A DNA stretch of 64,000 bases from an uncultured archaeon (GCA_964342815.1 CAYFHS010000004.1:1-64000), one strand, 5' to 3'. Positions 1 to 64,000 are shown, counted from the first letter of the stretch. Translations and numbers: made by a program. The notes: generated by a model from the letters alone, not told the origin.

Positions 1-2853
1 GGAAATCCATATCATCCAAACACCCTGGAACCGCACATACCCTACGACACAACTCCCACGGATGCTTTGAATTCTGTCGGAACAACCTGTGCCAAGGGAC
101 AGGCGGGGCTTCAGGCTTATTATGACCCCTACCGAATAAATAAACCATTGAAAAGAAGCGGACCGAGAGGATCCGGACAGTGGGAGACCATCGACTGGAC
201 AACGGCTATCGATGAGATATGCAACGGGGGAACTCTGCCTGGAGCCAAAGCCGGTGAGGCTGCATATGATTTCGAAGGCCTGGCAGATATTCGCCAATAT
301 GTGACTAAGGATGAAGTCATCACTGCATACGAGACTGCAAGGGCTGCGGCGGCAGTAGGAACCGAGATAACGGCTTTGACTGATTTTACTGCAATGGCAA
401 AAGCCGACCGGGATTTGATCGTAGCTCAATTGGACGCTGGTGTTGCAGCTAAGTTGATTGACCCGGATAACCCAAACTTTGGGCCAAAGGCAAATCAATT
501 GGTCCATACAGTTGGCAGGGCCGAGCATGGAAGAAAGGAATTCACGGATCGGTTCTTCGGGGATTATTATGGAACCTACAACTTGCGGAACGATCACACT
601 GATATCTGCGAGCTTCCAAGGCATGACGCAACAGTTCTCATAAGAAAGAAAACCAAGGCTCCGGCAGACTATCCCAACTCTGAATTCGTGATCTTCTTCG
701 GCTCTTCAAGACTTGAAGCGGGATTCCCGTTCCAGGCTGCGGCGAGGAAGGTCATTAGAGGCATAAACGATGGGAACCTGAAGATCGCAGTGGTCGATCC
801 CAGGTTTTCCGTGACAGCTTCAAAAGGTGATTGGTATCCGATTATTCCGGGCACAGATGGCGCATTGGCAATGGGAATGCTCAGGCATATGATCGAAAAC
901 AGCCTGTATGACGTTGAATACTGCAAGAATGCCACCTACGCAGCAGCCTCCGCAGACAGTGAAGCCACCTGGTGCGACGCAACCTATCTCGTAAGGGATG
1001 ACGATGGCAAATTCTTGAAACCAGCGGATGCCGGTCTTAGTGTACCGGCGGATGCCACGGGTAAATATGTTATCTGGGACGGAACTGCTGCCAAAGCGGT
1101 CTATCTTCCGGATGGAGAAAAGTATAAAATGGCCATCGAAGACGGCACAGAGCATGGTACAATTGAGTATACGGGTACGGTAAATGCAATACCCGTGAAA
1201 AGCTCTTTCACACTACTAAAAGCGGCAGCACAACAGAAAACCATCGCGGAATATGCAACGGCCTGCGGGCTCACTGAAGCCCAGATCACCGGCCTGGCGG
1301 TTGAGTTCACCAGCCACGGTAAAAAGGCTGTTGTGGAATACTACCGGGGCGTTGCCCAGCATACAAATGGCCTGCATAGCGCTTTTGCTCTTGGAACATT
1401 GAATACCATCATAGGCAACTCGGATCATAGGGGCGGCGTAATGTACGGCGGCCACAATTGGTATGAGTTCGGTCAGGGTAAATCCGGTTCTTTCCATGAT
1501 CTGAAGAGCAGTGACACAAAACCAGGTAAGGTTTCCTCGTGGGGCCTAAAGGTCTCCCGAGGTGGAGCTAAATATGAGGATACGACGGAATTTACCGATG
1601 ACGGATATCCAGCATCCCACGTGTACTTCCCATTGTTGGCTTCAACCGGGCATGCCAAAGCGATATCCCATGCATGTATGGAAGGAGTACTCGATTCATA
1701 TCCGTATCCTACAAAAGCGTATTTCGCTACCAAGGCCAACTACCCGTACTCCATGCCTGCTATGAGGGGGGTTATCGAGGAAGGTTTCAGGGATAAATCC
1801 GTTGTACCACTCTTTGTAACCTTCGATATTGTTGTAGGCGAGTTCTCAAGTCTGGCGGATTACATCCTACCTGACGGAACATTCTTTGAACAATGGGGAA
1901 CCCCGCATTATTACTACAGCATTCTTACAAAGGGCAGTTCGGTAAGACAGCCGGTGATGCCGTATATCAGCAGTGATATCAAGACCGTGGAGAATGTGTG
2001 TATCGAATTGGGCAAAAAACTCGGGTTTACGGGTTACGGTACTGGCGGGCTTGGAACGGCGGGGGACCTGAACGATGAGGTTGATTGGTATCATGCTTGT
2101 GTCGCAAATGTAGGAGGACAGGCAAAGGCATCCGGAGTGGCCGGAGTAAAAGACCTTACAACAGAAGCGGAAATGGTTGATTATCTTCTTGCTAGAGGAG
2201 GAGTCTTCGAAGATGCGAGTAAATCATATGATAGTGATGGGAATCCTGCTCATAAATGGAAATACAAAACATCGCCGTTCCATGTGTACTCAGAGCCGTT
2301 GGGCACCACAAAGAGCTACCTTGACGGTTCGACCTTCCCCGGAACAGGAACCTGGGTGCCACCCCAAGATTCAGCTGGGAATTCCATTGATGATGCGGGC
2401 TATGATTTCCATGTCATCACCTACAAGTTGGCCCAGCATACCCAATCACGTACCGCAGCCAACCCGTGGCTCATGAAGGTTATAGGGGACAATCACATCG
2501 AGATAAACAAGGCGGACGCAGATTCAATGGGGATTTCCACCGGAGATATGATCCGGATGGTCTCCAAGACGAATCCCGGAGGTGTGATCGGAAAGGCCAG
2601 GGTCATTGAGGGTATCCGGCCAAAAGTTGTTGCAGTCTCTCACAGTTTGGGTCATTGGCAGTATGGGACAAGGGCAAATGTGGTTGATGGTGCCATAACA
2701 GGGCATGATTCCTCTAGAGGCAGTGGCATATCGGCCAATTCCGTCATGCGTATGGACAATAATGGTATTGGGAATGGAAAATCCGGTTTGAGAGATGTGC
2801 TCAGTGGAGGCTTATGCTTCTTCGACACTAAAGTAAAAATAGAGAGGTTGTAG
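1..2853 (+). CDS. Molybdopterin oxidoreductase catalytic subunit, DMSO-reductase family, tetrathionate reductase A (TtrA)-like; 5'-partial
   Basis: Frame is open from base 1 (GNPYHPNT...TCAKG...DPYRINKPLKRSGPRGSGQWETIDW), resembling the TtrA GNPYHP/CARG region. Also FGPKANQL, likely Mo-ligand segment HTDICE (Cys codon TGC at 607-609), YILPDGTFFEQWG and a C-terminal molydop-binding domain (HTQSRT...NHIEINKADA...GHW). Confidence 0.85.
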   Translation, partial: GNPYHPNTLEPHIPYDTTPTDALNSVGTTCAKGQAGLQAYYDPYRINKPLKRSGPRGSGQWETIDWTTAIDEICNGGTLPGAKAGEAAYDFEGLADIRQYVTKDEVITAYETARAAAAVGTEITALTDFTAMAKADRDLIVAQLDAGVAAKLIDPDNPNFGPKANQLVHTVGRAEHGRKEFTDRFFGDYYGTYNLRNDHTDICELPRHDATVLIRKKTKAPADYPNSEFVIFFGSSRLEAGFPFQAAARKVIRGINDGNLKIAVVDPRFSVTASKGDWYPIIPGTDGALAMGMLRHMIENSLYDVEYCKNATYAAASADSEATWCDATYLVRDDDGKFLKPADAGLSVPADATGKYVIWDGTAAKAVYLPDGEKYKMAIEDGTEHGTIEYTGTVNAIPVKSSFTLLKAAAQQKTIAEYATACGLTEAQITGLAVEFTSHGKKAVVEYYRGVAQHTNGLHSAFALGTLNTIIGNSDHRGGVMYGGHNWYEFGQGKSGSFHDLKSSDTKPGKVSSWGLKVSRGGAKYEDTTEFTDDGYPASHVYFPLLASTGHAKAISHACMEGVLDSYPYPTKAYFATKANYPYSMPAMRGVIEEGFRDKSVVPLFVTFDIVVGEFSSLADYILPDGTFFEQWGTPHYYYSILTKGSSVRQPVMPYISSDIKTVENVCIELGKKLGFTGYGTGGLGTAGDLNDEVDWYHACVANVGGQAKASGVAGVKDLTTEAEMVDYLLARGGVFEDASKSYDSDGNPAHKWKYKTSPFHVYSEPLGTTKSYLDGSTFPGTGTWVPPQDSAGNSIDDAGYDFHVITYKLAQHTQSRTAANPWLMKVIGDNHIEINKADADSMGISTGDMIRMVSKTNPGGVIGKARVIEGIRPKVVAVSHSLGHWQYGTRANVVDGAITGHDSSRGSGISANSVMRMDNNGIGNGKSGLRDVLSGGLCFFDTKVKIERL

Positions 2854-2866
2854 GAGGTGATGATGT

Positions 2867-3400
2867 ATGGCAAAAGGGTTTAAAGTGGATCTTAATAGAT
2901 GCATCGGTTGTGATACGTGTGTAATTGCATGCAAATCCGAGAAAAACACAGTGATAAAAATCAATTACCGATGGCTAATGAATGTCGAGGGAGGGACCTA
3001 TCCAACCCCCACAAGATATTGGGTTTCTGCAGCCTGCAATCATTGTGCGGACCCCGCATGTTTGGAAGCCTGCCCTGTGGATGCGATAACGAAAAGAACC
3101 GACGGGATCGTACACATCGACGATGCTAAATGCGTTGGATGTGACAAGTGTATCTGGGCATGCCCCTATGGGGCGCCTCAGAAGAACTCTTCGACCCGGA
3201 AAGTTGAAAAATGCGATATGTGCATGCATCTTATCGATGCGGGATTTAATCCGGCATGTGTTTCCGCATGCCCCGTTGAAGCTTTGGGAATCGATGACGC
3301 AGCCACTCTTGCCGGTGACTCGTCCTTGACGGCAGATATCGCTGGAATGCCATCCTCTTCGATGACAAATCCAACAACACGATATAAAGATAGAAGCTGA
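2867..3400 (+). CDS. 4Fe-4S electron-transfer subunit (TtrB/DmsB/NrfC-like)
   Basis: Four Cys clusters: CIGCDTC, CNHCADPAC..CP, CVGCDKC..CPY, KCDMC...PACVSACP. Strong GGAGGTGA RBS directly after the A subunit. Confidence 0.92.
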   Translation: MAKGFKVDLNRCIGCDTCVIACKSEKNTVIKINYRWLMNVEGGTYPTPTRYWVSAACNHCADPACLEACPVDAITKRTDGIVHIDDAKCVGCDKCIWACPYGAPQKNSSTRKVEKCDMCMHLIDAGFNPACVSACPVEALGIDDAATLAGDSSLTADIAGMPSSSMTNPTTRYKDRS

Positions 3401-3404
3401 TAGC

Positions 3405-4076
3405 ATGGATTCTATCGTTGGGTCACCCTTTTCTGATGAAAGGGAACTGACCGAAGCGAGAAAGAACATTTATTCGTTTCTTTCTCGCATTTTTCTTGAA
3501 AAACCTTCCCAAGAGACAATAAATAGTATTCTTAACAAGGACTTTTTGGCAAATCTTCCCGATGCGAAAGATGGGAATGAGCCTCATCCCCTGAAACAAT
3601 TCGCCGCTTCGTTCAATGGGGATATAAAATCACTTCAGGATGAATATAACATTCTTTTTGTGATCCCTTTAAAAAGGACTTATGTGAAGCCCTATGAATC
3701 CGTTTATCTAACTGGCCTCATGCTTCAGGAACCAACCAATTGTGTTAAACGATTTTATGGAGAGAGCGGCATAGATATCTCCGAAACCTTTCCAGACCCC
3801 GCCGATCATGTGGGTTTGGAATTGGAGTTTATGAAGATGTTGTGTGAGAAGGAGATTGACTCATTGAACGAGAAGAATACCGAGAAAACGATCAAGTATT
3901 TGGGTCTAGAAAAAAGTTTCCTAGAAGAGCATCTTTTAAAATGGATCCCCGCTCTGGTGGATGAGATATGCGAGAAGTCAGAGAATTATTTTTATAGGGG
4001 CATATCTATTTTTTTAAGGGACTTTATCTTTTTTGATAAAGTACAAGTGGATGATCTGCTAACGGAATTTAAATAG
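3405..4076 (+). CDS. TorD/DmsD-family molybdoenzyme chaperone
   Basis: KPYESVY and DPADHVGLELEFM motifs, then FLEEHLLKWIP; lies in the molybdoenzyme operon. Confidence 0.9.
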   Translation: MDSIVGSPFSDERELTEARKNIYSFLSRIFLEKPSQETINSILNKDFLANLPDAKDGNEPHPLKQFAASFNGDIKSLQDEYNILFVIPLKRTYVKPYESVYLTGLMLQEPTNCVKRFYGESGIDISETFPDPADHVGLELEFMKMLCEKEIDSLNEKNTEKTIKYLGLEKSFLEEHLLKWIPALVDEICEKSENYFYRGISIFLRDFIFFDKVQVDDLLTEFK

Positions 4077-4115
4077 TAAACGATTGTTTGTTCTGCTTTC
4101 TGTGAGGGAACTGGC

Positions 4116-5381
4116 TTGGAAGTCGATAATGAAAGCATCCGCCTATTTGGAAGAATAGTTGCAAATTTGGAGCGGAGCAGGATATATAAAGTTGTTAAAG
4201 GCCCCAAATTGAGCAATGTATTGGATATGGTGGAAGATATTGATCTTGGTTATTTGGGTGTCAATCAAAAACTTTGTCACAACAACAGGTATACCAGGAA
4301 GATCTGTAATACCTGCGAAATATTCTGCCCTGTAGGGGCTATCGAATTTAATAGGGAAAAGGGCATCATTATCGACGAAAAAAAATGTATTCAGTGCGGG
4401 GTGTGCGGCCCGGTTTGTCCCAATGGCGTGTTCGAAGTAAAGATAATGTCTGATGAAAAGATGTTTTCCGACATTTATAATATTTTAAACAACTCCAAAA
4501 CAAAAAACCTCCGCTTTGATTGTACGAAATGTAATGGTAAGTACGGAAAAATCAAGAAAAGGAGAAATAAAAAAGAAACCTTACTTATACCTTGCTTGGG
4601 AAGCATATCCGAACTTTTTATCCTCTGGGCACATGTTCTTGGCGTAAATAAAATTTCATATGGAAGATGTGATGACCAATGCCAATGTACCAAGGGGATA
4701 AAGGTTTTCAAGCGCACGCGTATTCTGATCGAACATATAATGAGAAGCATGATCATTGTGCCTACTTCAGGTAATTCCGGCGAATCCCTTGTTGGCGAAT
4801 TCTCCGGTCAGGTGGAAGATGAAGGGACTAGGAGAAATTTTTTAGCAGATCTGGGGAAAAAAACTGCAAAGATTTTCGATATTGGAAATGAAGAGAATTC
4901 GGAGGAAAAAGAATTCTGGCATCAACAGGTCCCCAAAAAAAGGCTTGCACTCCTCAAATTCGCCCATACGTTGGAATGTAAAAGATATAAAACTAAAAGA
5001 AGGTCCCTTCCATTTGCGGAAGTGATGATCGACGAGGATAATTGCGATCTATGTGAAGTTTGTACTGCACTATGCCCTACGGGGGCTCTAAGCTCTTTGG
5101 AACTGGATGACTTGAGTATAATCTACTTTAATTTTGGAAAATGTACCGGGTGCGGTCTATGCAGAAGGGCCTGTCCAAACAAGGCACTGGCATATCGGGA
5201 GAAAGTGGATCTGGGGATGCTAAAAAACAAAGCCAGCATTCTTGTTAAGATCAGAACCGAGAGTTGTTCCGAATGTGGATTGAAGTATGTGGTGAGGGAA
5301 TCGATTAATTCCTGCCCTCAATGCGAAAAGAGAAGGTCGATCCAAAAAGGATTGAACGATTCCTTTAATAACGGGCAATAA
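4116..5381 (+). CDS. Polyferredoxin-like multi-4Fe-4S protein
   Basis: CNTCEIFCP, CIQCGVCGPVCP, CDLCEVCTALCP, CTGCGLCRRACP plus terminal CSEC/CPQC. Start codon uncertain. Confidence 0.8.
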   Translation: MEVDNESIRLFGRIVANLERSRIYKVVKGPKLSNVLDMVEDIDLGYLGVNQKLCHNNRYTRKICNTCEIFCPVGAIEFNREKGIIIDEKKCIQCGVCGPVCPNGVFEVKIMSDEKMFSDIYNILNNSKTKNLRFDCTKCNGKYGKIKKRRNKKETLLIPCLGSISELFILWAHVLGVNKISYGRCDDQCQCTKGIKVFKRTRILIEHIMRSMIIVPTSGNSGESLVGEFSGQVEDEGTRRNFLADLGKKTAKIFDIGNEENSEEKEFWHQQVPKKRLALLKFAHTLECKRYKTKRRSLPFAEVMIDEDNCDLCEVCTALCPTGALSSLELDDLSIIYFNFGKCTGCGLCRRACPNKALAYREKVDLGMLKNKASILVKIRTESCSECGLKYVVRESINSCPQCEKRRSIQKGLNDSFNNGQ

Positions 5382-5497
5382 ACGAACCATGATTTTACGT
5401 ATATATTATCATAATTAACAATTGTTAAGCAAACCGTTATATATCATTGAGAATAACGGTTAATACATTGAATTGATTATTTCGGAGAGCTGTTTCC

Positions 5498-6028
5498 ATG
5501 ACAAAAATCATAGGTATGGCAGGGTATAAGAAAACAGGCAAGACAACCACCACCGAACGGCTGATAAGATCTTTGAAATCCAGAGGTTTCCGAGTAGGTT
5601 CCGCGAAATTCATGCACATGGCCCACATGAAATTGGATGTCAAAGGGAAAGATACGTACCGCCATATGGATGCCGGAGCGGATTTTGTGTTCGCCTTAAC
5701 TCCAAAAAGGACCGTGTTATTTAACAGAACACGGGAGCGAATGAACGTTAAGGACGTTTTGACGAATCTTCCCAAGAATGTGGATTTTTTAATTTGTGAG
5801 GGATTGCGCAGCAATGGATCGGACGCCTATTTCGTTCTAACGGCAAAGGATAGGGGCCAGATCAATTCGATAATAGCTGAGATGGGGATCGAAAATAATA
5901 GGATTATTGCGATTTCCGGCGTCATAGGTAGTAGAATTTCTGAACATGACGGTTTTCCTGTTCTGAACTGTTTGGATAATAAAGATTTGGAAGATCTAAC
6001 GGACGCAGTTGTAACCTTGAATGGATAG
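5498..6028 (+). CDS. mobB: Molybdopterin-guanine dinucleotide biosynthesis protein B
   Basis: P-loop GYKKTGKTT, GKDTYRHMDAGA and DFLICEG motifs; Mo-enzyme context. Confidence 0.88.
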   Translation: MTKIIGMAGYKKTGKTTTTERLIRSLKSRGFRVGSAKFMHMAHMKLDVKGKDTYRHMDAGADFVFALTPKRTVLFNRTRERMNVKDVLTNLPKNVDFLICEGLRSNGSDAYFVLTAKDRGQINSIIAEMGIENNRIIAISGVIGSRISEHDGFPVLNCLDNKDLEDLTDAVVTLNG

Positions 6029-6055
6029 GTTGATCAAAGATCGAGGTGTTTTTTC

Positions 6056-6970
6056 GTGGATATTAACCTATTGGGCGTATTCATACCAGTATTTTTGCTA
6101 ATTTTCATCGGATTTGTTACAGGGAGATTTAGCAAGGTGCAGAAAAGCACAATAAAAGTATTATCCGATCTCACCCTTTATATCCTGGTTCCGGCCCTCA
6201 TAATTACGAGTCTCGCGAAGATGACACTCACATCCGTTTTTTGGCTGATAGTCCTTTCTGCAGTATTTATTGTAGTTGTCACGGCTTTCCTTGCTTACAT
6301 AATTTCGAAGATCAAGAAACTAAAAGATAATACTCGTCGCGGTTTCCTAATGACAACGATGTTTATGAATGCCGGGAGCCTGGCATCCTCTATCTGTCTT
6401 TTATTCTACGGTCCGGAAGGTTTTATTCTCGCAATAATCTTCTATATTACCACTCAGATCCTCCTCTACACTTTGGGTATTTTCATAGCCTCTTCCAGGA
6501 AGGGAAGGTCGAATCTTCATTCTCTGAGAACCGTGGTATCCCTCCCGTTGATATATGCATTATTGGTTGGGATTCTATTCTCGTACTACCGGATAGGGAT
6601 TCCTGTGCTTGTTCTGAGACCCCTGGAGCTTCTAAGCAGCGCGGCAGTTCCTTTGCTTCTTATCACTCTTGGTCTGCAGCTTTCGGTCATAAAGGTGAAA
6701 ATATCAAAATTGAACCTTCCCGCCCTGAGCACTACAGTAAGAATGGGCTTTGGCCTTCTATTGGGCTTTGTTTTCGCCCATATGGGTGGTCTTCGGGGAA
6801 TTCCATTTGGAGTGGTTATCATTGCGTCGGCAATGCCCACGAAGATAACAACTTTCCCTATCGCTCAGAAATTCAACTGCGACATCGAGAATGTGACCCT
6901 ATCCATATTTCTTTCAACAGCCATAAGCTTGCTTACAATACCACTAATTCTGGGTTTGTTATCTCTATGA
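6056..6970 (+). CDS. AEC (auxin efflux carrier)-family membrane transporter
   Basis: About 10 hydrophobic segments; FMNAGSL and AVPLLLITLG motifs; ASAMP near the C-terminus. GTG start. Confidence 0.8.
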   Translation: MDINLLGVFIPVFLLIFIGFVTGRFSKVQKSTIKVLSDLTLYILVPALIITSLAKMTLTSVFWLIVLSAVFIVVVTAFLAYIISKIKKLKDNTRRGFLMTTMFMNAGSLASSICLLFYGPEGFILAIIFYITTQILLYTLGIFIASSRKGRSNLHSLRTVVSLPLIYALLVGILFSYYRIGIPVLVLRPLELLSSAAVPLLLITLGLQLSVIKVKISKLNLPALSTTVRMGFGLLLGFVFAHMGGLRGIPFGVVIIASAMPTKITTFPIAQKFNCDIENVTLSIFLSTAISLLTIPLILGLLSL

Positions 6971-7043
6971 TATATTCAATATCTTCAGTTTAAGCGTAAT
7001 ATATTTTAATTGGGCCGAACATATCCTGGACAGGTGACTCTTA

Positions 7044-7844
7044 TTGAGTAAAATGATGACGTTTCTGGAGCATATCCATGAACTGCAAAGGTGCTTGAAA
7101 AAAGTATTTGGCTTGATATTCATTGAGTTTATTTTCTTTTTCACATTTGGGTTCAAGGAGTTCTATTTCAGGAGTACAATGCTAGTTTATCCTTATCCTA
7201 CTTTAAAGAACTCTTTTTCAGCAGCCCTGTTCAGGAGAATGTGGGATTATCTGGTACCTATGAATTTGAATGGTGTGGTGATTAAACCCTATGCCAGTCT
7301 CGGGGGCGGCATTATGTTGCTGGTCATCATGTCCCTATTTTTGGCGATCACATTCAGCATGCCGATGACCCTTTGGGAACTCGCTAAATTCGTCAGTCCC
7401 GCTCTAAAAGAGAGGGAGAGGAGAGGTATCATAAAGACGATAATTCCTGCAACAATTCTCTTCCTTGGGGGCTGTGCATTCGCCTTTTTTTTATTGATTC
7501 CTTTCACAATCCATTTCCTCTTGCAGGTGATAGTTGGACTGGATGCAACCGCGCTTATTACAGTCGATGATTTCATGAAATTTGTTATTCTTTTTACTCT
7601 TGCCTTTGGGATAGTGTTCGAACTGCCCATAATAATGTACGGCCTTACCAGAATCGGAGTTGTGGAATCGAAATTCTGGCTGAGGAATTGGAGATACGCA
7701 TTTATTATGATGATAATCTTCGGAGGTATTATTACTCCCGATGGCAGCGGCATCACCCAGCTTATGATAGCAATTCCCATGTTAGGACTTTACTTTATTG
7801 GATACCTTGCTGGAAGGTCATTTGAGAAAAAACAAAACAACTAA
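7044..7844 (+). CDS. tatC: Twin-arginine translocase subunit TatC
   Basis: TFLEHIHEL, FVSPALKERE, FGIVFELP, WRYAFI...ITPDGSGITQLMIAIPM. Confidence 0.93.
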   Translation: MSKMMTFLEHIHELQRCLKKVFGLIFIEFIFFFTFGFKEFYFRSTMLVYPYPTLKNSFSAALFRRMWDYLVPMNLNGVVIKPYASLGGGIMLLVIMSLFLAITFSMPMTLWELAKFVSPALKERERRGIIKTIIPATILFLGGCAFAFFLLIPFTIHFLLQVIVGLDATALITVDDFMKFVILFTLAFGIVFELPIIMYGLTRIGVVESKFWLRNWRYAFIMMIIFGGIITPDGSGITQLMIAIPMLGLYFIGYLAGRSFEKKQNN

Positions 7845-7911
7845 AAGATTAACCTGTCTGTGTGATGGCTTATTTTTGATTTCTTCATCTTAGAATGCTA
7901 TGTTCCAAACC

Positions 7912-10368
7912 CTATTTTTCTTCTTTATTCTCGTGCTCGAGTGGGCCCATCTTCTTTCTTTTTATTATTATAATTAGAATGAACACAAATAATATAGTTA
8001 TAACCAAAGCACCAACAAGCCATGTTATCTGGCTAGCATTCTCCGTTGTTTCTACATCTTGAACGAGGGCAGGCTCAGCGTTTGAGAATGACACACCACT
8101 GATATTACCCGACTCATCAATAGCTACTAAAGCGAAATAATAGGTGGTTTCCGCTGTCAAACCTTCCAGAACGTATGAATCGTTTGTTGTATTGACAATG
8201 GGAGTGAGAGCAGATACATCGGTAATCGGGGACGTATTCCAATACAATTCATAATGATCCACCTCGGAGGATTCACTGAAATTCCACTTTAAATAAATTT
8301 TACTGTCATGGCCGTCCATAGCCAGGAATACCATTATGGGTTTTGAGCCGGAGATTGAGCTCAATGCGAGACTCATCATAGATTTATGCGCATCGTTATT
8401 TTCAGCAAAGCCCACTACATCGGTTACATCATTCCAGATCGGGTCTGAATAGCTCTGATGACAGCCAATGCACAGCCCGACCCTGCTTATTTTTTCCTGC
8501 TCCTCCTTATTGAAAGGTCTTGAACCAACATGGGATGTTGCCTGTATCTGCTTGCCGTCCTCATCTACAATTCTTTCAAGTTCAAAATCAATATTCAGTC
8601 CATTTCCGGATGGATCAAATATACCGGAACCGAGCCCCAACGTTTTTTGCTCGGTATGACAATCTTCACAGGTACGAGCGGAGGAGGAAATAGTATGAGG
8701 TTGGATGGGATTGTGGGCTATCCCTGATGTTCCATCTGTTGTGGTGTATATTTTATTCAGTACGACAACTTCCCCATTCTCATCGATATATGTGAATATG
8801 GCCTGGCATCCCGGGATAAATGGCGATACCTTTCCCTCTGCATTTATACCGAGGACAGGTGAACCCCATCGAAGATAGCTTCTTGATTCTTCCCATGAAT
8901 TCGTTGCGTCCTCTTTTGCATCAACCCAGTCATAACCGGTTTGAGAAGCATCCATCTTAGCATGACAGCCGTAACATTGCGGAGCCCACTTTGCATGGCA
9001 CGCATAGCACTCCAAACTATCGATATGAGGAATCGAACTCATGGCGGTTTTTGCGGCAGTACTTTTCCAGGATCCGGTTTCATTTATTAATTTTAGTATT
9101 GGTATTTCATGCTCTTTACCATCGTATTTCGAGGTCAGGGTCAAGGTATTTCCATTTTTTTCAATATTTGTAAACTCATTTCCGCCCGGGGTTCCATAAA
9201 TGGTACCATCGGCTTTTATGGCCCCGGAGGTCTTTACTTTTCCCTCCTCATCCCACGGGTATTCATCAGGCGTACCATGGCAGTCCGTGCATTCAATTTC
9301 CACGGCTTCCTCCTTTTTTGCATATATGTTACCGTCACCCATTATATCATTCTTAGTATGGCAGTCTATACATTGCATTCCGCGCTCGTAATGGACATCC
9401 GGGGTCAGATGGTTATAATTTTTTCCATGCAATTTTGATTGTTTCCCACCCGTATCCGTAAACGGTGTTCCATAGCCATCAGATTCCATGGTCCCTATAA
9501 AGCTAACGCCTGTTCGGCCGCCACGGTTATGACAATGAACACATTGTTCCGCGGGGATCCTGGTAGTGATCTCATGCTTGAGTGGATGGCCTGCTTCCTC
9601 CTTATTTACGGTGGTATCATTCCCAATATATAATCCCTCGTCAGAATAAAGAACATGGCAAGCGGAACAACCGCTTGAGCGATAATCGCCAGCGCGTTCT
9701 TTACCTTCGGTCCATATGTGACACCTCAAACACTGATTACGGAGATAATCGTCAATGGGTTCTGATGAATTCTGAAAGTTGGGTATTTGGCTCAGGCTTA
9801 GGAGTGCACCGTTTTCAGAAGGGACGTTTCCATCGGAATCTTCAATATCAAAAATCGAATAGGATGAGTTTCGGTCCTGAGCCCCCCAGGTATATCGCGA
9901 TCCGCTGATCATCCCTGCCATTGTTGCATGCATCGATTTTTTGACTCTATCAATTTCATTTAGATGACATTGCCCACACGTCCCCCGAACTACATTCAGA
10001 TCCCCGGGATTTATGAACATGCCCTTATGCGATTCATTTTTTTCAGCAGCTTCCCCATCGCCTTTGTGACAAGTTGTACATGAATAATCCATCTTCGGGT
10101 TAATGGGTTCAATACCTTGATGGCAGCCACCGCTCTCGCAACTCTCAACGGCCCGGGTATCTATGATCGCTGACTTCTCAGTAGATAGGATCGGGTTCTC
10201 GCTTTCAAATTTATCAGTATCGTTTTCGATCTCACTCGTATTTAATAATAAACACAACGAAATGATGATGACTGCGGAAAGAAAAAGAAAACTCCATTTT
10301 AATAATCTACCTTCCTTGAATATTTCCTTGACCCTTACACTAACATAAGTCATTCTATCGATTATCAT
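7912..10368 (-). CDS. Multiheme c-type cytochrome (11 CxxCH + 1 CX4CH) with an FN3-like domain and N- and C-terminal transmembrane segments
   Basis: Motifs CESGGCH, CTTCH, CGQCH, CLRCH, CSACH, CVHCH, CIDCH, CTDCH, CYACH, CYGCH, CEDCH, CIGCH. FN3-like segment LKW...HYELYW...LTAETTYYFALVAID. C-terminal hydrophobic helix followed by KRKK. Confidence 0.9.
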   Translation of the reverse strand: MIIDRMTYVSVRVKEIFKEGRLLKWSFLFLSAVIIISLCLLLNTSEIENDTDKFESENPILSTEKSAIIDTRAVESCESGGCHQGIEPINPKMDYSCTTCHKGDGEAAEKNESHKGMFINPGDLNVVRGTCGQCHLNEIDRVKKSMHATMAGMISGSRYTWGAQDRNSSYSIFDIEDSDGNVPSENGALLSLSQIPNFQNSSEPIDDYLRNQCLRCHIWTEGKERAGDYRSSGCSACHVLYSDEGLYIGNDTTVNKEEAGHPLKHEITTRIPAEQCVHCHNRGGRTGVSFIGTMESDGYGTPFTDTGGKQSKLHGKNYNHLTPDVHYERGMQCIDCHTKNDIMGDGNIYAKKEEAVEIECTDCHGTPDEYPWDEEGKVKTSGAIKADGTIYGTPGGNEFTNIEKNGNTLTLTSKYDGKEHEIPILKLINETGSWKSTAAKTAMSSIPHIDSLECYACHAKWAPQCYGCHAKMDASQTGYDWVDAKEDATNSWEESRSYLRWGSPVLGINAEGKVSPFIPGCQAIFTYIDENGEVVVLNKIYTTTDGTSGIAHNPIQPHTISSSARTCEDCHTEQKTLGLGSGIFDPSGNGLNIDFELERIVDEDGKQIQATSHVGSRPFNKEEQEKISRVGLCIGCHQSYSDPIWNDVTDVVGFAENNDAHKSMMSLALSSISGSKPIMVFLAMDGHDSKIYLKWNFSESSEVDHYELYWNTSPITDVSALTPIVNTTNDSYVLEGLTAETTYYFALVAIDESGNISGVSFSNAEPALVQDVETTENASQITWLVGALVITILFVFILIIIIKRKKMGPLEHENKEEK

Positions 10369-10488
10369 ATCAATTAGAATAACTCTATATTATTTAACAA
10401 CAAGTACGATAATTTAAAGGGCATATGAGAAGAAAAGTAAGAATTGCAGTTTTAATTTCCCCATCAAACAAAAACACAAATTTTACTT

Positions 10489-10818
10489 CTACCTTGTTTT
10501 ATTTCTCCTGATCCTCTTCAGAACATGGTGAAATGCCAAAATGGGGTGTCTAGTTAGCATTCGGGGCCCGGCATATCTCATAACCGTTCTTATCCGGTCC
10601 CTCATGGATCCCTTGTAGCAGTGTATCGTACAAATACCGCAGGGGGTTTTCTTCTCCTGGAAGGGACATTTGTCGAGCCGTATATTTGCATATTCAAGCA
10701 GCTCCTTACATTCGGTACACAGTTTTCGCCCGCTCTCGTGATGAGCCCTACAATAGATATTTATCATTACCTCAACAGTTTTCTTTTCGCGCTTCATAAC
10801 GGGGTGCTCGCCTGACAT
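10489..10818 (-). CDS. YgbA / nitrous oxide-stimulated promoter family protein
   Basis: REKKTVEVMINIYC..HH...C..C..LLEYA..RLDKCP....K..C..C..HCY....R..I..VMRYAGPRM pattern. Confidence 0.85.
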   Translation of the reverse strand: MSGEHPVMKREKKTVEVMINIYCRAHHESGRKLCTECKELLEYANIRLDKCPFQEKKTPCGICTIHCYKGSMRDRIRTVMRYAGPRMLTRHPILAFHHVLKRIRRNKTR

Positions 10819-10835
10819 TTAATAGGCCTTTCCTT

Positions 10836-11069
10836 TCAGTTTTTGCTTGCCTTGAAACCGAGTTCGTTCACAGCGGCGATCAATGCTTCGGAAGAGATAG
10901 ACCCCTCCTTTTCGAGAGTAACATCAGCCTTTTTCTCCTTGAGCTTGACCTTGGCCTTTTTGACTCTGGATAAACCTTCCAGCACATTTGTAACTCTCAT
11001 GACGCAGTGATTGCAGCTCATTCCCTCGATATTTATGGTTACTGACGGTTTTTTTCCAAACAATCCCAT
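10836..11069 (-). CDS. Heavy-metal-associated (HMA) domain protein, CopZ-like chaperone
   Basis: GMSCNHC metal-binding motif in a 77-aa protein; AGGTGA RBS. Confidence 0.88.
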   Translation of the reverse strand: MGLFGKKPSVTINIEGMSCNHCVMRVTNVLEGLSRVKKAKVKLKEKKADVTLEKEGSISSEALIAAVNELGFKASKN

Positions 11070-11159
11070 TTGTTCACCTGCGGGTGAATTGCGTTTGAGA
11101 ACGATAAATGTTTTCCTGAAATTGAATTTCCTGAAGACGAGGCAATGTTACTTGGCCGA

Positions 11160-11197
11160 GGGCGATAGTCCCCGAGGAGCGCAGTTTCATGTCTAAC
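11160..11197 (-). repeat. Intergenic GC-rich repeat, copy 1 (attC-like remnant)
   Basis: GGGCGATAGTCCCCGAGGAGCGCA (11160-11183) matches 13830-13853 at 23/24 positions. Followed by GTCTAAC (11191-11197), which fits the RYYYAAC/GTTRRRY core. Confidence 0.6.
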
Positions 11198-11217
11198 GTA
11201 TCCTAACAAATGATTCT

Positions 11218-12252
11218 TTAGATTCTGGGAGTGGGAACTTGTGAAAAAACGTAGTGAATTATGTCCTGAACCTCAAGCTTCAGAGACACTCCTTTGTCAT
11301 TTAATTTCGCCATGTGTAATATCATACCTTTAGAAGTAATTCTTACATCATCAGGAATGACGTAATCTCTATCATCAATTCTTGCTGAGACCATAGAAAT
11401 GTTTAATGCCTTCTTGATATCATTCATTTGAAGATTATGGGTTAGTATCGGAAATTCGCTTATCATGATCATACATTCAACCAGATATATTGGAATATTA
11501 TTTTCGATATATATATCATCGATAATCTCGGGCTTTTCATTAAGTAGTTGATTCATTTGACTAAAAGTATCCTTAATATCCTCATTATCTAATGCCTCTT
11601 TTATACTGCTATAATCTCCCTTATTCGTGGCTGGTTTTAATCTTGATACTTCATTTGCATAATCTGAGATTTGTTTCTTCACTTGTACCTTATTGAGATG
11701 TTGTTCCTTTAGTTTTTGTTTGTAGATCTTTCTTAAATTGTTTGTTTTCGTACTTGAAAGATTGGATACGCACAATGAATTTGGTTTTACTTCTCGCTGT
11801 ATGAGAGAGTCCTTATTTACAATGATATATACTATGGATTTTTCGAGTTTATTAAAGATATCCTTAGCTTTACTTACTAATTCTTGGTCAAACTCATAGT
11901 CTGAATAGCGAACAATTTCGAGTAATTCTACATAATTATCCAAGGCTTCTTCATCTAAATTTAAAGGTATCCCAATTCCCCTTCCAACCCTATTTAAATC
12001 ATATGGAAGGTTTCTGAATGTATTATTATAATTAAGGAGAAATCCATACTTTCGAAAATGCTTTGATAGACCTTGATAGGATATGAAAATGACTCCTTTA
12101 ATATTTTGATTTGGATCTAGCATCGCATATGATTTTTTAAAAATCTCTAGGAGACCTTTTATTTTCATTTTATTTCTATACCAAAGCAGGAATATAATAC
12201 AAAAAATCAAGCCTAGAATAAATCCAATGGAAATTGTGACTTCCATTATCAT
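11218..12252 (-). CDS. Membrane-anchored protein: TM + DUF4129-like domain + MoxR AAA-lid-like C-terminus, no Walker motifs
   Basis: N-terminal hydrophobic helix; LDEEALDNYVELLEIVRYSDYEF (DUF4129-like); ARIDDRDYVIPDDVR...QVPTP (MoxR C-terminal-like). Confidence 0.55.
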   Translation of the reverse strand: MIMEVTISIGFILGLIFCIIFLLWYRNKMKIKGLLEIFKKSYAMLDPNQNIKGVIFISYQGLSKHFRKYGFLLNYNNTFRNLPYDLNRVGRGIGIPLNLDEEALDNYVELLEIVRYSDYEFDQELVSKAKDIFNKLEKSIVYIIVNKDSLIQREVKPNSLCVSNLSSTKTNNLRKIYKQKLKEQHLNKVQVKKQISDYANEVSRLKPATNKGDYSSIKEALDNEDIKDTFSQMNQLLNEKPEIIDDIYIENNIPIYLVECMIMISEFPILTHNLQMNDIKKALNISMVSARIDDRDYVIPDDVRITSKGMILHMAKLNDKGVSLKLEVQDIIHYVFSQVPTPRI

Positions 12253-12314
12253 GTTATCCCCTCAAATTTTAACATACAACGTAAAACATCTTTTATATAT
12301 GTTTTTTTTTCAAA

Positions 12315-12389
12315 TAACAGAGAGATTTTCAAGGAACTCTGTTACTCCCGAGCGTTGGAGGGGGGCGGTAGTCCCCCGAGAAGCGCAAG
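12315..12389 (-). repeat. Intergenic repeat, copy 2: TAACAGAG...CTCTGTTA hairpin plus the shared GC-rich motif
   Basis: Arms at 12315-12322 and 12337-12344. GGGCGGTAGTCCCCCGAGAAGCGCA at 12363-12387 is a variant of the 11160/13830 motif. Confidence 0.55.
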
Positions 12390-12477
12390 TTTTACAGATG
12401 AAAATATTTGATTTTGCTTATTGCTTTTTAAGTTCTCTTTCATAAGCTAAAGGGATCTAAACTAATAAAACTTTCTG

Positions 12478-13584
12478 CTAATCGTCCTGAGATAAATACA
12501 GGTAATTTTCATTCTCTTTGATTTCTACTTTTCCTTTGATATGTCTTTTAAATTGGAGAAGGTTTTTTATTTCATTTCGTTTCTGAATCTGTATAATTTC
12601 GCCATTGGTCTTTGAGATAATTATATAAGGAACCGAGAGAGGAAAATCGATTACTTTAATATCTGAAAAGGGAATGAATACATCCATTTTCATGGATAGT
12701 AACTGCCTTATTGTTTTCCAAGGTATTGAAATACCATTTTCAAATACTTTTACCGACCGTTTAGGCGAGAGGCAGTTTGATAAAAATATGAGAGAAATTA
12801 ATCCAGAAGCACACCCTCCAAAAAGAAACATACAATATACGATAATAAAGGTCGTCATCGATGGTCCCTCTGAAAGAACTGGTTTAAATCTAAAAAGGGA
12901 GATGATGAAAAGATAAAGACAAAAAAGGGAAAAGTTCCCTGAAATTAATGCCACCCCGCCAGATTTTAACCTTTTAATAGGGGAAAATGTTTTTATAATT
13001 TCCTCATAAAGGAGAGCACCCGATTTTTTAAAGGATTTGGATGAATGAACATCTTGAATTCTTTTACTATTTGAAATATCTACTTTTCCTTTGATGTGTC
13101 TTTTAAATTGGAGGATACTCTTAATATCCTTTTGTTTCTGAAGCCGGACAATTTCTCCATTGGTCTTTGAGATAATAATAAAAGGAACCGATGGTGGAAA
13201 GTCGATAACTTCAATATCAGAATGAGGAATGAATACCTCCAATTTCATGAGCAGTAACTGTTTTATTGTCTTCCAAGGTATTGAAATACCATTTTCATAT
13301 ACTTTTATAGATTGTTCTGGGACTAAGAAATATGATAATAATATCAAGGAAGTTATGCTACATCCTAATGCACTAAAAAGAAATATTTCGGTAATAAATA
13401 ATGAGGCTATACCTTCATTAATATTAGAATATTCAAACTTTAAGGTGGACAAAAAAATGCCGAGAAAAGATAGAAAAGCAAGGAGAGTAAACATTATCCC
13501 CAAACTAGTATACTTTAATTTTCGTTCTCTTTTTAGAACAATTTCGTGATATAATAGCATACCTTTTATTTTAGTTTCGTTCAT
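12478..13584 (-). CDS. Hypothetical membrane protein made of two tandem copies of a 2-TM + soluble module
   Basis: VYENGISIPWKTIKQLL...FKRHIKGKVDI and VFENGISIPWKTIRQLL...FKRHIKGKVEI, each preceded by two hydrophobic helices. Confidence 0.75.
   Translation of the reverse strand: MNETKIKGMLLYHEIVLKRERKLKYTSLGIMFTLLAFLSFLGIFLSTLKFEYSNINEGIASLFITEIFLFSALGCSITSLILLSYFLVPEQSIKVYENGISIPWKTIKQLLLMKLEVFIPHSDIEVIDFPPSVPFIIISKTNGEIVRLQKQKDIKSILQFKRHIKGKVDISNSKRIQDVHSSKSFKKSGALLYEEIIKTFSPIKRLKSGGVALISGNFSLFCLYLFIISLFRFKPVLSEGPSMTTFIIVYCMFLFGGCASGLISLIFLSNCLSPKRSVKVFENGISIPWKTIRQLLSMKMDVFIPFSDIKVIDFPLSVPYIIISKTNGEIIQIQKRNEIKNLLQFKRHIKGKVEIKENENYLYLSQDD
12524..13308. repeat. Intragenic direct duplication: about 230-bp conserved blocks at 12524-12753 and 13079-13308 (offset 555 bp)
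   Basis: Visibly similar DNA at both copies, e.g. TCTACTTTTCCTTTGAT and CCAAGGTATTGAAATACCATTTTCA. Confidence 0.9.
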
Positions 13585-13800
13585 ATTTAAAATTCTCCTT
13601 ACCTGCTCGCATCATGCGGCCCATTTTGTGGTGGCGAATTGCTACTCCCGTTTTGTTTTCTCCATATGTCAAGAATTTCATCTTCTATTGTTGATAGAGA
13701 GTTGCTTTAAATAATCCCTTTGGCTGACTTTTTAACTACATTATTGGTTATTTAGATTATCTTTCTAATTTCGATAGGATACTTATGAGTACCTATTTCA

Positions 13801-13941
13801 GCGTGTCCGCTAGGACCGAGCACCGCAGTGGGCGATAGTCCACGAGGAGCGCAAGAGTTGCTAAATCGCTGGAAATGCCTTTTGAAAGTAGTTTCTCGAT
13901 TATATATCCAAGAGAGAAACTTTGCAAATCGTCTGTTATGC
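13801..13941 (-). repeat. Intergenic repeat, copy 3 (degenerate attC-like element)
   Basis: On the minus strand it starts GCATAAC (13941-13935) and contains an AGTTTCTC/GAGAAACT hairpin and the shared motif at 13830-13853. 13802-13818 is the exact 17-bp reverse complement of 15880-15896. Confidence 0.6.
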
Positions 13942-14141
13942 GTAGATCCATTTACGCTTTTTTCCGGCTTTCTGGCCCGATTTGCGGAGTGAGAAAGAAT
14001 CACATTTCCTGTTTACCAGATGGGTTATTATCTAAAAGCGAAGCGTGTATTTTTGTGTCGCTAATACTAATATTTTTTGGGATAATCCAAGTGTATTATG
14101 TGAACGTTTCCCATCTTCTTGTACGAGTTGTCTTCAAAGCA

Positions 14142-14729
14142 TTATGTTGGGCCAGGGTACTTTTGTTGGACATATGAAAGCAGGAACCACCCATTTCTCA
14201 ATGGTAGATTATCAGTAGTGTAGATAAGAGTTCCTGTACTACCCTCGTGTGATTGTACTCGAAGAGATACAGTGATATTCCCATTAAATTTAGTATAATT
14301 ACAAAATACCCACATTTCCCCATTATATTTTGAGTTATTACTATATTGCCACATTTCACTCCCTGCTCTTTTCACAGATCCATTATGGGTGCTCAAATAG
14401 AATTGAGAATATGGGCTACGGCCATTTTTTTCAAGTTCTACACTATTATTACCTTCTATGCACAAACATCTCCCATATTTGGTATTTGTTAAATAATATT
14501 TTGCAGCCCCTCGTGTAATCTTCAGATTTTCTATTATTGGTGACGTCGAGCCATCATCTAATATTGGAATTGGAGTATAAATAATATAAGAGCCATTACC
14601 ATTCGCAACAACATTAATCCCTACATAAAATACGCCTTTGGATTTGGTATCTTGATCCCCGATTATACAACCCATAGACGACAAAGAAAGAGCGAGAACG
14701 ACTAAGACCACAATAGGAAGCTTCTTCAT
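14142..14729 (-). CDS. Hypothetical secreted lipoprotein
   Basis: MKKLPIVVLVVLALSLSSMGC: basic N-terminus, hydrophobic core and lipobox-like Cys. ATG at 14729 preferred over the ORF-track start. Confidence 0.7.
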   Translation of the reverse strand: MKKLPIVVLVVLALSLSSMGCIIGDQDTKSKGVFYVGINVVANGNGSYIIYTPIPILDDGSTSPIIENLKITRGAAKYYLTNTKYGRCLCIEGNNSVELEKNGRSPYSQFYLSTHNGSVKRAGSEMWQYSNNSKYNGEMWVFCNYTKFNGNITVSLRVQSHEGSTGTLIYTTDNLPLRNGWFLLSYVQQKYPGPT

Positions 14730-14829
14730 ATCTTCACCAAGTTGAATAGATAACATATTCGTTCATTTCCTATATATTCTTTCTTTGCAGCGACACAAAA
14801 ATGTAAAAAACCCATCTGGTGATTTAGCA

Positions 14830-14889
14830 ATTACGTATAACTCCCCTATTGACGAACAGAAAGTTCGGAAAAGGGGAGTTATACGTAAT
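14830..14889. repeat. Perfect 18-bp inverted repeat with GTATAAC/GTTATAC cores
   Basis: ATTACGTATAACTCCCCT (14830-14847) and AGGGGAGTTATACGTAAT (14872-14889), with an inner GAAC/GTTC stem. Confidence 0.9.
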
Positions 14890-15106
14890 CATGTGGCAAA
14901 ATATTTTGTGAACAGTAGTAATAATGATGTTTTTTTAAAAAAGAAGTTTACATAACTATTTTTCAAGATATGAATACTTGGATTGAATCAACGTACTTTG
15001 AAATACGAATACGACAGTTTTATATATTATCTTTTGTATTCTATGCTAAAAAGGATTTGGATCGGAGATAATATCATCTACCCATAAAGTTAAGAATGGT
15101 GACAAA

Positions 15107-15754
15107 ATGGTGTATTCCACCGGTAAAATCATTCGTCTATGCATCGTTATATTACTTACTAATGGCATCCTTTTTCTTCTTTATTTCAGTTTGGGCTGGA
15201 TTGATCATGACGATGAAAAAGAAGAAAAAGTGGAGGATGAACCGCATTATGCTGACCGAAGTTATGGATTCAAAATAATCCACAAAGAAGGGTGGATTTC
15301 TGATAACGGTTCTAACGAGATGTACATGGTCCGATACTATGTCGGACTTCATTCTAGCACTCCGCCAATTGATATTGAAAGTGACCTTACGATTTGTCTC
15401 ACTTGGGTTGATACCAATCCCCAAGGAAATATTAGTGGGGAGACATTTTTAACACATATTAATAACACTTCACCTGATTATAATAATCGATTTAACTACA
15501 CTATTATCGCGGATCCTCATAACTCTTTAGCAAAAAAAGGATTGCTCGATGATGAATCTCAAATCCTTGTCTATTTTGATTTTAGAAATTTAGATAAAAA
15601 TTCACAACCAATGAATAAGAGCTTAAACCCTGGTTCTGAATGCGTTGTTAAGTTTATCCCTGAAAATAAAACACCTACGGTTAGCGCGTTTTGGGTTCCA
15701 AAATCATTCCCTAAAAATGGAGGGTGGGTATATATTGACTGGCAACGTCGATAA
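15107..15754 (+). CDS. Archaellin (archaeal flagellin)-like globular domain with a non-canonical N-terminal anchor
   Basis: TPPIDI..., IIADPHNSL...LLDD, LNPGSECVVKFIPENKTPTV..F.VP resemble the archaellin C-terminal domain (GSPPIDL; IRD.DGS; L.P...V...IPE.GAP...F..P). No class III signal or GIGTLIVF segment. Confidence 0.55.
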   Translation: MVYSTGKIIRLCIVILLTNGILFLLYFSLGWIDHDDEKEEKVEDEPHYADRSYGFKIIHKEGWISDNGSNEMYMVRYYVGLHSSTPPIDIESDLTICLTWVDTNPQGNISGETFLTHINNTSPDYNNRFNYTIIADPHNSLAKKGLLDDESQILVYFDFRNLDKNSQPMNKSLNPGSECVVKFIPENKTPTVSAFWVPKSFPKNGGWVYIDWQRR

Positions 15755-15864
15755 GAAGAAAGAGAATATTTTATCATAGAAGGATGTTAGAAGTAGTAGT
15801 AATAATTATGCAAACTAGAGAGAAATTCACAAAATACATAATCTTTTGCCTCATGACTCTCCGT

Positions 15865-15987
15865 TCCCGTTGGTCACTACGGTCCTAGCGGACACGTATA
15901 ACTTGCAGATTTCAGGCTCTCGGCTGACGCCTCCGCTCCAAATTGCTCCCTATGGTCGCAACTTCGGAAATCTGCGTACCGTTATGC
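15865..15987 (+). mobile_element. attC-like recombination site (core 15896-15987, 92 bp) with an upstream GC-rich repeat module
   Basis: GTATAAC (15896-15902) / GTTATGC (15981-15987) outer arms; GCAGATTTC (15905-15913) / GAAATCTGC (15967-15975) inner arms; asymmetric spacers (2 vs 5 nt); terminal TTGC/GCAA stem. Lies downstream of a same-strand orphan gene. Confidence 0.65.
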
Positions 15988-16250
15988 GATAGTTTCACGA
16001 AGTTTTCATCAGACGAGGCGACCAAAAAAATAACAATCCGGGAGAGTCCAAATCATCTCTACCAAAATCCACTTCCTTCAGTTTAGCGGAATTCCGATGA
16101 ATGTATATCTTACCGTCAATAACGGCTTATTATGCATGACTGCCCTTCCTGTAGATAGTAAACGATCCCACACATTATCAAAATACAGAAGCTTAATTCT
16201 AACACTGAACATAGAAATATTTACTTACTATTAAATCTTTACAGATTGCT

Positions 16251-17015
16251 GTGAAGGAAATGAGTGAAACCAGGTCCTTTGGAGTGATCCAAGGCTTATC
16301 AAGAAAGAAGATCAAGGGGATTCTAAGCCTCAATAATCAAAAGAATTATACTATACATAAAGTATCTCCACTACGGACCCGGGTAATTATGGGAATTGGC
16401 GGTTCCGCAGGTGTGGAGGAGACCTCAAATGAGGCAAGACCCCGTAAATGGCAGGATGATTTAACCAATGTCATTGAAGCAATGGACGTCCCCATAAGAA
16501 TATTTGATGAAATTGGTTTGTTCATCGTTATCGGTTTATTGGCTCTTCTTGGTTTTTTGTTTCTTTGGGTATATATCACAATCCCGCTGTTGTTGTTAAT
16601 ATTGAGCTTTATTACGAATGGATATGCGTGGAAAATGTTGAAGATTTATCTGATGGAGATATATCCCAGTTCCGAAAAGAATTTCGAAAAGCTCGTCAAA
16701 GATATTTATTTAGGGGGCGGTGTAACATCAAAGCACTGGTTGAAAACCTTAAAAAACCATAGCGTCCGTAATCAGCTCCAAAAAATGCGAAAAACCCATA
16801 TCTGGTTCATAAAAGGTCTCAGTGTGACATCGTATAGCTTATTCATTCTTGCACTTATCGTTTCGATATCCAAATTCCTCTCCATCCCTGGAAGTGTGAT
16901 GGAAGTTCTCTGGATGTCTCTGGTGGGTCTCGCAGCAATAAGTTTCCTGTTTTCATCATATATGCTGATACGCCGCAGGAAATTGAAGCGAAATTTGAAA
17001 AGCACTATTTGGTAA
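16251..17015 (+). CDS. Hypothetical membrane protein (about 4 TM)
   Basis: Long ORF with two pairs of hydrophobic helices; no family recognised. Confidence 0.7.
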   Translation: MKEMSETRSFGVIQGLSRKKIKGILSLNNQKNYTIHKVSPLRTRVIMGIGGSAGVEETSNEARPRKWQDDLTNVIEAMDVPIRIFDEIGLFIVIGLLALLGFLFLWVYITIPLLLLILSFITNGYAWKMLKIYLMEIYPSSEKNFEKLVKDIYLGGGVTSKHWLKTLKNHSVRNQLQKMRKTHIWFIKGLSVTSYSLFILALIVSISKFLSIPGSVMEVLWMSLVGLAAISFLFSSYMLIRRRKLKRNLKSTIW

Positions 17016-17203
17016 AAAAGAGGACCTGTCCACCTCTAACTTCCCATTATTGTCCATCTGTATTCATATCGTTTTTCGGGCCATTTCCATCTATTTTCGT
17101 CCCCCTTTTGTAAAATTTCGGATAAACGGCCTGAATTTTTATCGTCATTAACCATTATATCATTAACTTTTTTATAGTGTCGTTGCATCTCACGGGCAGT
17201 TCT

Positions 17204-18553
17204 ATGATAATCATGAAATTCGGTGGTAGTTCCCTTTCCAATGCCGAACGAATAATACGGATATGCGGTATAATCGAGGCGAATCTATCACGAAGACCGG
17301 CAATAGTTCTCTCGGCCATAGAGAATACCACCGACGAGCTATTAGCGGCAGGGCGTGCCGCTTTGATGGGAAAAGTTGACCTTGAAGCCATACGTAGGAT
17401 ACACGAAAAGATCGCCGTGGAGCTTGGTATCGATCCGGATGAAATTCGCGAATTCGCAAAACTATTCGATGAGCTGGAGCATATTCTCATCGGGATTTCA
17501 CTGTTACGCGAATTGACCCCGAAGACCAATGATTATCTTGTATCCTTCGGCGAGCGCCTGGCTGTCAGGCTGATGGTATCGTATTTTGATAAAAAGATCG
17601 CTCCGGCCGCCTTTTATGATTCCTGGGATGTCGGATTTGTTACGGATTCACGATTCACCAATGCAGAACTACTGAGCGAAACCTATGGAAATGTCGCCGC
17701 TTTTTTCAATGGACCGGAAATGGATCGTGCACAGACGCCTTTCGTAACCGGTTTCATAGCGAAGGACAAGGATGGAAATATAACCACACTCGGCCGTGGC
17801 GGAAGCGATATGACCGCCACTGTCATCGGTGCCTCATTGCAGGTTCGTGAGATCCAGTTCTGGAAAGACGTGAACGGCATCATGACCACCGATCCGAGGC
17901 TTGTGAAGAATGCCCGTCCCATTAGATACGTCTCCTTCGATGAGGCTGCGGAACTGGCATATTCCGGCTCGGATATCATGCATCCGCGTTCCATAAATCC
18001 CGTTAAGGAAACCGGGATTCCAGTACGAATAAAAAATTCACATGAGCCGGACCACCCCGGTACGATCATCGTAAGGGAACTACCGGACGATCGAAATCTC
18101 ATTCGCTCGATATCGTGCAAGAGAGGAATCATTTTGGTAGATATAATCTCACCGAGAATGAGGGGGCAGTACGGCTTCATGGCAAAGATATTCGATATAT
18201 TCGGCAGGTACGGAATATCCATCGACCTGGTGGCCACCAGCGAGATCAGCGTGTCGCTGACATTGGATCACAAGGATGAGATCGAAGGTCTCAGGAAGGA
18301 TCTGGAGAAGATCGCTACTGTGAAAATTCTCCGCAATAAAACAATTATCAGCCTCATTGGTGATGTGAAACATTCATCGATTATTCTCGAGCGCGTTTTT
18401 CAGGTTTTGAAAGATAATGAAATAAATGTACAGATGATATCGCAGGGTGCCTCGAAGGTAAATATCAGCTTCATCGTGGATGATGATGAGGCCGAAGATT
18501 CACTGCATGCCATCCACGAGATACTGCTTGAAAGAGAGGGTGGTTTGAAATGA
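17204..18553 (+). CDS. lysC: Aspartate kinase with ACT domains
   Basis: MKFGGSS, SFGERL, TTLGRGGSDMTA, WKDVNGIMTTDPR, ATSEISVSLT, ISQGASKVNISF. Confidence 0.95.
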   Translation: MIIMKFGGSSLSNAERIIRICGIIEANLSRRPAIVLSAIENTTDELLAAGRAALMGKVDLEAIRRIHEKIAVELGIDPDEIREFAKLFDELEHILIGISLLRELTPKTNDYLVSFGERLAVRLMVSYFDKKIAPAAFYDSWDVGFVTDSRFTNAELLSETYGNVAAFFNGPEMDRAQTPFVTGFIAKDKDGNITTLGRGGSDMTATVIGASLQVREIQFWKDVNGIMTTDPRLVKNARPIRYVSFDEAAELAYSGSDIMHPRSINPVKETGIPVRIKNSHEPDHPGTIIVRELPDDRNLIRSISCKRGIILVDIISPRMRGQYGFMAKIFDIFGRYGISIDLVATSEISVSLTLDHKDEIEGLRKDLEKIATVKILRNKTIISLIGDVKHSSIILERVFQVLKDNEINVQMISQGASKVNISFIVDDDEAEDSLHAIHEILLEREGGLK

Positions 18554-19299
18554 AATTGGCTATAATCGGGTACGGCAATATGGGACTCATTATCGAGAGA
18601 TTGGCAAAATCAGCTGGAATGGAGATCGGCGCCATAGTCGATCCGGTCAATCCAAATGCCACCCATGAACAAATGGATGAGGAAACTCTTCTCGATATCG
18701 ACGTTTGTATCGATTTCACCCATCCGGATGTGATAATGGACAATATTGAAAAATATGCAATGTTGGGGAAGAACGCAGTCATCGGTACAACAGGGTGGTA
18801 TGACCATATCCAGGATGTACGAATGATGACCGAGAACAGCGGGATCGGCTTATTGTACTCGTCGAACTTCTCAATAGGGATCAATATATTCAACAGGGTC
18901 GTGGAGCGTGCGGCGGAGTTATTCGATAAGTTCGATATCTATGATGTGGCAGGGATAGAATATCACCACAACAGAAAGGCGGACAGCCCTTCCGGGACTG
19001 CAATTACCCTGGCAAACAGAATAAAGGACCGCATTGAAAGAAAAGAAAAAGTGGTCTATGATATGCTCAAGCGCAGGATAGAGGCCAATGAGCTGCATTT
19101 TGCCAGTGTCAGGTGCGGCTCAATTACCGGAAAACATGAGATAATATTCGACTCACCGGCGGATTTTATTACATTGACCCATTCTGCTAAGAACAGGGAA
19201 GGATTTGCCGCCGGAGCTCTGGAGGCTGCCAAATGGATCCACGGCAGAGCCGGTTTCTTCGATATCGATGATCTTGTACGGGAAATAATGAATGAATAA
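18550..19299 (+). CDS. dapB: 4-hydroxy-tetrahydrodipicolinate reductase
   Basis: IIGYGNMG, DFTHP, VIGTTGW, SSNFSIG, EYHHNRKADSPSGTA, G.HEI. Confidence 0.95.
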   Translation: MKLAIIGYGNMGLIIERLAKSAGMEIGAIVDPVNPNATHEQMDEETLLDIDVCIDFTHPDVIMDNIEKYAMLGKNAVIGTTGWYDHIQDVRMMTENSGIGLLYSSNFSIGINIFNRVVERAAELFDKFDIYDVAGIEYHHNRKADSPSGTAITLANRIKDRIERKEKVVYDMLKRRIEANELHFASVRCGSITGKHEIIFDSPADFITLTHSAKNREGFAAGALEAAKWIHGRAGFFDIDDLVREIMNE

Positions 19300-19320
19300 T
19301 TGGTATAAAAAGGTGAAATT

Positions 19321-20208
19321 ATGGAACTCAATGGAACGTATACGGCGATGATCACGCCTTTCCTACACGGGGAAGTGGATTACGAAGGGCTAAGAAAAAA
19401 CATAGATTTTCAGATCGATGGAGGCGTCACGGGCATTCTTGCACTTGGCACAACTGCGGAAACTCCCACACTCACCGATTCTGAAAAGGAACAAATAGTA
19501 AAGATAGTGGTGGAACTAGCCAAGGGAAAGGTGAATATAATGGTGGGAACGGGATCGAATTCCACCGCCAGCACCATTCGTGCAACGGAAAGGGCGAAGG
19601 AGATGGGCGCCGATATGGCATTGGTCGTTACCCCGTACTACAACAAACCCACCCAGGAAGGTATTTTTCTGCATTTCAAGGCGGTGACGGATGCGGTGGA
19701 CATACCCGTTGTCGTGTATAACATCAAGGGAAGGACCGGAACCAACATCGAGACCCGAACGCTGAGCCGAATTGCGGGATTCCGCAATATTATCGGCGTC
19801 AAGGAAGCATCGGGAGATGTCGCTCAGATGACGGATGTTATCAATCAAATACAAAATCATCGCGAGAATTTCTCGGTTATGAGCGGCGACGATGCATTGG
19901 TCCTGCCTCTGATGTCCCTTGGCGGAAGAGGCGTAATTTCAGTAGTCAGCAATCTGGTGCCGAAAATGGTGGTGGAGCTGGTAGATGCTGCGTCAAAGGG
20001 TAACTTTTCCCGTGCCCGGGACCTTGCCTTCAAGCAGCTTCCTCTAATACGGGCCGCATTTGTCGAGACCAATCCCATTCCCATAAAGGAATCGATGAAT
20101 ATGCAAAATATGGCGGCAGGAGAGTGCCGTTTACCCCTTTCACCAATCACGCCTGGAACCAGGGAGCTTCTTTCTGGGGTCCTGAAGGACCTGGGATTAC
20201 AGAGCTGA
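19321..20208 (+). CDS. dapA: 4-hydroxy-tetrahydrodipicolinate synthase
   Basis: LGTTAE, VTPYYNKPTQEG, VYNIKGRTG, GVKEASGD, SGDD, ETNPIPIK. Confidence 0.96.
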   Translation: MELNGTYTAMITPFLHGEVDYEGLRKNIDFQIDGGVTGILALGTTAETPTLTDSEKEQIVKIVVELAKGKVNIMVGTGSNSTASTIRATERAKEMGADMALVVTPYYNKPTQEGIFLHFKAVTDAVDIPVVVYNIKGRTGTNIETRTLSRIAGFRNIIGVKEASGDVAQMTDVINQIQNHRENFSVMSGDDALVLPLMSLGGRGVISVVSNLVPKMVVELVDAASKGNFSRARDLAFKQLPLIRAAFVETNPIPIKESMNMQNMAAGECRLPLSPITPGTRELLSGVLKDLGLQS

Positions 20209-20269
20209 AACTGTATTTGGAATTATCAAGCGGTAGAACGAAAAAATCGAATTAAAAGGAGAGGAGAAG

Positions 20270-21346
20270 ATGCAGGATAAAATAAACGTTGGAGTGCTGG
20301 GCGCTACCGGGATGGTGGGACAGAACTATATTTCACTTCTCGCGGACCATCCCTGGTTCAAGGTTAACCATTTGGCAGCCTCTCCACGCTCAGCCGGCAA
20401 ATCCTACGGTGAAGCGGTCACGGGCAGGTGGCAAATGGTTGCAGACGTTCCCGTGCCCATAAAGAACCTTACTGTATCCACTCTCAATGAGATAGACCTT
20501 GTTCAAGAAAATTGCCGCTTCGTTTTTTCGGCTCTCGGGACCGACGTAGCCAGGGAATACGAAGAGAGGTATGCCGCTGCCGGTATTCCTGTAGTTTCCA
20601 ACGCATCCGCACATAGGCAGACCCCCGACGTGCCAATGGTAATACCTGAAATAAATCACCATCATCTGGAGATCATACCTATCCAACAAAGGTCCCGGGG
20701 CTGGGATCGCGGATTTATCGTCGTCAAGCCAAACTGTTCACTGCAGTCCTACATGACCCCGTTGTACACCCTTTTCGAGAAATTCGGACTGAAACGCGCC
20801 ATCATAACAACCATGCAGGCCGTAAGCGGTGCCGGACACCCGGGTGTTTCTTCTCTGGATATCACTGACAACGTCGTTCCATTCATAGCCGGAGAGGAAG
20901 AAAAATCCGAGAATGAACCGCCCAAGATACTGGGCACCATACAGGGAAGCGTCATTAAGAACTTTAATGAATTGAAGATATCGGTCCACTGCAACAGGGT
21001 TCCAGTATTGCACGGCCACACGGCCTGCGTTTCCGTGGAGTTCGAGCGTAAACCGACCCGGGAGGAGATTATGCGTGCCTGGAACGATTTCAGCGGTATT
21101 TCCTCGAAATACGACCTGCCTTCGTCTCCCGAGCGTGCAATTATATACCGGGAGGAGCCGAATCGCCCGCAGCCCCGTCTCGATCGGGACGCAGGGGACG
21201 GAATGACAGTGGTTGTGGGTCGTCTCCGGGAATGTAATGTTCTCCATTACCGTTTCGTGGGATTATCCCATAATACGGTCCGGGGAGCAGCCGGCGGCGG
21301 AATATTGAACGGAGAACTCCTGGTAGCTATGGGTTATCTGGATTGA
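20270..21346 (+). CDS. asd: Aspartate-semialdehyde dehydrogenase
   Basis: VGVLGATGMVGQ, KPNCS, TTMQAVSGAG, HCNRVPVLHGH, HNTVRGAAGG. Confidence 0.96.
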   Translation: MQDKINVGVLGATGMVGQNYISLLADHPWFKVNHLAASPRSAGKSYGEAVTGRWQMVADVPVPIKNLTVSTLNEIDLVQENCRFVFSALGTDVAREYEERYAAAGIPVVSNASAHRQTPDVPMVIPEINHHHLEIIPIQQRSRGWDRGFIVVKPNCSLQSYMTPLYTLFEKFGLKRAIITTMQAVSGAGHPGVSSLDITDNVVPFIAGEEEKSENEPPKILGTIQGSVIKNFNELKISVHCNRVPVLHGHTACVSVEFERKPTREEIMRAWNDFSGISSKYDLPSSPERAIIYREEPNRPQPRLDRDAGDGMTVVVGRLRECNVLHYRFVGLSHNTVRGAAGGGILNGELLVAMGYLD

Positions 21347-21368
21347 TGGATGAAATGAATATGACCCG

Positions 21369-22595
21369 GTGAGTGAAGTGCATCTCGACAATGAACTTAT
21401 AATCGGACTGGCCGAAAAATACGGAACGCCTCTGTACGTATATAACGGCGACCTAATCGTTAAGAGATACGGAGAACTCCACGATTTCATCGATTTCCCC
21501 GGTCTTAAGATACTCTATGCCATGAAGGCGAATTACAATTATCACATTTTAAGATTACTTGAACAGAAAAATGCCTCTCTCGACACCGTAAGCCCGGCGG
21601 AAGTGCTGCTTGCATTAAAGGCGGGATACACGGCGGATCGAATTCTTTATACCGCCAATAACATGACCGACGAAGAAATGTTTTTCGTGAAAGAATCTGA
21701 AGTCATGTTCAATATAGATTCCTGCACGCGTCTCGAAAAGTACGGTAGGGCGTTTCCCGGCGACGAGGTTTGCCTGCGCTTCAATCCCGACGTCATGGCC
21801 GGTTTTCATGAAAACGTCATGACCGGGGGGGCAATAACGAAGTTCGGTATTCTCCCTGGAGACGTTGAGCGGGTTCTTGACATCGTGAAAAAGTATGATC
21901 TGACCGTGGTGGGACTACACGAACATACCGGTTCGGGCCTTTATGACGAGAATAAGGTGTACGAGAGTATGAAGAACCTGCTCTCCATCGCATCGCCGGA
22001 AAATTTTCCTCACCTCCGATTCATAGATTTCGGAGGAGGATTTGCCGTACCGTACAAACCTGATGATACGAAAATTAATTACGAGAAATTCGGAAATAAT
22101 ATGAATATTATTTATACAACGTTCTGCAGCGAATACGGGAGAGACCTTGAGCTGTACTTCGAACCGGGAAAATACATCGTTGCGGAATCCGGATACCTGC
22201 TTATGGAGGCAAATACCGTCAAGAACAACCGGGGTAGGCTGATAGTGGGTACGAACTCAGGGTTTCCCCAGCTCATCAGGCCGACCTATTACGGAGCTTA
22301 CCATCAGGTCGTGAATCTGACGAATCCTCACGGCGAGCCTAAAAAATATGACGTATGCGGCAACATCTGCGAGACCGGAGATGTTTTCGCGAAACAAAGG
22401 GAACTTTCTGAGGTAAGAGAAGGTGATATTCTGGCCATAAGGAACGCCGGAGCCTACTGTTATTCCATGGGAGGGGTATATAATTTACGTTCCATGCCGG
22501 CGGAGGTTTTCTGCATCGAGGGCAAGGCGGCATTGTCCAGGAGACGTCTTTCGAGCAGCGAACTGGTCGAGAATATACTTGGGGAATGCGTATGA
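21369..22595 (+). CDS. lysA: Diaminopimelate decarboxylase
   Basis: YGTPLYVY, YAMKAN (PLP Lys), KFG, HTGS, DFGGGF, EPGKY, CGNICETGD, AGAY. Confidence 0.95.
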   Translation: MSEVHLDNELIIGLAEKYGTPLYVYNGDLIVKRYGELHDFIDFPGLKILYAMKANYNYHILRLLEQKNASLDTVSPAEVLLALKAGYTADRILYTANNMTDEEMFFVKESEVMFNIDSCTRLEKYGRAFPGDEVCLRFNPDVMAGFHENVMTGGAITKFGILPGDVERVLDIVKKYDLTVVGLHEHTGSGLYDENKVYESMKNLLSIASPENFPHLRFIDFGGGFAVPYKPDDTKINYEKFGNNMNIIYTTFCSEYGRDLELYFEPGKYIVAESGYLLMEANTVKNNRGRLIVGTNSGFPQLIRPTYYGAYHQVVNLTNPHGEPKKYDVCGNICETGDVFAKQRELSEVREGDILAIRNAGAYCYSMGGVYNLRSMPAEVFCIEGKAALSRRRLSSSELVENILGECV

Positions 22596-23413
22596 ATTTT
22601 ACCAAGATGCACGGGACGGGTAACGATTTCGTTGTCATCGATGGTACCGAAAATTTTTTACCGGAACCTTTTTCTGATTATGCAAGAAAAATTGCGGACC
22701 GCCATTTCGGTATAGGGTGCGATCAGGTCCTGGTAATCGAAAAAAGCGATGTGGCTGATTTTGGAATGTCCATCTATAACAATGACGGCGGCAAGGTGGA
22801 GATGTGCGGTAACGGAATAAGGTGTTTGGCGAGGTATGTCTACGAGCGGTGTATGACGGAAAAAGTACAGATAAAAGTGGAAACGCTGGGTGGGATCATT
22901 GTTCCCGAGATCATGGGCGACCGCATACGCGTGGATATGGGCGCTCCCTCTCTCGACACGAATGATTGGTTGTACGAAGATGAAAGGGTGGTAAATAAAA
23001 AGATCGAAGTGAATGAGCGGTATGTAAATATTACTCTTGTTTCAATGGGAAATCCTCACTGTATCGTTTTCGTTGATGACCTGGATGAACTGGACCTGTC
23101 TTCAATAGGACCCCACTTCGAGAACCATGTGATGTTCCCGAACCGGATAAACACGGAATTCGTGAAATTATTGAACGAAAGAGAGGTGGTTGCGAGAGTG
23201 TGGGAGCGCGGCTCGGGTGAGACATTGGCCTGCGGGACCGGTGCATCGGCAATCGTTGTTGCTTCTGTCTTGAGTGGGAAGACCGCCCGCAAAATAACCG
23301 TTCATCTAAAAGGGGGGGACCTTGAAGTGGAATGGGCGGATGATAATCATGTCTATATGACAGGTTCCGCGGATTTCGTGTTCCAGGGAAATATCGATCT
23401 TTCATTATTATAA
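22586..23413 (+). CDS. dapF: Diaminopimelate epimerase
   Basis: FTKMHGTGNDF, EMCGNGIRC, SMGNPH, ERGSGETLACGTG. Confidence 0.97.
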   Translation: MRMNFTKMHGTGNDFVVIDGTENFLPEPFSDYARKIADRHFGIGCDQVLVIEKSDVADFGMSIYNNDGGKVEMCGNGIRCLARYVYERCMTEKVQIKVETLGGIIVPEIMGDRIRVDMGAPSLDTNDWLYEDERVVNKKIEVNERYVNITLVSMGNPHCIVFVDDLDELDLSSIGPHFENHVMFPNRINTEFVKLLNEREVVARVWERGSGETLACGTGASAIVVASVLSGKTARKITVHLKGGDLEVEWADDNHVYMTGSADFVFQGNIDLSLL

Positions 23414-23461
23414 AAAATTCAGACGAAAAAATAATAATCGGAGAATGCCGGAGACGCGAGC

Positions 23462-24679
23462 ATGGTACGGAGAAACCCCAACATGGCAAAGCTGCCAACA
23501 GCCTATCTTTTTCGGGAGATCAACCGGAGAAAAAGGGCTTTCATGGAGGAGAATCCCACGGCGAAGGTAATCAGTCTGGGTATCGGGGACACCACGGAGC
23601 CACTTCCGCAGCATGTGATGGAAGGGCTTGTGAGCGGTGCGCGAAAGTTGGGAACGCGTGAAGGTTTCTTAGGATATGGTGAAGAGCCGGGATTTTACGA
23701 ATTGAGAGAGAAGATTGCCAAAAAGATGTACGGTGGCTTGGTGGATGCGGAAGAGATATTCATATCCGACGGCGCAAAACCGGACATCGGGCGTTTCCAG
23801 GTACTTTTTGGAAACCAGCTCACGGTTGCAGTACAGGACCCGGCGTACCCGGTTTACGTGGACAGCTCTGTCATAATGGGCCAGACCGGCGATTTCCACG
23901 ACAGCAGCGGGCAGTTTGGTAATTTGGTATATATGCCGTGCACACCGGAGAATGATTTTTTTCCTGATCTTGAGCACACGCCCAGAACCGATCTGATCTT
24001 TTTCTGCTCCCCGAACAATCCCACCGGTGCGGTAGCAACCCGCCATCAACTTCAGAGCTTGGTGGATTTTGCAAGGAAAAATCGTTCCATCATCGTCTTT
24101 GACGCAGCTTACCGGGAGTTCATTCAAAACCACGATCTTCCCAAGACCATATTCGAGATCGAGGGAGCCCGGGAGGTGGCCATAGAGCTAAATTCGTTTT
24201 CGAAGCTTGTGGGTTTTACGGGAGTCCGACTGGGCTGGTCAATAGTGCCCCGCCAGTTGAAATATGATGACGGAAGCCAGGTCAAATACGACTGGAACCG
24301 TGTGGTAACTACCATTTTTAACGGGGCCTCGAACATAGTGCAGTACGGTGGACTTGCAGCCATGGACGACGAGGGCGTAAAAGAAATGGAACGGCTGGTC
24401 TCCTACTATGCTGAGAATGCCCGGATCATCAAGGAGGCCCTGGGGATCATAGGACTGAAGACCTATGGGGGATCCAATTCGCCCTACATATGGGTCCGCT
24501 TCGAGGGTGAGAGCTCGTGGGATGCCTTTTCGAGAATACTTGAGGAAACCTGTATTGTTACAACACCGGGTAGTGGATTCGGCATGTCTGCCGAAGGGTA
24601 TATCAGATTCAGCGCTTTCGGTCATCGGGCCGATATATTGGAAGCTGTGGGGCGTTTCGACAAACTTCTACCTTCATAA
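23462..24679 (+). CDS. dapL: LL-diaminopimelate aminotransferase
   Basis: YLF.EI.RR...ISLGIGDTTEP, QDPAYPVY.D, FCSPNNPTG, SFSK..GFTGVRLGW, TTPGSGFG. Confidence 0.95.
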   Translation: MVRRNPNMAKLPTAYLFREINRRKRAFMEENPTAKVISLGIGDTTEPLPQHVMEGLVSGARKLGTREGFLGYGEEPGFYELREKIAKKMYGGLVDAEEIFISDGAKPDIGRFQVLFGNQLTVAVQDPAYPVYVDSSVIMGQTGDFHDSSGQFGNLVYMPCTPENDFFPDLEHTPRTDLIFFCSPNNPTGAVATRHQLQSLVDFARKNRSIIVFDAAYREFIQNHDLPKTIFEIEGAREVAIELNSFSKLVGFTGVRLGWSIVPRQLKYDDGSQVKYDWNRVVTTIFNGASNIVQYGGLAAMDDEGVKEMERLVSYYAENARIIKEALGIIGLKTYGGSNSPYIWVRFEGESSWDAFSRILEETCIVTTPGSGFGMSAEGYIRFSAFGHRADILEAVGRFDKLLPS

Positions 24680-24680
24680 A

Positions 24681-25769
24681 ATGATTTCACTTTCGGGGGT
24701 ATCATCGACGATATATGACGCTGTAATAATTGGGGCGGGACCGGCCGGATCGTCTGCAGCGAAAGTGCTCGAAGACAGTGGATTATCTTATGTACTGGTG
24801 GACAAGAAAAAATTTCCACGGAACAAGCCGTGCGCAGGAGTTCTTTCCCCCAAGATACTGTCGTTATTGGATATTCCTCACGACGTGATCGAAAGACCTC
24901 TCGTGGGTTACCGGGTATTTTCCCCCGCAGGAAGAATTGTGGAATCATCCTTCCCGGAGCATGGTTTTATTGTTCAGAGGACCGAATTCGATACGTTTCT
25001 GGTACGCTCCCTGGCAGCAGAACCGGTCCGGCAAAAGGTAACTCAAATCAAAGACAACGGTGACCATATCGAGATACGAAATGACCAATGGAGCTGCACG
25101 GCAAGATTCGTAATCGGCGCCGATGGGGCCAATTCGGTTGTGAGACGATACTGCGGCATTCACGCAAAACAGGTTGCAGCGGCCGCCCAATGCGTTGTTC
25201 GACTACCTGCAAACGCCATCGATGAACGAGTGGGGGACTGGTTCGAAGTTTATTATACGCTGCACCACGGTTACGGGTGGATCAGCCCCATGAAGGATTT
25301 ATTACGGATCGGAGTTGGTATTGTTACCGGACATCTCATAGGGAATATCAAAGGAGTACTTGAAAAATTTATGGCAAGTTCGCCGGTACGGGAGAAATGG
25401 GAGGGTGGAGAAATTGTTGGAAGAGAAGCGGCTTCCATCCCCATGTCCGGGCCGTTGGATCGTGTGACACGACCGCGAATACTTCTCTGCGGGGATGCCG
25501 GCGGTTTTGTCTATCCGGGGACTGGTGAAGGTATATTCTATGCTGTCAAGACCGGTAGGATCGCGGCCGAGTTAATAAGCCGGCTCTGTCAGGAAGAAGG
25601 TATCGATACGGACCTGCTGGAGAAAACCTACTCGAATGAGCTTGAAAAAAACGGATTATTTGCACTGCGTGACGTGGATTTCACCGAGAAAAATTTATCC
25701 AGCACCGAAAATGCCGAAAAATACGTTCGGCGCCTAGCTCACATCGTCCGGGCTCGCTCCGTCCCTTGA
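24681..25769 (+). CDS. Geranylgeranyl-reductase-family FAD/NAD(P)-dependent oxidoreductase (LipT-like by context)
   Basis: GAGPAGS, FPRNKPCAG, R..FD..L, IGADGANS, GYGWISP, CGDAGG...PGTGEGI. ATG at 24681 follows the dapL stop; the longer ORF-track start overlaps dapL. Confidence 0.85.
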   Translation: MISLSGVSSTIYDAVIIGAGPAGSSAAKVLEDSGLSYVLVDKKKFPRNKPCAGVLSPKILSLLDIPHDVIERPLVGYRVFSPAGRIVESSFPEHGFIVQRTEFDTFLVRSLAAEPVRQKVTQIKDNGDHIEIRNDQWSCTARFVIGADGANSVVRRYCGIHAKQVAAAAQCVVRLPANAIDERVGDWFEVYYTLHHGYGWISPMKDLLRIGVGIVTGHLIGNIKGVLEKFMASSPVREKWEGGEIVGREAASIPMSGPLDRVTRPRILLCGDAGGFVYPGTGEGIFYAVKTGRIAAELISRLCQEEGIDTDLLEKTYSNELEKNGLFALRDVDFTEKNLSSTENAEKYVRRLAHIVRARSVP

Positions 25770-27344
25770 TCTTATTATTCCAATTACTTGGGTCAATAAT
25801 TCAGTATTCAGGTGTGTCTGTCCCTCGAAATCACCCAATTTTGCCTCTTTTGATTTGCCCAGGTCATAGCAGGTCTCGCTGTCGATATCCACTATCACCC
25901 CGGGCACCCCCGCTTCTTCGAAATCCTCTATGTGTTTTACATAGAACGCCTCGCAGCAGCACCCTACAAACGAGCTTACACCTTCGTCCTTCATGTGGCG
26001 AAGAGTGCTTATCAGGTCTTCAAAATTCAATATGGTTATAGGGCTCATATCGTTTACGCCTGCGAGTTCGTAGCCTTCACCTATACTGCATCCCCCGCAT
26101 GGGTCGCAATCCTTCCGGATCCTGTAATCACATCCCACAAGCTTGGAGCAGTAGGGAAGTAGCAGTACCGAAGGCTCGGCAATCTCGGCGAATGGGTACA
26201 GTACCGTAAAAATCCTGTTGACGTTCTCTTGGGAGATTCCCAGCTCAAGATAATCGATCTTTTCGATAGCCTTGTCCAAAGCCTTGAAAAAATCCAGTGG
26301 TTTGACGCCAGGTATCTGGATTTCTCTATTAGCGAAAAAATCATTTATTAAAATTTCTAAATCCCCCTTGACGAGAGACGCGTCCTTCAGCAGTCCCTCA
26401 AGGTCGAAGATTGTTCGTTTGGGATATGCAAAGAAATCTCCGGTGATAAGAGCGGCCTGGATCCGACGGTTTGGGATATCCGCAACCAATGATACACGTA
26501 TTAGCCCCCCGGGCGCCTTGTGGACCGATCTCAGCACCTGTCGGTGTTTCATGGGCCTGCGAATACCGTAGACCCACTTGTCCGATTCATAATATTTTAA
26601 CTTCTCGTTGAGCATTTCTTTTTCCGGCAGACTCAATTCTCTTTTCGTGAATTCAACGTCGAAAACTTCCGAAAACCCTTCCGCGAGAGCCGACTTAATG
26701 TTCTCCATCTCCGGCAGGTAACCCAGTTCCCATTTCAGGCAGGTCACTCTTTCTCGTACGGATTCCAGTTCCTTGTCCTTCAGTTTCTCGATGGGTATCC
26801 TCAGCGATCGCAGCATGGTGTCAACATCGAAATCCGTTAAAAGAGTTCCCTGGAAAAGAAATGCACCACCCTCGAAGGCCCCGCCGGTTCCGGATATCTT
26901 TCTTCCATTCACCTCGATATCGTTCTTGGGACGAAATTCGGCTTTTACGCCGAGTTTTTGGAGTCCCTTCACGGTGCCTCGACACAGTTTCTCGTAAAGC
27001 TCGTCCACCTTTTTCGGAATGCTCGGCTGAGCTCTGGAAGCGATCAGTTCCCAACCGAGCTGCGGTCCGTCCAGGTAAATGGCCCCGCCGCCGGTGATCC
27101 TCCTGTTGATATCGATTTTATTCTCCTTACAGTAATCGATCCGCACCTCCTGCTCGGTGCTCTGATGAAATCCCACGAGGACCGCATTTGGAGAAAATTG
27201 AAGAAATCTCAAGGTATTCGGGATAATATCCCTGTTCCTGCACTTCAGCAGAACGTCATCCAACGCGGAATTTTCGGCAGCGCTTCTCACCCCGGTATCA
27301 AGCAGCGTCCAGGTTTCCATGACATCACTGTTCTCGACCTTCAA
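25734..27344 (-). CDS. Lipoate-protein ligase (LplA catalytic + LplB-like domain) fused to a Cys-rich DUF116-like domain
   Basis: RRITGGGAIY, PKNDI..NGRKISGTG, KAPGGLIRV...ITGDFF, then LLLPYCSKLVGC...CDPCGGCSIG...GCCCEAF...CYDLG. Confidence 0.85.
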   Translation of the reverse strand: MKVENSDVMETWTLLDTGVRSAAENSALDDVLLKCRNRDIIPNTLRFLQFSPNAVLVGFHQSTEQEVRIDYCKENKIDINRRITGGGAIYLDGPQLGWELIASRAQPSIPKKVDELYEKLCRGTVKGLQKLGVKAEFRPKNDIEVNGRKISGTGGAFEGGAFLFQGTLLTDFDVDTMLRSLRIPIEKLKDKELESVRERVTCLKWELGYLPEMENIKSALAEGFSEVFDVEFTKRELSLPEKEMLNEKLKYYESDKWVYGIRRPMKHRQVLRSVHKAPGGLIRVSLVADIPNRRIQAALITGDFFAYPKRTIFDLEGLLKDASLVKGDLEILINDFFANREIQIPGVKPLDFFKALDKAIEKIDYLELGISQENVNRIFTVLYPFAEIAEPSVLLLPYCSKLVGCDYRIRKDCDPCGGCSIGEGYELAGVNDMSPITILNFEDLISTLRHMKDEGVSSFVGCCCEAFYVKHIEDFEEAGVPGVIVDIDSETCYDLGKSKEAKLGDFEGQTHLNTELLTQVIGIIRSRDGASPDDVS

Positions 27345-28387
27345 AGGCTCCGCTCGAAGTCGCCTGAATAATCAAATAATTGCTGTCTGATGGTGTCGAT
27401 ATCGGATTTTTCCGGAAAAAAGGCAAAGTTCCTTATGGGGCGTGACGGGCGCTCGTTGCCGTAAGGCCTGTTACAGGCCACCACCCCGTCATGTCCGGCG
27501 CAACCCGATGTCATGAACGCTTCTCCAGATTGGATCACACTCTCTACTTCACCGGCAAATTCCAATAGTTCACCCTTATCGCTGAACTTCATATCTTCTG
27601 CCCGCTGAATTCCGGAGTTTATAAGGTATCGGGCCAGCTGAACGCGTCGGTACTGGCCGTAGGAAGGCTGTTTCCAGTTCGACATGGAACTCCCCCCTTC
27701 GGGATAGAATGAGAAAAGGTGGGTTTTCGCTCCCCGGTCCTCTCCTTTCTGAATAATATAAATCATCTCTTTTTCAGTCTCCCCAAGGCCCACGATGAGA
27801 TGTATTCCCGCCTTTCCTTTTCCGAAACATTCAGCGGACCATTCCACCACCTTCCAGTAATGATCCCATTTGTGCGGGCCGTTAACCCCCTCACCCCTGA
27901 ACTTGCGGAAAAGCTCCCGGGTAGCGGCGTCCACTGCGATCCCAACCATATCCGCTCCCGCCTCCTTTATCTTCATGACCTTTTCTCTGGAACGTATCAG
28001 CGTGGGTGCGATCAAACCGCTTATCAGGAGATCCGTCTGGTCGCGAAATTTCTTCATGATAGTGCACATGTCCTCATATGCCCTTGGGTGGGTGATCATG
28101 GATATGCAAACCCTTCCCAGGTGTTTGCCGTACTTTTTCGTTCTAGCGAGGATGTCCTCCATGGAAACGATGGGCCAGTCCACTCGAATGAAAGTATTCT
28201 CATCCGGATCCCTGGATTGCGAAAGGCCGCAGTAACCGCAATTTCCCCTGCAGCTGTCATCGTACACCACCAGGAGATTCAATGCATTGAGGCGCTCACC
28301 TCGATTGAAACGCCCGGGGAATATTTTCAATGTCATGGCGGCGGCGGTACTGATCTGCACGTAATCCGGACTTTCTTTGCTACTCAT
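27341..28387 (-). CDS. Radical SAM protein, LipS2-type lipoyl synthase subunit
   Basis: CRGNCGYC SAM-cluster motif; C-terminal FMTSGCAG...ACNRP resembles the LipS2 TxGCPxCNRP motif; flanked by lipoate ligases and a lipoyl carrier. Confidence 0.75.
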   Translation of the reverse strand: MSSKESPDYVQISTAAAMTLKIFPGRFNRGERLNALNLLVVYDDSCRGNCGYCGLSQSRDPDENTFIRVDWPIVSMEDILARTKKYGKHLGRVCISMITHPRAYEDMCTIMKKFRDQTDLLISGLIAPTLIRSREKVMKIKEAGADMVGIAVDAATRELFRKFRGEGVNGPHKWDHYWKVVEWSAECFGKGKAGIHLIVGLGETEKEMIYIIQKGEDRGAKTHLFSFYPEGGSSMSNWKQPSYGQYRRVQLARYLINSGIQRAEDMKFSDKGELLEFAGEVESVIQSGEAFMTSGCAGHDGVVACNRPYGNERPSRPIRNFAFFPEKSDIDTIRQQLFDYSGDFERSL

Positions 28388-28823
28388 CCTCTTCCACCTT
28401 TTTTATTTCTTCGGAGATCCATTTCAGTATCTTCTCCTCATTATCAAGAATATATTCGGATTCGTCATCAAGTATTGACGAATCGGGTTTAACAGCAAAT
28501 ATCCATGAATCATAGGGATCTTCATTGATCTTTCGGGGATTTTTTATTACTTCTTCGTTTACGGCAACGATCTCACCGTCCGTGGGGGAATATATTCTGC
28601 TCACGAATTTCGCCGACTCGAAGCTGCCAACAGATTCACCCACTTTTACCCGGCTTTCGTTCACCGTGAGAAAGGTCAGATAACCTGCGTACTCCACTAG
28701 AAAGGCATCCATCCCGATCTTTATAAGCTCATCCTCTTGTTTCAACCATATGTGGGCTCCGTCCCTGGTATAATATACTCGATCCAATGGAAAATTCATT
28801 CCGTTTATCTCTACCACACTCAT
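28380..28823 (-). CDS. GcvH-like lipoyl-carrier protein
   Basis: GSFESAKFVSRIYSPTDGEIVAVNE...INEDPY..WI with the lipoyl Lys. ATG at 28823 is preceded by GGAGGT. Confidence 0.88.
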   Translation of the reverse strand: MSVVEINGMNFPLDRVYYTRDGAHIWLKQEDELIKIGMDAFLVEYAGYLTFLTVNESRVKVGESVGSFESAKFVSRIYSPTDGEIVAVNEEVIKNPRKINEDPYDSWIFAVKPDSSILDDESEYILDNEEKILKWISEEIKKVEEDE

Positions 28824-28907
28824 ACCTCCTTCCGCAGGAATCCTTTTCAGGTTATTTTCATCCATTTTTCTTTCCCGATAGTATATTGGGCATTTATTAT
28901 TTTCAGT

Positions 28908-29897
28908 TCAAATATTTTTATTATTCATCATATCGGTAACGATCTCGATGATCTTTCGGCAGTCATATTCGAGGCCGATCAGTTCATTTTCCAGCTCGTT
29001 TCGGTTAACGGTAACGTGTTTACAGGAATTATCTATCAATATCTTTTCAACTTTGTCACCCGATATTTCGAAAGTAATTCCCAGATCACCCCGATCGCCT
29101 GGAAAAATATGATGAAACAGGTACTCTCCTTCCCTAACCTTGATCTCCCGGCCAAGCTGCTTTACACCCCTTTGGTACATCCACCGTTCAGATGAATAGT
29201 GTTGATCCAGTTCCTTCATCTTTTCGCTGACCGCAGCGTCCATTGTCCCTTCGGCCATGTGGCCCAATAACTTGGAAAATTTTTCAATCAGTAATGAATA
29301 GATTTTTTCCTTCGGTGGAATGTATCCAAGTTCTTCCCGAACGGTTGTAAGATTTATTTTCATCTGCTCGATATACATTTGTTTTAACTTTCCGCCGCAT
29401 TTCAATGCCCTTGCCATGGTTTCACGATCGAAATCAAGCATTATACCCCCTGCCAGCACCCTGCAGTTCCCGATCTCCCCTCCGCCGTTGCCCGATATCT
29501 TTTTTGTACCCACCACAAGATCGCATATAGGGCGGTAAACTGCTTCAATTCCTATCTCTCTCATTGTCTCGGTTACAGGCTGGAGGAATTTTCTGAAAAA
29601 ATTCTCGGGTATCTTCGGAACACCTTCCCGGTCTCGCTTCAGAATCAGATTGAAGAATATCTGTCTCGAGTCCAGCAGCACCGTACCGCCGCCGATCTCC
29701 CTTCTGAATATACCAATATCGTTATCCTTGCAGTATTCAAAGTCGATCTCATCCCGGGGGTCCTGGTGAAGACCAAGTGATACGTATCTGCCACCCGGGG
29801 AATCCAGCACCAGCCCCTCCATGTCCAACAGGGCCATGGCGTGGTATATCAGCTGGGTCTCTTTCCAGTTGGTTTCACCGAGATTATAATATTTCAT
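28908..29897 (-). CDS. Lipoate-protein ligase, sLpl(AB)-like
   Basis: W.ETQLIYHAMA...YVSLGLHQD...FRREIGGGTVLLD...KKISGNG; short C-terminal domain. Confidence 0.82.
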   Translation of the reverse strand: MKYYNLGETNWKETQLIYHAMALLDMEGLVLDSPGGRYVSLGLHQDPRDEIDFEYCKDNDIGIFRREIGGGTVLLDSRQIFFNLILKRDREGVPKIPENFFRKFLQPVTETMREIGIEAVYRPICDLVVGTKKISGNGGGEIGNCRVLAGGIMLDFDRETMARALKCGGKLKQMYIEQMKINLTTVREELGYIPPKEKIYSLLIEKFSKLLGHMAEGTMDAAVSEKMKELDQHYSSERWMYQRGVKQLGREIKVREGEYLFHHIFPGDRGDLGITFEISGDKVEKILIDNSCKHVTVNRNELENELIGLEYDCRKIIEIVTDMMNNKNI

Positions 29898-30221
29898 TCA
29901 TTGACCCCGTAATAAAGAAATTTATTTTTTTTTCTTAGCACCAAACAATTTTCTTTTGATCCTGCGGTAATTCATTACTATCAAACATATGAGGCAGTAA
30001 TAACCGCCCATGCAATCTCGGCCGCATCGATAAGGCCTGTAGCTCATTTTCATATCTCCATGATGTTTTCGGCGGATATTTCAGTATTACCTATTCATAT
30101 TAGAAATTCATGTCTGGTAACTATGTCTGTCGATCCGGATGCTCTATGAATTTTCTGCGTGTGCTTATCCCGCTAAATCCCTTTTCAAAATAATCCACTT
30201 GTTATTAAAGTTCGAATTATC

Positions 30222-31118
30222 TTAAAAGTAAGTCTGAATTATAGTATGTGCAATGAATCCCAGGTTTATCAGGAACATGGCCAGCATCACCATACCCAGC
30301 GAACGGCCGCATTTCATGGGAGCTATGTCATTTTTTATGGATAACTGGCTGAACAATAAGGTTGCTCCACCAAGTATTGCAAAGACCAGGAAAACAATGC
30401 TCATCTCAAGCAAAACGAACAACCAACCCAGCGCCCCGATGGTGAGGAGCGCGAAAATGAAGCCGATGCTTGCCAGACGTTCCCTACCCATGAGCACCCC
30501 GAAGGTATTTGGTGAATACAGTTTATCCCCCTCATAATGCAGTATATTTTCCGGAACATCCAGGCACATTTCCCAGAAGAACACGAAGGCAAATAATCCA
30601 ACCATGATCCAGTCGAAGGGAGCCAGAGCGATCCATACTCCCACCGGTATGAGAGCCGCGGCAAGACTCAGCAGGAAATTATGTTTGTACCATGCTGCAT
30701 ATATTATCATGATCAATATACATGCGCCCTGTATCGACGTGCTCAACGGGTCCTGAAATGCTATCCACCATAGTGCAATACCTATAACGATCATCACGAT
30801 GGAGAAGACGTATGCGGACCTGGGTGACACTCTTCTCGAGGGCAGAGGTCGGGCCGCATTCACAATTGAATCTTCACGGATACCTATCCAGTCATTCAGT
30901 ACGTAGATCCCGGTGACCGAAGCCCAGTATCCCACAGCCCAGATGACGGTATTGAACCGTAAGAATTCTTTCATTGATCCGTCATCCCTAGTGAATATTG
31001 CCAATAGACCAGGTACCAGACCGATAAAGAAACATGCCAGCCACCAACCGGGCCTCAGGAGCTCAATGTATGCGACAAAACCTTTTTTCCCTTCTTCTGC
31101 CATATTATCCCTTTTCAA
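30222..31118 (-). CDS. UbiA-family prenyltransferase
   Basis: ELLRP, NDWIGIREDSIVNAARPLPS (first Asp-rich motif region), D..GDK second motif; about 8 TM. Confidence 0.85.
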   Translation of the reverse strand: MKRDNMAEEGKKGFVAYIELLRPGWWLACFFIGLVPGLLAIFTRDDGSMKEFLRFNTVIWAVGYWASVTGIYVLNDWIGIREDSIVNAARPLPSRRVSPRSAYVFSIVMIVIGIALWWIAFQDPLSTSIQGACILIMIIYAAWYKHNFLLSLAAALIPVGVWIALAPFDWIMVGLFAFVFFWEMCLDVPENILHYEGDKLYSPNTFGVLMGRERLASIGFIFALLTIGALGWLFVLLEMSIVFLVFAILGGATLLFSQLSIKNDIAPMKCGRSLGMVMLAMFLINLGFIAHTIIQTYF

Positions 31119-31264
31119 TCAAATTTATATGTTTGTGTAATATGAAATCAAACCCTACTTCGACCATTGGGCATGAGTTTACAGTAAATAACCTTTTCGA
31201 ATATTTCGTAAAAAAATGATTATTCATCATAGTTTTTATGTTGTATTCTATTATGGTTGGATAA

Positions 31265-32184
31265 CTACAACGCGAGAATTCCTGCATTATAAAACAGCAG
31301 CGAACCATTCCCTATAAACAAAAAGATCGATAAAACCAGAATTGCAAAATAACCTCCCTTGAAATCCAATCGGCGTAAGAAATATATGTAACTTACGATC
31401 TGGGCAATTGCTATGGGTACGGCCAATGGCAGGAACTTCATGTCCACGATATAATCCATAAAACACATTAGAAGGACCAGCGACGAAGCGATGGTGATAC
31501 ATGCCACGCCCATATAATAGACCTTTTTTTCCCGAAACGGACCGCTATTGTGCTAATGTTCTCGCTGATGTCGGGTTCATAATCGATAATGGTGGTTGGC
31601 ATGTATATCGCCCCCACCCCAAAAAAACTTATGAAGGCCCACAAAACTGGAAATTCGTTAATGGGTTTGATGATGGTCCACCCTGCGAGAGTACATATCA
31701 CCCCGGCACCGATGGCATTTGTGAGAAAGTCCAATACGGGTCTCTCCTTCAATCTGAAAGGGGGGGCTGAATAAAGGAACGAAAGGATTATACAGCTGAG
31801 AATGAAGAGGAGAAATAACATGGAGATGAAAATGGCTACCAAGCATGCGATAAAAAAGAAGAAAAGGGATACATACAATATCGATCTCGGTTTCAGAAGA
31901 CCCCTTATCAACGGCAGTCCCACCTTTCTTCGATTACCGGTATCATAACGGGCGTCCCAGTAATCGTTAAGAAGTATTGTGGCATCGCCCAGAAAAGGCC
32001 CGATGGCAATGATACTGGAAATAAACAACCATAATCCGGAGTATGCCGGAAGAATCCTCTTTGAGGCTAGTGACCAGCCAATATAGAATGGCATTATGGA
32101 AACACCCCAGAAGAGAGGTGCCATTTGCCTGGTATACCGTCGTATAATCTGAATTGGACTGAGTAAGGTATTTATCAAAGTCAT
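31265..32184 (-). pseudogene. UbiA-family prenyltransferase broken by a one-base frameshift in an A7 run (real or sequencing error)
   Basis: ORF 31468-32184 has NDYWDARYD...K, YSAPP.RLKERP and D...D...I.T.AVRFG. ORF 31265-31513 supplies the last TMs. Adding one A at 31524-31530 gives RFGKKKVYYMGVAC and a 306-aa product. Confidence 0.75.
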
Positions 32185-32209
32185 AATTATCCGATTGTAT
32201 TTTTGTTGA

Positions 32210-32425
32210 TTAGATGGATTTGGCAACAATATCGGTGACGTCCATTATGTTCATTCTGAACTTTTCACCTTTCTTTTTCATCTTTTCCTTCTTCAACTCC
32301 ACCGCAATTCCCATCTGGGCTTTACAATTCGGGCAGCTTGATACAAAGGTTTTTGCTCCGAGTTCTATCGCCTCTTCGATCTTGCGCGCAGAGATATCGG
32401 TACTCAGATCATAATTTACCGCCTT
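32210..32425 (-). pseudogene. C-terminal fragment of a CCG-domain Fe-S oxidoreductase (GlcF/HdrD-like); absent from the ORF track
   Basis: Manual translation KAVNYDLSTDISARKIEEAIELGAKTFVSSCPNCKAQM...MDVTDIVAKSI*. This is the typical end of a CCG domain (CxxC). No start codon; an in-frame TAG lies just upstream. Confidence 0.75.
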
Positions 32426-32526
32426 GCGCCCCTATACTCCCGAATACCCCCCAGGTCAGACTGCACCTTGCTGATTATTTCGTCCTCGTCTCTGTATATT
32501 TCTATGGATACCAGCGATTCTTCCAT
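32416..32526 (-). pseudogene. Short ORF (36 aa), probably the truncated 5' part of a small acidic protein
   Basis: GGAGG RBS then MEESLVSIEIYRDEDEIISKVQSDLGGIREYRGARR*; ends at the junction with the CCG fragment. Confidence 0.5.
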
Positions 32527-32553
32527 GTAAGCCCTCCTTTACAGCTTTCAAGC

Positions 32554-32583
32554 ATTGGTCATATGTTTATTGGTCATATGTTT
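32554..32583. repeat. Perfect 15-bp tandem duplication
   Basis: ATTGGTCATATGTTT at 32554-32568 and 32569-32583. Confidence 0.9.
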
Positions 32584-32676
32584 GTAAATTTTTTATTATA
32601 CTAATGTAGTATTTTCATTTTTTGGTTATATTCAAGATTTTCCAACCAATGTATTGTTATTTTCGGGGCTGGCATT

Positions 32677-32864
32677 TTCACCTACTTTCTTGTGAACGGG
32701 TATGGATTCTCCGGTCACCATGGATTCGTCCACATAGCTCTCGCCAGATATAATCTCCCCGTCAGTGGCGTATCGCTCCCTGGTTTCACCATCACCACAC
32801 CCCCCACCTCGATGTTCTCCATTAGAATTTTCATTTCCGCCTCGTTCCTGATGACGATGGCTGT
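32677..32864 (-). pseudogene. Internal fragment of a P1B-type heavy-metal ATPase (CopA-like actuator domain), frameshifted
   Basis: TAIVIRNEAEMKILMENIEVGGVVMVKPG, a frameshift at 32778-32780, then ERYATDGEIISGESYVDESMVTGESIPVHKKVGE (TGES motif). No other ATPase domains nearby. Confidence 0.8.
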
Positions 32865-32891
32865 GAAAGCAAGAACAATGTATGGACCCTC

Positions 32892-35800
32892 TCAAGAATA
32901 TCGGCCCTTCTCTTTCATGACCTCATATAGCAATAACTTTTGAAGTTTCGGATCATCTTTCGAATCATACCTGATATTGCAGTTCGGGCAGGAAGGATCG
33001 TCCTCATATATCACCGCATCACATATGAAACAATGATATTCGATTTCACATTTTTTCTCCAATATCTCGAAGTCATAATACGGCTTGACGTAACGACCAG
33101 TACCCTTGGGAATTTCCCCGGTTGGTGAATCCGAATTCTCCTCCCTTTCATCAGATTCAAATCTCATACCACAGTTGGGACAAAAATCCATTCGTTCTTC
33201 AACCCCACTATCACAATAAGCACAAAAGTATTCCAATTCAACACCGTCATCTGTCCCGGTGGCATCCTCATGCTCCTCCTTTATTCCCACAGCGACATCA
33301 TCTTGTTCATGCTCTTGCGGTGCCTCCTGCTCCTGGTCCTGCGTCGGTGCTTCCTCTATTGCCCCGGCATCGGGTGCAACAACCACAGCATATTCCCCGC
33401 TCTCCACAACGGTCCCATCAGGTCCAACCACAGAAGGCGATCTCTCTTTCATCTCGGCTTCCAACTCTTCGAGATCCAAGACCATCAGGTCCAACTCCCG
33501 GACAACCTCCGAATAATTACCTTCCTCAAGTGACATCTTGCTCGAGAGTAGCCTTTCCCGAAGTCGAACGGCACGGGAGTCCTTTTCATCAGCAAACCGT
33601 TCAAGTCGTTCCTCAACACCACCTATCTTTCCAGTATAGGGGGTCTTTTTCCATTTTTTCCTTTTCGCATCAAGTGACATCTCAATACCTTTCAGGGTAC
33701 CCACTGCTTCCAGGTACTTCTTTTCATTCATAAGTCCCTCAATCATGGACAGGAATTCTTGTTCCACCTGGACATCTTCATTCAACCGGACTGCCTCATT
33801 TATGGCTTCAAGGACCTTTTCGATACCATCCTCCAAAACCTCCCGGAGTTTATCTTTCACTCTGTCCTTCAACTTATCACTTTTCAGCGTTTCCAGAACA
33901 ATGACCGGTTCTCTTTCTCCCACATCCCCGGGTCCCACGTCAACAATGTCAATATCCCCTTCCTCCACATCTTCGAGAACTGCCTCTCCGATGGCTTCAA
34001 CATTAGTCCTCTCCAAAGACCTTGACCTTTTCCGGGGCCTGAAAATAATCAGCATAACGAGTAATGCCAGAACCAGCATAACCACTATAATGATCACATA
34101 ATCGTTTCCGGTATCCCCTGAGCGTACATCAGTTGAAACATCTATCTCATGGAATTCCACAACGGGATTTCCATTCTCATCCTCTCCATTGTAGACCACC
34201 AGCACATCAACTTTCCCGTCTCCATCTGTGTCTATGGTGACCATCTGACCCAGCCTGACCTCTACGCTCTTTGCCTGGTCAATATCAATGGTCACACGAT
34301 AAGGGGTTGATGTGGTCACCAGCACCTCCATCACATCCCCCCCGACCTGAACATCCCGGGGAACATCTTCAAGGAAGGTCATTTCTGTTGTTTCCTGGGG
34401 TTCATCGGGTTCAGAAACCCCTATATCATGAAGCTCATCAAGTTCCCTTTCGGTATATGGCGACATCAGAAGGGCCGATTCCTCCTCGGGCCACCAGGTG
34501 ACATTCATAGGAGTCTCGATATCTATGGCAATGACTCCCTCTCCAATTGTATATGCTATCCCCTCCAGCCTTCTTTCCAAAGTCCATACATAGTTCCCCG
34601 TCTCCACGGGCATCTCGAAAGTCGCCACCCCTGTATTATCCGTCATGGCAGAATAGGTTCTAAAGGTTCGGGTCGATGTCTCAAGTTCCAGAACAGCACC
34701 AATGATGGAGGTCCCATCAGCCCACATGAATGGCCCAAGGGAAAGGCCCGTCACCTTCATACCAATGACGGTCACCTGGAGATGATCGCATCCCCACATG
34801 CCCGCCTCGTCCCACACGGTGAGGGTGATGTTATATATTCCGCAAATGTTGAAGGTGAAGAATGCTTTCATGCCGTGAAGGACCACCGGACTGTTGTTGT
34901 ATTCAAAGGTCCAGACATAGGAAACTATTCCCACATCATCTTCACATCCCCCTCCATCAAGGATAATCACACTTCCCACCTCAACCTCCATATCCAGGCC
35001 GGCCATCGCCGTTGGAAAGACAATGTCATTCACAGTGACCATGAGCCAGTCAACATGCCCATTCCCCGAACTATCCTCAACATACAATAGAATATTGTAC
35101 ACCCCTGGAATATTGAAGGTATAATTCACCGATTCACCCTGGAGTGTTATAATATTATCATCATAGATGAATGTCCAGGTGAAATTCACTATTCCCACAT
35201 TGTCCAGGCTTCCCCGGGCACTGAGAGCCACCGTTTCGAACTGGTTCACCTCCACATCCTCACCTGCATCTGCAAAAGGGATGGTTATATCCAGCACGTT
35301 GACGGATAGGGTCCCCGATGAACGGTGGCTTGCCATGTCCTGGATCTGAAGGGTGACCCGGTATACTCCAGGTATGTCAAATCTGTAATCCCAACATTCG
35401 CCGTAAAGTGTGATCTCTTCATCATTGTATTCAAAGGTCCAGGTGTGATTGGCAATGATTCCTGGCTGGGGGTCTGAACATCTACTCCCATTCAACAGGA
35501 CAAGGGTTCCTTCATCCACAGTGATATTGTCTAGAACCACCATGGGAGATGCCGTATCCACCGCCACCGATGCCTGTCCCCACATGGGTCCACCCTCCAC
35601 ATTGCCCGAATGGTCCCTGCTCCTTGAACAGAACTCGTAGATACCATCGCCATCGGGAACACTGAAGTTCCATTCATACGGTGGCAAAGCATCTGGTCCG
35701 CCAAAAGGCATCCAGGGTTCCCACGTAATATTGTCAAGAGAATGGCGGTAAAGGAGCTCAACCTCAAAAATACCCGTTCCCACATCACCTCCATTCACAG

Positions 35801-37229
35801 AAATGTTGAAATGACCTGACTGCCAGTATGGTGACAAGGAGAGCACACTGGAAACGGGTGGTGCAAACTCGTTCCAGGGATGGAAATTGACATAGTCGCA
35901 AACATTATCGCCCTGACCCTTGGCATTGTATATCGAATGAAAGGGTCCTGTATCATCACCCCACCAGTTGTTCGTGCCATTCAATATCCCCGTCCCCTCG
36001 TTCCTCATACCAAAAAGAGTATTGTTGTCAAGAGTATTGTTCTCTATTAATATTCCATCACACCCGGTGATTCCACCCTCCTCCTGGGACCGCTTGCAAA
36101 TATGAATGCCAATATCATTGTCGGTTATTTCATTGTTTGAAATATAAATATTGCAGTTCCCACCCCCACCTGTTCCATTCACACCCGAGGTGTCATCGAA
36201 TTGTATTCCTGCCGTACCTTTGGATAGAACATTTTCCATCACGGAAATATCCCTCATCAATGGCATTCCCGACATACCCTGATGTTTTCGGAGCTTCAAT
36301 CCCCTCTCGGCACCGGTGACGACATTTGATGTGATGGATATATTACCAAGGATCGGGGCGCCCACAGGCTCACCGTGTCCAGTGCAGTTCAGATTGATGG
36401 CCCACAAATAGATGGCGCCCCAGCTGAAAGGACCTGTGATATCATTATCCGATATGCTCACACCGTCCACCACGGCAGCCAGAGACGTGGAGGTGTGGGC
36501 CTGGAGAAGAATTCCCATATACGGATGAGTATGTGACGCGGTGGCGATGACGTTATTTGATATGGTAGAATTGCAGACATTGGTGAGTTCCAGACCTGCC
36601 CAAATGCCATCGGTGTGATCAACAACATTGTTCCTGACAGTCCAGTTATTAAAGATAGTCCCTGCGCAGTTCCCCACGAGTATCCCATTGTAACTGAGGT
36701 TGTGCATGTAGTTATCCTTTACTACGATGTTGTGATTTGGTGCATCATTCCATGCACATATGGCACACCCCCTGTCACCACCATAATTTTGAAACTCGAA
36801 CCCTTCCACAGTGATATTGGAAACCCCTCCCTCGAACATGATCGCCTTTCCCTCGGCCCCACCACCATCAAGGACCGGGGCAGAGGGTCCTGGACCCGGG
36901 GTGATATCACCAGGGTCGCCCCGTAGTGTCAATTCCCGGTCTATTGTGATAAATTCATCGTATATACCCGACTTTACAACAATAGTGTCCCCGTTGCTTG
37001 CGTTATCAATGGCATCCTGAATGTTGTTGAAATCAGCAGGACCATCATCATCAACAGTGATGGTAGCCCGGGTAAGACCTGTGGGGCCTTCCGGACCTGG
37101 GACGGGTGATGATTTTCCATTATGAAGGGCAACACTGACATCGTCGGTGGATAATTCCAACTGGACCATCCCAAAAAATGTGTTTGCCAGCAGGGATGCA
37201 ACCAATATCATCATGAATATTCTTGCCAT
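32892..37229 (-). CDS. Large cell-surface protein: signal peptide, NosD/pectin-lyase-like beta-helix, Ig/FN3-like domain, three PKD domains, TM anchor, cytoplasmic helical region and two zinc ribbons
   Basis: ADFNNIQDAIDNA..GDTI.V..G.Y; WWGDDTGP; three W(T)FEY/IY PKD repeats; IIIVVMLVLALLVMLIIF followed by RPRKRSR; CAYC..CPNC and CFIC..CPNC. Confidence 0.85.
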   Translation of the reverse strand: MARIFMMILVASLLANTFFGMVQLELSTDDVSVALHNGKSSPVPGPEGPTGLTRATITVDDDGPADFNNIQDAIDNASNGDTIVVKSGIYDEFITIDRELTLRGDPGDITPGPGPSAPVLDGGGAEGKAIMFEGGVSNITVEGFEFQNYGGDRGCAICAWNDAPNHNIVVKDNYMHNLSYNGILVGNCAGTIFNNWTVRNNVVDHTDGIWAGLELTNVCNSTISNNVIATASHTHPYMGILLQAHTSTSLAAVVDGVSISDNDITGPFSWGAIYLWAINLNCTGHGEPVGAPILGNISITSNVVTGAERGLKLRKHQGMSGMPLMRDISVMENVLSKGTAGIQFDDTSGVNGTGGGGNCNIYISNNEITDNDIGIHICKRSQEEGGITGCDGILIENNTLDNNTLFGMRNEGTGILNGTNNWWGDDTGPFHSIYNAKGQGDNVCDYVNFHPWNEFAPPVSSVLSLSPYWQSGHFNISVNGGDVGTGIFEVELLYRHSLDNITWEPWMPFGGPDALPPYEWNFSVPDGDGIYEFCSRSRDHSGNVEGGPMWGQASVAVDTASPMVVLDNITVDEGTLVLLNGSRCSDPQPGIIANHTWTFEYNDEEITLYGECWDYRFDIPGVYRVTLQIQDMASHRSSGTLSVNVLDITIPFADAGEDVEVNQFETVALSARGSLDNVGIVNFTWTFIYDDNIITLQGESVNYTFNIPGVYNILLYVEDSSGNGHVDWLMVTVNDIVFPTAMAGLDMEVEVGSVIILDGGGCEDDVGIVSYVWTFEYNNSPVVLHGMKAFFTFNICGIYNITLTVWDEAGMWGCDHLQVTVIGMKVTGLSLGPFMWADGTSIIGAVLELETSTRTFRTYSAMTDNTGVATFEMPVETGNYVWTLERRLEGIAYTIGEGVIAIDIETPMNVTWWPEEESALLMSPYTERELDELHDIGVSEPDEPQETTEMTFLEDVPRDVQVGGDVMEVLVTTSTPYRVTIDIDQAKSVEVRLGQMVTIDTDGDGKVDVLVVYNGEDENGNPVVEFHEIDVSTDVRSGDTGNDYVIIIVVMLVLALLVMLIIFRPRKRSRSLERTNVEAIGEAVLEDVEEGDIDIVDVGPGDVGEREPVIVLETLKSDKLKDRVKDKLREVLEDGIEKVLEAINEAVRLNEDVQVEQEFLSMIEGLMNEKKYLEAVGTLKGIEMSLDAKRKKWKKTPYTGKIGGVEERLERFADEKDSRAVRLRERLLSSKMSLEEGNYSEVVRELDLMVLDLEELEAEMKERSPSVVGPDGTVVESGEYAVVVAPDAGAIEEAPTQDQEQEAPQEHEQDDVAVGIKEEHEDATGTDDGVELEYFCAYCDSGVEERMDFCPNCGMRFESDEREENSDSPTGEIPKGTGRYVKPYYDFEILEKKCEIEYHCFICDAVIYEDDPSCPNCNIRYDSKDDPKLQKLLLYEVMKEKGRYS

Positions 37230-37243
37230 TTCATCACCAAATA

Positions 37244-37837
37244 TTAACCTTGAAAAATATCAGAAAATACCTTGATATTAAACCCGGAAAATACCTTGTA
37301 AAATAATTTATGGAAGTGGTAATATATTAAAATACCTAAATTATTTAAAAAGTATTTACCATTGACCCACAATTTCACATCTACCTGATAACTTGCCAAT
37401 GTACCATCAAGGGTGTACTTCATTAGAATATACTTGTACATATTAATGGTATTTTCAGGAGGATCAATTCCGTTTTCAACCATCCATTTACGTATCTCTT
37501 CCCAGTATTCATGGAAAGGAATATCAACGTGACAAATAGTCTCACATCGGCTGCAAAGTGTGCAGGTAAATATCTTCGTCATTGCCTCTTCAAGAGAAAT
37601 TTTCCCTTTCCCGGTGAGGATATCGGCTATCTTTTTTCCCAGTATTTTATCGAGGAAACTGTTCTTGCTGATGAGATGTTTTAAAAGATACACCTTTCCC
37701 CGGGGGGTGAATGATTCCCAACCGGTTTCGCGGTATATTGGACAAACAGCCTTGCAGTATCCGCATTGCAGACATGCATAGATGTCATCAAGATGAGGGG
37801 GCTTATTTCGAACGAGATCTATTTTCTCCTTTCCCAT
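37244..37837 (-). pseudogene. N-terminal 2x[4Fe-4S] part of a GlcF/HdrD-like Fe-S oxidoreductase, truncated before the CCG domains
   Basis: CLQCGYCKAVCP...PRGK and CTLCSRCETICHVDI. Family-like sequence stops near 37430, after which the ORF runs on in AT-rich, non-family-like sequence. Confidence 0.75.
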
Positions 37838-37848
37838 AGAGAGTCTCC

Positions 37849-47560: not shown

Positions 47561-48088
47561 TTAGTGAAATTCTTTTTCACTCACGATTTCTGTGATCATT
47601 TTCATTCCAAGACGTACTATCCTGGGCTCAAGCCAGAACTCATTGGGCTCGGAAGCAAATGATTCCAGGATTTTTATTGCCGAGGGGTAACTTAATTTAT
47701 TTTCTTTTACCCCTGTGGCGATAATACCGATAGTTCCTTTTACTTGTACGCCTTCGATCTTCGCGACCTCTCGTCCGTCCCTTTCATTTATCAATAAAAG
47801 GGCAGATAACTCTTTTGCCAGAAGTATCGATGTAGCTTCCCCCATATGGATTGAATACCTTTTTACAAATTTTGAGACATCCCCATCCGGATCTCTGATT
47901 TCAATCCAGTCGCCAACCGCTTCCATTATTCGATTTGAATCTGCATGCCCATATTTTTGCCCTTCGATAACGGTTTCATTATAAACAATTTGGGTGAGGC
48001 AGCATTTTTCATATAACTTTTTTATTAAATTAAGCGAGTTAGCTTTTGACAAATGTATCAATGGAGTCGCGTCACTTACGACTATCAT
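47561..48088 (-). CDS. PIN-domain protein (DUF3368-like), VapC-type toxin candidate
   Basis: VVSDATPLIHL, GEATSILLA, LLINERDGR..A...G....GTIGI. Confidence 0.85.
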   Translation of the reverse strand: MIVVSDATPLIHLSKANSLNLIKKLYEKCCLTQIVYNETVIEGQKYGHADSNRIMEAVGDWIEIRDPDGDVSKFVKRYSIHMGEATSILLAKELSALLLINERDGREVAKIEGVQVKGTIGIIATGVKENKLSYPSAIKILESFASEPNEFWLEPRIVRLGMKMITEIVSEKEFH

Positions 48089-48390
48089 TGAATATCCTCA
48101 GTTAGTTCTTTTTCACCATAGCGTATATATGATTTTTTCCCGGACAAAATCTTAAGAGTTTCACGCAATGGTAAATCCAATAGATCTGCGGCATCTCGAA
48201 GTGAAATCCTGCCTTCCTTGTATAAGTAAGTCACCGATTCGATATCCTGTCTTTGTTTATATTCATTCACTAATTGTCGTATTCCATCACGAATTACTTC
48301 AGATAGATTACCATAATATTTTCCTACCAAATATATCTCGGCTTCTTTTGCCAATTCCTCGGGAATTGATATTGTGCGCTTGATATACAT
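48085..48390 (-). CDS. Ribbon-helix-helix + UPF0175-like antitoxin
   Basis: KRTISIP...YGNLSEVIRDGIRQL (RHH); LYKEGRISLRDAADLLDL; 4-bp overlap with the PIN gene. Confidence 0.8.
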   Translation of the reverse strand: MYIKRTISIPEELAKEAEIYLVGKYYGNLSEVIRDGIRQLVNEYKQRQDIESVTYLYKEGRISLRDAADLLDLPLRETLKILSGKKSYIRYGEKELTEDIQ

Positions 48391-48464
48391 GTTTCATACC
48401 TCATATGTACATATATTGAGTGCTTTATTTATAATTTGTCACACGAATATAAGAGAATAAATAA

Positions 48465-48962
48465 TCATTTTTTCCCAGCTTTCTTCATTTTTGAAGAACT
48501 TTCAGTTATAATAATCTCGTATTTTTTTCTGGCGGCTACCTTTTTCTGACCCGCATCAGGGAGAATACGGTTCAGAAGAGAGCCCTTGACCTCCAGCCTT
48601 ATCTCACGAGATAGATCCTCGGAGCTTGCTCTACCCTTTGCAGATTGTATCGTAATGGCCTGCTGCACCTGGGTCAGGGATTCGACGTCCGCCCCCAGCT
48701 CTCGAGCCTGCCTACGGTCCATTTCCAGCTCAAAGACCTTCATCCGACCCACAATGTGCTCCTTGATGAAACATTGGTCCTTGAGGGTTTTCAGGTGATG
48801 GTACAAATTATATCTGGATTCGCGAAGCTCCTTTTCAAGCTCGACTGTGGTGCGGGGCCCTTTCTCCAGGCACTTTATTATGGCCTGGCGGGTGGGATGG
48901 GCCGCCGAAGAGATGTTCCTCGGGACCCATATTCTTTTCTTTTGACTATTTTTTTCCTCCAC
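48465..48962 (-). CDS. ArsR-like winged helix-turn-helix regulator with a C-terminal extension
   Basis: HPTRQAIIKCL..GP.T..EL...L.ESRYNLYHHLKTL. Confidence 0.8.
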   Translation of the reverse strand: MEEKNSQKKRIWVPRNISSAAHPTRQAIIKCLEKGPRTTVELEKELRESRYNLYHHLKTLKDQCFIKEHIVGRMKVFELEMDRRQARELGADVESLTQVQQAITIQSAKGRASSEDLSREIRLEVKGSLLNRILPDAGQKKVAARKKYEIIITESSSKMKKAGKK

Positions 48963-48972
48963 CAGATGCCCC

Positions 48973-49884
48973 CTATCCTTTCTTTTTCATGGACTTCTTC
49001 TTCTGCATGGCGATATTCTTCGATATGAATGACACTGAAGACTGGGCTGCCGTGTATTCGGACGCCGCCATTCCGCCCATTGCAGCCTGGATCTCACCCG
49101 GGGCCATGGCAAGCTCGGATTTTGATACCAGGGAGGAAGCCTTGGCCATGTCCTTCTTGTCCCTGGTCTCGGATCGCTGAAGATAGAAGTGGCTTATCAT
49201 GTGGACCACCCGTCCTTCACCCCAGGAGAACTCGCAGATCACAGGCGCCTCCCCGTATTTTTCCTCGAGCTCTTTCGACTCTACAAGGACGTTTACTTTT
49301 TTATTGTCCAGGACCACTATGGGGTATGAGCTTCCCTCCAGCCACCAAAGCGGATCCATACCGTCCTCCAGAAACCCATCCAGTATTGGATTGTCGGGAT
49401 CGAGAACGTTTATCCTGACCACTTCGTCCTGGGTCGGCTTCTGATTGTACTTCATGGTCTTTGGGAACGCCCGTTCTATAATGTGTTTCAGGGCCCAATC
49501 GGTTGTGATCAGTAGCCCCCCTCCGTTGACGAAGGTCACTATCTTCCTTATGGCCTTGTCGGACACCTGCCCCGGACAGTTGACGAACAGGGTCTGGTCA
49601 GGGCGGAGCTTTATCGTATCCATATTGCCAATATTGATCCTGACGAAAGGAATCCCTGCAAGCTCCAGTACCAGGTGTGCATGGTCATATGTACCGTCCA
49701 CTACCACTACGTCCGCCTCGGTAACCTCCTTTAGAGCTTCGGCTGACTCAGGATCCTTTTTCTCCATCTTGAGCCTGGTGAAGAACGCCCCTGCCTTGTA
49801 TGACGCTTTCATCTTTGCCTGCCCAGGGGCTTCTCCGCTGTTGATATTCATATCCATTTTTTGCTGTTGACACATTTCCGGCAC
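48973..49884 (-). CDS. Conserved hypothetical protein, class I glutamine-amidotransferase-like fold
   Basis: VVVVDGTYDH...LFVNCPG...FV.GGGLLITTDWAL...WGEGRVVHMISHF. Confidence 0.55.
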   Translation of the reverse strand: MPEMCQQQKMDMNINSGEAPGQAKMKASYKAGAFFTRLKMEKKDPESAEALKEVTEADVVVVDGTYDHAHLVLELAGIPFVRINIGNMDTIKLRPDQTLFVNCPGQVSDKAIRKIVTFVNGGGLLITTDWALKHIIERAFPKTMKYNQKPTQDEVVRINVLDPDNPILDGFLEDGMDPLWWLEGSSYPIVVLDNKKVNVLVESKELEEKYGEAPVICEFSWGEGRVVHMISHFYLQRSETRDKKDMAKASSLVSKSELAMAPGEIQAAMGGMAASEYTAAQSSVSFISKNIAMQKKKSMKKKG

Positions 49885-50056
49885 CTCGTTTTTTCAAGTA
49901 AGTAAGTATTTACTTACTAAGATTTAAAACTATGTGTCTCATCTATCGAAAATGTCACTCGGGAGAATCTTTTAATGAAGGATTTAGTAGTTATTTTTTA
50001 GTCGGATGGGGATAAGGGTGTTAAAAGGAATGGAATGCGACCTCATCCATTTCACA

Positions 50057-52177
50057 TCAATAGAAAGTGAAAAAGGTAATGAGAAAAATGAAAAAACTAA
50101 TTGCTGGCCAAAATGATAACTTGACTATGAGGTTGTCTCGGTAGTTTACTATTTTACTTTTATAACTCGAAGCGAGCAAGATCGAATTAACGGACAACAC
50201 GAGTATGGCAAAGTACAATTCGAAATAAAAGAACTCGAAATAAATAAATTCGTTTAGTGATAGGTTTTCTCTTAGGGAAATATGTGAGATCATCAGAACG
50301 AAGAAAAGGGAACCGCAAAATGCCAGGACCGGCAAGGATCCGAATCCAAAGATGCCTACCTTTTTCTTCTTCACCGTTGTGATCATTAGCACCGCGAATA
50401 ATAGAAGAACTATAATGATCAAGGGTATGGCATCGGACATGAATACGCTGATTGCATTGGGCTCTATCTCGACGTTGAAATATAGCTCCGGGAACTCCGA
50501 ACATCTGCTGGATTTGAGCCCCAGGTTTGTGTTGTATTCGTTTATTCGATAACTGTAATAGCTTTCTTTCACACTCCATCCTTCAATAATAAAGTTCTTT
50601 TCGATACCCGGTAGTTCATGTGGTTTTATCGTGTTGTAACCTTCAAAATCAGGAACAAGAATAACATTATGTTGCAGATCGTTCGGCCAGAACCTAATCC
50701 AGACATTTTCTTTGTTGAAAGGGTAGAGTGAATAGTCGAACGGCTGCCTCAAGGCGGCATTGAAATACCAAATACTTACGTTATCATTTGAAAAACTCAG
50801 TGAAATCTCCGAACTTTCTGCCTCTGGTAAAATGAATCCCATTGTTACCGATGTTTCGTTTATATGTTTTTGCCAAACGTATCCGGTGAGGATAACATTG
50901 TTTCCACTGCTGAACTCTATTGATTGAATGAAGACTCCCGTAGGGATCCTGATCAAAGAATCATCTTCTACCGATTCTGAATCGTAACAGTAGTTGGAAA
51001 TAGTAGATTCTACCGCATTATTATCATATACCGATATATTTTCCGATCCGAGACCATATACGGATTCCAATGAGATTACCCAGTAAAGAAAGGTTCCACC
51101 GAATAGAAGTGCGGACAGGGTAAGCGTGACAAACCATAGCCTCCTTGCCTCTGTTGATTTTTTCCTAGTAATAATCAGTATCAATGATATTATGAAAATG
51201 ATTGAAACGATGATTATAAAAAAGAGGGTATGCCTTAACGAAACCTCGATGTCCTGCAATATTTCATCTTCTATGAATACGGCTCCCAATGTCCACTTTC
51301 CATCACCGGTGTTAATCTCGTCCAAAGCGATCCATAGCGTCTGTCCCGTGTTTTGATTCTTGTAATTGATAAGATTTTCGTCTCTTTTCTCCTTGGCGAT
51401 GTGGAGTTGATCATATTCATCCCCGGTCTCTATTATCTTTTTTCCCAGATATTCTTTGTTTGGATGCGAGGCGATAATGTTATCTTCCGTGAATATAAAA
51501 CCGTACCCGGTTTGTCCGAACGTTATTTCGCTCACTTTGTCCCGAATGTCGTCCAAAGAGTACACCGTGGCAACAACTCCGGCGATCTCTTTTTTTCCTG
51601 GATTGTTATAGTTTTCATAGAATGGAACTCCATAGACCGCAATGAGTGTGTCGCTTGCGGTTCCAAAATACGCTTCGGTCCAGCTGGGTCCGTTTTTCAA
51701 TGGATTCTGATACCAGATGGTTCTGACCCCGTGATATCCGTCAGGCTTTGTATAATTATACAATTGTTCGATCATTACCAGTTCATTTCCAGTTTCAGAC
51801 CGCTTTACGTAAGGAGCAAAAAGATTTGTTTCTGGGTTTCTTTTGAAAGGTTCGAAGGCGACTACTACGCCGAATATCTCAGGATTTTCTTCCATCGTTC
51901 TATTCAATCGGTCTTCTATACCGTCATATTTCAGGTTTCCGTTATTGAGGTCGGAAGCAATGGATGTTGATAATGTCACAGGATTTTTGAGCCAATTCTC
52001 GATGCTTGTTGAGGCTTCCTTGACGTTATCGGTTGTTTTCACTTTATGTTCATCCAATAACTGAGATGGACTTATGGTATAAACCAGGCAAAGAACAAAT
52101 AGAATAATTAGGCTCACGATGCATATAACTTTGTTGAGATCTGACATGAATTTCATATTCTTTGAAGATGCTTTCAT
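50057..52177 (-). CDS. Cache-domain sensor fused to a prokaryotic pentameric ligand-gated ion channel (pLGIC)-like module
   Basis: TM, then dCache-like WYQNP...GPSWTEAYF...YGVPFY...GYGFI, two TM, a beta-rich ECD with IPTGVFIQSIEF and PFDYSLYPFNKENV (YPF Pro-loop), then four C-terminal TM. ATG at 52177 preferred. Confidence 0.72.
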   Translation of the reverse strand: MKASSKNMKFMSDLNKVICIVSLIILFVLCLVYTISPSQLLDEHKVKTTDNVKEASTSIENWLKNPVTLSTSIASDLNNGNLKYDGIEDRLNRTMEENPEIFGVVVAFEPFKRNPETNLFAPYVKRSETGNELVMIEQLYNYTKPDGYHGVRTIWYQNPLKNGPSWTEAYFGTASDTLIAVYGVPFYENYNNPGKKEIAGVVATVYSLDDIRDKVSEITFGQTGYGFIFTEDNIIASHPNKEYLGKKIIETGDEYDQLHIAKEKRDENLINYKNQNTGQTLWIALDEINTGDGKWTLGAVFIEDEILQDIEVSLRHTLFFIIIVSIIFIISLILIITRKKSTEARRLWFVTLTLSALLFGGTFLYWVISLESVYGLGSENISVYDNNAVESTISNYCYDSESVEDDSLIRIPTGVFIQSIEFSSGNNVILTGYVWQKHINETSVTMGFILPEAESSEISLSFSNDNVSIWYFNAALRQPFDYSLYPFNKENVWIRFWPNDLQHNVILVPDFEGYNTIKPHELPGIEKNFIIEGWSVKESYYSYRINEYNTNLGLKSSRCSEFPELYFNVEIEPNAISVFMSDAIPLIIIVLLLFAVLMITTVKKKKVGIFGFGSLPVLAFCGSLFFVLMISHISLRENLSLNEFIYFEFFYFELYFAILVLSVNSILLASSYKSKIVNYRDNLIVKLSFWPAISFFIFLITFFTFY

Positions 52178-52532
52178 CTTAACACTTGGGGGATCAATTG
52201 AGATAGTATCAATACAAATATATAAAACTATTTTAAGGTATCTGATTGAAATATTTAAGAAGCAACTCCTAGAGGAAATTATTTTGCACACTTTTTCATT
52301 TTGACCGAGTAAGCGAGGGTCGAGATTTTTCGGGGAGAGACCGTCCCATAACGAGGAGCGCTGTATTGCGAGTTTTGTCTGAATTATTGAAAGTCGGATG
52401 ATATGCTGTGACAGATCGAGTTCAATTGTCAATATAATCCTTGGCCGGCAATTGCCGACCATAGAGGCTTCGCCTCCTTCCTTTTTATTAATAATTTTGG
52501 TTCGGGCCGACGTTCGCCTGGGGGCCGCAGGA

Positions 52533-52554
52533 TTGCTTGGACACTTCCAAGCAA
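52533..52554 (-). terminator. 8-bp stem-loop downstream of the ABC operon, possible terminator or processing hairpin
   Basis: TTGCTTGG / CCAAGCAA arms with a 6-nt loop, about 60 bp past the permease stop. Confidence 0.3.
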
Positions 52555-52616
52555 GTCAGGTGTGCTATTCGTACACCGAGACCCTCTATAGTTGTTGACA
52601 AATTATTATGTCGACT

Positions 52617-53807
52617 CTATTTGTTCATGGCCCTCTTGAATACCGGGACTGCGATTATCAGCAGCACCGTACCGAACACAGCCATGAATATCACCTCGAA
52701 AGCTATGTTAGATATACCTCCGCCCAGAACTATGACCTTTCTCAAAGCTGTTGTGGAATAGGTCAGTGGAAGTATCTTCGATACGTACTGCATGAACCAC
52801 GGCATCTGCTCCATGGGGAAGAATACTCCGCTCATGATCATCATTGGGAACATAAGGCTCATCATTATCATGCTGGCCGTCTCTTCCGTATCGGCAAACG
52901 AGGTAATCAGGATTCCAAGACCAACGAAACCGTACACTCCCAGTACCAGAAGGAAGAAGACCAGGAATAAACTCCCGTAGATCTTCACATCGAAGACCAG
53001 CATGGCCAGTACCAAAATAATGGTTCCCTGCAGCATTCCGCGAATGGTCTGGGCCATCACCTTGCCGAGAATGATGGACGAGCGGTTTATAGGCGCCACC
53101 AGCATTCCGTCGAGAGTACCCATGTCCTTTTCGTACGATATGGCATGGGGAAGCCCGGTCATAAGCGACATCATAACCACCATGCCCATGATCCCAGGGG
53201 CAACGAATTGGAAATAGTTGGGGTCACCGGATATTATTCCCTTTACCTTCACCCGATATGGTTTTATCAATGCTCCTGTGTCATTGGTATCCACTCCATA
53301 GGTCTCGTTCAATTTTTTTTCCGCCCTTATGGTTCCGATCTGCTCAATGGTCAGCTTCAGTGCGGACTCCACCATTAACGACAGCTGGGGATTGGATTGA
53401 TCAGTAATTATCGTGATATTTGCGGTCCTACCTGCCAGAAGCGACGCCGTGAAATCCTCAGCGAGCAGTATCCCTCCGCTGATTTCTCCGTTCCGGATCT
53501 CGCTTTTCAACTCTTCCATATCTCCCCCCGACGTGATGTCGAATAACTCGGTACGGTTGTTGAACATATGGAAGTTTGTAAGAAAAGGATCCGCGAGCAT
53601 GGTTCCATTCTCGCCAATATCTCTATTCGCGATGGCAATTGGAACGTCGCTCATGGAATCCATGGTTGGAAAGATAAAACCCACCATTATCATCATGAAG
53701 AAAGGCATGACCACCAGCATCACAAGGGCCAGCCTGTTGCGGGCTATCTCGAGAACGTCCTTCCAGCACACCCAGAAACTGTGTCGAAATACTTTTATAA
53801 TTTTCAT
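52617..53807 (-). CDS. ABC-2 type exporter permease
   Basis: YFQFVAPGIMGM, EKDMGTLDGMLVAP, SGVFFP..MPWFMQYVSKILPLTY. Confidence 0.92.
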   Translation of the reverse strand: MKIIKVFRHSFWVCWKDVLEIARNRLALVMLVVMPFFMMIMVGFIFPTMDSMSDVPIAIANRDIGENGTMLADPFLTNFHMFNNRTELFDITSGGDMEELKSEIRNGEISGGILLAEDFTASLLAGRTANITIITDQSNPQLSLMVESALKLTIEQIGTIRAEKKLNETYGVDTNDTGALIKPYRVKVKGIISGDPNYFQFVAPGIMGMVVMMSLMTGLPHAISYEKDMGTLDGMLVAPINRSSIILGKVMAQTIRGMLQGTIILVLAMLVFDVKIYGSLFLVFFLLVLGVYGFVGLGILITSFADTEETASMIMMSLMFPMMIMSGVFFPMEQMPWFMQYVSKILPLTYSTTALRKVIVLGGGISNIAFEVIFMAVFGTVLLIIAVPVFKRAMNK

Positions 53808-54823
53808 TATCTCACCCTCTTTTTAGCTCTCCAGTGACCATGTTGTCCAATACCCTTGACCTTTTCGGAGGTTTCGTCCCGTACCTCGTGCCCCGTGAGA
53901 TGAAGGAACACATCCTCAAGGGTCGGTTCCAGATTCTTAATAAAAGCGATCTTTCCATTTTCACGCCGCACCGTGTCTATTATCTCGTCGAAAGCGTCTT
54001 CTCCCCGTGCCTGTATCTTGACGTGAGTGTCATCCTTGAACTTTGCCGTCCTTACACAGTCCAACGATCTGAGGCTTTCCATGATGCTGTTCGATAGATT
54101 GGGAATGTTCATCTCCATCACCGTGGTATCATCACCGGATATGAGTCGTTTGAGGTTCTCGGGGGTATCTATTGCCACTATCTTTCCCCTGTCTATTATG
54201 CCTATTCTGTCGCAGAGAAGGTCCGCCTCCACCATCATATGCGTTGTAAGTATTATTGTGGTCTTATGCTCAAGATTTATCTTGCGTATGAACTCCCTTA
54301 TCTCACTGGATGACTGGGGATCGAGACCCAGGGTAGGCTCGTCAAGGAACAGTATTTCCGGCTGGTTCAAAAGAGCCCGCACCACGTTTATTCGCTGTTT
54401 CATACCCGTGGAAAAGGTACCTATCTGGGAATTTGCCCATTTTTCCATCTTAACAAGTTTCAACAGCTCTTTGATCTTTTCGGCGAGCGCCGCTTTTGGT
54501 ATATCGAAAAGCTTGCCGAACAGTTTCATGTTCTCAGCAGCGGTGAGTCGATCGTACATTATCATCTTTTCCGACACCAGACCAATGTGCTCCCGGACCT
54601 TACCGTCCTCTTTCCTTATGTCGTAACCTCCCACCTTCGCGGATCCCTCTGTGGGCCTGCTCAGAGTACACAGCATCCTGATGGTGGTTGTCTTGCCCGC
54701 ACCGTTTGGCCCTAGAAAGCCGAATACCTCGCCTTTTCGCACCTTGAAAGATACATGGTCCACAGCTGCAAGCTCCCCGAATCTCTTCGTAAGCTCCATG
54801 GTCTCGATGGCGATCTCATGCAT
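53807..54823 (-). CDS. ABC exporter ATP-binding protein (DrrA-like)
   Basis: Walker A GPNGAGKTT, signature FSTGMKQR, LDEPT, TTH; ATG at 54823 overlaps the MarR stop. Confidence 0.95.
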   Translation of the reverse strand: MHEIAIETMELTKRFGELAAVDHVSFKVRKGEVFGFLGPNGAGKTTTIRMLCTLSRPTEGSAKVGGYDIRKEDGKVREHIGLVSEKMIMYDRLTAAENMKLFGKLFDIPKAALAEKIKELLKLVKMEKWANSQIGTFSTGMKQRINVVRALLNQPEILFLDEPTLGLDPQSSSEIREFIRKINLEHKTTIILTTHMMVEADLLCDRIGIIDRGKIVAIDTPENLKRLISGDDTTVMEMNIPNLSNSIMESLRSLDCVRTAKFKDDTHVKIQARGEDAFDEIIDTVRRENGKIAFIKNLEPTLEDVFLHLTGHEVRDETSEKVKGIGQHGHWRAKKRVR

Positions 54824-55286
54824 GGATGCAGCCCCCGACTTCATCATCCAGCACAGCATATTTGGAATCCAGTATATTCCGGTGCATTCTTTGTATGAGA
54901 TCGAGGAACAGTTTAAATTCTTCATCGGTAAAGTCCGAGGTCAGTACCTCCGTTAACTCACGGAGTATCTCAATGACCAAATTCCCAATATGCTCCCCCT
55001 TTTCAGTGAGAAAGACCTGATAAGCCCTTCGGTCCTTTGGATTCCTTCTCCTTTCCACGTAACCCTCATCCAATAATTTCCGGATCGCCCGACCAACTGT
55101 AGCCTTGTCCACGTGAAAGAAACGGGATAGCTCTTCCTGGCTCTGCCCGTTCCTCTGTAGAAGCATGCGGAAATAGGGAAACTGCCCGCAGCCGATCTTG
55201 TATTCCTTCAGTCTGTTCGAGACAAACGCCCTGCCGTGCCGATGTATAATGGACATCGATTTACCGATGGACTCGTAATTTTCCAT
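54816..55286 (-). CDS. MarR-family transcriptional regulator
   Basis: SQEELS...VDKATVGRAI..L...GYV.R...P.DRRAY.V.LTEKG. Confidence 0.92.
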   Translation of the reverse strand: MENYESIGKSMSIIHRHGRAFVSNRLKEYKIGCGQFPYFRMLLQRNGQSQEELSRFFHVDKATVGRAIRKLLDEGYVERRRNPKDRRAYQVFLTEKGEHIGNLVIEILRELTEVLTSDFTDEEFKLFLDLIQRMHRNILDSKYAVLDDEVGGCIHA

Positions 55287-55350
55287 AGCGCTCAAGTTCC
55301 TGGCTCACCCAATAAGGGCGGTTCCTTTGTATCGGTGCTGAAATTAACTA

Positions 55351-55377
55351 ATTATATATAACGGTTGCTTACGCAAC
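55351..55377 (-). promoter_or_regulatory. Likely TATA box (TATATATAAT on the minus strand) with an adjacent palindromic operator GTTGC-N4-GCAAC for the marR-ABC operon
   Basis: ATTATATATA at 55351-55360; GTTGCTTACGCAAC at 55364-55377, about 65-90 bp upstream of the marR start. Confidence 0.5.
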
Positions 55378-55738
55378 TATTTGGCGTGATAATTGTATCC
55401 TCCAATGAGAAGTACTGGCTGAAGAACATCATTCACCCCGCGGACGACGTATAATACACACCCTCCTCACTTAAAATAACGGATTGTTGTAAATCGTGAA
55501 GAAAAGCACGGCCAAACGTTGACCTTGATTTTCATTGTTTTTTTATAGTGACCCAGAATAGGGATCGAGTCAAACTTAATTGACGCGGCCAAGAGGGAAG
55601 AGACTCTCGTTTCGGAAACGTAAAACCCCGGTTTTCTCGATTTTTTTGTACCCGTAAATTAGATATTTATCGTTAAATATCGGGTTGCCCTGTAGGTTGT
55701 CAGTATTCCATCACGTATGATGCTAGCGGTGTAACGAC

Positions 55739-58700
55739 ATGAAACGATCTGTTCTTCAATCTCTCTTGACGCTATTTCTACTGCTCTCGGTCCCGGCCAT
55801 GCAGTTCATCTGCAGCGTTTCTGAAGAAGAAGCCAGCGCGTTCTCTCGCCCCGGAAATGAGGGCAAACCGGCCGCCGAAACGTATACCGGGACCCGGGCT
55901 ACCAGATATGTGGATGATTCCGGTGGACAAACGTACACGACCATACAGTCGGCTGTGAACGCCGCAAGTCCGGGGGATACAATCTACGTCTATGCCGGCA
56001 CCTACGCGGAGGATGTGGTTATCGGGAAGAGCGTCATACTCACCGGTCAGGATCGCGCCACCACCATCATCAGGGGCACAGGGGCAACGGATGCGGTTTA
56101 CATATCAGCCAATGGTGTGCAGATGAGCGGATTCACCGTCACAGGTACGGGCACGGGAGATTCCGATGCGGCCATTAAGCTCGACGGCGTCACGAACTGC
56201 AGGATCGAGAACAACCTTTGCACTCCAAAGAATTTCCAGTACACCAGTGTCCCTTTCAGTGATAATTTCGATGACGGAAGCATTTCCCCGTGGACCCGGA
56301 GCAGTAACTACGCTTGGGTTAGCACCCAGACGTATAATTCTTATCGTTACTCCATGTACCTGCACGGCGACTCCGTGACTACTACCTCACCTAACATCAA
56401 CCTGCAAGGAGCCAGTTCTGCCACTCTGGAATGCTGGATCAGACGGGGAGGCAGTTTCAGCGAGGATCCAGATAACGGGGAGGACCTACTTGTTCAATAC
56501 TACGATAACGGACACGTGTACAAGACAATCAAGACATTCGCTGGGAACGGGATAGAGGGGCAGATATATCGGGAGAATATCAATCTGCCCGCCGGTGCTC
56601 TCTGGAACTCTTTCAAGATACGTTTCTACCTAATTGCCGGGTCGGGAGATGGTTATGACTACTGGCATATCGACGATGTGAAAGTGACTAAGTACGTTAA
56701 TATACACTCCGGGGTGAGATGGGGCATATGCCTCATTTCAAGCAACGGTAACGTCATCTCGGGAAACGACTGCACCGCCGCAGACGCGGGAGGCATCGTT
56801 CTAAACGGATCCCGCGGTAACGATGTGAAAAACAACACGTGTCAGGATATGGGCAAGGGGATAAGTCTGCAAGGCTCTCACGGAAACCGACTGGAATACA
56901 ACGATTGCGATAGAGATGATTCAGGAATGTATATATCCTCTTCCAATGGCAATCGGCTGGAAAATAACATCGTCAACAACAGTATCGTCGGTATCCAGAT
57001 GGTCAATTCAATCGGTAACGATATAGATGGGAACGACCTCGACCGAAACGATTATGGTATTCACGCGGTTAACCCGCAGGGAACGAACATCACCAACAAT
57101 TCCTGCAGGAACTGCAGCAGCAAGGGGATAGAGATGATAAGGGGCAGGGGGAACGTTCTTTGCGATAACAACGGTTCGGGGAGCCCCACGGGCATTGATA
57201 TCAACAACAGTGAAGGGAATGTAATCTGCCGCAACAATCTAACGGACAACCACTATGGCATCGATCTGTCTTCCTCCAACCGGAACGAAGTGCATAATAA
57301 TACCATCACAGATCCCATCACCATAGGAATTCGGCTGGACCAGTGCAGCTTCAATAACATAACGTACAACCTGTGCCGAGGCGGTACAAAGGGGATCGAG
57401 GTGAACGGGGGCTCCGGCTGCCACCTCAAACGTAACAACTGCACAGGCAGCGACCGCGGCATTGACGTCTTGACCTCCAACGGTACCCGGGTAATGCAAA
57501 ATTACTGTTCAGGGAACAAGTACGGATTGAAGATAGAAGGAGGAGAATTAAATTTTGTTTCTGGGAATGAACTTGCAGGCAATCAATATGGAATGAACCT
57601 GAGCTACTCGGATAATTGCACCCTGGATCGTAATGACTGCTCGAATAATGATATTGGCATTGCAGTCTTTGAGAGCAATGACAATCAGGTATGTAACAAT
57701 ATCGGGTCTAAGACGCGGGAAGTCATCAGCCTCAAAGGTTCGGACAATAATGATGTTCGGGGTAACAACTGTTCCGGAAGCGATTATGGAATGATCTTCG
57801 AAGAATCACACAATAACGAGATAATAAACAATACCTGCCACAATAACGGTATATATGGTCTCGGAATGGGATTTTCCTACAATAACACCATATCCGGCAA
57901 CAGTTTCATTGACAATTCGGAAGATGGAATGAACATGCGATATTCAAACAACTTCACTATCACCGATAACACGTTCAGAGGTAATTTGGATGATGGACTC
58001 GACATTCAACATTCGGACAATAACACAATTTTCCATAATGCAATTAATGTAATGGGAGCCAACGGGATCAAACTTCTATTTTCGGACAACAACCTAATCT
58101 CACGTAACACCTGTGTAAACAATTCCAACAGTGGGATCAATATCAGCCATTCAAATTTGAACGAAATTACCGAAAACTTCTGCAATGAGAACAACCATTC
58201 TGGTATCGACCTTTACAGGGGTATCGGCATGGTCCTGGCGAACAATACCTGCCAATTAAACAAAGGATCGGGTTTTACCGGTATATACCTGGATCGCACA
58301 ATCTTCTTTAATAATACACTTAATAACAACTCTGCCTGCGGCTTGGCCCTGATCGGTTCGGGAAATTGCGAGATCATCCAGAACATCCTTTACGGCAACG
58401 AGCTATCGGGTATCGATATTCGCGATAATTCCAGTTATAACAAAATTCTATATAACTCCATCGCGTTCAATGGATTTTTCGGGATATCAGTAGGCTCCGG
58501 TAACAAGAAAAATAAAAATGAGATGAGGATGAATTCCACCTCCAACAATACGCTGCATCATAATGATCTCATTGAGAACAATCATGGCGGCGTACAGGCC
58601 CGGGATGAGGGAGCCGATAATTCCTGGGATGACGGTGAGAGAAATGGAAATTTCTGGTATGATTTCCAAAACCGCTACCCGTCCGCATCAAATGACGGAA

Positions 58701-60838
58701 GTGTATGGAATATATCATACAAAATCAATGACCGTTTAAATGTATCGGACAGATTTCCATTGGTCTATGCAGGCCCCCGATCCGACGTGGTCCTGCCTGA
58801 ATTATTGGTGGACAACACTTCTATAACAGCAAGCACCGGAGACCCCTTCATATTTTCGGCGGTATTCGATGACAATCTTGGCATCGTCCTGGCTAAAGTT
58901 TTCTACTCTTATGATGGATTTAACTACTTCGATGTTGTGATGAATCATATTGGCGAAGGGAGGAGGGAAAGCAGTATTGTCGTTCGCTCGAACGTAACTA
59001 AATTTTGTTACAAATTATATTGCAGGGACATCAGCAGGAATTCGATAAGCACGCCCGTTCAAAATGTATCCGTACTTGATAACGATGCCCCGGAATTGGA
59101 GGAAGACCTGACGAATACTAAAGCAAGTACGGGAGATCCCCTGACAATAGTTATGAAGGCAAGGGATAACATTGGGATCAACGAAAGCAACGTATTCGTG
59201 CGGTATTCCTTCGATGATATTCATTACCATACCGAAAGAATGCCTCTGGTCGAAGGAAGTTTCAACAAGACGGTCAATGTATCTTCCGATGCGCTCTTCA
59301 TTAAGTATTCTTTCAACTTCACGGATACTTCCGGAAATTGGCTCAACATCAGCCGTCCAAGAATATACGTGTATGACAATGATCCCCCCACCTTCATCGG
59401 TGAAATGATTACCGAAAAAAATATGACAACGGGGGATACTTTTAACTTTTCCGTCAGTGTCTCTGATAATATGAAGGTATATTCTGTATATATCAGGCAT
59501 TCCTTTTTTTATGGAGGTGATATTAATGAATCAATGGTTCCCTCGAATGAAAATATCTGGTACACCGTCGTCTCGATCCCACCCAACGCCACATCGGTGA
59601 ATTATTCTTTTTTCATTATGGACCACTCGCTAAACAGCATGAATACGGAGATGTTTTCCCGTCATGTAACCGACAATGATCCTCCTCTCGCAAATGCCGG
59701 AGAAGACATTCGTATTCGCCAATATGAGAAAACAATGTTCAATGCCAGCAAGAGCAATGACAACATAGGTATTACGGAATATTACTGGTCATTTGAATAC
59801 AACGGCACTCCTGTTGAATTATACGGGATGAACCCCCGTTTCACCTTTGAACATGCTGGAAATTACTCCATCACTCTTCACGCGACCGATGCAGCGAACA
59901 ACACGGGTATGGATGTAGTAAACCTTACTGTGAACCCCTCTGGGGAAGACGATGACGATACTGTCGGTGACGACGATGATACCGTCGGTGATGACGACGA
60001 TACTGTCGGAGACGATGATATGGCCGATGATGACTCCGGGCCGGAGAATGGCGGAGAGAAGGGCAGGGAAAATAAATTCGTCATTGGCTCAACGTTCCTT
60101 CTTATCATCATTGGTGTTCTGATTCTAGTGATTATAATCATTGTAATATTATTCGCTTTCATTAATCGTAAAAGGAAGAATGCGGTGGAAAAGCGTGACC
60201 CTGTGGAAAAAAGCACACCCGAGCCGATGACTGCAAAACCCATGGCGGATGAGAACGAGAATACATGTGGTGACTGTGGGTCAGGGCTTCGATTTGTGGA
60301 TCAATACCAGAAATGGTGGTGCGACAGCTGCGAAAAATACGAAGGAGAACCCCCGGAAGCGGGATATGCAGAAAAAGCATCGGAATTTGGCCCCATGAGA
60401 TATTCTGGTGGTCGTTATACGAGGAAGCCCGCCGAAAATTCCTCGAGAGATGCCGGGCCAAAAGATCCTGCGGCAGAAGTATCCCGGGGATATTCTTACC
60501 CTCCGCCTCCGGAACAACTGTATTTCCCTCCGCCTCAGAATGAGACAATTAGAGCGGAAAACTACTCTCTTGGAATTATCAATGATACGCCGACTGCACC
60601 CCCGCTGCAGCTTTACTTGCCGGAAGGACCCGGTGAAGTAATGAACGACGAACCTGATGCAACAGCATCCATTGAAGAGATGCCGCCCCCGGAACAAGTT
60701 CCCTCACCACCTCCCGCCAGCGGTGTGCAGGCTGTCCCCTCAGAGCCCGCATTTCCGATACCGGCTTCACCGGGAGTAATTCAGACAAAGCCCCTGCCTA
60801 CGGGTATGATGCTGGATGCTATTCTGGGCAACAAATAG
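55739..60838 (+). CDS. Giant cell-surface protein: signal peptide, long NosD/CASH beta-helix with an inserted jelly-roll domain, Ig-like and PKD domains, acidic linker, TM, zinc ribbon and Pro-rich tail
   Basis: YTTIQSAVNAASPGDTIYVYAGTY; many S.N.I..N.. repeats; PKD YYWSFEY; LIIIGVLILVIIIIVILFAFI followed by NRKRK; CGDCG...YQKWWCDSC. Confidence 0.88.
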   Translation: MKRSVLQSLLTLFLLLSVPAMQFICSVSEEEASAFSRPGNEGKPAAETYTGTRATRYVDDSGGQTYTTIQSAVNAASPGDTIYVYAGTYAEDVVIGKSVILTGQDRATTIIRGTGATDAVYISANGVQMSGFTVTGTGTGDSDAAIKLDGVTNCRIENNLCTPKNFQYTSVPFSDNFDDGSISPWTRSSNYAWVSTQTYNSYRYSMYLHGDSVTTTSPNINLQGASSATLECWIRRGGSFSEDPDNGEDLLVQYYDNGHVYKTIKTFAGNGIEGQIYRENINLPAGALWNSFKIRFYLIAGSGDGYDYWHIDDVKVTKYVNIHSGVRWGICLISSNGNVISGNDCTAADAGGIVLNGSRGNDVKNNTCQDMGKGISLQGSHGNRLEYNDCDRDDSGMYISSSNGNRLENNIVNNSIVGIQMVNSIGNDIDGNDLDRNDYGIHAVNPQGTNITNNSCRNCSSKGIEMIRGRGNVLCDNNGSGSPTGIDINNSEGNVICRNNLTDNHYGIDLSSSNRNEVHNNTITDPITIGIRLDQCSFNNITYNLCRGGTKGIEVNGGSGCHLKRNNCTGSDRGIDVLTSNGTRVMQNYCSGNKYGLKIEGGELNFVSGNELAGNQYGMNLSYSDNCTLDRNDCSNNDIGIAVFESNDNQVCNNIGSKTREVISLKGSDNNDVRGNNCSGSDYGMIFEESHNNEIINNTCHNNGIYGLGMGFSYNNTISGNSFIDNSEDGMNMRYSNNFTITDNTFRGNLDDGLDIQHSDNNTIFHNAINVMGANGIKLLFSDNNLISRNTCVNNSNSGINISHSNLNEITENFCNENNHSGIDLYRGIGMVLANNTCQLNKGSGFTGIYLDRTIFFNNTLNNNSACGLALIGSGNCEIIQNILYGNELSGIDIRDNSSYNKILYNSIAFNGFFGISVGSGNKKNKNEMRMNSTSNNTLHHNDLIENNHGGVQARDEGADNSWDDGERNGNFWYDFQNRYPSASNDGSVWNISYKINDRLNVSDRFPLVYAGPRSDVVLPELLVDNTSITASTGDPFIFSAVFDDNLGIVLAKVFYSYDGFNYFDVVMNHIGEGRRESSIVVRSNVTKFCYKLYCRDISRNSISTPVQNVSVLDNDAPELEEDLTNTKASTGDPLTIVMKARDNIGINESNVFVRYSFDDIHYHTERMPLVEGSFNKTVNVSSDALFIKYSFNFTDTSGNWLNISRPRIYVYDNDPPTFIGEMITEKNMTTGDTFNFSVSVSDNMKVYSVYIRHSFFYGGDINESMVPSNENIWYTVVSIPPNATSVNYSFFIMDHSLNSMNTEMFSRHVTDNDPPLANAGEDIRIRQYEKTMFNASKSNDNIGITEYYWSFEYNGTPVELYGMNPRFTFEHAGNYSITLHATDAANNTGMDVVNLTVNPSGEDDDDTVGDDDDTVGDDDDTVGDDDMADDDSGPENGGEKGRENKFVIGSTFLLIIIGVLILVIIIIVILFAFINRKRKNAVEKRDPVEKSTPEPMTAKPMADENENTCGDCGSGLRFVDQYQKWWCDSCEKYEGEPPEAGYAEKASEFGPMRYSGGRYTRKPAENSSRDAGPKDPAAEVSRGYSYPPPPEQLYFPPPQNETIRAENYSLGIINDTPTAPPLQLYLPEGPGEVMNDEPDATASIEEMPPPEQVPSPPPASGVQAVPSEPAFPIPASPGVIQTKPLPTGMMLDAILGNK
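59948..60019 (+). repeat. 21-bp coding tandem repeat (DDDDTVG), about 3.4 copies
   Basis: GACGATGACGATACTGTCGGT / GACGACGATGATACCGTCGGT / GATGACGACGATACTGTCGGA / GACGATGAT. Confidence 0.9.
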
Positions 60839-61361
60839 TAAGGAAAATGGCCCGATGCCCATGAAAGGAGAGACGATTGTCATGACGCCGGAAAGGAATT
60901 TATCAGACCGTTTCACGCATTCGGGGGTAAATGCTGAAGATGTGAGAAACGTCATGGAACTCTACAAAACCTCCATCGTACCGCTGTGGGATGAGACCGG
61001 GCGAGCCTATGACCTTGACCGCGTGGAGAAAAACATAGTAGAGAACCTTGAAAATCCGCTTTATTTCTTGCGATTATTTCACGATCGGGAACAAAAGAAT
61101 ACCATTGGATATCTGGCATGGGAAAAGCATCTTGATCATACGTCGAATCATATCGTTGCACATCTTCGCATGATACTGGTCCATCCGGATTACCGGCGTC
61201 AAGGGATCGCAAGCTATCTTATGGAAATTTTCGAAGATACGGCTGGACAGAACGGCTGTACGAAGATACTTTTCGACGTACTTTACGGCTCACCTGCAAA
61301 TCATTTCTACCAAAAGCTTGGTTATCGTCACTGGAGCAACTACATGGAGAAGTATCTTTGA
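60816..61361 (+). CDS. GNAT-family N-acetyltransferase
   Basis: ILVHPDYRRQGIAS motif A and ANHFYQKLGY; the true start may be downstream. Confidence 0.88.
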   Translation: MLFWATNSKENGPMPMKGETIVMTPERNLSDRFTHSGVNAEDVRNVMELYKTSIVPLWDETGRAYDLDRVEKNIVENLENPLYFLRLFHDREQKNTIGYLAWEKHLDHTSNHIVAHLRMILVHPDYRRQGIASYLMEIFEDTAGQNGCTKILFDVLYGSPANHFYQKLGYRHWSNYMEKYL

Positions 61362-61422
61362 ATTTATGATACGCGATAATTCTTGCAGTTTTCTCGATCT
61401 ATCCGGGAGAACCGAAAAAAAC

Positions 61423-64000
61423 TCATTCAGCTCTATCTCCATCCCGTTCATCGTAATATTCCTCTTCCTCGAATCCATCCTCATAAGCCCCTTCGCCGTC
61501 TTCCTCATCGCCCATGAAAGAGACCTCTCCGTCATCGTCATATGCAGGCAGATCCCCTACCTTATTTTCCCGCTCCCTCGCCCTATCCTCCTCGATCCCG
61601 AATTGTCTTGACTTCCACACCTTTTCGAGGGCCTCCTCCATTTTCTTCTTTTTCTTCCTCGCCATGATAATTACTGCGAGTACGACGATGAGACCGATCA
61701 GCATCAGCCCCCCCAGACCGTAAAGAACATATTGAATTGTGGAGGATTCGTCGGTTGTTTCTTCCGTTGGATCCTTGGGGTCCAAAACCGTTACAGTATA
61801 GGTCTGTGTAGCATCGCTCTTTCCATCATCGAGGGTCACCTGGAACTTGAAGTCCTTTCGTTCCGTACCCCCCATTAGCGCTTTCATCACTTTGAAAGTC
61901 ACCATCCCCTCATCATCAATGGACACGTAGTCTTCAGTGATCGAGAAAGTAAGTTCGTCATCCCAGGCAGGGTCAACTTCATAGCTGACCTTGAATTTGT
62001 ATATCTCGTTCACCCTTGCAGTGTGCTTCGTTTCGCCGGTTAACTGCGGTGGAAAATATTTCTTTTCCACTGTTATCGTAAAACTAATATTGGTGCTCTG
62101 GCCCCAGGGATCTGTGGCGGTGATGATAACGGTATGGGTGCCTATATCGGATACGATGGGTATATATTCGATGGTTCCTGCCGAACTGTGAATGTCGAAC
62201 AGATCCGTATCATCCGAATAGCTCACCCCGGAGATATTGTTGGTCAACGTAACAACCAGATCGAGCTGTTCGCCGATCTCCACCACCTGGGCCGGTATGA
62301 GCGCCATCATTGGCGGTTCGGTGGCCCTTGGACGGCTCACGTTCATAATCTGCCTTGTTTCCCCGCGGCCGTCCTTCACCGTAATTGTTAGTTTTAGGGT
62401 TCCCTCGAACTCATCCTCGAAACTGAGTTTTATCTCCCACGGGGCAAAGAAATCCACCGTTACATCGTCCGCATCCTCATGATCCACCTTCACCACCAGT
62501 TCATCCTTCTTGGTATCCGGATCGGAGATATTTTCCTCGAGGTCGATTGTATGCTCTTTCACATGTGCTCCAAGCGCGATATCCTCCAATTGAACTGTCG
62601 GTGGTTGGTTGCCAAACATCTCGAAGGAGACGAAATTATTCGTCTCGTTGGTCTCCGGGATGATGTTGTACGGGTCGGCTGCGATAATATACTGGCCCCA
62701 TCCGGGTTTTGGAGTGATAAGGATGTTCAGATTTGTCTCGTCGCCCTGTTCCATATAACCCACATCGTAGTACGCCCCTACCTTGTTTTCCGCCAATACT
62801 GATTCCCAGTAAACGTTGAACGTTATATCGTCAGCCCGAAGCGCACCGTCGTTGTGGGCGAATATGGATATCTTGGTACTGGCAGTGGTGGACACGTTAT
62901 AGCCCAGAGAGGATTGAACTGTGACTGCCTCAAGCCACAGGTCGGCTGCGATCACAGAAACCGGCTTCACTGCAATGTTGTTCTCCTCATCGGCCTCCGG
63001 CACCACGTTTTCGGGATCGGCAACTACAACTATCTTGTCCACCCCCTCCTTCGCCACCCAGTTCCCGGACACTTCCTTGCTGCTTCCGATATCAATTGTA
63101 CCGGCGATCACAAGATTTCCAATAATATTCCCGGCTTCGAAAGACCCCTCGTAGAATCCCACCTTGACTGAGTTCGCTGCAATTTCGCCGGTATTATGGA
63201 CCGTGGCTGTGATCGTTACATCCGTACCCACACCGGGCGTGGGATCTGACAGGGATATACTGCCCGCCACCCACAGATCAGCGGGACTCGTGGTAACGCT
63301 TGCCGTTGCGGTCCGGGGTTTGAGGCCGTTTGCATGGAACGTAACCGAAGGGCTGCTGCCAAGGTTCATCTGGTAGGGAACCGATACCCGTCCCTGGGCA
63401 TCGGCGGTGGCCGAGGAGTATTTGCCGCCGAGCTCGATGGTGACCCTTGCACCCGGCACCGCTTGCGAATTCGTATCTTCCACCGTCATATTCAACCAAT
63501 GGCTTCCTTCGAAAAGCGTTATTGGGTTGTTCTTGAAGTTCCGGGGAAACGAGGTCCATATGTCCAGAGCCGGATCCCCGAGGAAATTGTAGCCGTAGAG
63601 GTTGCATTTGGCGCCATGGGCCGCGGGCGTTGGCGCAGGGGTCATAAGACTCGGAATGATCTCGCTCCCATACTGGTCCATGGTCTCGTAAAAGGCATCG
63701 GCGGGTCGTCCGTCCATCTGGAAAAAATGATTCCAGAACCTGTCTGTGATCCACCAGTTGCCCCTGGAAACGTTGTTGGGGAACTCGCCGCGCCAGGACC
63801 TGCCCGAGTTACCGATCTGGCCTATGACTCCCCCTGTAGGTTTCGTATTCCACCGCTCGAGGTTTGTATCGTCCGCCTCGGAAAAGTTCAGGGTATCGCA
63901 GGTCGTCGAGAAAACAAAGGGCATTTTTCCGTTGTTGTTCGCAGCGTCCGCATCATCGTAATTGTAAGCTATGGCCCATGTGTTGCTGATGCCGTCCACC
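61423..64000 (-). CDS. Gingipain-like peptidase C25 family protein with CARDB and cadherin-like domains and a C-terminal TM anchor; 5'-partial
   Basis: FSTTCDTLNF (putative catalytic Cys), GGVIGQIGNSGRSW, YNFLGDPAL; two CARDB repeats (DL.V...; ADP.N...E.DE.NN); TM followed by RKKKKK. Confidence 0.78.
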   Translation of the reverse strand, partial: VDGISNTWAIAYNYDDADAANNNGKMPFVFSTTCDTLNFSEADDTNLERWNTKPTGGVIGQIGNSGRSWRGEFPNNVSRGNWWITDRFWNHFFQMDGRPADAFYETMDQYGSEIIPSLMTPAPTPAAHGAKCNLYGYNFLGDPALDIWTSFPRNFKNNPITLFEGSHWLNMTVEDTNSQAVPGARVTIELGGKYSSATADAQGRVSVPYQMNLGSSPSVTFHANGLKPRTATASVTTSPADLWVAGSISLSDPTPGVGTDVTITATVHNTGEIAANSVKVGFYEGSFEAGNIIGNLVIAGTIDIGSSKEVSGNWVAKEGVDKIVVVADPENVVPEADEENNIAVKPVSVIAADLWLEAVTVQSSLGYNVSTTASTKISIFAHNDGALRADDITFNVYWESVLAENKVGAYYDVGYMEQGDETNLNILITPKPGWGQYIIAADPYNIIPETNETNNFVSFEMFGNQPPTVQLEDIALGAHVKEHTIDLEENISDPDTKKDELVVKVDHEDADDVTVDFFAPWEIKLSFEDEFEGTLKLTITVKDGRGETRQIMNVSRPRATEPPMMALIPAQVVEIGEQLDLVVTLTNNISGVSYSDDTDLFDIHSSAGTIEYIPIVSDIGTHTVIITATDPWGQSTNISFTITVEKKYFPPQLTGETKHTARVNEIYKFKVSYEVDPAWDDELTFSITEDYVSIDDEGMVTFKVMKALMGGTERKDFKFQVTLDDGKSDATQTYTVTVLDPKDPTEETTDESSTIQYVLYGLGGLMLIGLIVVLAVIIMARKKKKKMEEALEKVWKSRQFGIEEDRARERENKVGDLPAYDDDGEVSFMGDEEDGEGAYEDGFEEEEYYDERDGDRAE

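Follow-up and report, generated by a model that had tools for sequence, protein, structure and literature searches.

Integrons are the classic gene-capture machine of bacteria. In their sedentary chromosomal form, of which the Vibrio cholerae superintegron with its VCR attC sites is an example, they hold many cassettes whose long attCs are highly similar, the cargo is mostly ORFan or toxin-antitoxin genes, and content differs among close relatives. Integrons in archaea were first reported in 2022, and nearly all archaeal cases are orphan arrays without an integrase (Ghaly 2022, Sci Adv, PMC9668308). The archaeal CALINs already published include Thermoplasmatota without IntI; the part of that survey considered here gives 4 to 16 attCs and 0 IntI for Thermoplasmatota genomes, mostly of class E2 (PMC9668308). 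In published archaeal cassettes, proteins that are unknown, carry a signal peptide, or belong to toxin-antitoxin systems are overrepresented, and attI sites are reported directly downstream of intI (PMC9668308).

Here, we analyzed a 64,000-nt stretch of DNA (the window; GCA_964342815.1 CAYFHS010000004.1:1-64000) on contig C4 of genome G000 (4.35 Mb; 88.9% complete), whose host is a marine Thermoplasmatota archaeon. We consider it probable that positions 11127-17104 are a CALIN, that is, a decaying integron-type cassette cluster without a nearby integrase. Because archaeal integrons have already been published, this is not the discovery of a new kind of system. The original prediction, made from the window alone, had likewise proposed a decaying attC cluster lacking an integrase, and it is supported: model scores, the arrays found elsewhere in the genome, and the nonconserved synteny all fail to contradict it.

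The island at 11127-17104 is AT-rich and variable; homology with the congener G001 stops at about 11126 and restarts at about 17104 (tblastx and sequence comparison). Compared with 45-50% in the surrounding DNA, GC content is 32-37% between 11 and 16 kb and 39% between 16 and 17 kb, which bears out the predicted AT-rich run, and the suspected archaeal origin was correct. The left flank of the island has HMA/YgbA genes, with a CopZ-like gene as the neighbor, and the right neighbors are aspartokinase and the lysine operon; no tRNA was found in the window. In G001, which belongs to the same genus, both flanks are kept and 2.2 kb of unrelated AT-rich genes replaces the 6-kb island. Gene order is therefore shared around the island and not within it, and cassette content varies between the same flanks, as it also does past the G|TT core beside the recombinase gene (see below). 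G001's island contains no pre-attC module, PAL palindrome, or attC at this locus, and because it is nonetheless AT-rich and variable, the locus could be a hotspot for another reason. Identical copies of the island array occur in metagenomes from four studies.

Three of the four cassette ORFs are on the minus strand: a 344-aa ORF (11218-12252) with an N-terminal transmembrane (TM) segment; a 368-aa ORFan (12478-13584) with four TM segments and two 185-aa repeats (family D1); and a 204-aa ORF (14142-14756) with a signal peptide and a lipobox-like LSSMGC, whose closest clusters are archaeal hypothetical proteins. The fourth, on the plus strand (15107-15754), encodes a 215-aa protein that resembles archaellins or type IV pilins and is anchored N-terminally. 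Among 5.8 billion proteins, the 368-aa ORF has a single match, an identical 360-aa cluster at 98% query coverage, which is probably the same protein. No Pfam family was found for any of the four, and all have N-terminal or multiple hydrophobic segments, in keeping with the unrelated orphan membrane and secreted genes that had been described. The archaeal look attributed to them also holds, in that archaellin-like and lipobox-like proteins are present and two of the cargo proteins resemble archaeal protein clusters; the DUF4129-like domain proposed alongside was not recovered (no Pfam match at E<=0.01). Overall, the cargo is AT-rich, membrane-associated or secreted, and ORFan or archaeal in type. 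A further plus-strand ORF of 254 aa (16251-17015; multi-TM) lies within the variable island and is not in G001; no attC is present behind it. Each cassette gene has its own site: a pre-attC module stands behind every minus-strand ORF of the three, the attC cores of these units being degenerate, and an attC stands behind the plus-strand ORF.

That attC, at 15896-15987 on the plus strand, is long and intact. The architecture tested was R'' RYYYAAC...R' GTTRRRY with complementary L'' and L' boxes, a central spacer that does not pair, a tip that may vary, and about 57-141 nt overall, and the element shows it throughout: over 92 nt it runs from R'' GTATAAC through L'' GCAGATTTC, a branched tip, and L' GAAATCTGC to R' GTTATGC, with a 9-bp L box, an asymmetric bubble, and R'' and R' each agreeing with the consensus at 6 of 7 positions. 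The outer and inner arms, the length, and the unequal spacers are as originally predicted. A leave-one-out covariance model (R2), built from 16 other sites of the host genome with the window copy left out, gave 81.6 bits (E 1.2e-17) on the plus strand and 14.6 bits on the minus strand, and the family model R1 gave 90.1 bits; Rfam scans returned no attC match. No single-base extrahelical bulge interrupts the L box in its minimum-energy folds, which are asymmetric instead in the spacer (5 nt versus 2 nt); read in the sense orientation of the gene, the shorter side of the spacer is that of R'' and the longer side that of R'. The folding energy of the long attC is barely better than that of shuffles (z -1.5 for the bottom strand and -2.6 for the top strand); this and the lack of L-box bulges count against the cassette reading. 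A pre-attC region with hairpin B (GGTCC-TAGC-GGAC; 15860-15895, plus strand) abuts R'' on its 5' side.

This attC belongs to a family. With model R1, at least 21 long attCs were found in the host genome. They form co-oriented arrays (contigs C69, C14, C2, C68, C42, C47, and C7) in which sites are 1.2-2.2 kb apart and each unit holds 1-2 ORFs. In an alignment of 17 full-length sites (about 92-125 nt core to core), the R box is conserved, with 91% of its cells paired, and the L box shows compensatory changes at 5 of 8 pairs, a covariation that beat 500 of 500 shuffles and every slid control. Some members carry a fully canonical GCCTAAC/GTTAGGC. The R boxes GTATAAC/GTTATAC and GCATAAC/GTTATG(C/T) also occur in Hadarchaeota and Hydrothermarchaeota attCs picked for IntI1 assays, in which 8 of 9 archaeal attCs recombined at control-like frequency (PMC9668308).

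The GC-rich motif originally noted behind the three minus-strand genes is nonrandom: exact copies lie at 11160-11183 and 13830-13853 (0 expected in 100 shuffles), and a third, at 12363, has an indel (repeat families D3/D7/D9). The three copies point the same way, and each begins 30-285 nt past a minus-strand ORF stop. Copy 1 of the pre-attC module (11155-11187, minus strand), at the island edge, comprises part of hairpin A only, followed by GTAAC with no recognizable R' behind it, and is weak with a leave-out HMM (E 0.32). Copy 2 (12341-12392, minus strand) comprises hairpin A and a GCTCGG linker (nhmmer E 4.8e-9; leave-out HMM E 2.3e-5 genome-wide). The mini-hairpin GTAACAGAG / CTCTGTTAT at 12314-12345 (minus strand; stem of 8-9 bp) is read as what remains of R''/R' in a shrunken attC. 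Next to it comes GTTATTTGAAAA, similar to the cassette start GTTATGCGAAAT of the attC family; the mini-hairpin has no match with models R1 and R2. Copy 3 (13803-13855, minus strand; leave-out HMM E 3.4e-5) has hairpins A and B and stops exactly where R'' (TATAAC) should begin; its attC hairpin is therefore missing. The 17-nt reverse-complement block that had been pointed out is a perfect inverted repeat (13802-13818 / 15880-15896; I5), the hairpin-B block that copy 3 has in common with 15880-15896. An HMM made without the window copies recovers two of the three window modules (E ~1e-5), and hairpin B has at least 6 compensatory variants.

In the whole 4.35 Mb, the module has 11 copies, all in cassette contexts: 7 abut the R'' of a long attC, 1 is an orphan within the C68 array, and 3 are in the window. 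The repeats sit in co-oriented arrays and are not scattered over the genome. The three minus-strand sites get no score from the attC family models; the module persists in them, whereas the attC hairpin is gone or reduced, as fits the suggested decay. Only one of the five window sites is a strong attC, which counts against the cassette reading.

Between the divergent cassettes, at 14835-14884 (plus strand), lies the PAL hairpin site, a perfect 50-nt hairpin of the form GTATAAC-TCCCC...GGGGA-GTTATAC with a G|TTATAC core on each arm. The palindrome extends over 14830-14889 (18-bp stem, -22 kcal/mol, z -10 to -13). Both of the TAAC...GTTA palindromes first reported are present; this one, on the plus strand, is strong, and that at 12314-12345, on the minus strand, is not significant (z -1.7). 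Arrays on C42, C2, C1, C47, C68, and C7 have a PAL-family member, or on C7 the half-copy, at their cassette-upstream end, and so do arrays in G001 on C87 and (twice) C158. By definition, a CALIN has two or more attC sites, recognized by IntegronFinder/HattCI models, that are separated by less than 4 kb; the PAL, 1 kb from the intact attC, reaches only 16.5 bits with the long-attC models R1 and R2 (E 0.07-0.08).

No tyrosine recombinase was found on contig C4 (PF00589, TIGR02249, and NF040815 searched), so that the cluster has no adjacent integrase, as the original prediction had observed. In the genome as a whole, of which 89% is available, further attCs were found, no canonical IntI was found, and there is a XerA-like candidate at C7:140389-141561, behind which lie an attI-like half-PAL and an array of cassettes. 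No protein of the host genome exceeds the TIGR02249 cut-off; the candidate reaches 203.5 bits (cut-off 265) in a match split in two that leaves model positions 168-234 uncovered, and where VchIntIA has 70 aa, it has only 29. It lacks the additional domain around patch III that is specific to IntI, and the GKGxKxR-to-HxLRH span measures 69-72 aa in each of the 8 relatives showing the motif pair. It scores 222.4 bits with the archaeal XerA model NF040815 (cut-off 220), aligns end to end with Pyrococcus XerA (4A8E) with no IntI insertion, and is in addition extended by ~95 aa at its N terminus, while its C-terminal tail (...SPLD) is IntI-like. At the attI-like site that follows (C7:141641-141684), the sequence ...AATAGGGGAGTTATGCG is kept in G001, and beyond it the sequences differ: the congeners are near-identical through ...GGGGAGTTATGCG and unrelated thereafter, diverging exactly after GTTATGCG. 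A G|TT core beside the recombinase gene, with variable cassettes beyond, is the arrangement of an attI-type site. G010, from another family, has the same layout of recombinase, inverted repeat with GAGTTAGGCGAAAT, AT-rich ORF, hairpin B, and a canonical GCCTAAC...GTTAGGC attC, its site analogous to the attI-like one ending in GAGTTAGGCGAAAT, and recombinase and attC matches co-locate in G011 and G014 too. We hold with moderate confidence that the C7 XerA-like protein is the likely recombinase for the cassettes, although it could be a housekeeping Xer. The probable enzyme is thus likely not a classical integron integrase, the cassette clusters themselves being already known in archaea.

A rather unlikely alternative is that these are classical IntI-dependent cassettes whose IntI is hidden in the 11% of the genome that was not assembled, has since disappeared, or did its work in a different host, the C7 gene being a housekeeping chromosome-dimer resolvase that sits beside an array by chance. 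The attC anatomy and R-box variants match sites called by IntegronFinder and picked for IntI1 assays, and CALINs without IntI are the commonest state among archaeal MAGs (PMC9668308); moreover, the C7 protein is the sole one in this 88.9% complete genome above the XerA cut-off. Chance, however, is hard to reconcile with an attI-like core behind the recombinase at which two congeners diverge, or with the same recombinase-site-cassette-attC layout in other families (G010, G011, and G014). The host genome also lacks an above-cut-off TIGR02249 match, and the first part of Ghaly Data S1 has no Thermoplasmatota row with IntI (PMC9668308).

It is very unlikely that the island is a group of surface-protein genes assembled by another route, with the GC-rich motifs serving as 3' RNA stem-loops (terminators or stability elements) and the PAL as an operator separating divergent promoters. 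The modules do lie directly past stop codons as GC-rich hairpins, the PAL does separate divergently transcribed genes, G001 has an island without attC at the same locus, and the array is identical in metagenomes from four studies. However, outside the window, modules only abut attC R'' boxes or sit within arrays, and the PAL family also heads nondivergent arrays, its half-copy being the junction by the recombinase. Furthermore, because the cassette ORFs are mutually unrelated, descent of a gene family does not explain a shared 3' untranslated region. A role as a 3' RNA stem-loop and one as an attC module are not mutually exclusive. Selfish REP/BIME- or MITE-like repeats, spreading by themselves and merely piling up in AT-rich intergenic DNA, are hardly credible, for although the repeats are short, structured, and GC-rich, with a few dozen copies and mosaic submodules, their orientation is uniform inside arrays with 1-2 genes per unit, target-site duplications and terminal inverted repeats are absent around whole elements, congener content changes exactly at the G|TT core, and architecture and core are those of attC.

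If the island is a decaying cassette cluster, it would be organized around the PAL, with a crossover core on both arms. To the right, one intact cassette would span ~14879-15981, with the pilin/archaellin-like gene and its complete 92-nt attC. To the left, there would be three single-gene cassettes on the minus strand whose 3' ends keep the two-hairpin pre-attC module, whereas of their attC hairpins one is presumably deleted (13802), one is reduced to a stem of 9 bp (12314-12345), and one is cut off by the island edge (~11127-11152). The cassettes probably entered as circles, with a tyrosine recombinase acting in trans to recombine folded attC with the G|TT core, and later hairpin loss probably froze them in place. 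We infer this chemistry, the strand used, the acting enzyme, and the route of stem loss from what can be observed directly: the anatomy and family membership of the sites, the genome-wide arrays, the variability between congeners, and the position of the junction beside the recombinase.

One further possibility, which we advance tentatively, is that marine and sediment Thermoplasmatota have a second kind of integron, run by a XerA-type recombinase without the IntI domain, and that the window is one of its outposts. Such an enzyme, with its extra N-terminal domain, would work in trans on palindromic attI-like PAL "landing pads" dispersed over the chromosome, each of which could seed a small array, that in the window running both ways. 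The conserved two-hairpin module might then belong functionally to an extended attC, perhaps as a terminator or as an accessory site for binding, and outlive the recombination hairpin. If a Xer-like recombinase without the domain thought to be needed for attC recombination does serve integrase-less archaeal arrays, integron surveys that rely on the IntI domain give counts that are too low, and the structural requirement for recombination at hairpin sites would have to be revisited.

The window offers a well-anchored chromosomal example from archaea, with archaeal-type surface proteins as cargo, and illustrates how an array decays, the hairpin going and the flanking module surviving; the genome as a whole points to a Xer-like recombinase as a possible enzyme for integrase-less archaeal arrays. 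Like REP/BIME and MITE repeats, the elements are short, GC-rich, hairpin forming, mosaic, and intergenic, but they delimit single genes in co-oriented arrays, have an attC-type core, and are associated with a tyrosine recombinase. With the Vibrio cholerae superintegron, the host genome has in common similar long attCs, ORFan or toxin-antitoxin cargo, a chromosomal location, and variable content; it differs in being archaeal, in having many small dispersed clusters instead of one large array, and in that neither an IntI with the extra domain nor evident extrahelical L-box bases were found. The C7 recombinase resembles that of archaeal XerA/dif (PDB 4A8E and 5HXY) in its end-to-end alignment, its lack of the IntI insertion, and its passing of the NCBIfam XerA model, and departs from it in the ~95-aa N-terminal extension and IntI-like tail and in having behind it, in several genomes, a G|TT core and variable cassettes instead of a single conserved dif. 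As in the published archaeal integrons and CALINs, short, mostly co-oriented ORFs lie between attC hairpins, and the cargo is similar; those, too, mostly lack an integrase, and they come from archaeal MAGs (PMC9668308). The published archaeal IntIs carry the IntI-specific domain (PMC9668308), whereas the recombinase adjoining the arrays here does without it. In contrast to published archaeal CALINs, moreover, the attCs described here are long, with an extra two-hairpin module 5' of R'' and a 50-nt palindrome heading the arrays, and the array in the window has for the most part decayed and extends to either side of the PAL.

The AT-rich run at 11-17 kb proved to be an island comprising one intact and three degenerate cassettes placed around a palindromic core site. 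Comparison with G001, a congener of the archaeon that holds the window (G000), put its bounds at ca. 11127-17104. The original prediction had singled out this run by its composition, and its GC content is indeed 32 to 37% at 11-16 kb and 39% at 16-17 kb, vs. 45 to 50% in its surroundings. At the level of the genome, we found attC-type sites in arrays, a G|TT-type junction beside a tyrosine recombinase, and content that varies between congeners.

The 92-nt element at 15896-15987 carries the outer arms (GTATAAC/GTTATGC) and inner arms (GCAGATTTC/GAAATCTGC) on which the predicted attC-like architecture had been based. It had also been proposed that both strands be scanned with attC covariance models; R2, a genome-built model from which the window copy was excluded, matched 15893-15990 with 81.6 bits (E 1.2e-17) on the plus strand vs. 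14.6 bits on the minus strand. Given that exclusion, the match is not circular, and the orientation of the site is defined. The full genome model (R1) matched 21 sites in G000, and the arrays that they form are co-oriented with a spacing of 1.2 to 2.2 kb; contig C69 has four sites and C14 has seven, the latter array running to a contig end that falls inside a further R'. These calls were made with nhmmer and covariance models, a regex attC scanner having been dropped because it mixed true sites with random matches; similarly, the degenerate 12-nt core GTTAT(G/A)CG(A/T)AAT was uninformative (41 matches vs. 31 for the reversed control). Seventeen full-length genome copies align with attC anatomy: the R box is 91% paired, the L box shows compensatory changes at five of its eight pairs, the spacers measure 3 nt on the R'' side and ca. 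6 nt on the R' side, and a variable tip is closed by an inner AACTTCC/GGAAGTT stem. Covariation and percent-paired values exceeded those of 500/500 shuffles and all slid controls, with the structure supplied by hand, since RNAalifold unaided recovered the L box and not the R box. When folded, the bottom strand of the window attC has an R box, an asymmetric (5/2) bubble, an L box of 9 bp and a branched tip, and no single-base extrahelical bulges were seen in it. Rfam scans, by gathering threshold and by E value, returned neither attC nor any other credible RNA family; Ysr283, the sole match below E 0.01, scored 25 bits against a gathering score of 58 and was taken as chance. Some members in G000, and also in G010 (a relative from a different family), have fully canonical GCCTAAC/GTTAGGC R boxes. 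Family-wide, the inverted repeat round the R boxes reaches 12 nt (ATTTCGCATAAC/GTTATGCGAAAT; e.g., G000:C42:17916-17976 and window 14830-14889), so that cassettes begin with a conserved TTATGCGAAAT. Judging from this repeat, recognition may extend over a core longer than the 7 nt of the classical R box.

A GC-rich motif, GGGCGATAGTCCNCGAGGAGCGCA, has exact copies at 11160 and 13830 (0 expected from 100 dinucleotide-preserving shuffles), and a third, with an indel of one base, is found at 12363 (repeat families D3/D7/D9). As had been claimed, the copies follow three minus-strand genes (ORFs 11218-12252, 12478-13584 and 14142-14756) in one orientation, and the 17-bp reverse-complement block common to the 13801 copy and the element after the 15107 gene is present as a perfect inverted repeat (13802-13818/15880-15896). 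On the minus strand, the motif forms the 5' portion of a composite element, further copies of which are present elsewhere in G000. The 5' half of this element, the pre-attC module, consists of (A)AACTGCGC, hairpin A, GCTCGG, hairpin B (GGNNC-TAGC-GNNCT) and 1 to 3 nt; the 3' half consists of R'' G(C/T)ATAAC, L'', the variable tip, L' and R' GTTAT(G/A)C. With nhmmer, only 11 module copies were counted in 4.35 Mb, 7 abutting the R'' of a long attC, 3 in the window and 1 orphan in the C68 array. Run genome-wide, an HMM built without the window copies recovered 12392-12341 (E 2.3e-5) and 13855-13804 (E 3.4e-5), with a weaker match at 11187-11157 (E 0.32). Hairpin B stands 5' of ca. 15 of the 21 long attCs and has at least six compensatory stem variants. 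The two hairpins may belong to an extended site, offer an accessory binding site or work as a terminator. The orphan module (G000:C68:3429-3481), which is without an attC core, lies between two ORFs of another array and shows the same type of decay as 13803-13855; decay of this kind is thus not unique to the window.

Two palindromes had been predicted, at 12315 and 14835. The former (stem 12314-12345) is real but weak (z -1.7), whereas the latter is a strong hairpin (14830-14889; 18-bp stem, -22 kcal/mol, z -10 to -13) whose core, 14835-14884, belongs to a 50-nt family that we refer to as PAL: G(C/T)ATAAC-TCCCC...CGAAC-N5-GTTCG...GGGGA-GTTAT(G/A)C. A loose-spacing pattern, the reversed form of which found 0 copies, located five full copies in G000 (C4, C68, C42, C2 and C1), one cut by the end of contig C47 and a half-copy on C7, as well as four copies in G001. 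The stem varies in a compensatory manner (TCCCC/GGGGA, TCCGCC/GGCGGA and TCCCT/AGGGA). Wherever PAL and long attCs lie within a few kilobases on one contig, PAL is at the upstream end of the first cassette. It heads arrays on C42, C2, C1, C47, C68 and C7 and on G001 contigs C87 and C158 (twice), and it is reversed relative to the attCs in 8 of 10 array heads, a count that leaves out the G001 C74 copy, which has no attC within 10 kb.

In the window, the intact cassette lies to the right of PAL on the plus strand: it starts at PAL TTATACGTAAT, carries gene 15107-15754 (215 aa) and ends in hairpin B and the 92-nt attC. Next comes a plus-strand, multi-transmembrane ORF of 254 aa (16251-17015) with no attC after it. 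To the left are three single-gene units, all on the minus strand. In the first, ORF 14756-14142 is followed by module copy 3, which ends exactly at the expected TATAAC start and continues as C(T)GAAAT, resembling the usual post-R' GCGAAAT; this junction fits the loss of a whole attC hairpin. In the second, ORF 13584-12478 is followed by module copy 2, a 9-bp GTAACAGAG/CTCTGTTAT stem and then GTTATTTGAAAA. The third, at the edge of the island, comprises ORF 12252-11218, module copy 1 and GTAAC and lacks an R'. Neither R1 nor R2 matched at the three minus-strand sites. The proposed decaying attC cluster without an integrase (a CALIN) is supported, with one intact cassette and three degenerate units at what is the integrase-less end of the system. 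Marine and seawater metagenome contigs from four studies (2014 to 2023) are 100% identical over most of the island and contain no joints; these contigs are short and low depth and cannot show excision, and their loose ends mostly run into paralogous copies of the repeats. In four of four metagenome runs, a contig leaves the window at 15592, inside ORF 15107-15754, and continues with the same AT-rich 30-mer, while coverage of 15648-15881 was low or nil in three of the four. The departure may reflect a population variant in which the 3' end of the pilin-like gene differs, or a paralog located elsewhere.

Which enzyme might serve these sites? The candidate, encoded at C7:140389-141561, is a 391-aa protein with Phage_int_SAM_4 and Phage_integrase domains, and no other recombinase candidate in the genome is comparable. 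It fails the model for integron integrases (203.5 vs. 265 bits, in two pieces with model positions 168-234 unmatched) and has 29 residues where the integrase VchIntIA (2A3V) has 70; the span from GKGxKxR to HxLRH is 69 to 72 aa in all eight relatives in which the motif pair was found. Conversely, it passes the archaeal XerA model (222.4 bits; cutoff, 220) and aligns without gaps to Pyrococcus XerA, and it may be a housekeeping Xer, either in addition or solely. As to a link with the arrays, a half-PAL lies 80 nt past its stop codon, and G000 is near-identical to G001 from the recombinase through ...AATAGGGGAGTTATGCG and bears no relation to it beyond, a switch of content that, by analogy, behaves like the crossover point of attI, the recombination site next to an integrase gene. 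In G010, the recombinase is followed, after ca. 100 nt, by an inverted repeat that ends in GAGTTAGGCGAAAT, then by an AT-rich ORF, by hairpin B and by a canonical attC (74.8 bits). In two relatives from other families, the recombinase is divergently transcribed from two attC matches (G011), or a partial copy lies 1 kb from an attC (G014). These co-locations appear to lend independent support, as associations in sequence, to a recombinase-array link. Several orthologues lie at contig ends, as expected beside repeats. A non-IntI recombinase beside arrays is also consistent with the Thermoplasmatota rows in the first part of Data S1 of Ghaly et al. (PMC9668308), where attCs are present and IntI is absent. 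The C7 protein has an N-terminal extension of ca. 95 aa (G000:C7:140389-140673; it contains ...RWHETGKFWSLPYEE...) with no Pfam or NCBIfam match. Long-form orthologues (G001, G002, G003, G008 and G010) retain the extension, and the 299-aa forms of G011 and G021 lack it.

We envisage that circular cassettes would be inserted by attC x PAL/attI recombination, catalyzed in trans. With the core present on both of its arms, PAL could accept insertions that grow in either direction. Hairpin deletion, e.g., by replication slippage across the palindrome, might then have immobilized the left-hand cassettes.

All four cassette ORFs encode hydrophobic N termini or several transmembrane segments; none belongs to a Pfam family, and tblastx of the island against G000 revealed no meaningful paralogs. 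The 368-aa protein consists of two tandem units of ca. 185 aa, each with two transmembrane segments, and its ORF contains a 300-nt direct repeat (12521-12820/13076-13375; 77% identity, 555-nt period). Among 5.8 billion sequences, the protein matches only one cluster, which is identical, 360 aa long and probably the same protein. The clusters that the 215-aa protein resembles are archaellin- or type IV pilin-like (feature score, 0.94; TM, 0.57 to 0.61; members, 96 to 100% Archaea), and those that the 204-aa lipoprotein-like protein resembles are archaeal and hypothetical (feature score, 0.94; TM, 0.65). Both resemblances agree with the archaeal-looking cargo originally described, as leads rather than proofs.

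The host, rated a probable archaeon beforehand, is borne out as such by its small-subunit rRNA (1,513 bits with the archaeal model vs. 1,096 bits with the bacterial one), by a right flank comprising a lysine operon with an archaeal/eukaryal-type asd and then LipS2 lipoyl synthase, and by synteny with G001, recorded as a Thermoplasmatota MAG of the same genus (ETNP2_MAG_1). This synteny spans >20 kb, so contig C4 is archaeal chromosome and not a misbinned bacterial piece. A tRNA-targeted integrative element was ruled out, as the window has no tRNAs. Left of the island is another variable spot, 7838-10494, with an 818-aa multiheme cytochrome gene (ExtM-like; 348 bits, below the cutoff) that has no counterpart at the syntenic G001 position (ca. 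1.2 kb there vs. 2.66 kb in the window). G001 in turn has a long attC (C81:46847-46944; 76 bits) within the window-syntenic region, at ca. 40 kb of the window, where the window has no attC match, so the two genomes differ in their cassette insertions at several positions.

Archaeal integrons and CALINs have been published already, and the part of PMC9668308 that bears on Thermoplasmatota includes arrays without IntI, mostly of class E2. In the published archaeal integrons, attI is downstream of intI, and unknown and secreted proteins abound in the cargo (PMC9668308). Two R-box variants, GTATAAC/GTTATAC and GCATAAC/GTTATG(C/T), are shared with the Hadarchaeota and Hydrothermarchaeota attCs picked for IntI1 assays; in those assays, eight of nine archaeal sites recombined at a frequency like that of the control (PMC9668308). 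The one Thermoplasmatota attC assayed by Ghaly et al. is short and of bacterial type, unlike the long family described here, so that study provides no direct experimental link. Our literature search found no description of a non-IntI recombinase, a PAL landing pad or a pre-attC module, and these are what the present system adds to the archaeal integrons of PMC9668308. Within that system, the window represents the decayed end without an integrase, and what exceeds the published account is found at the level of the system as a whole.
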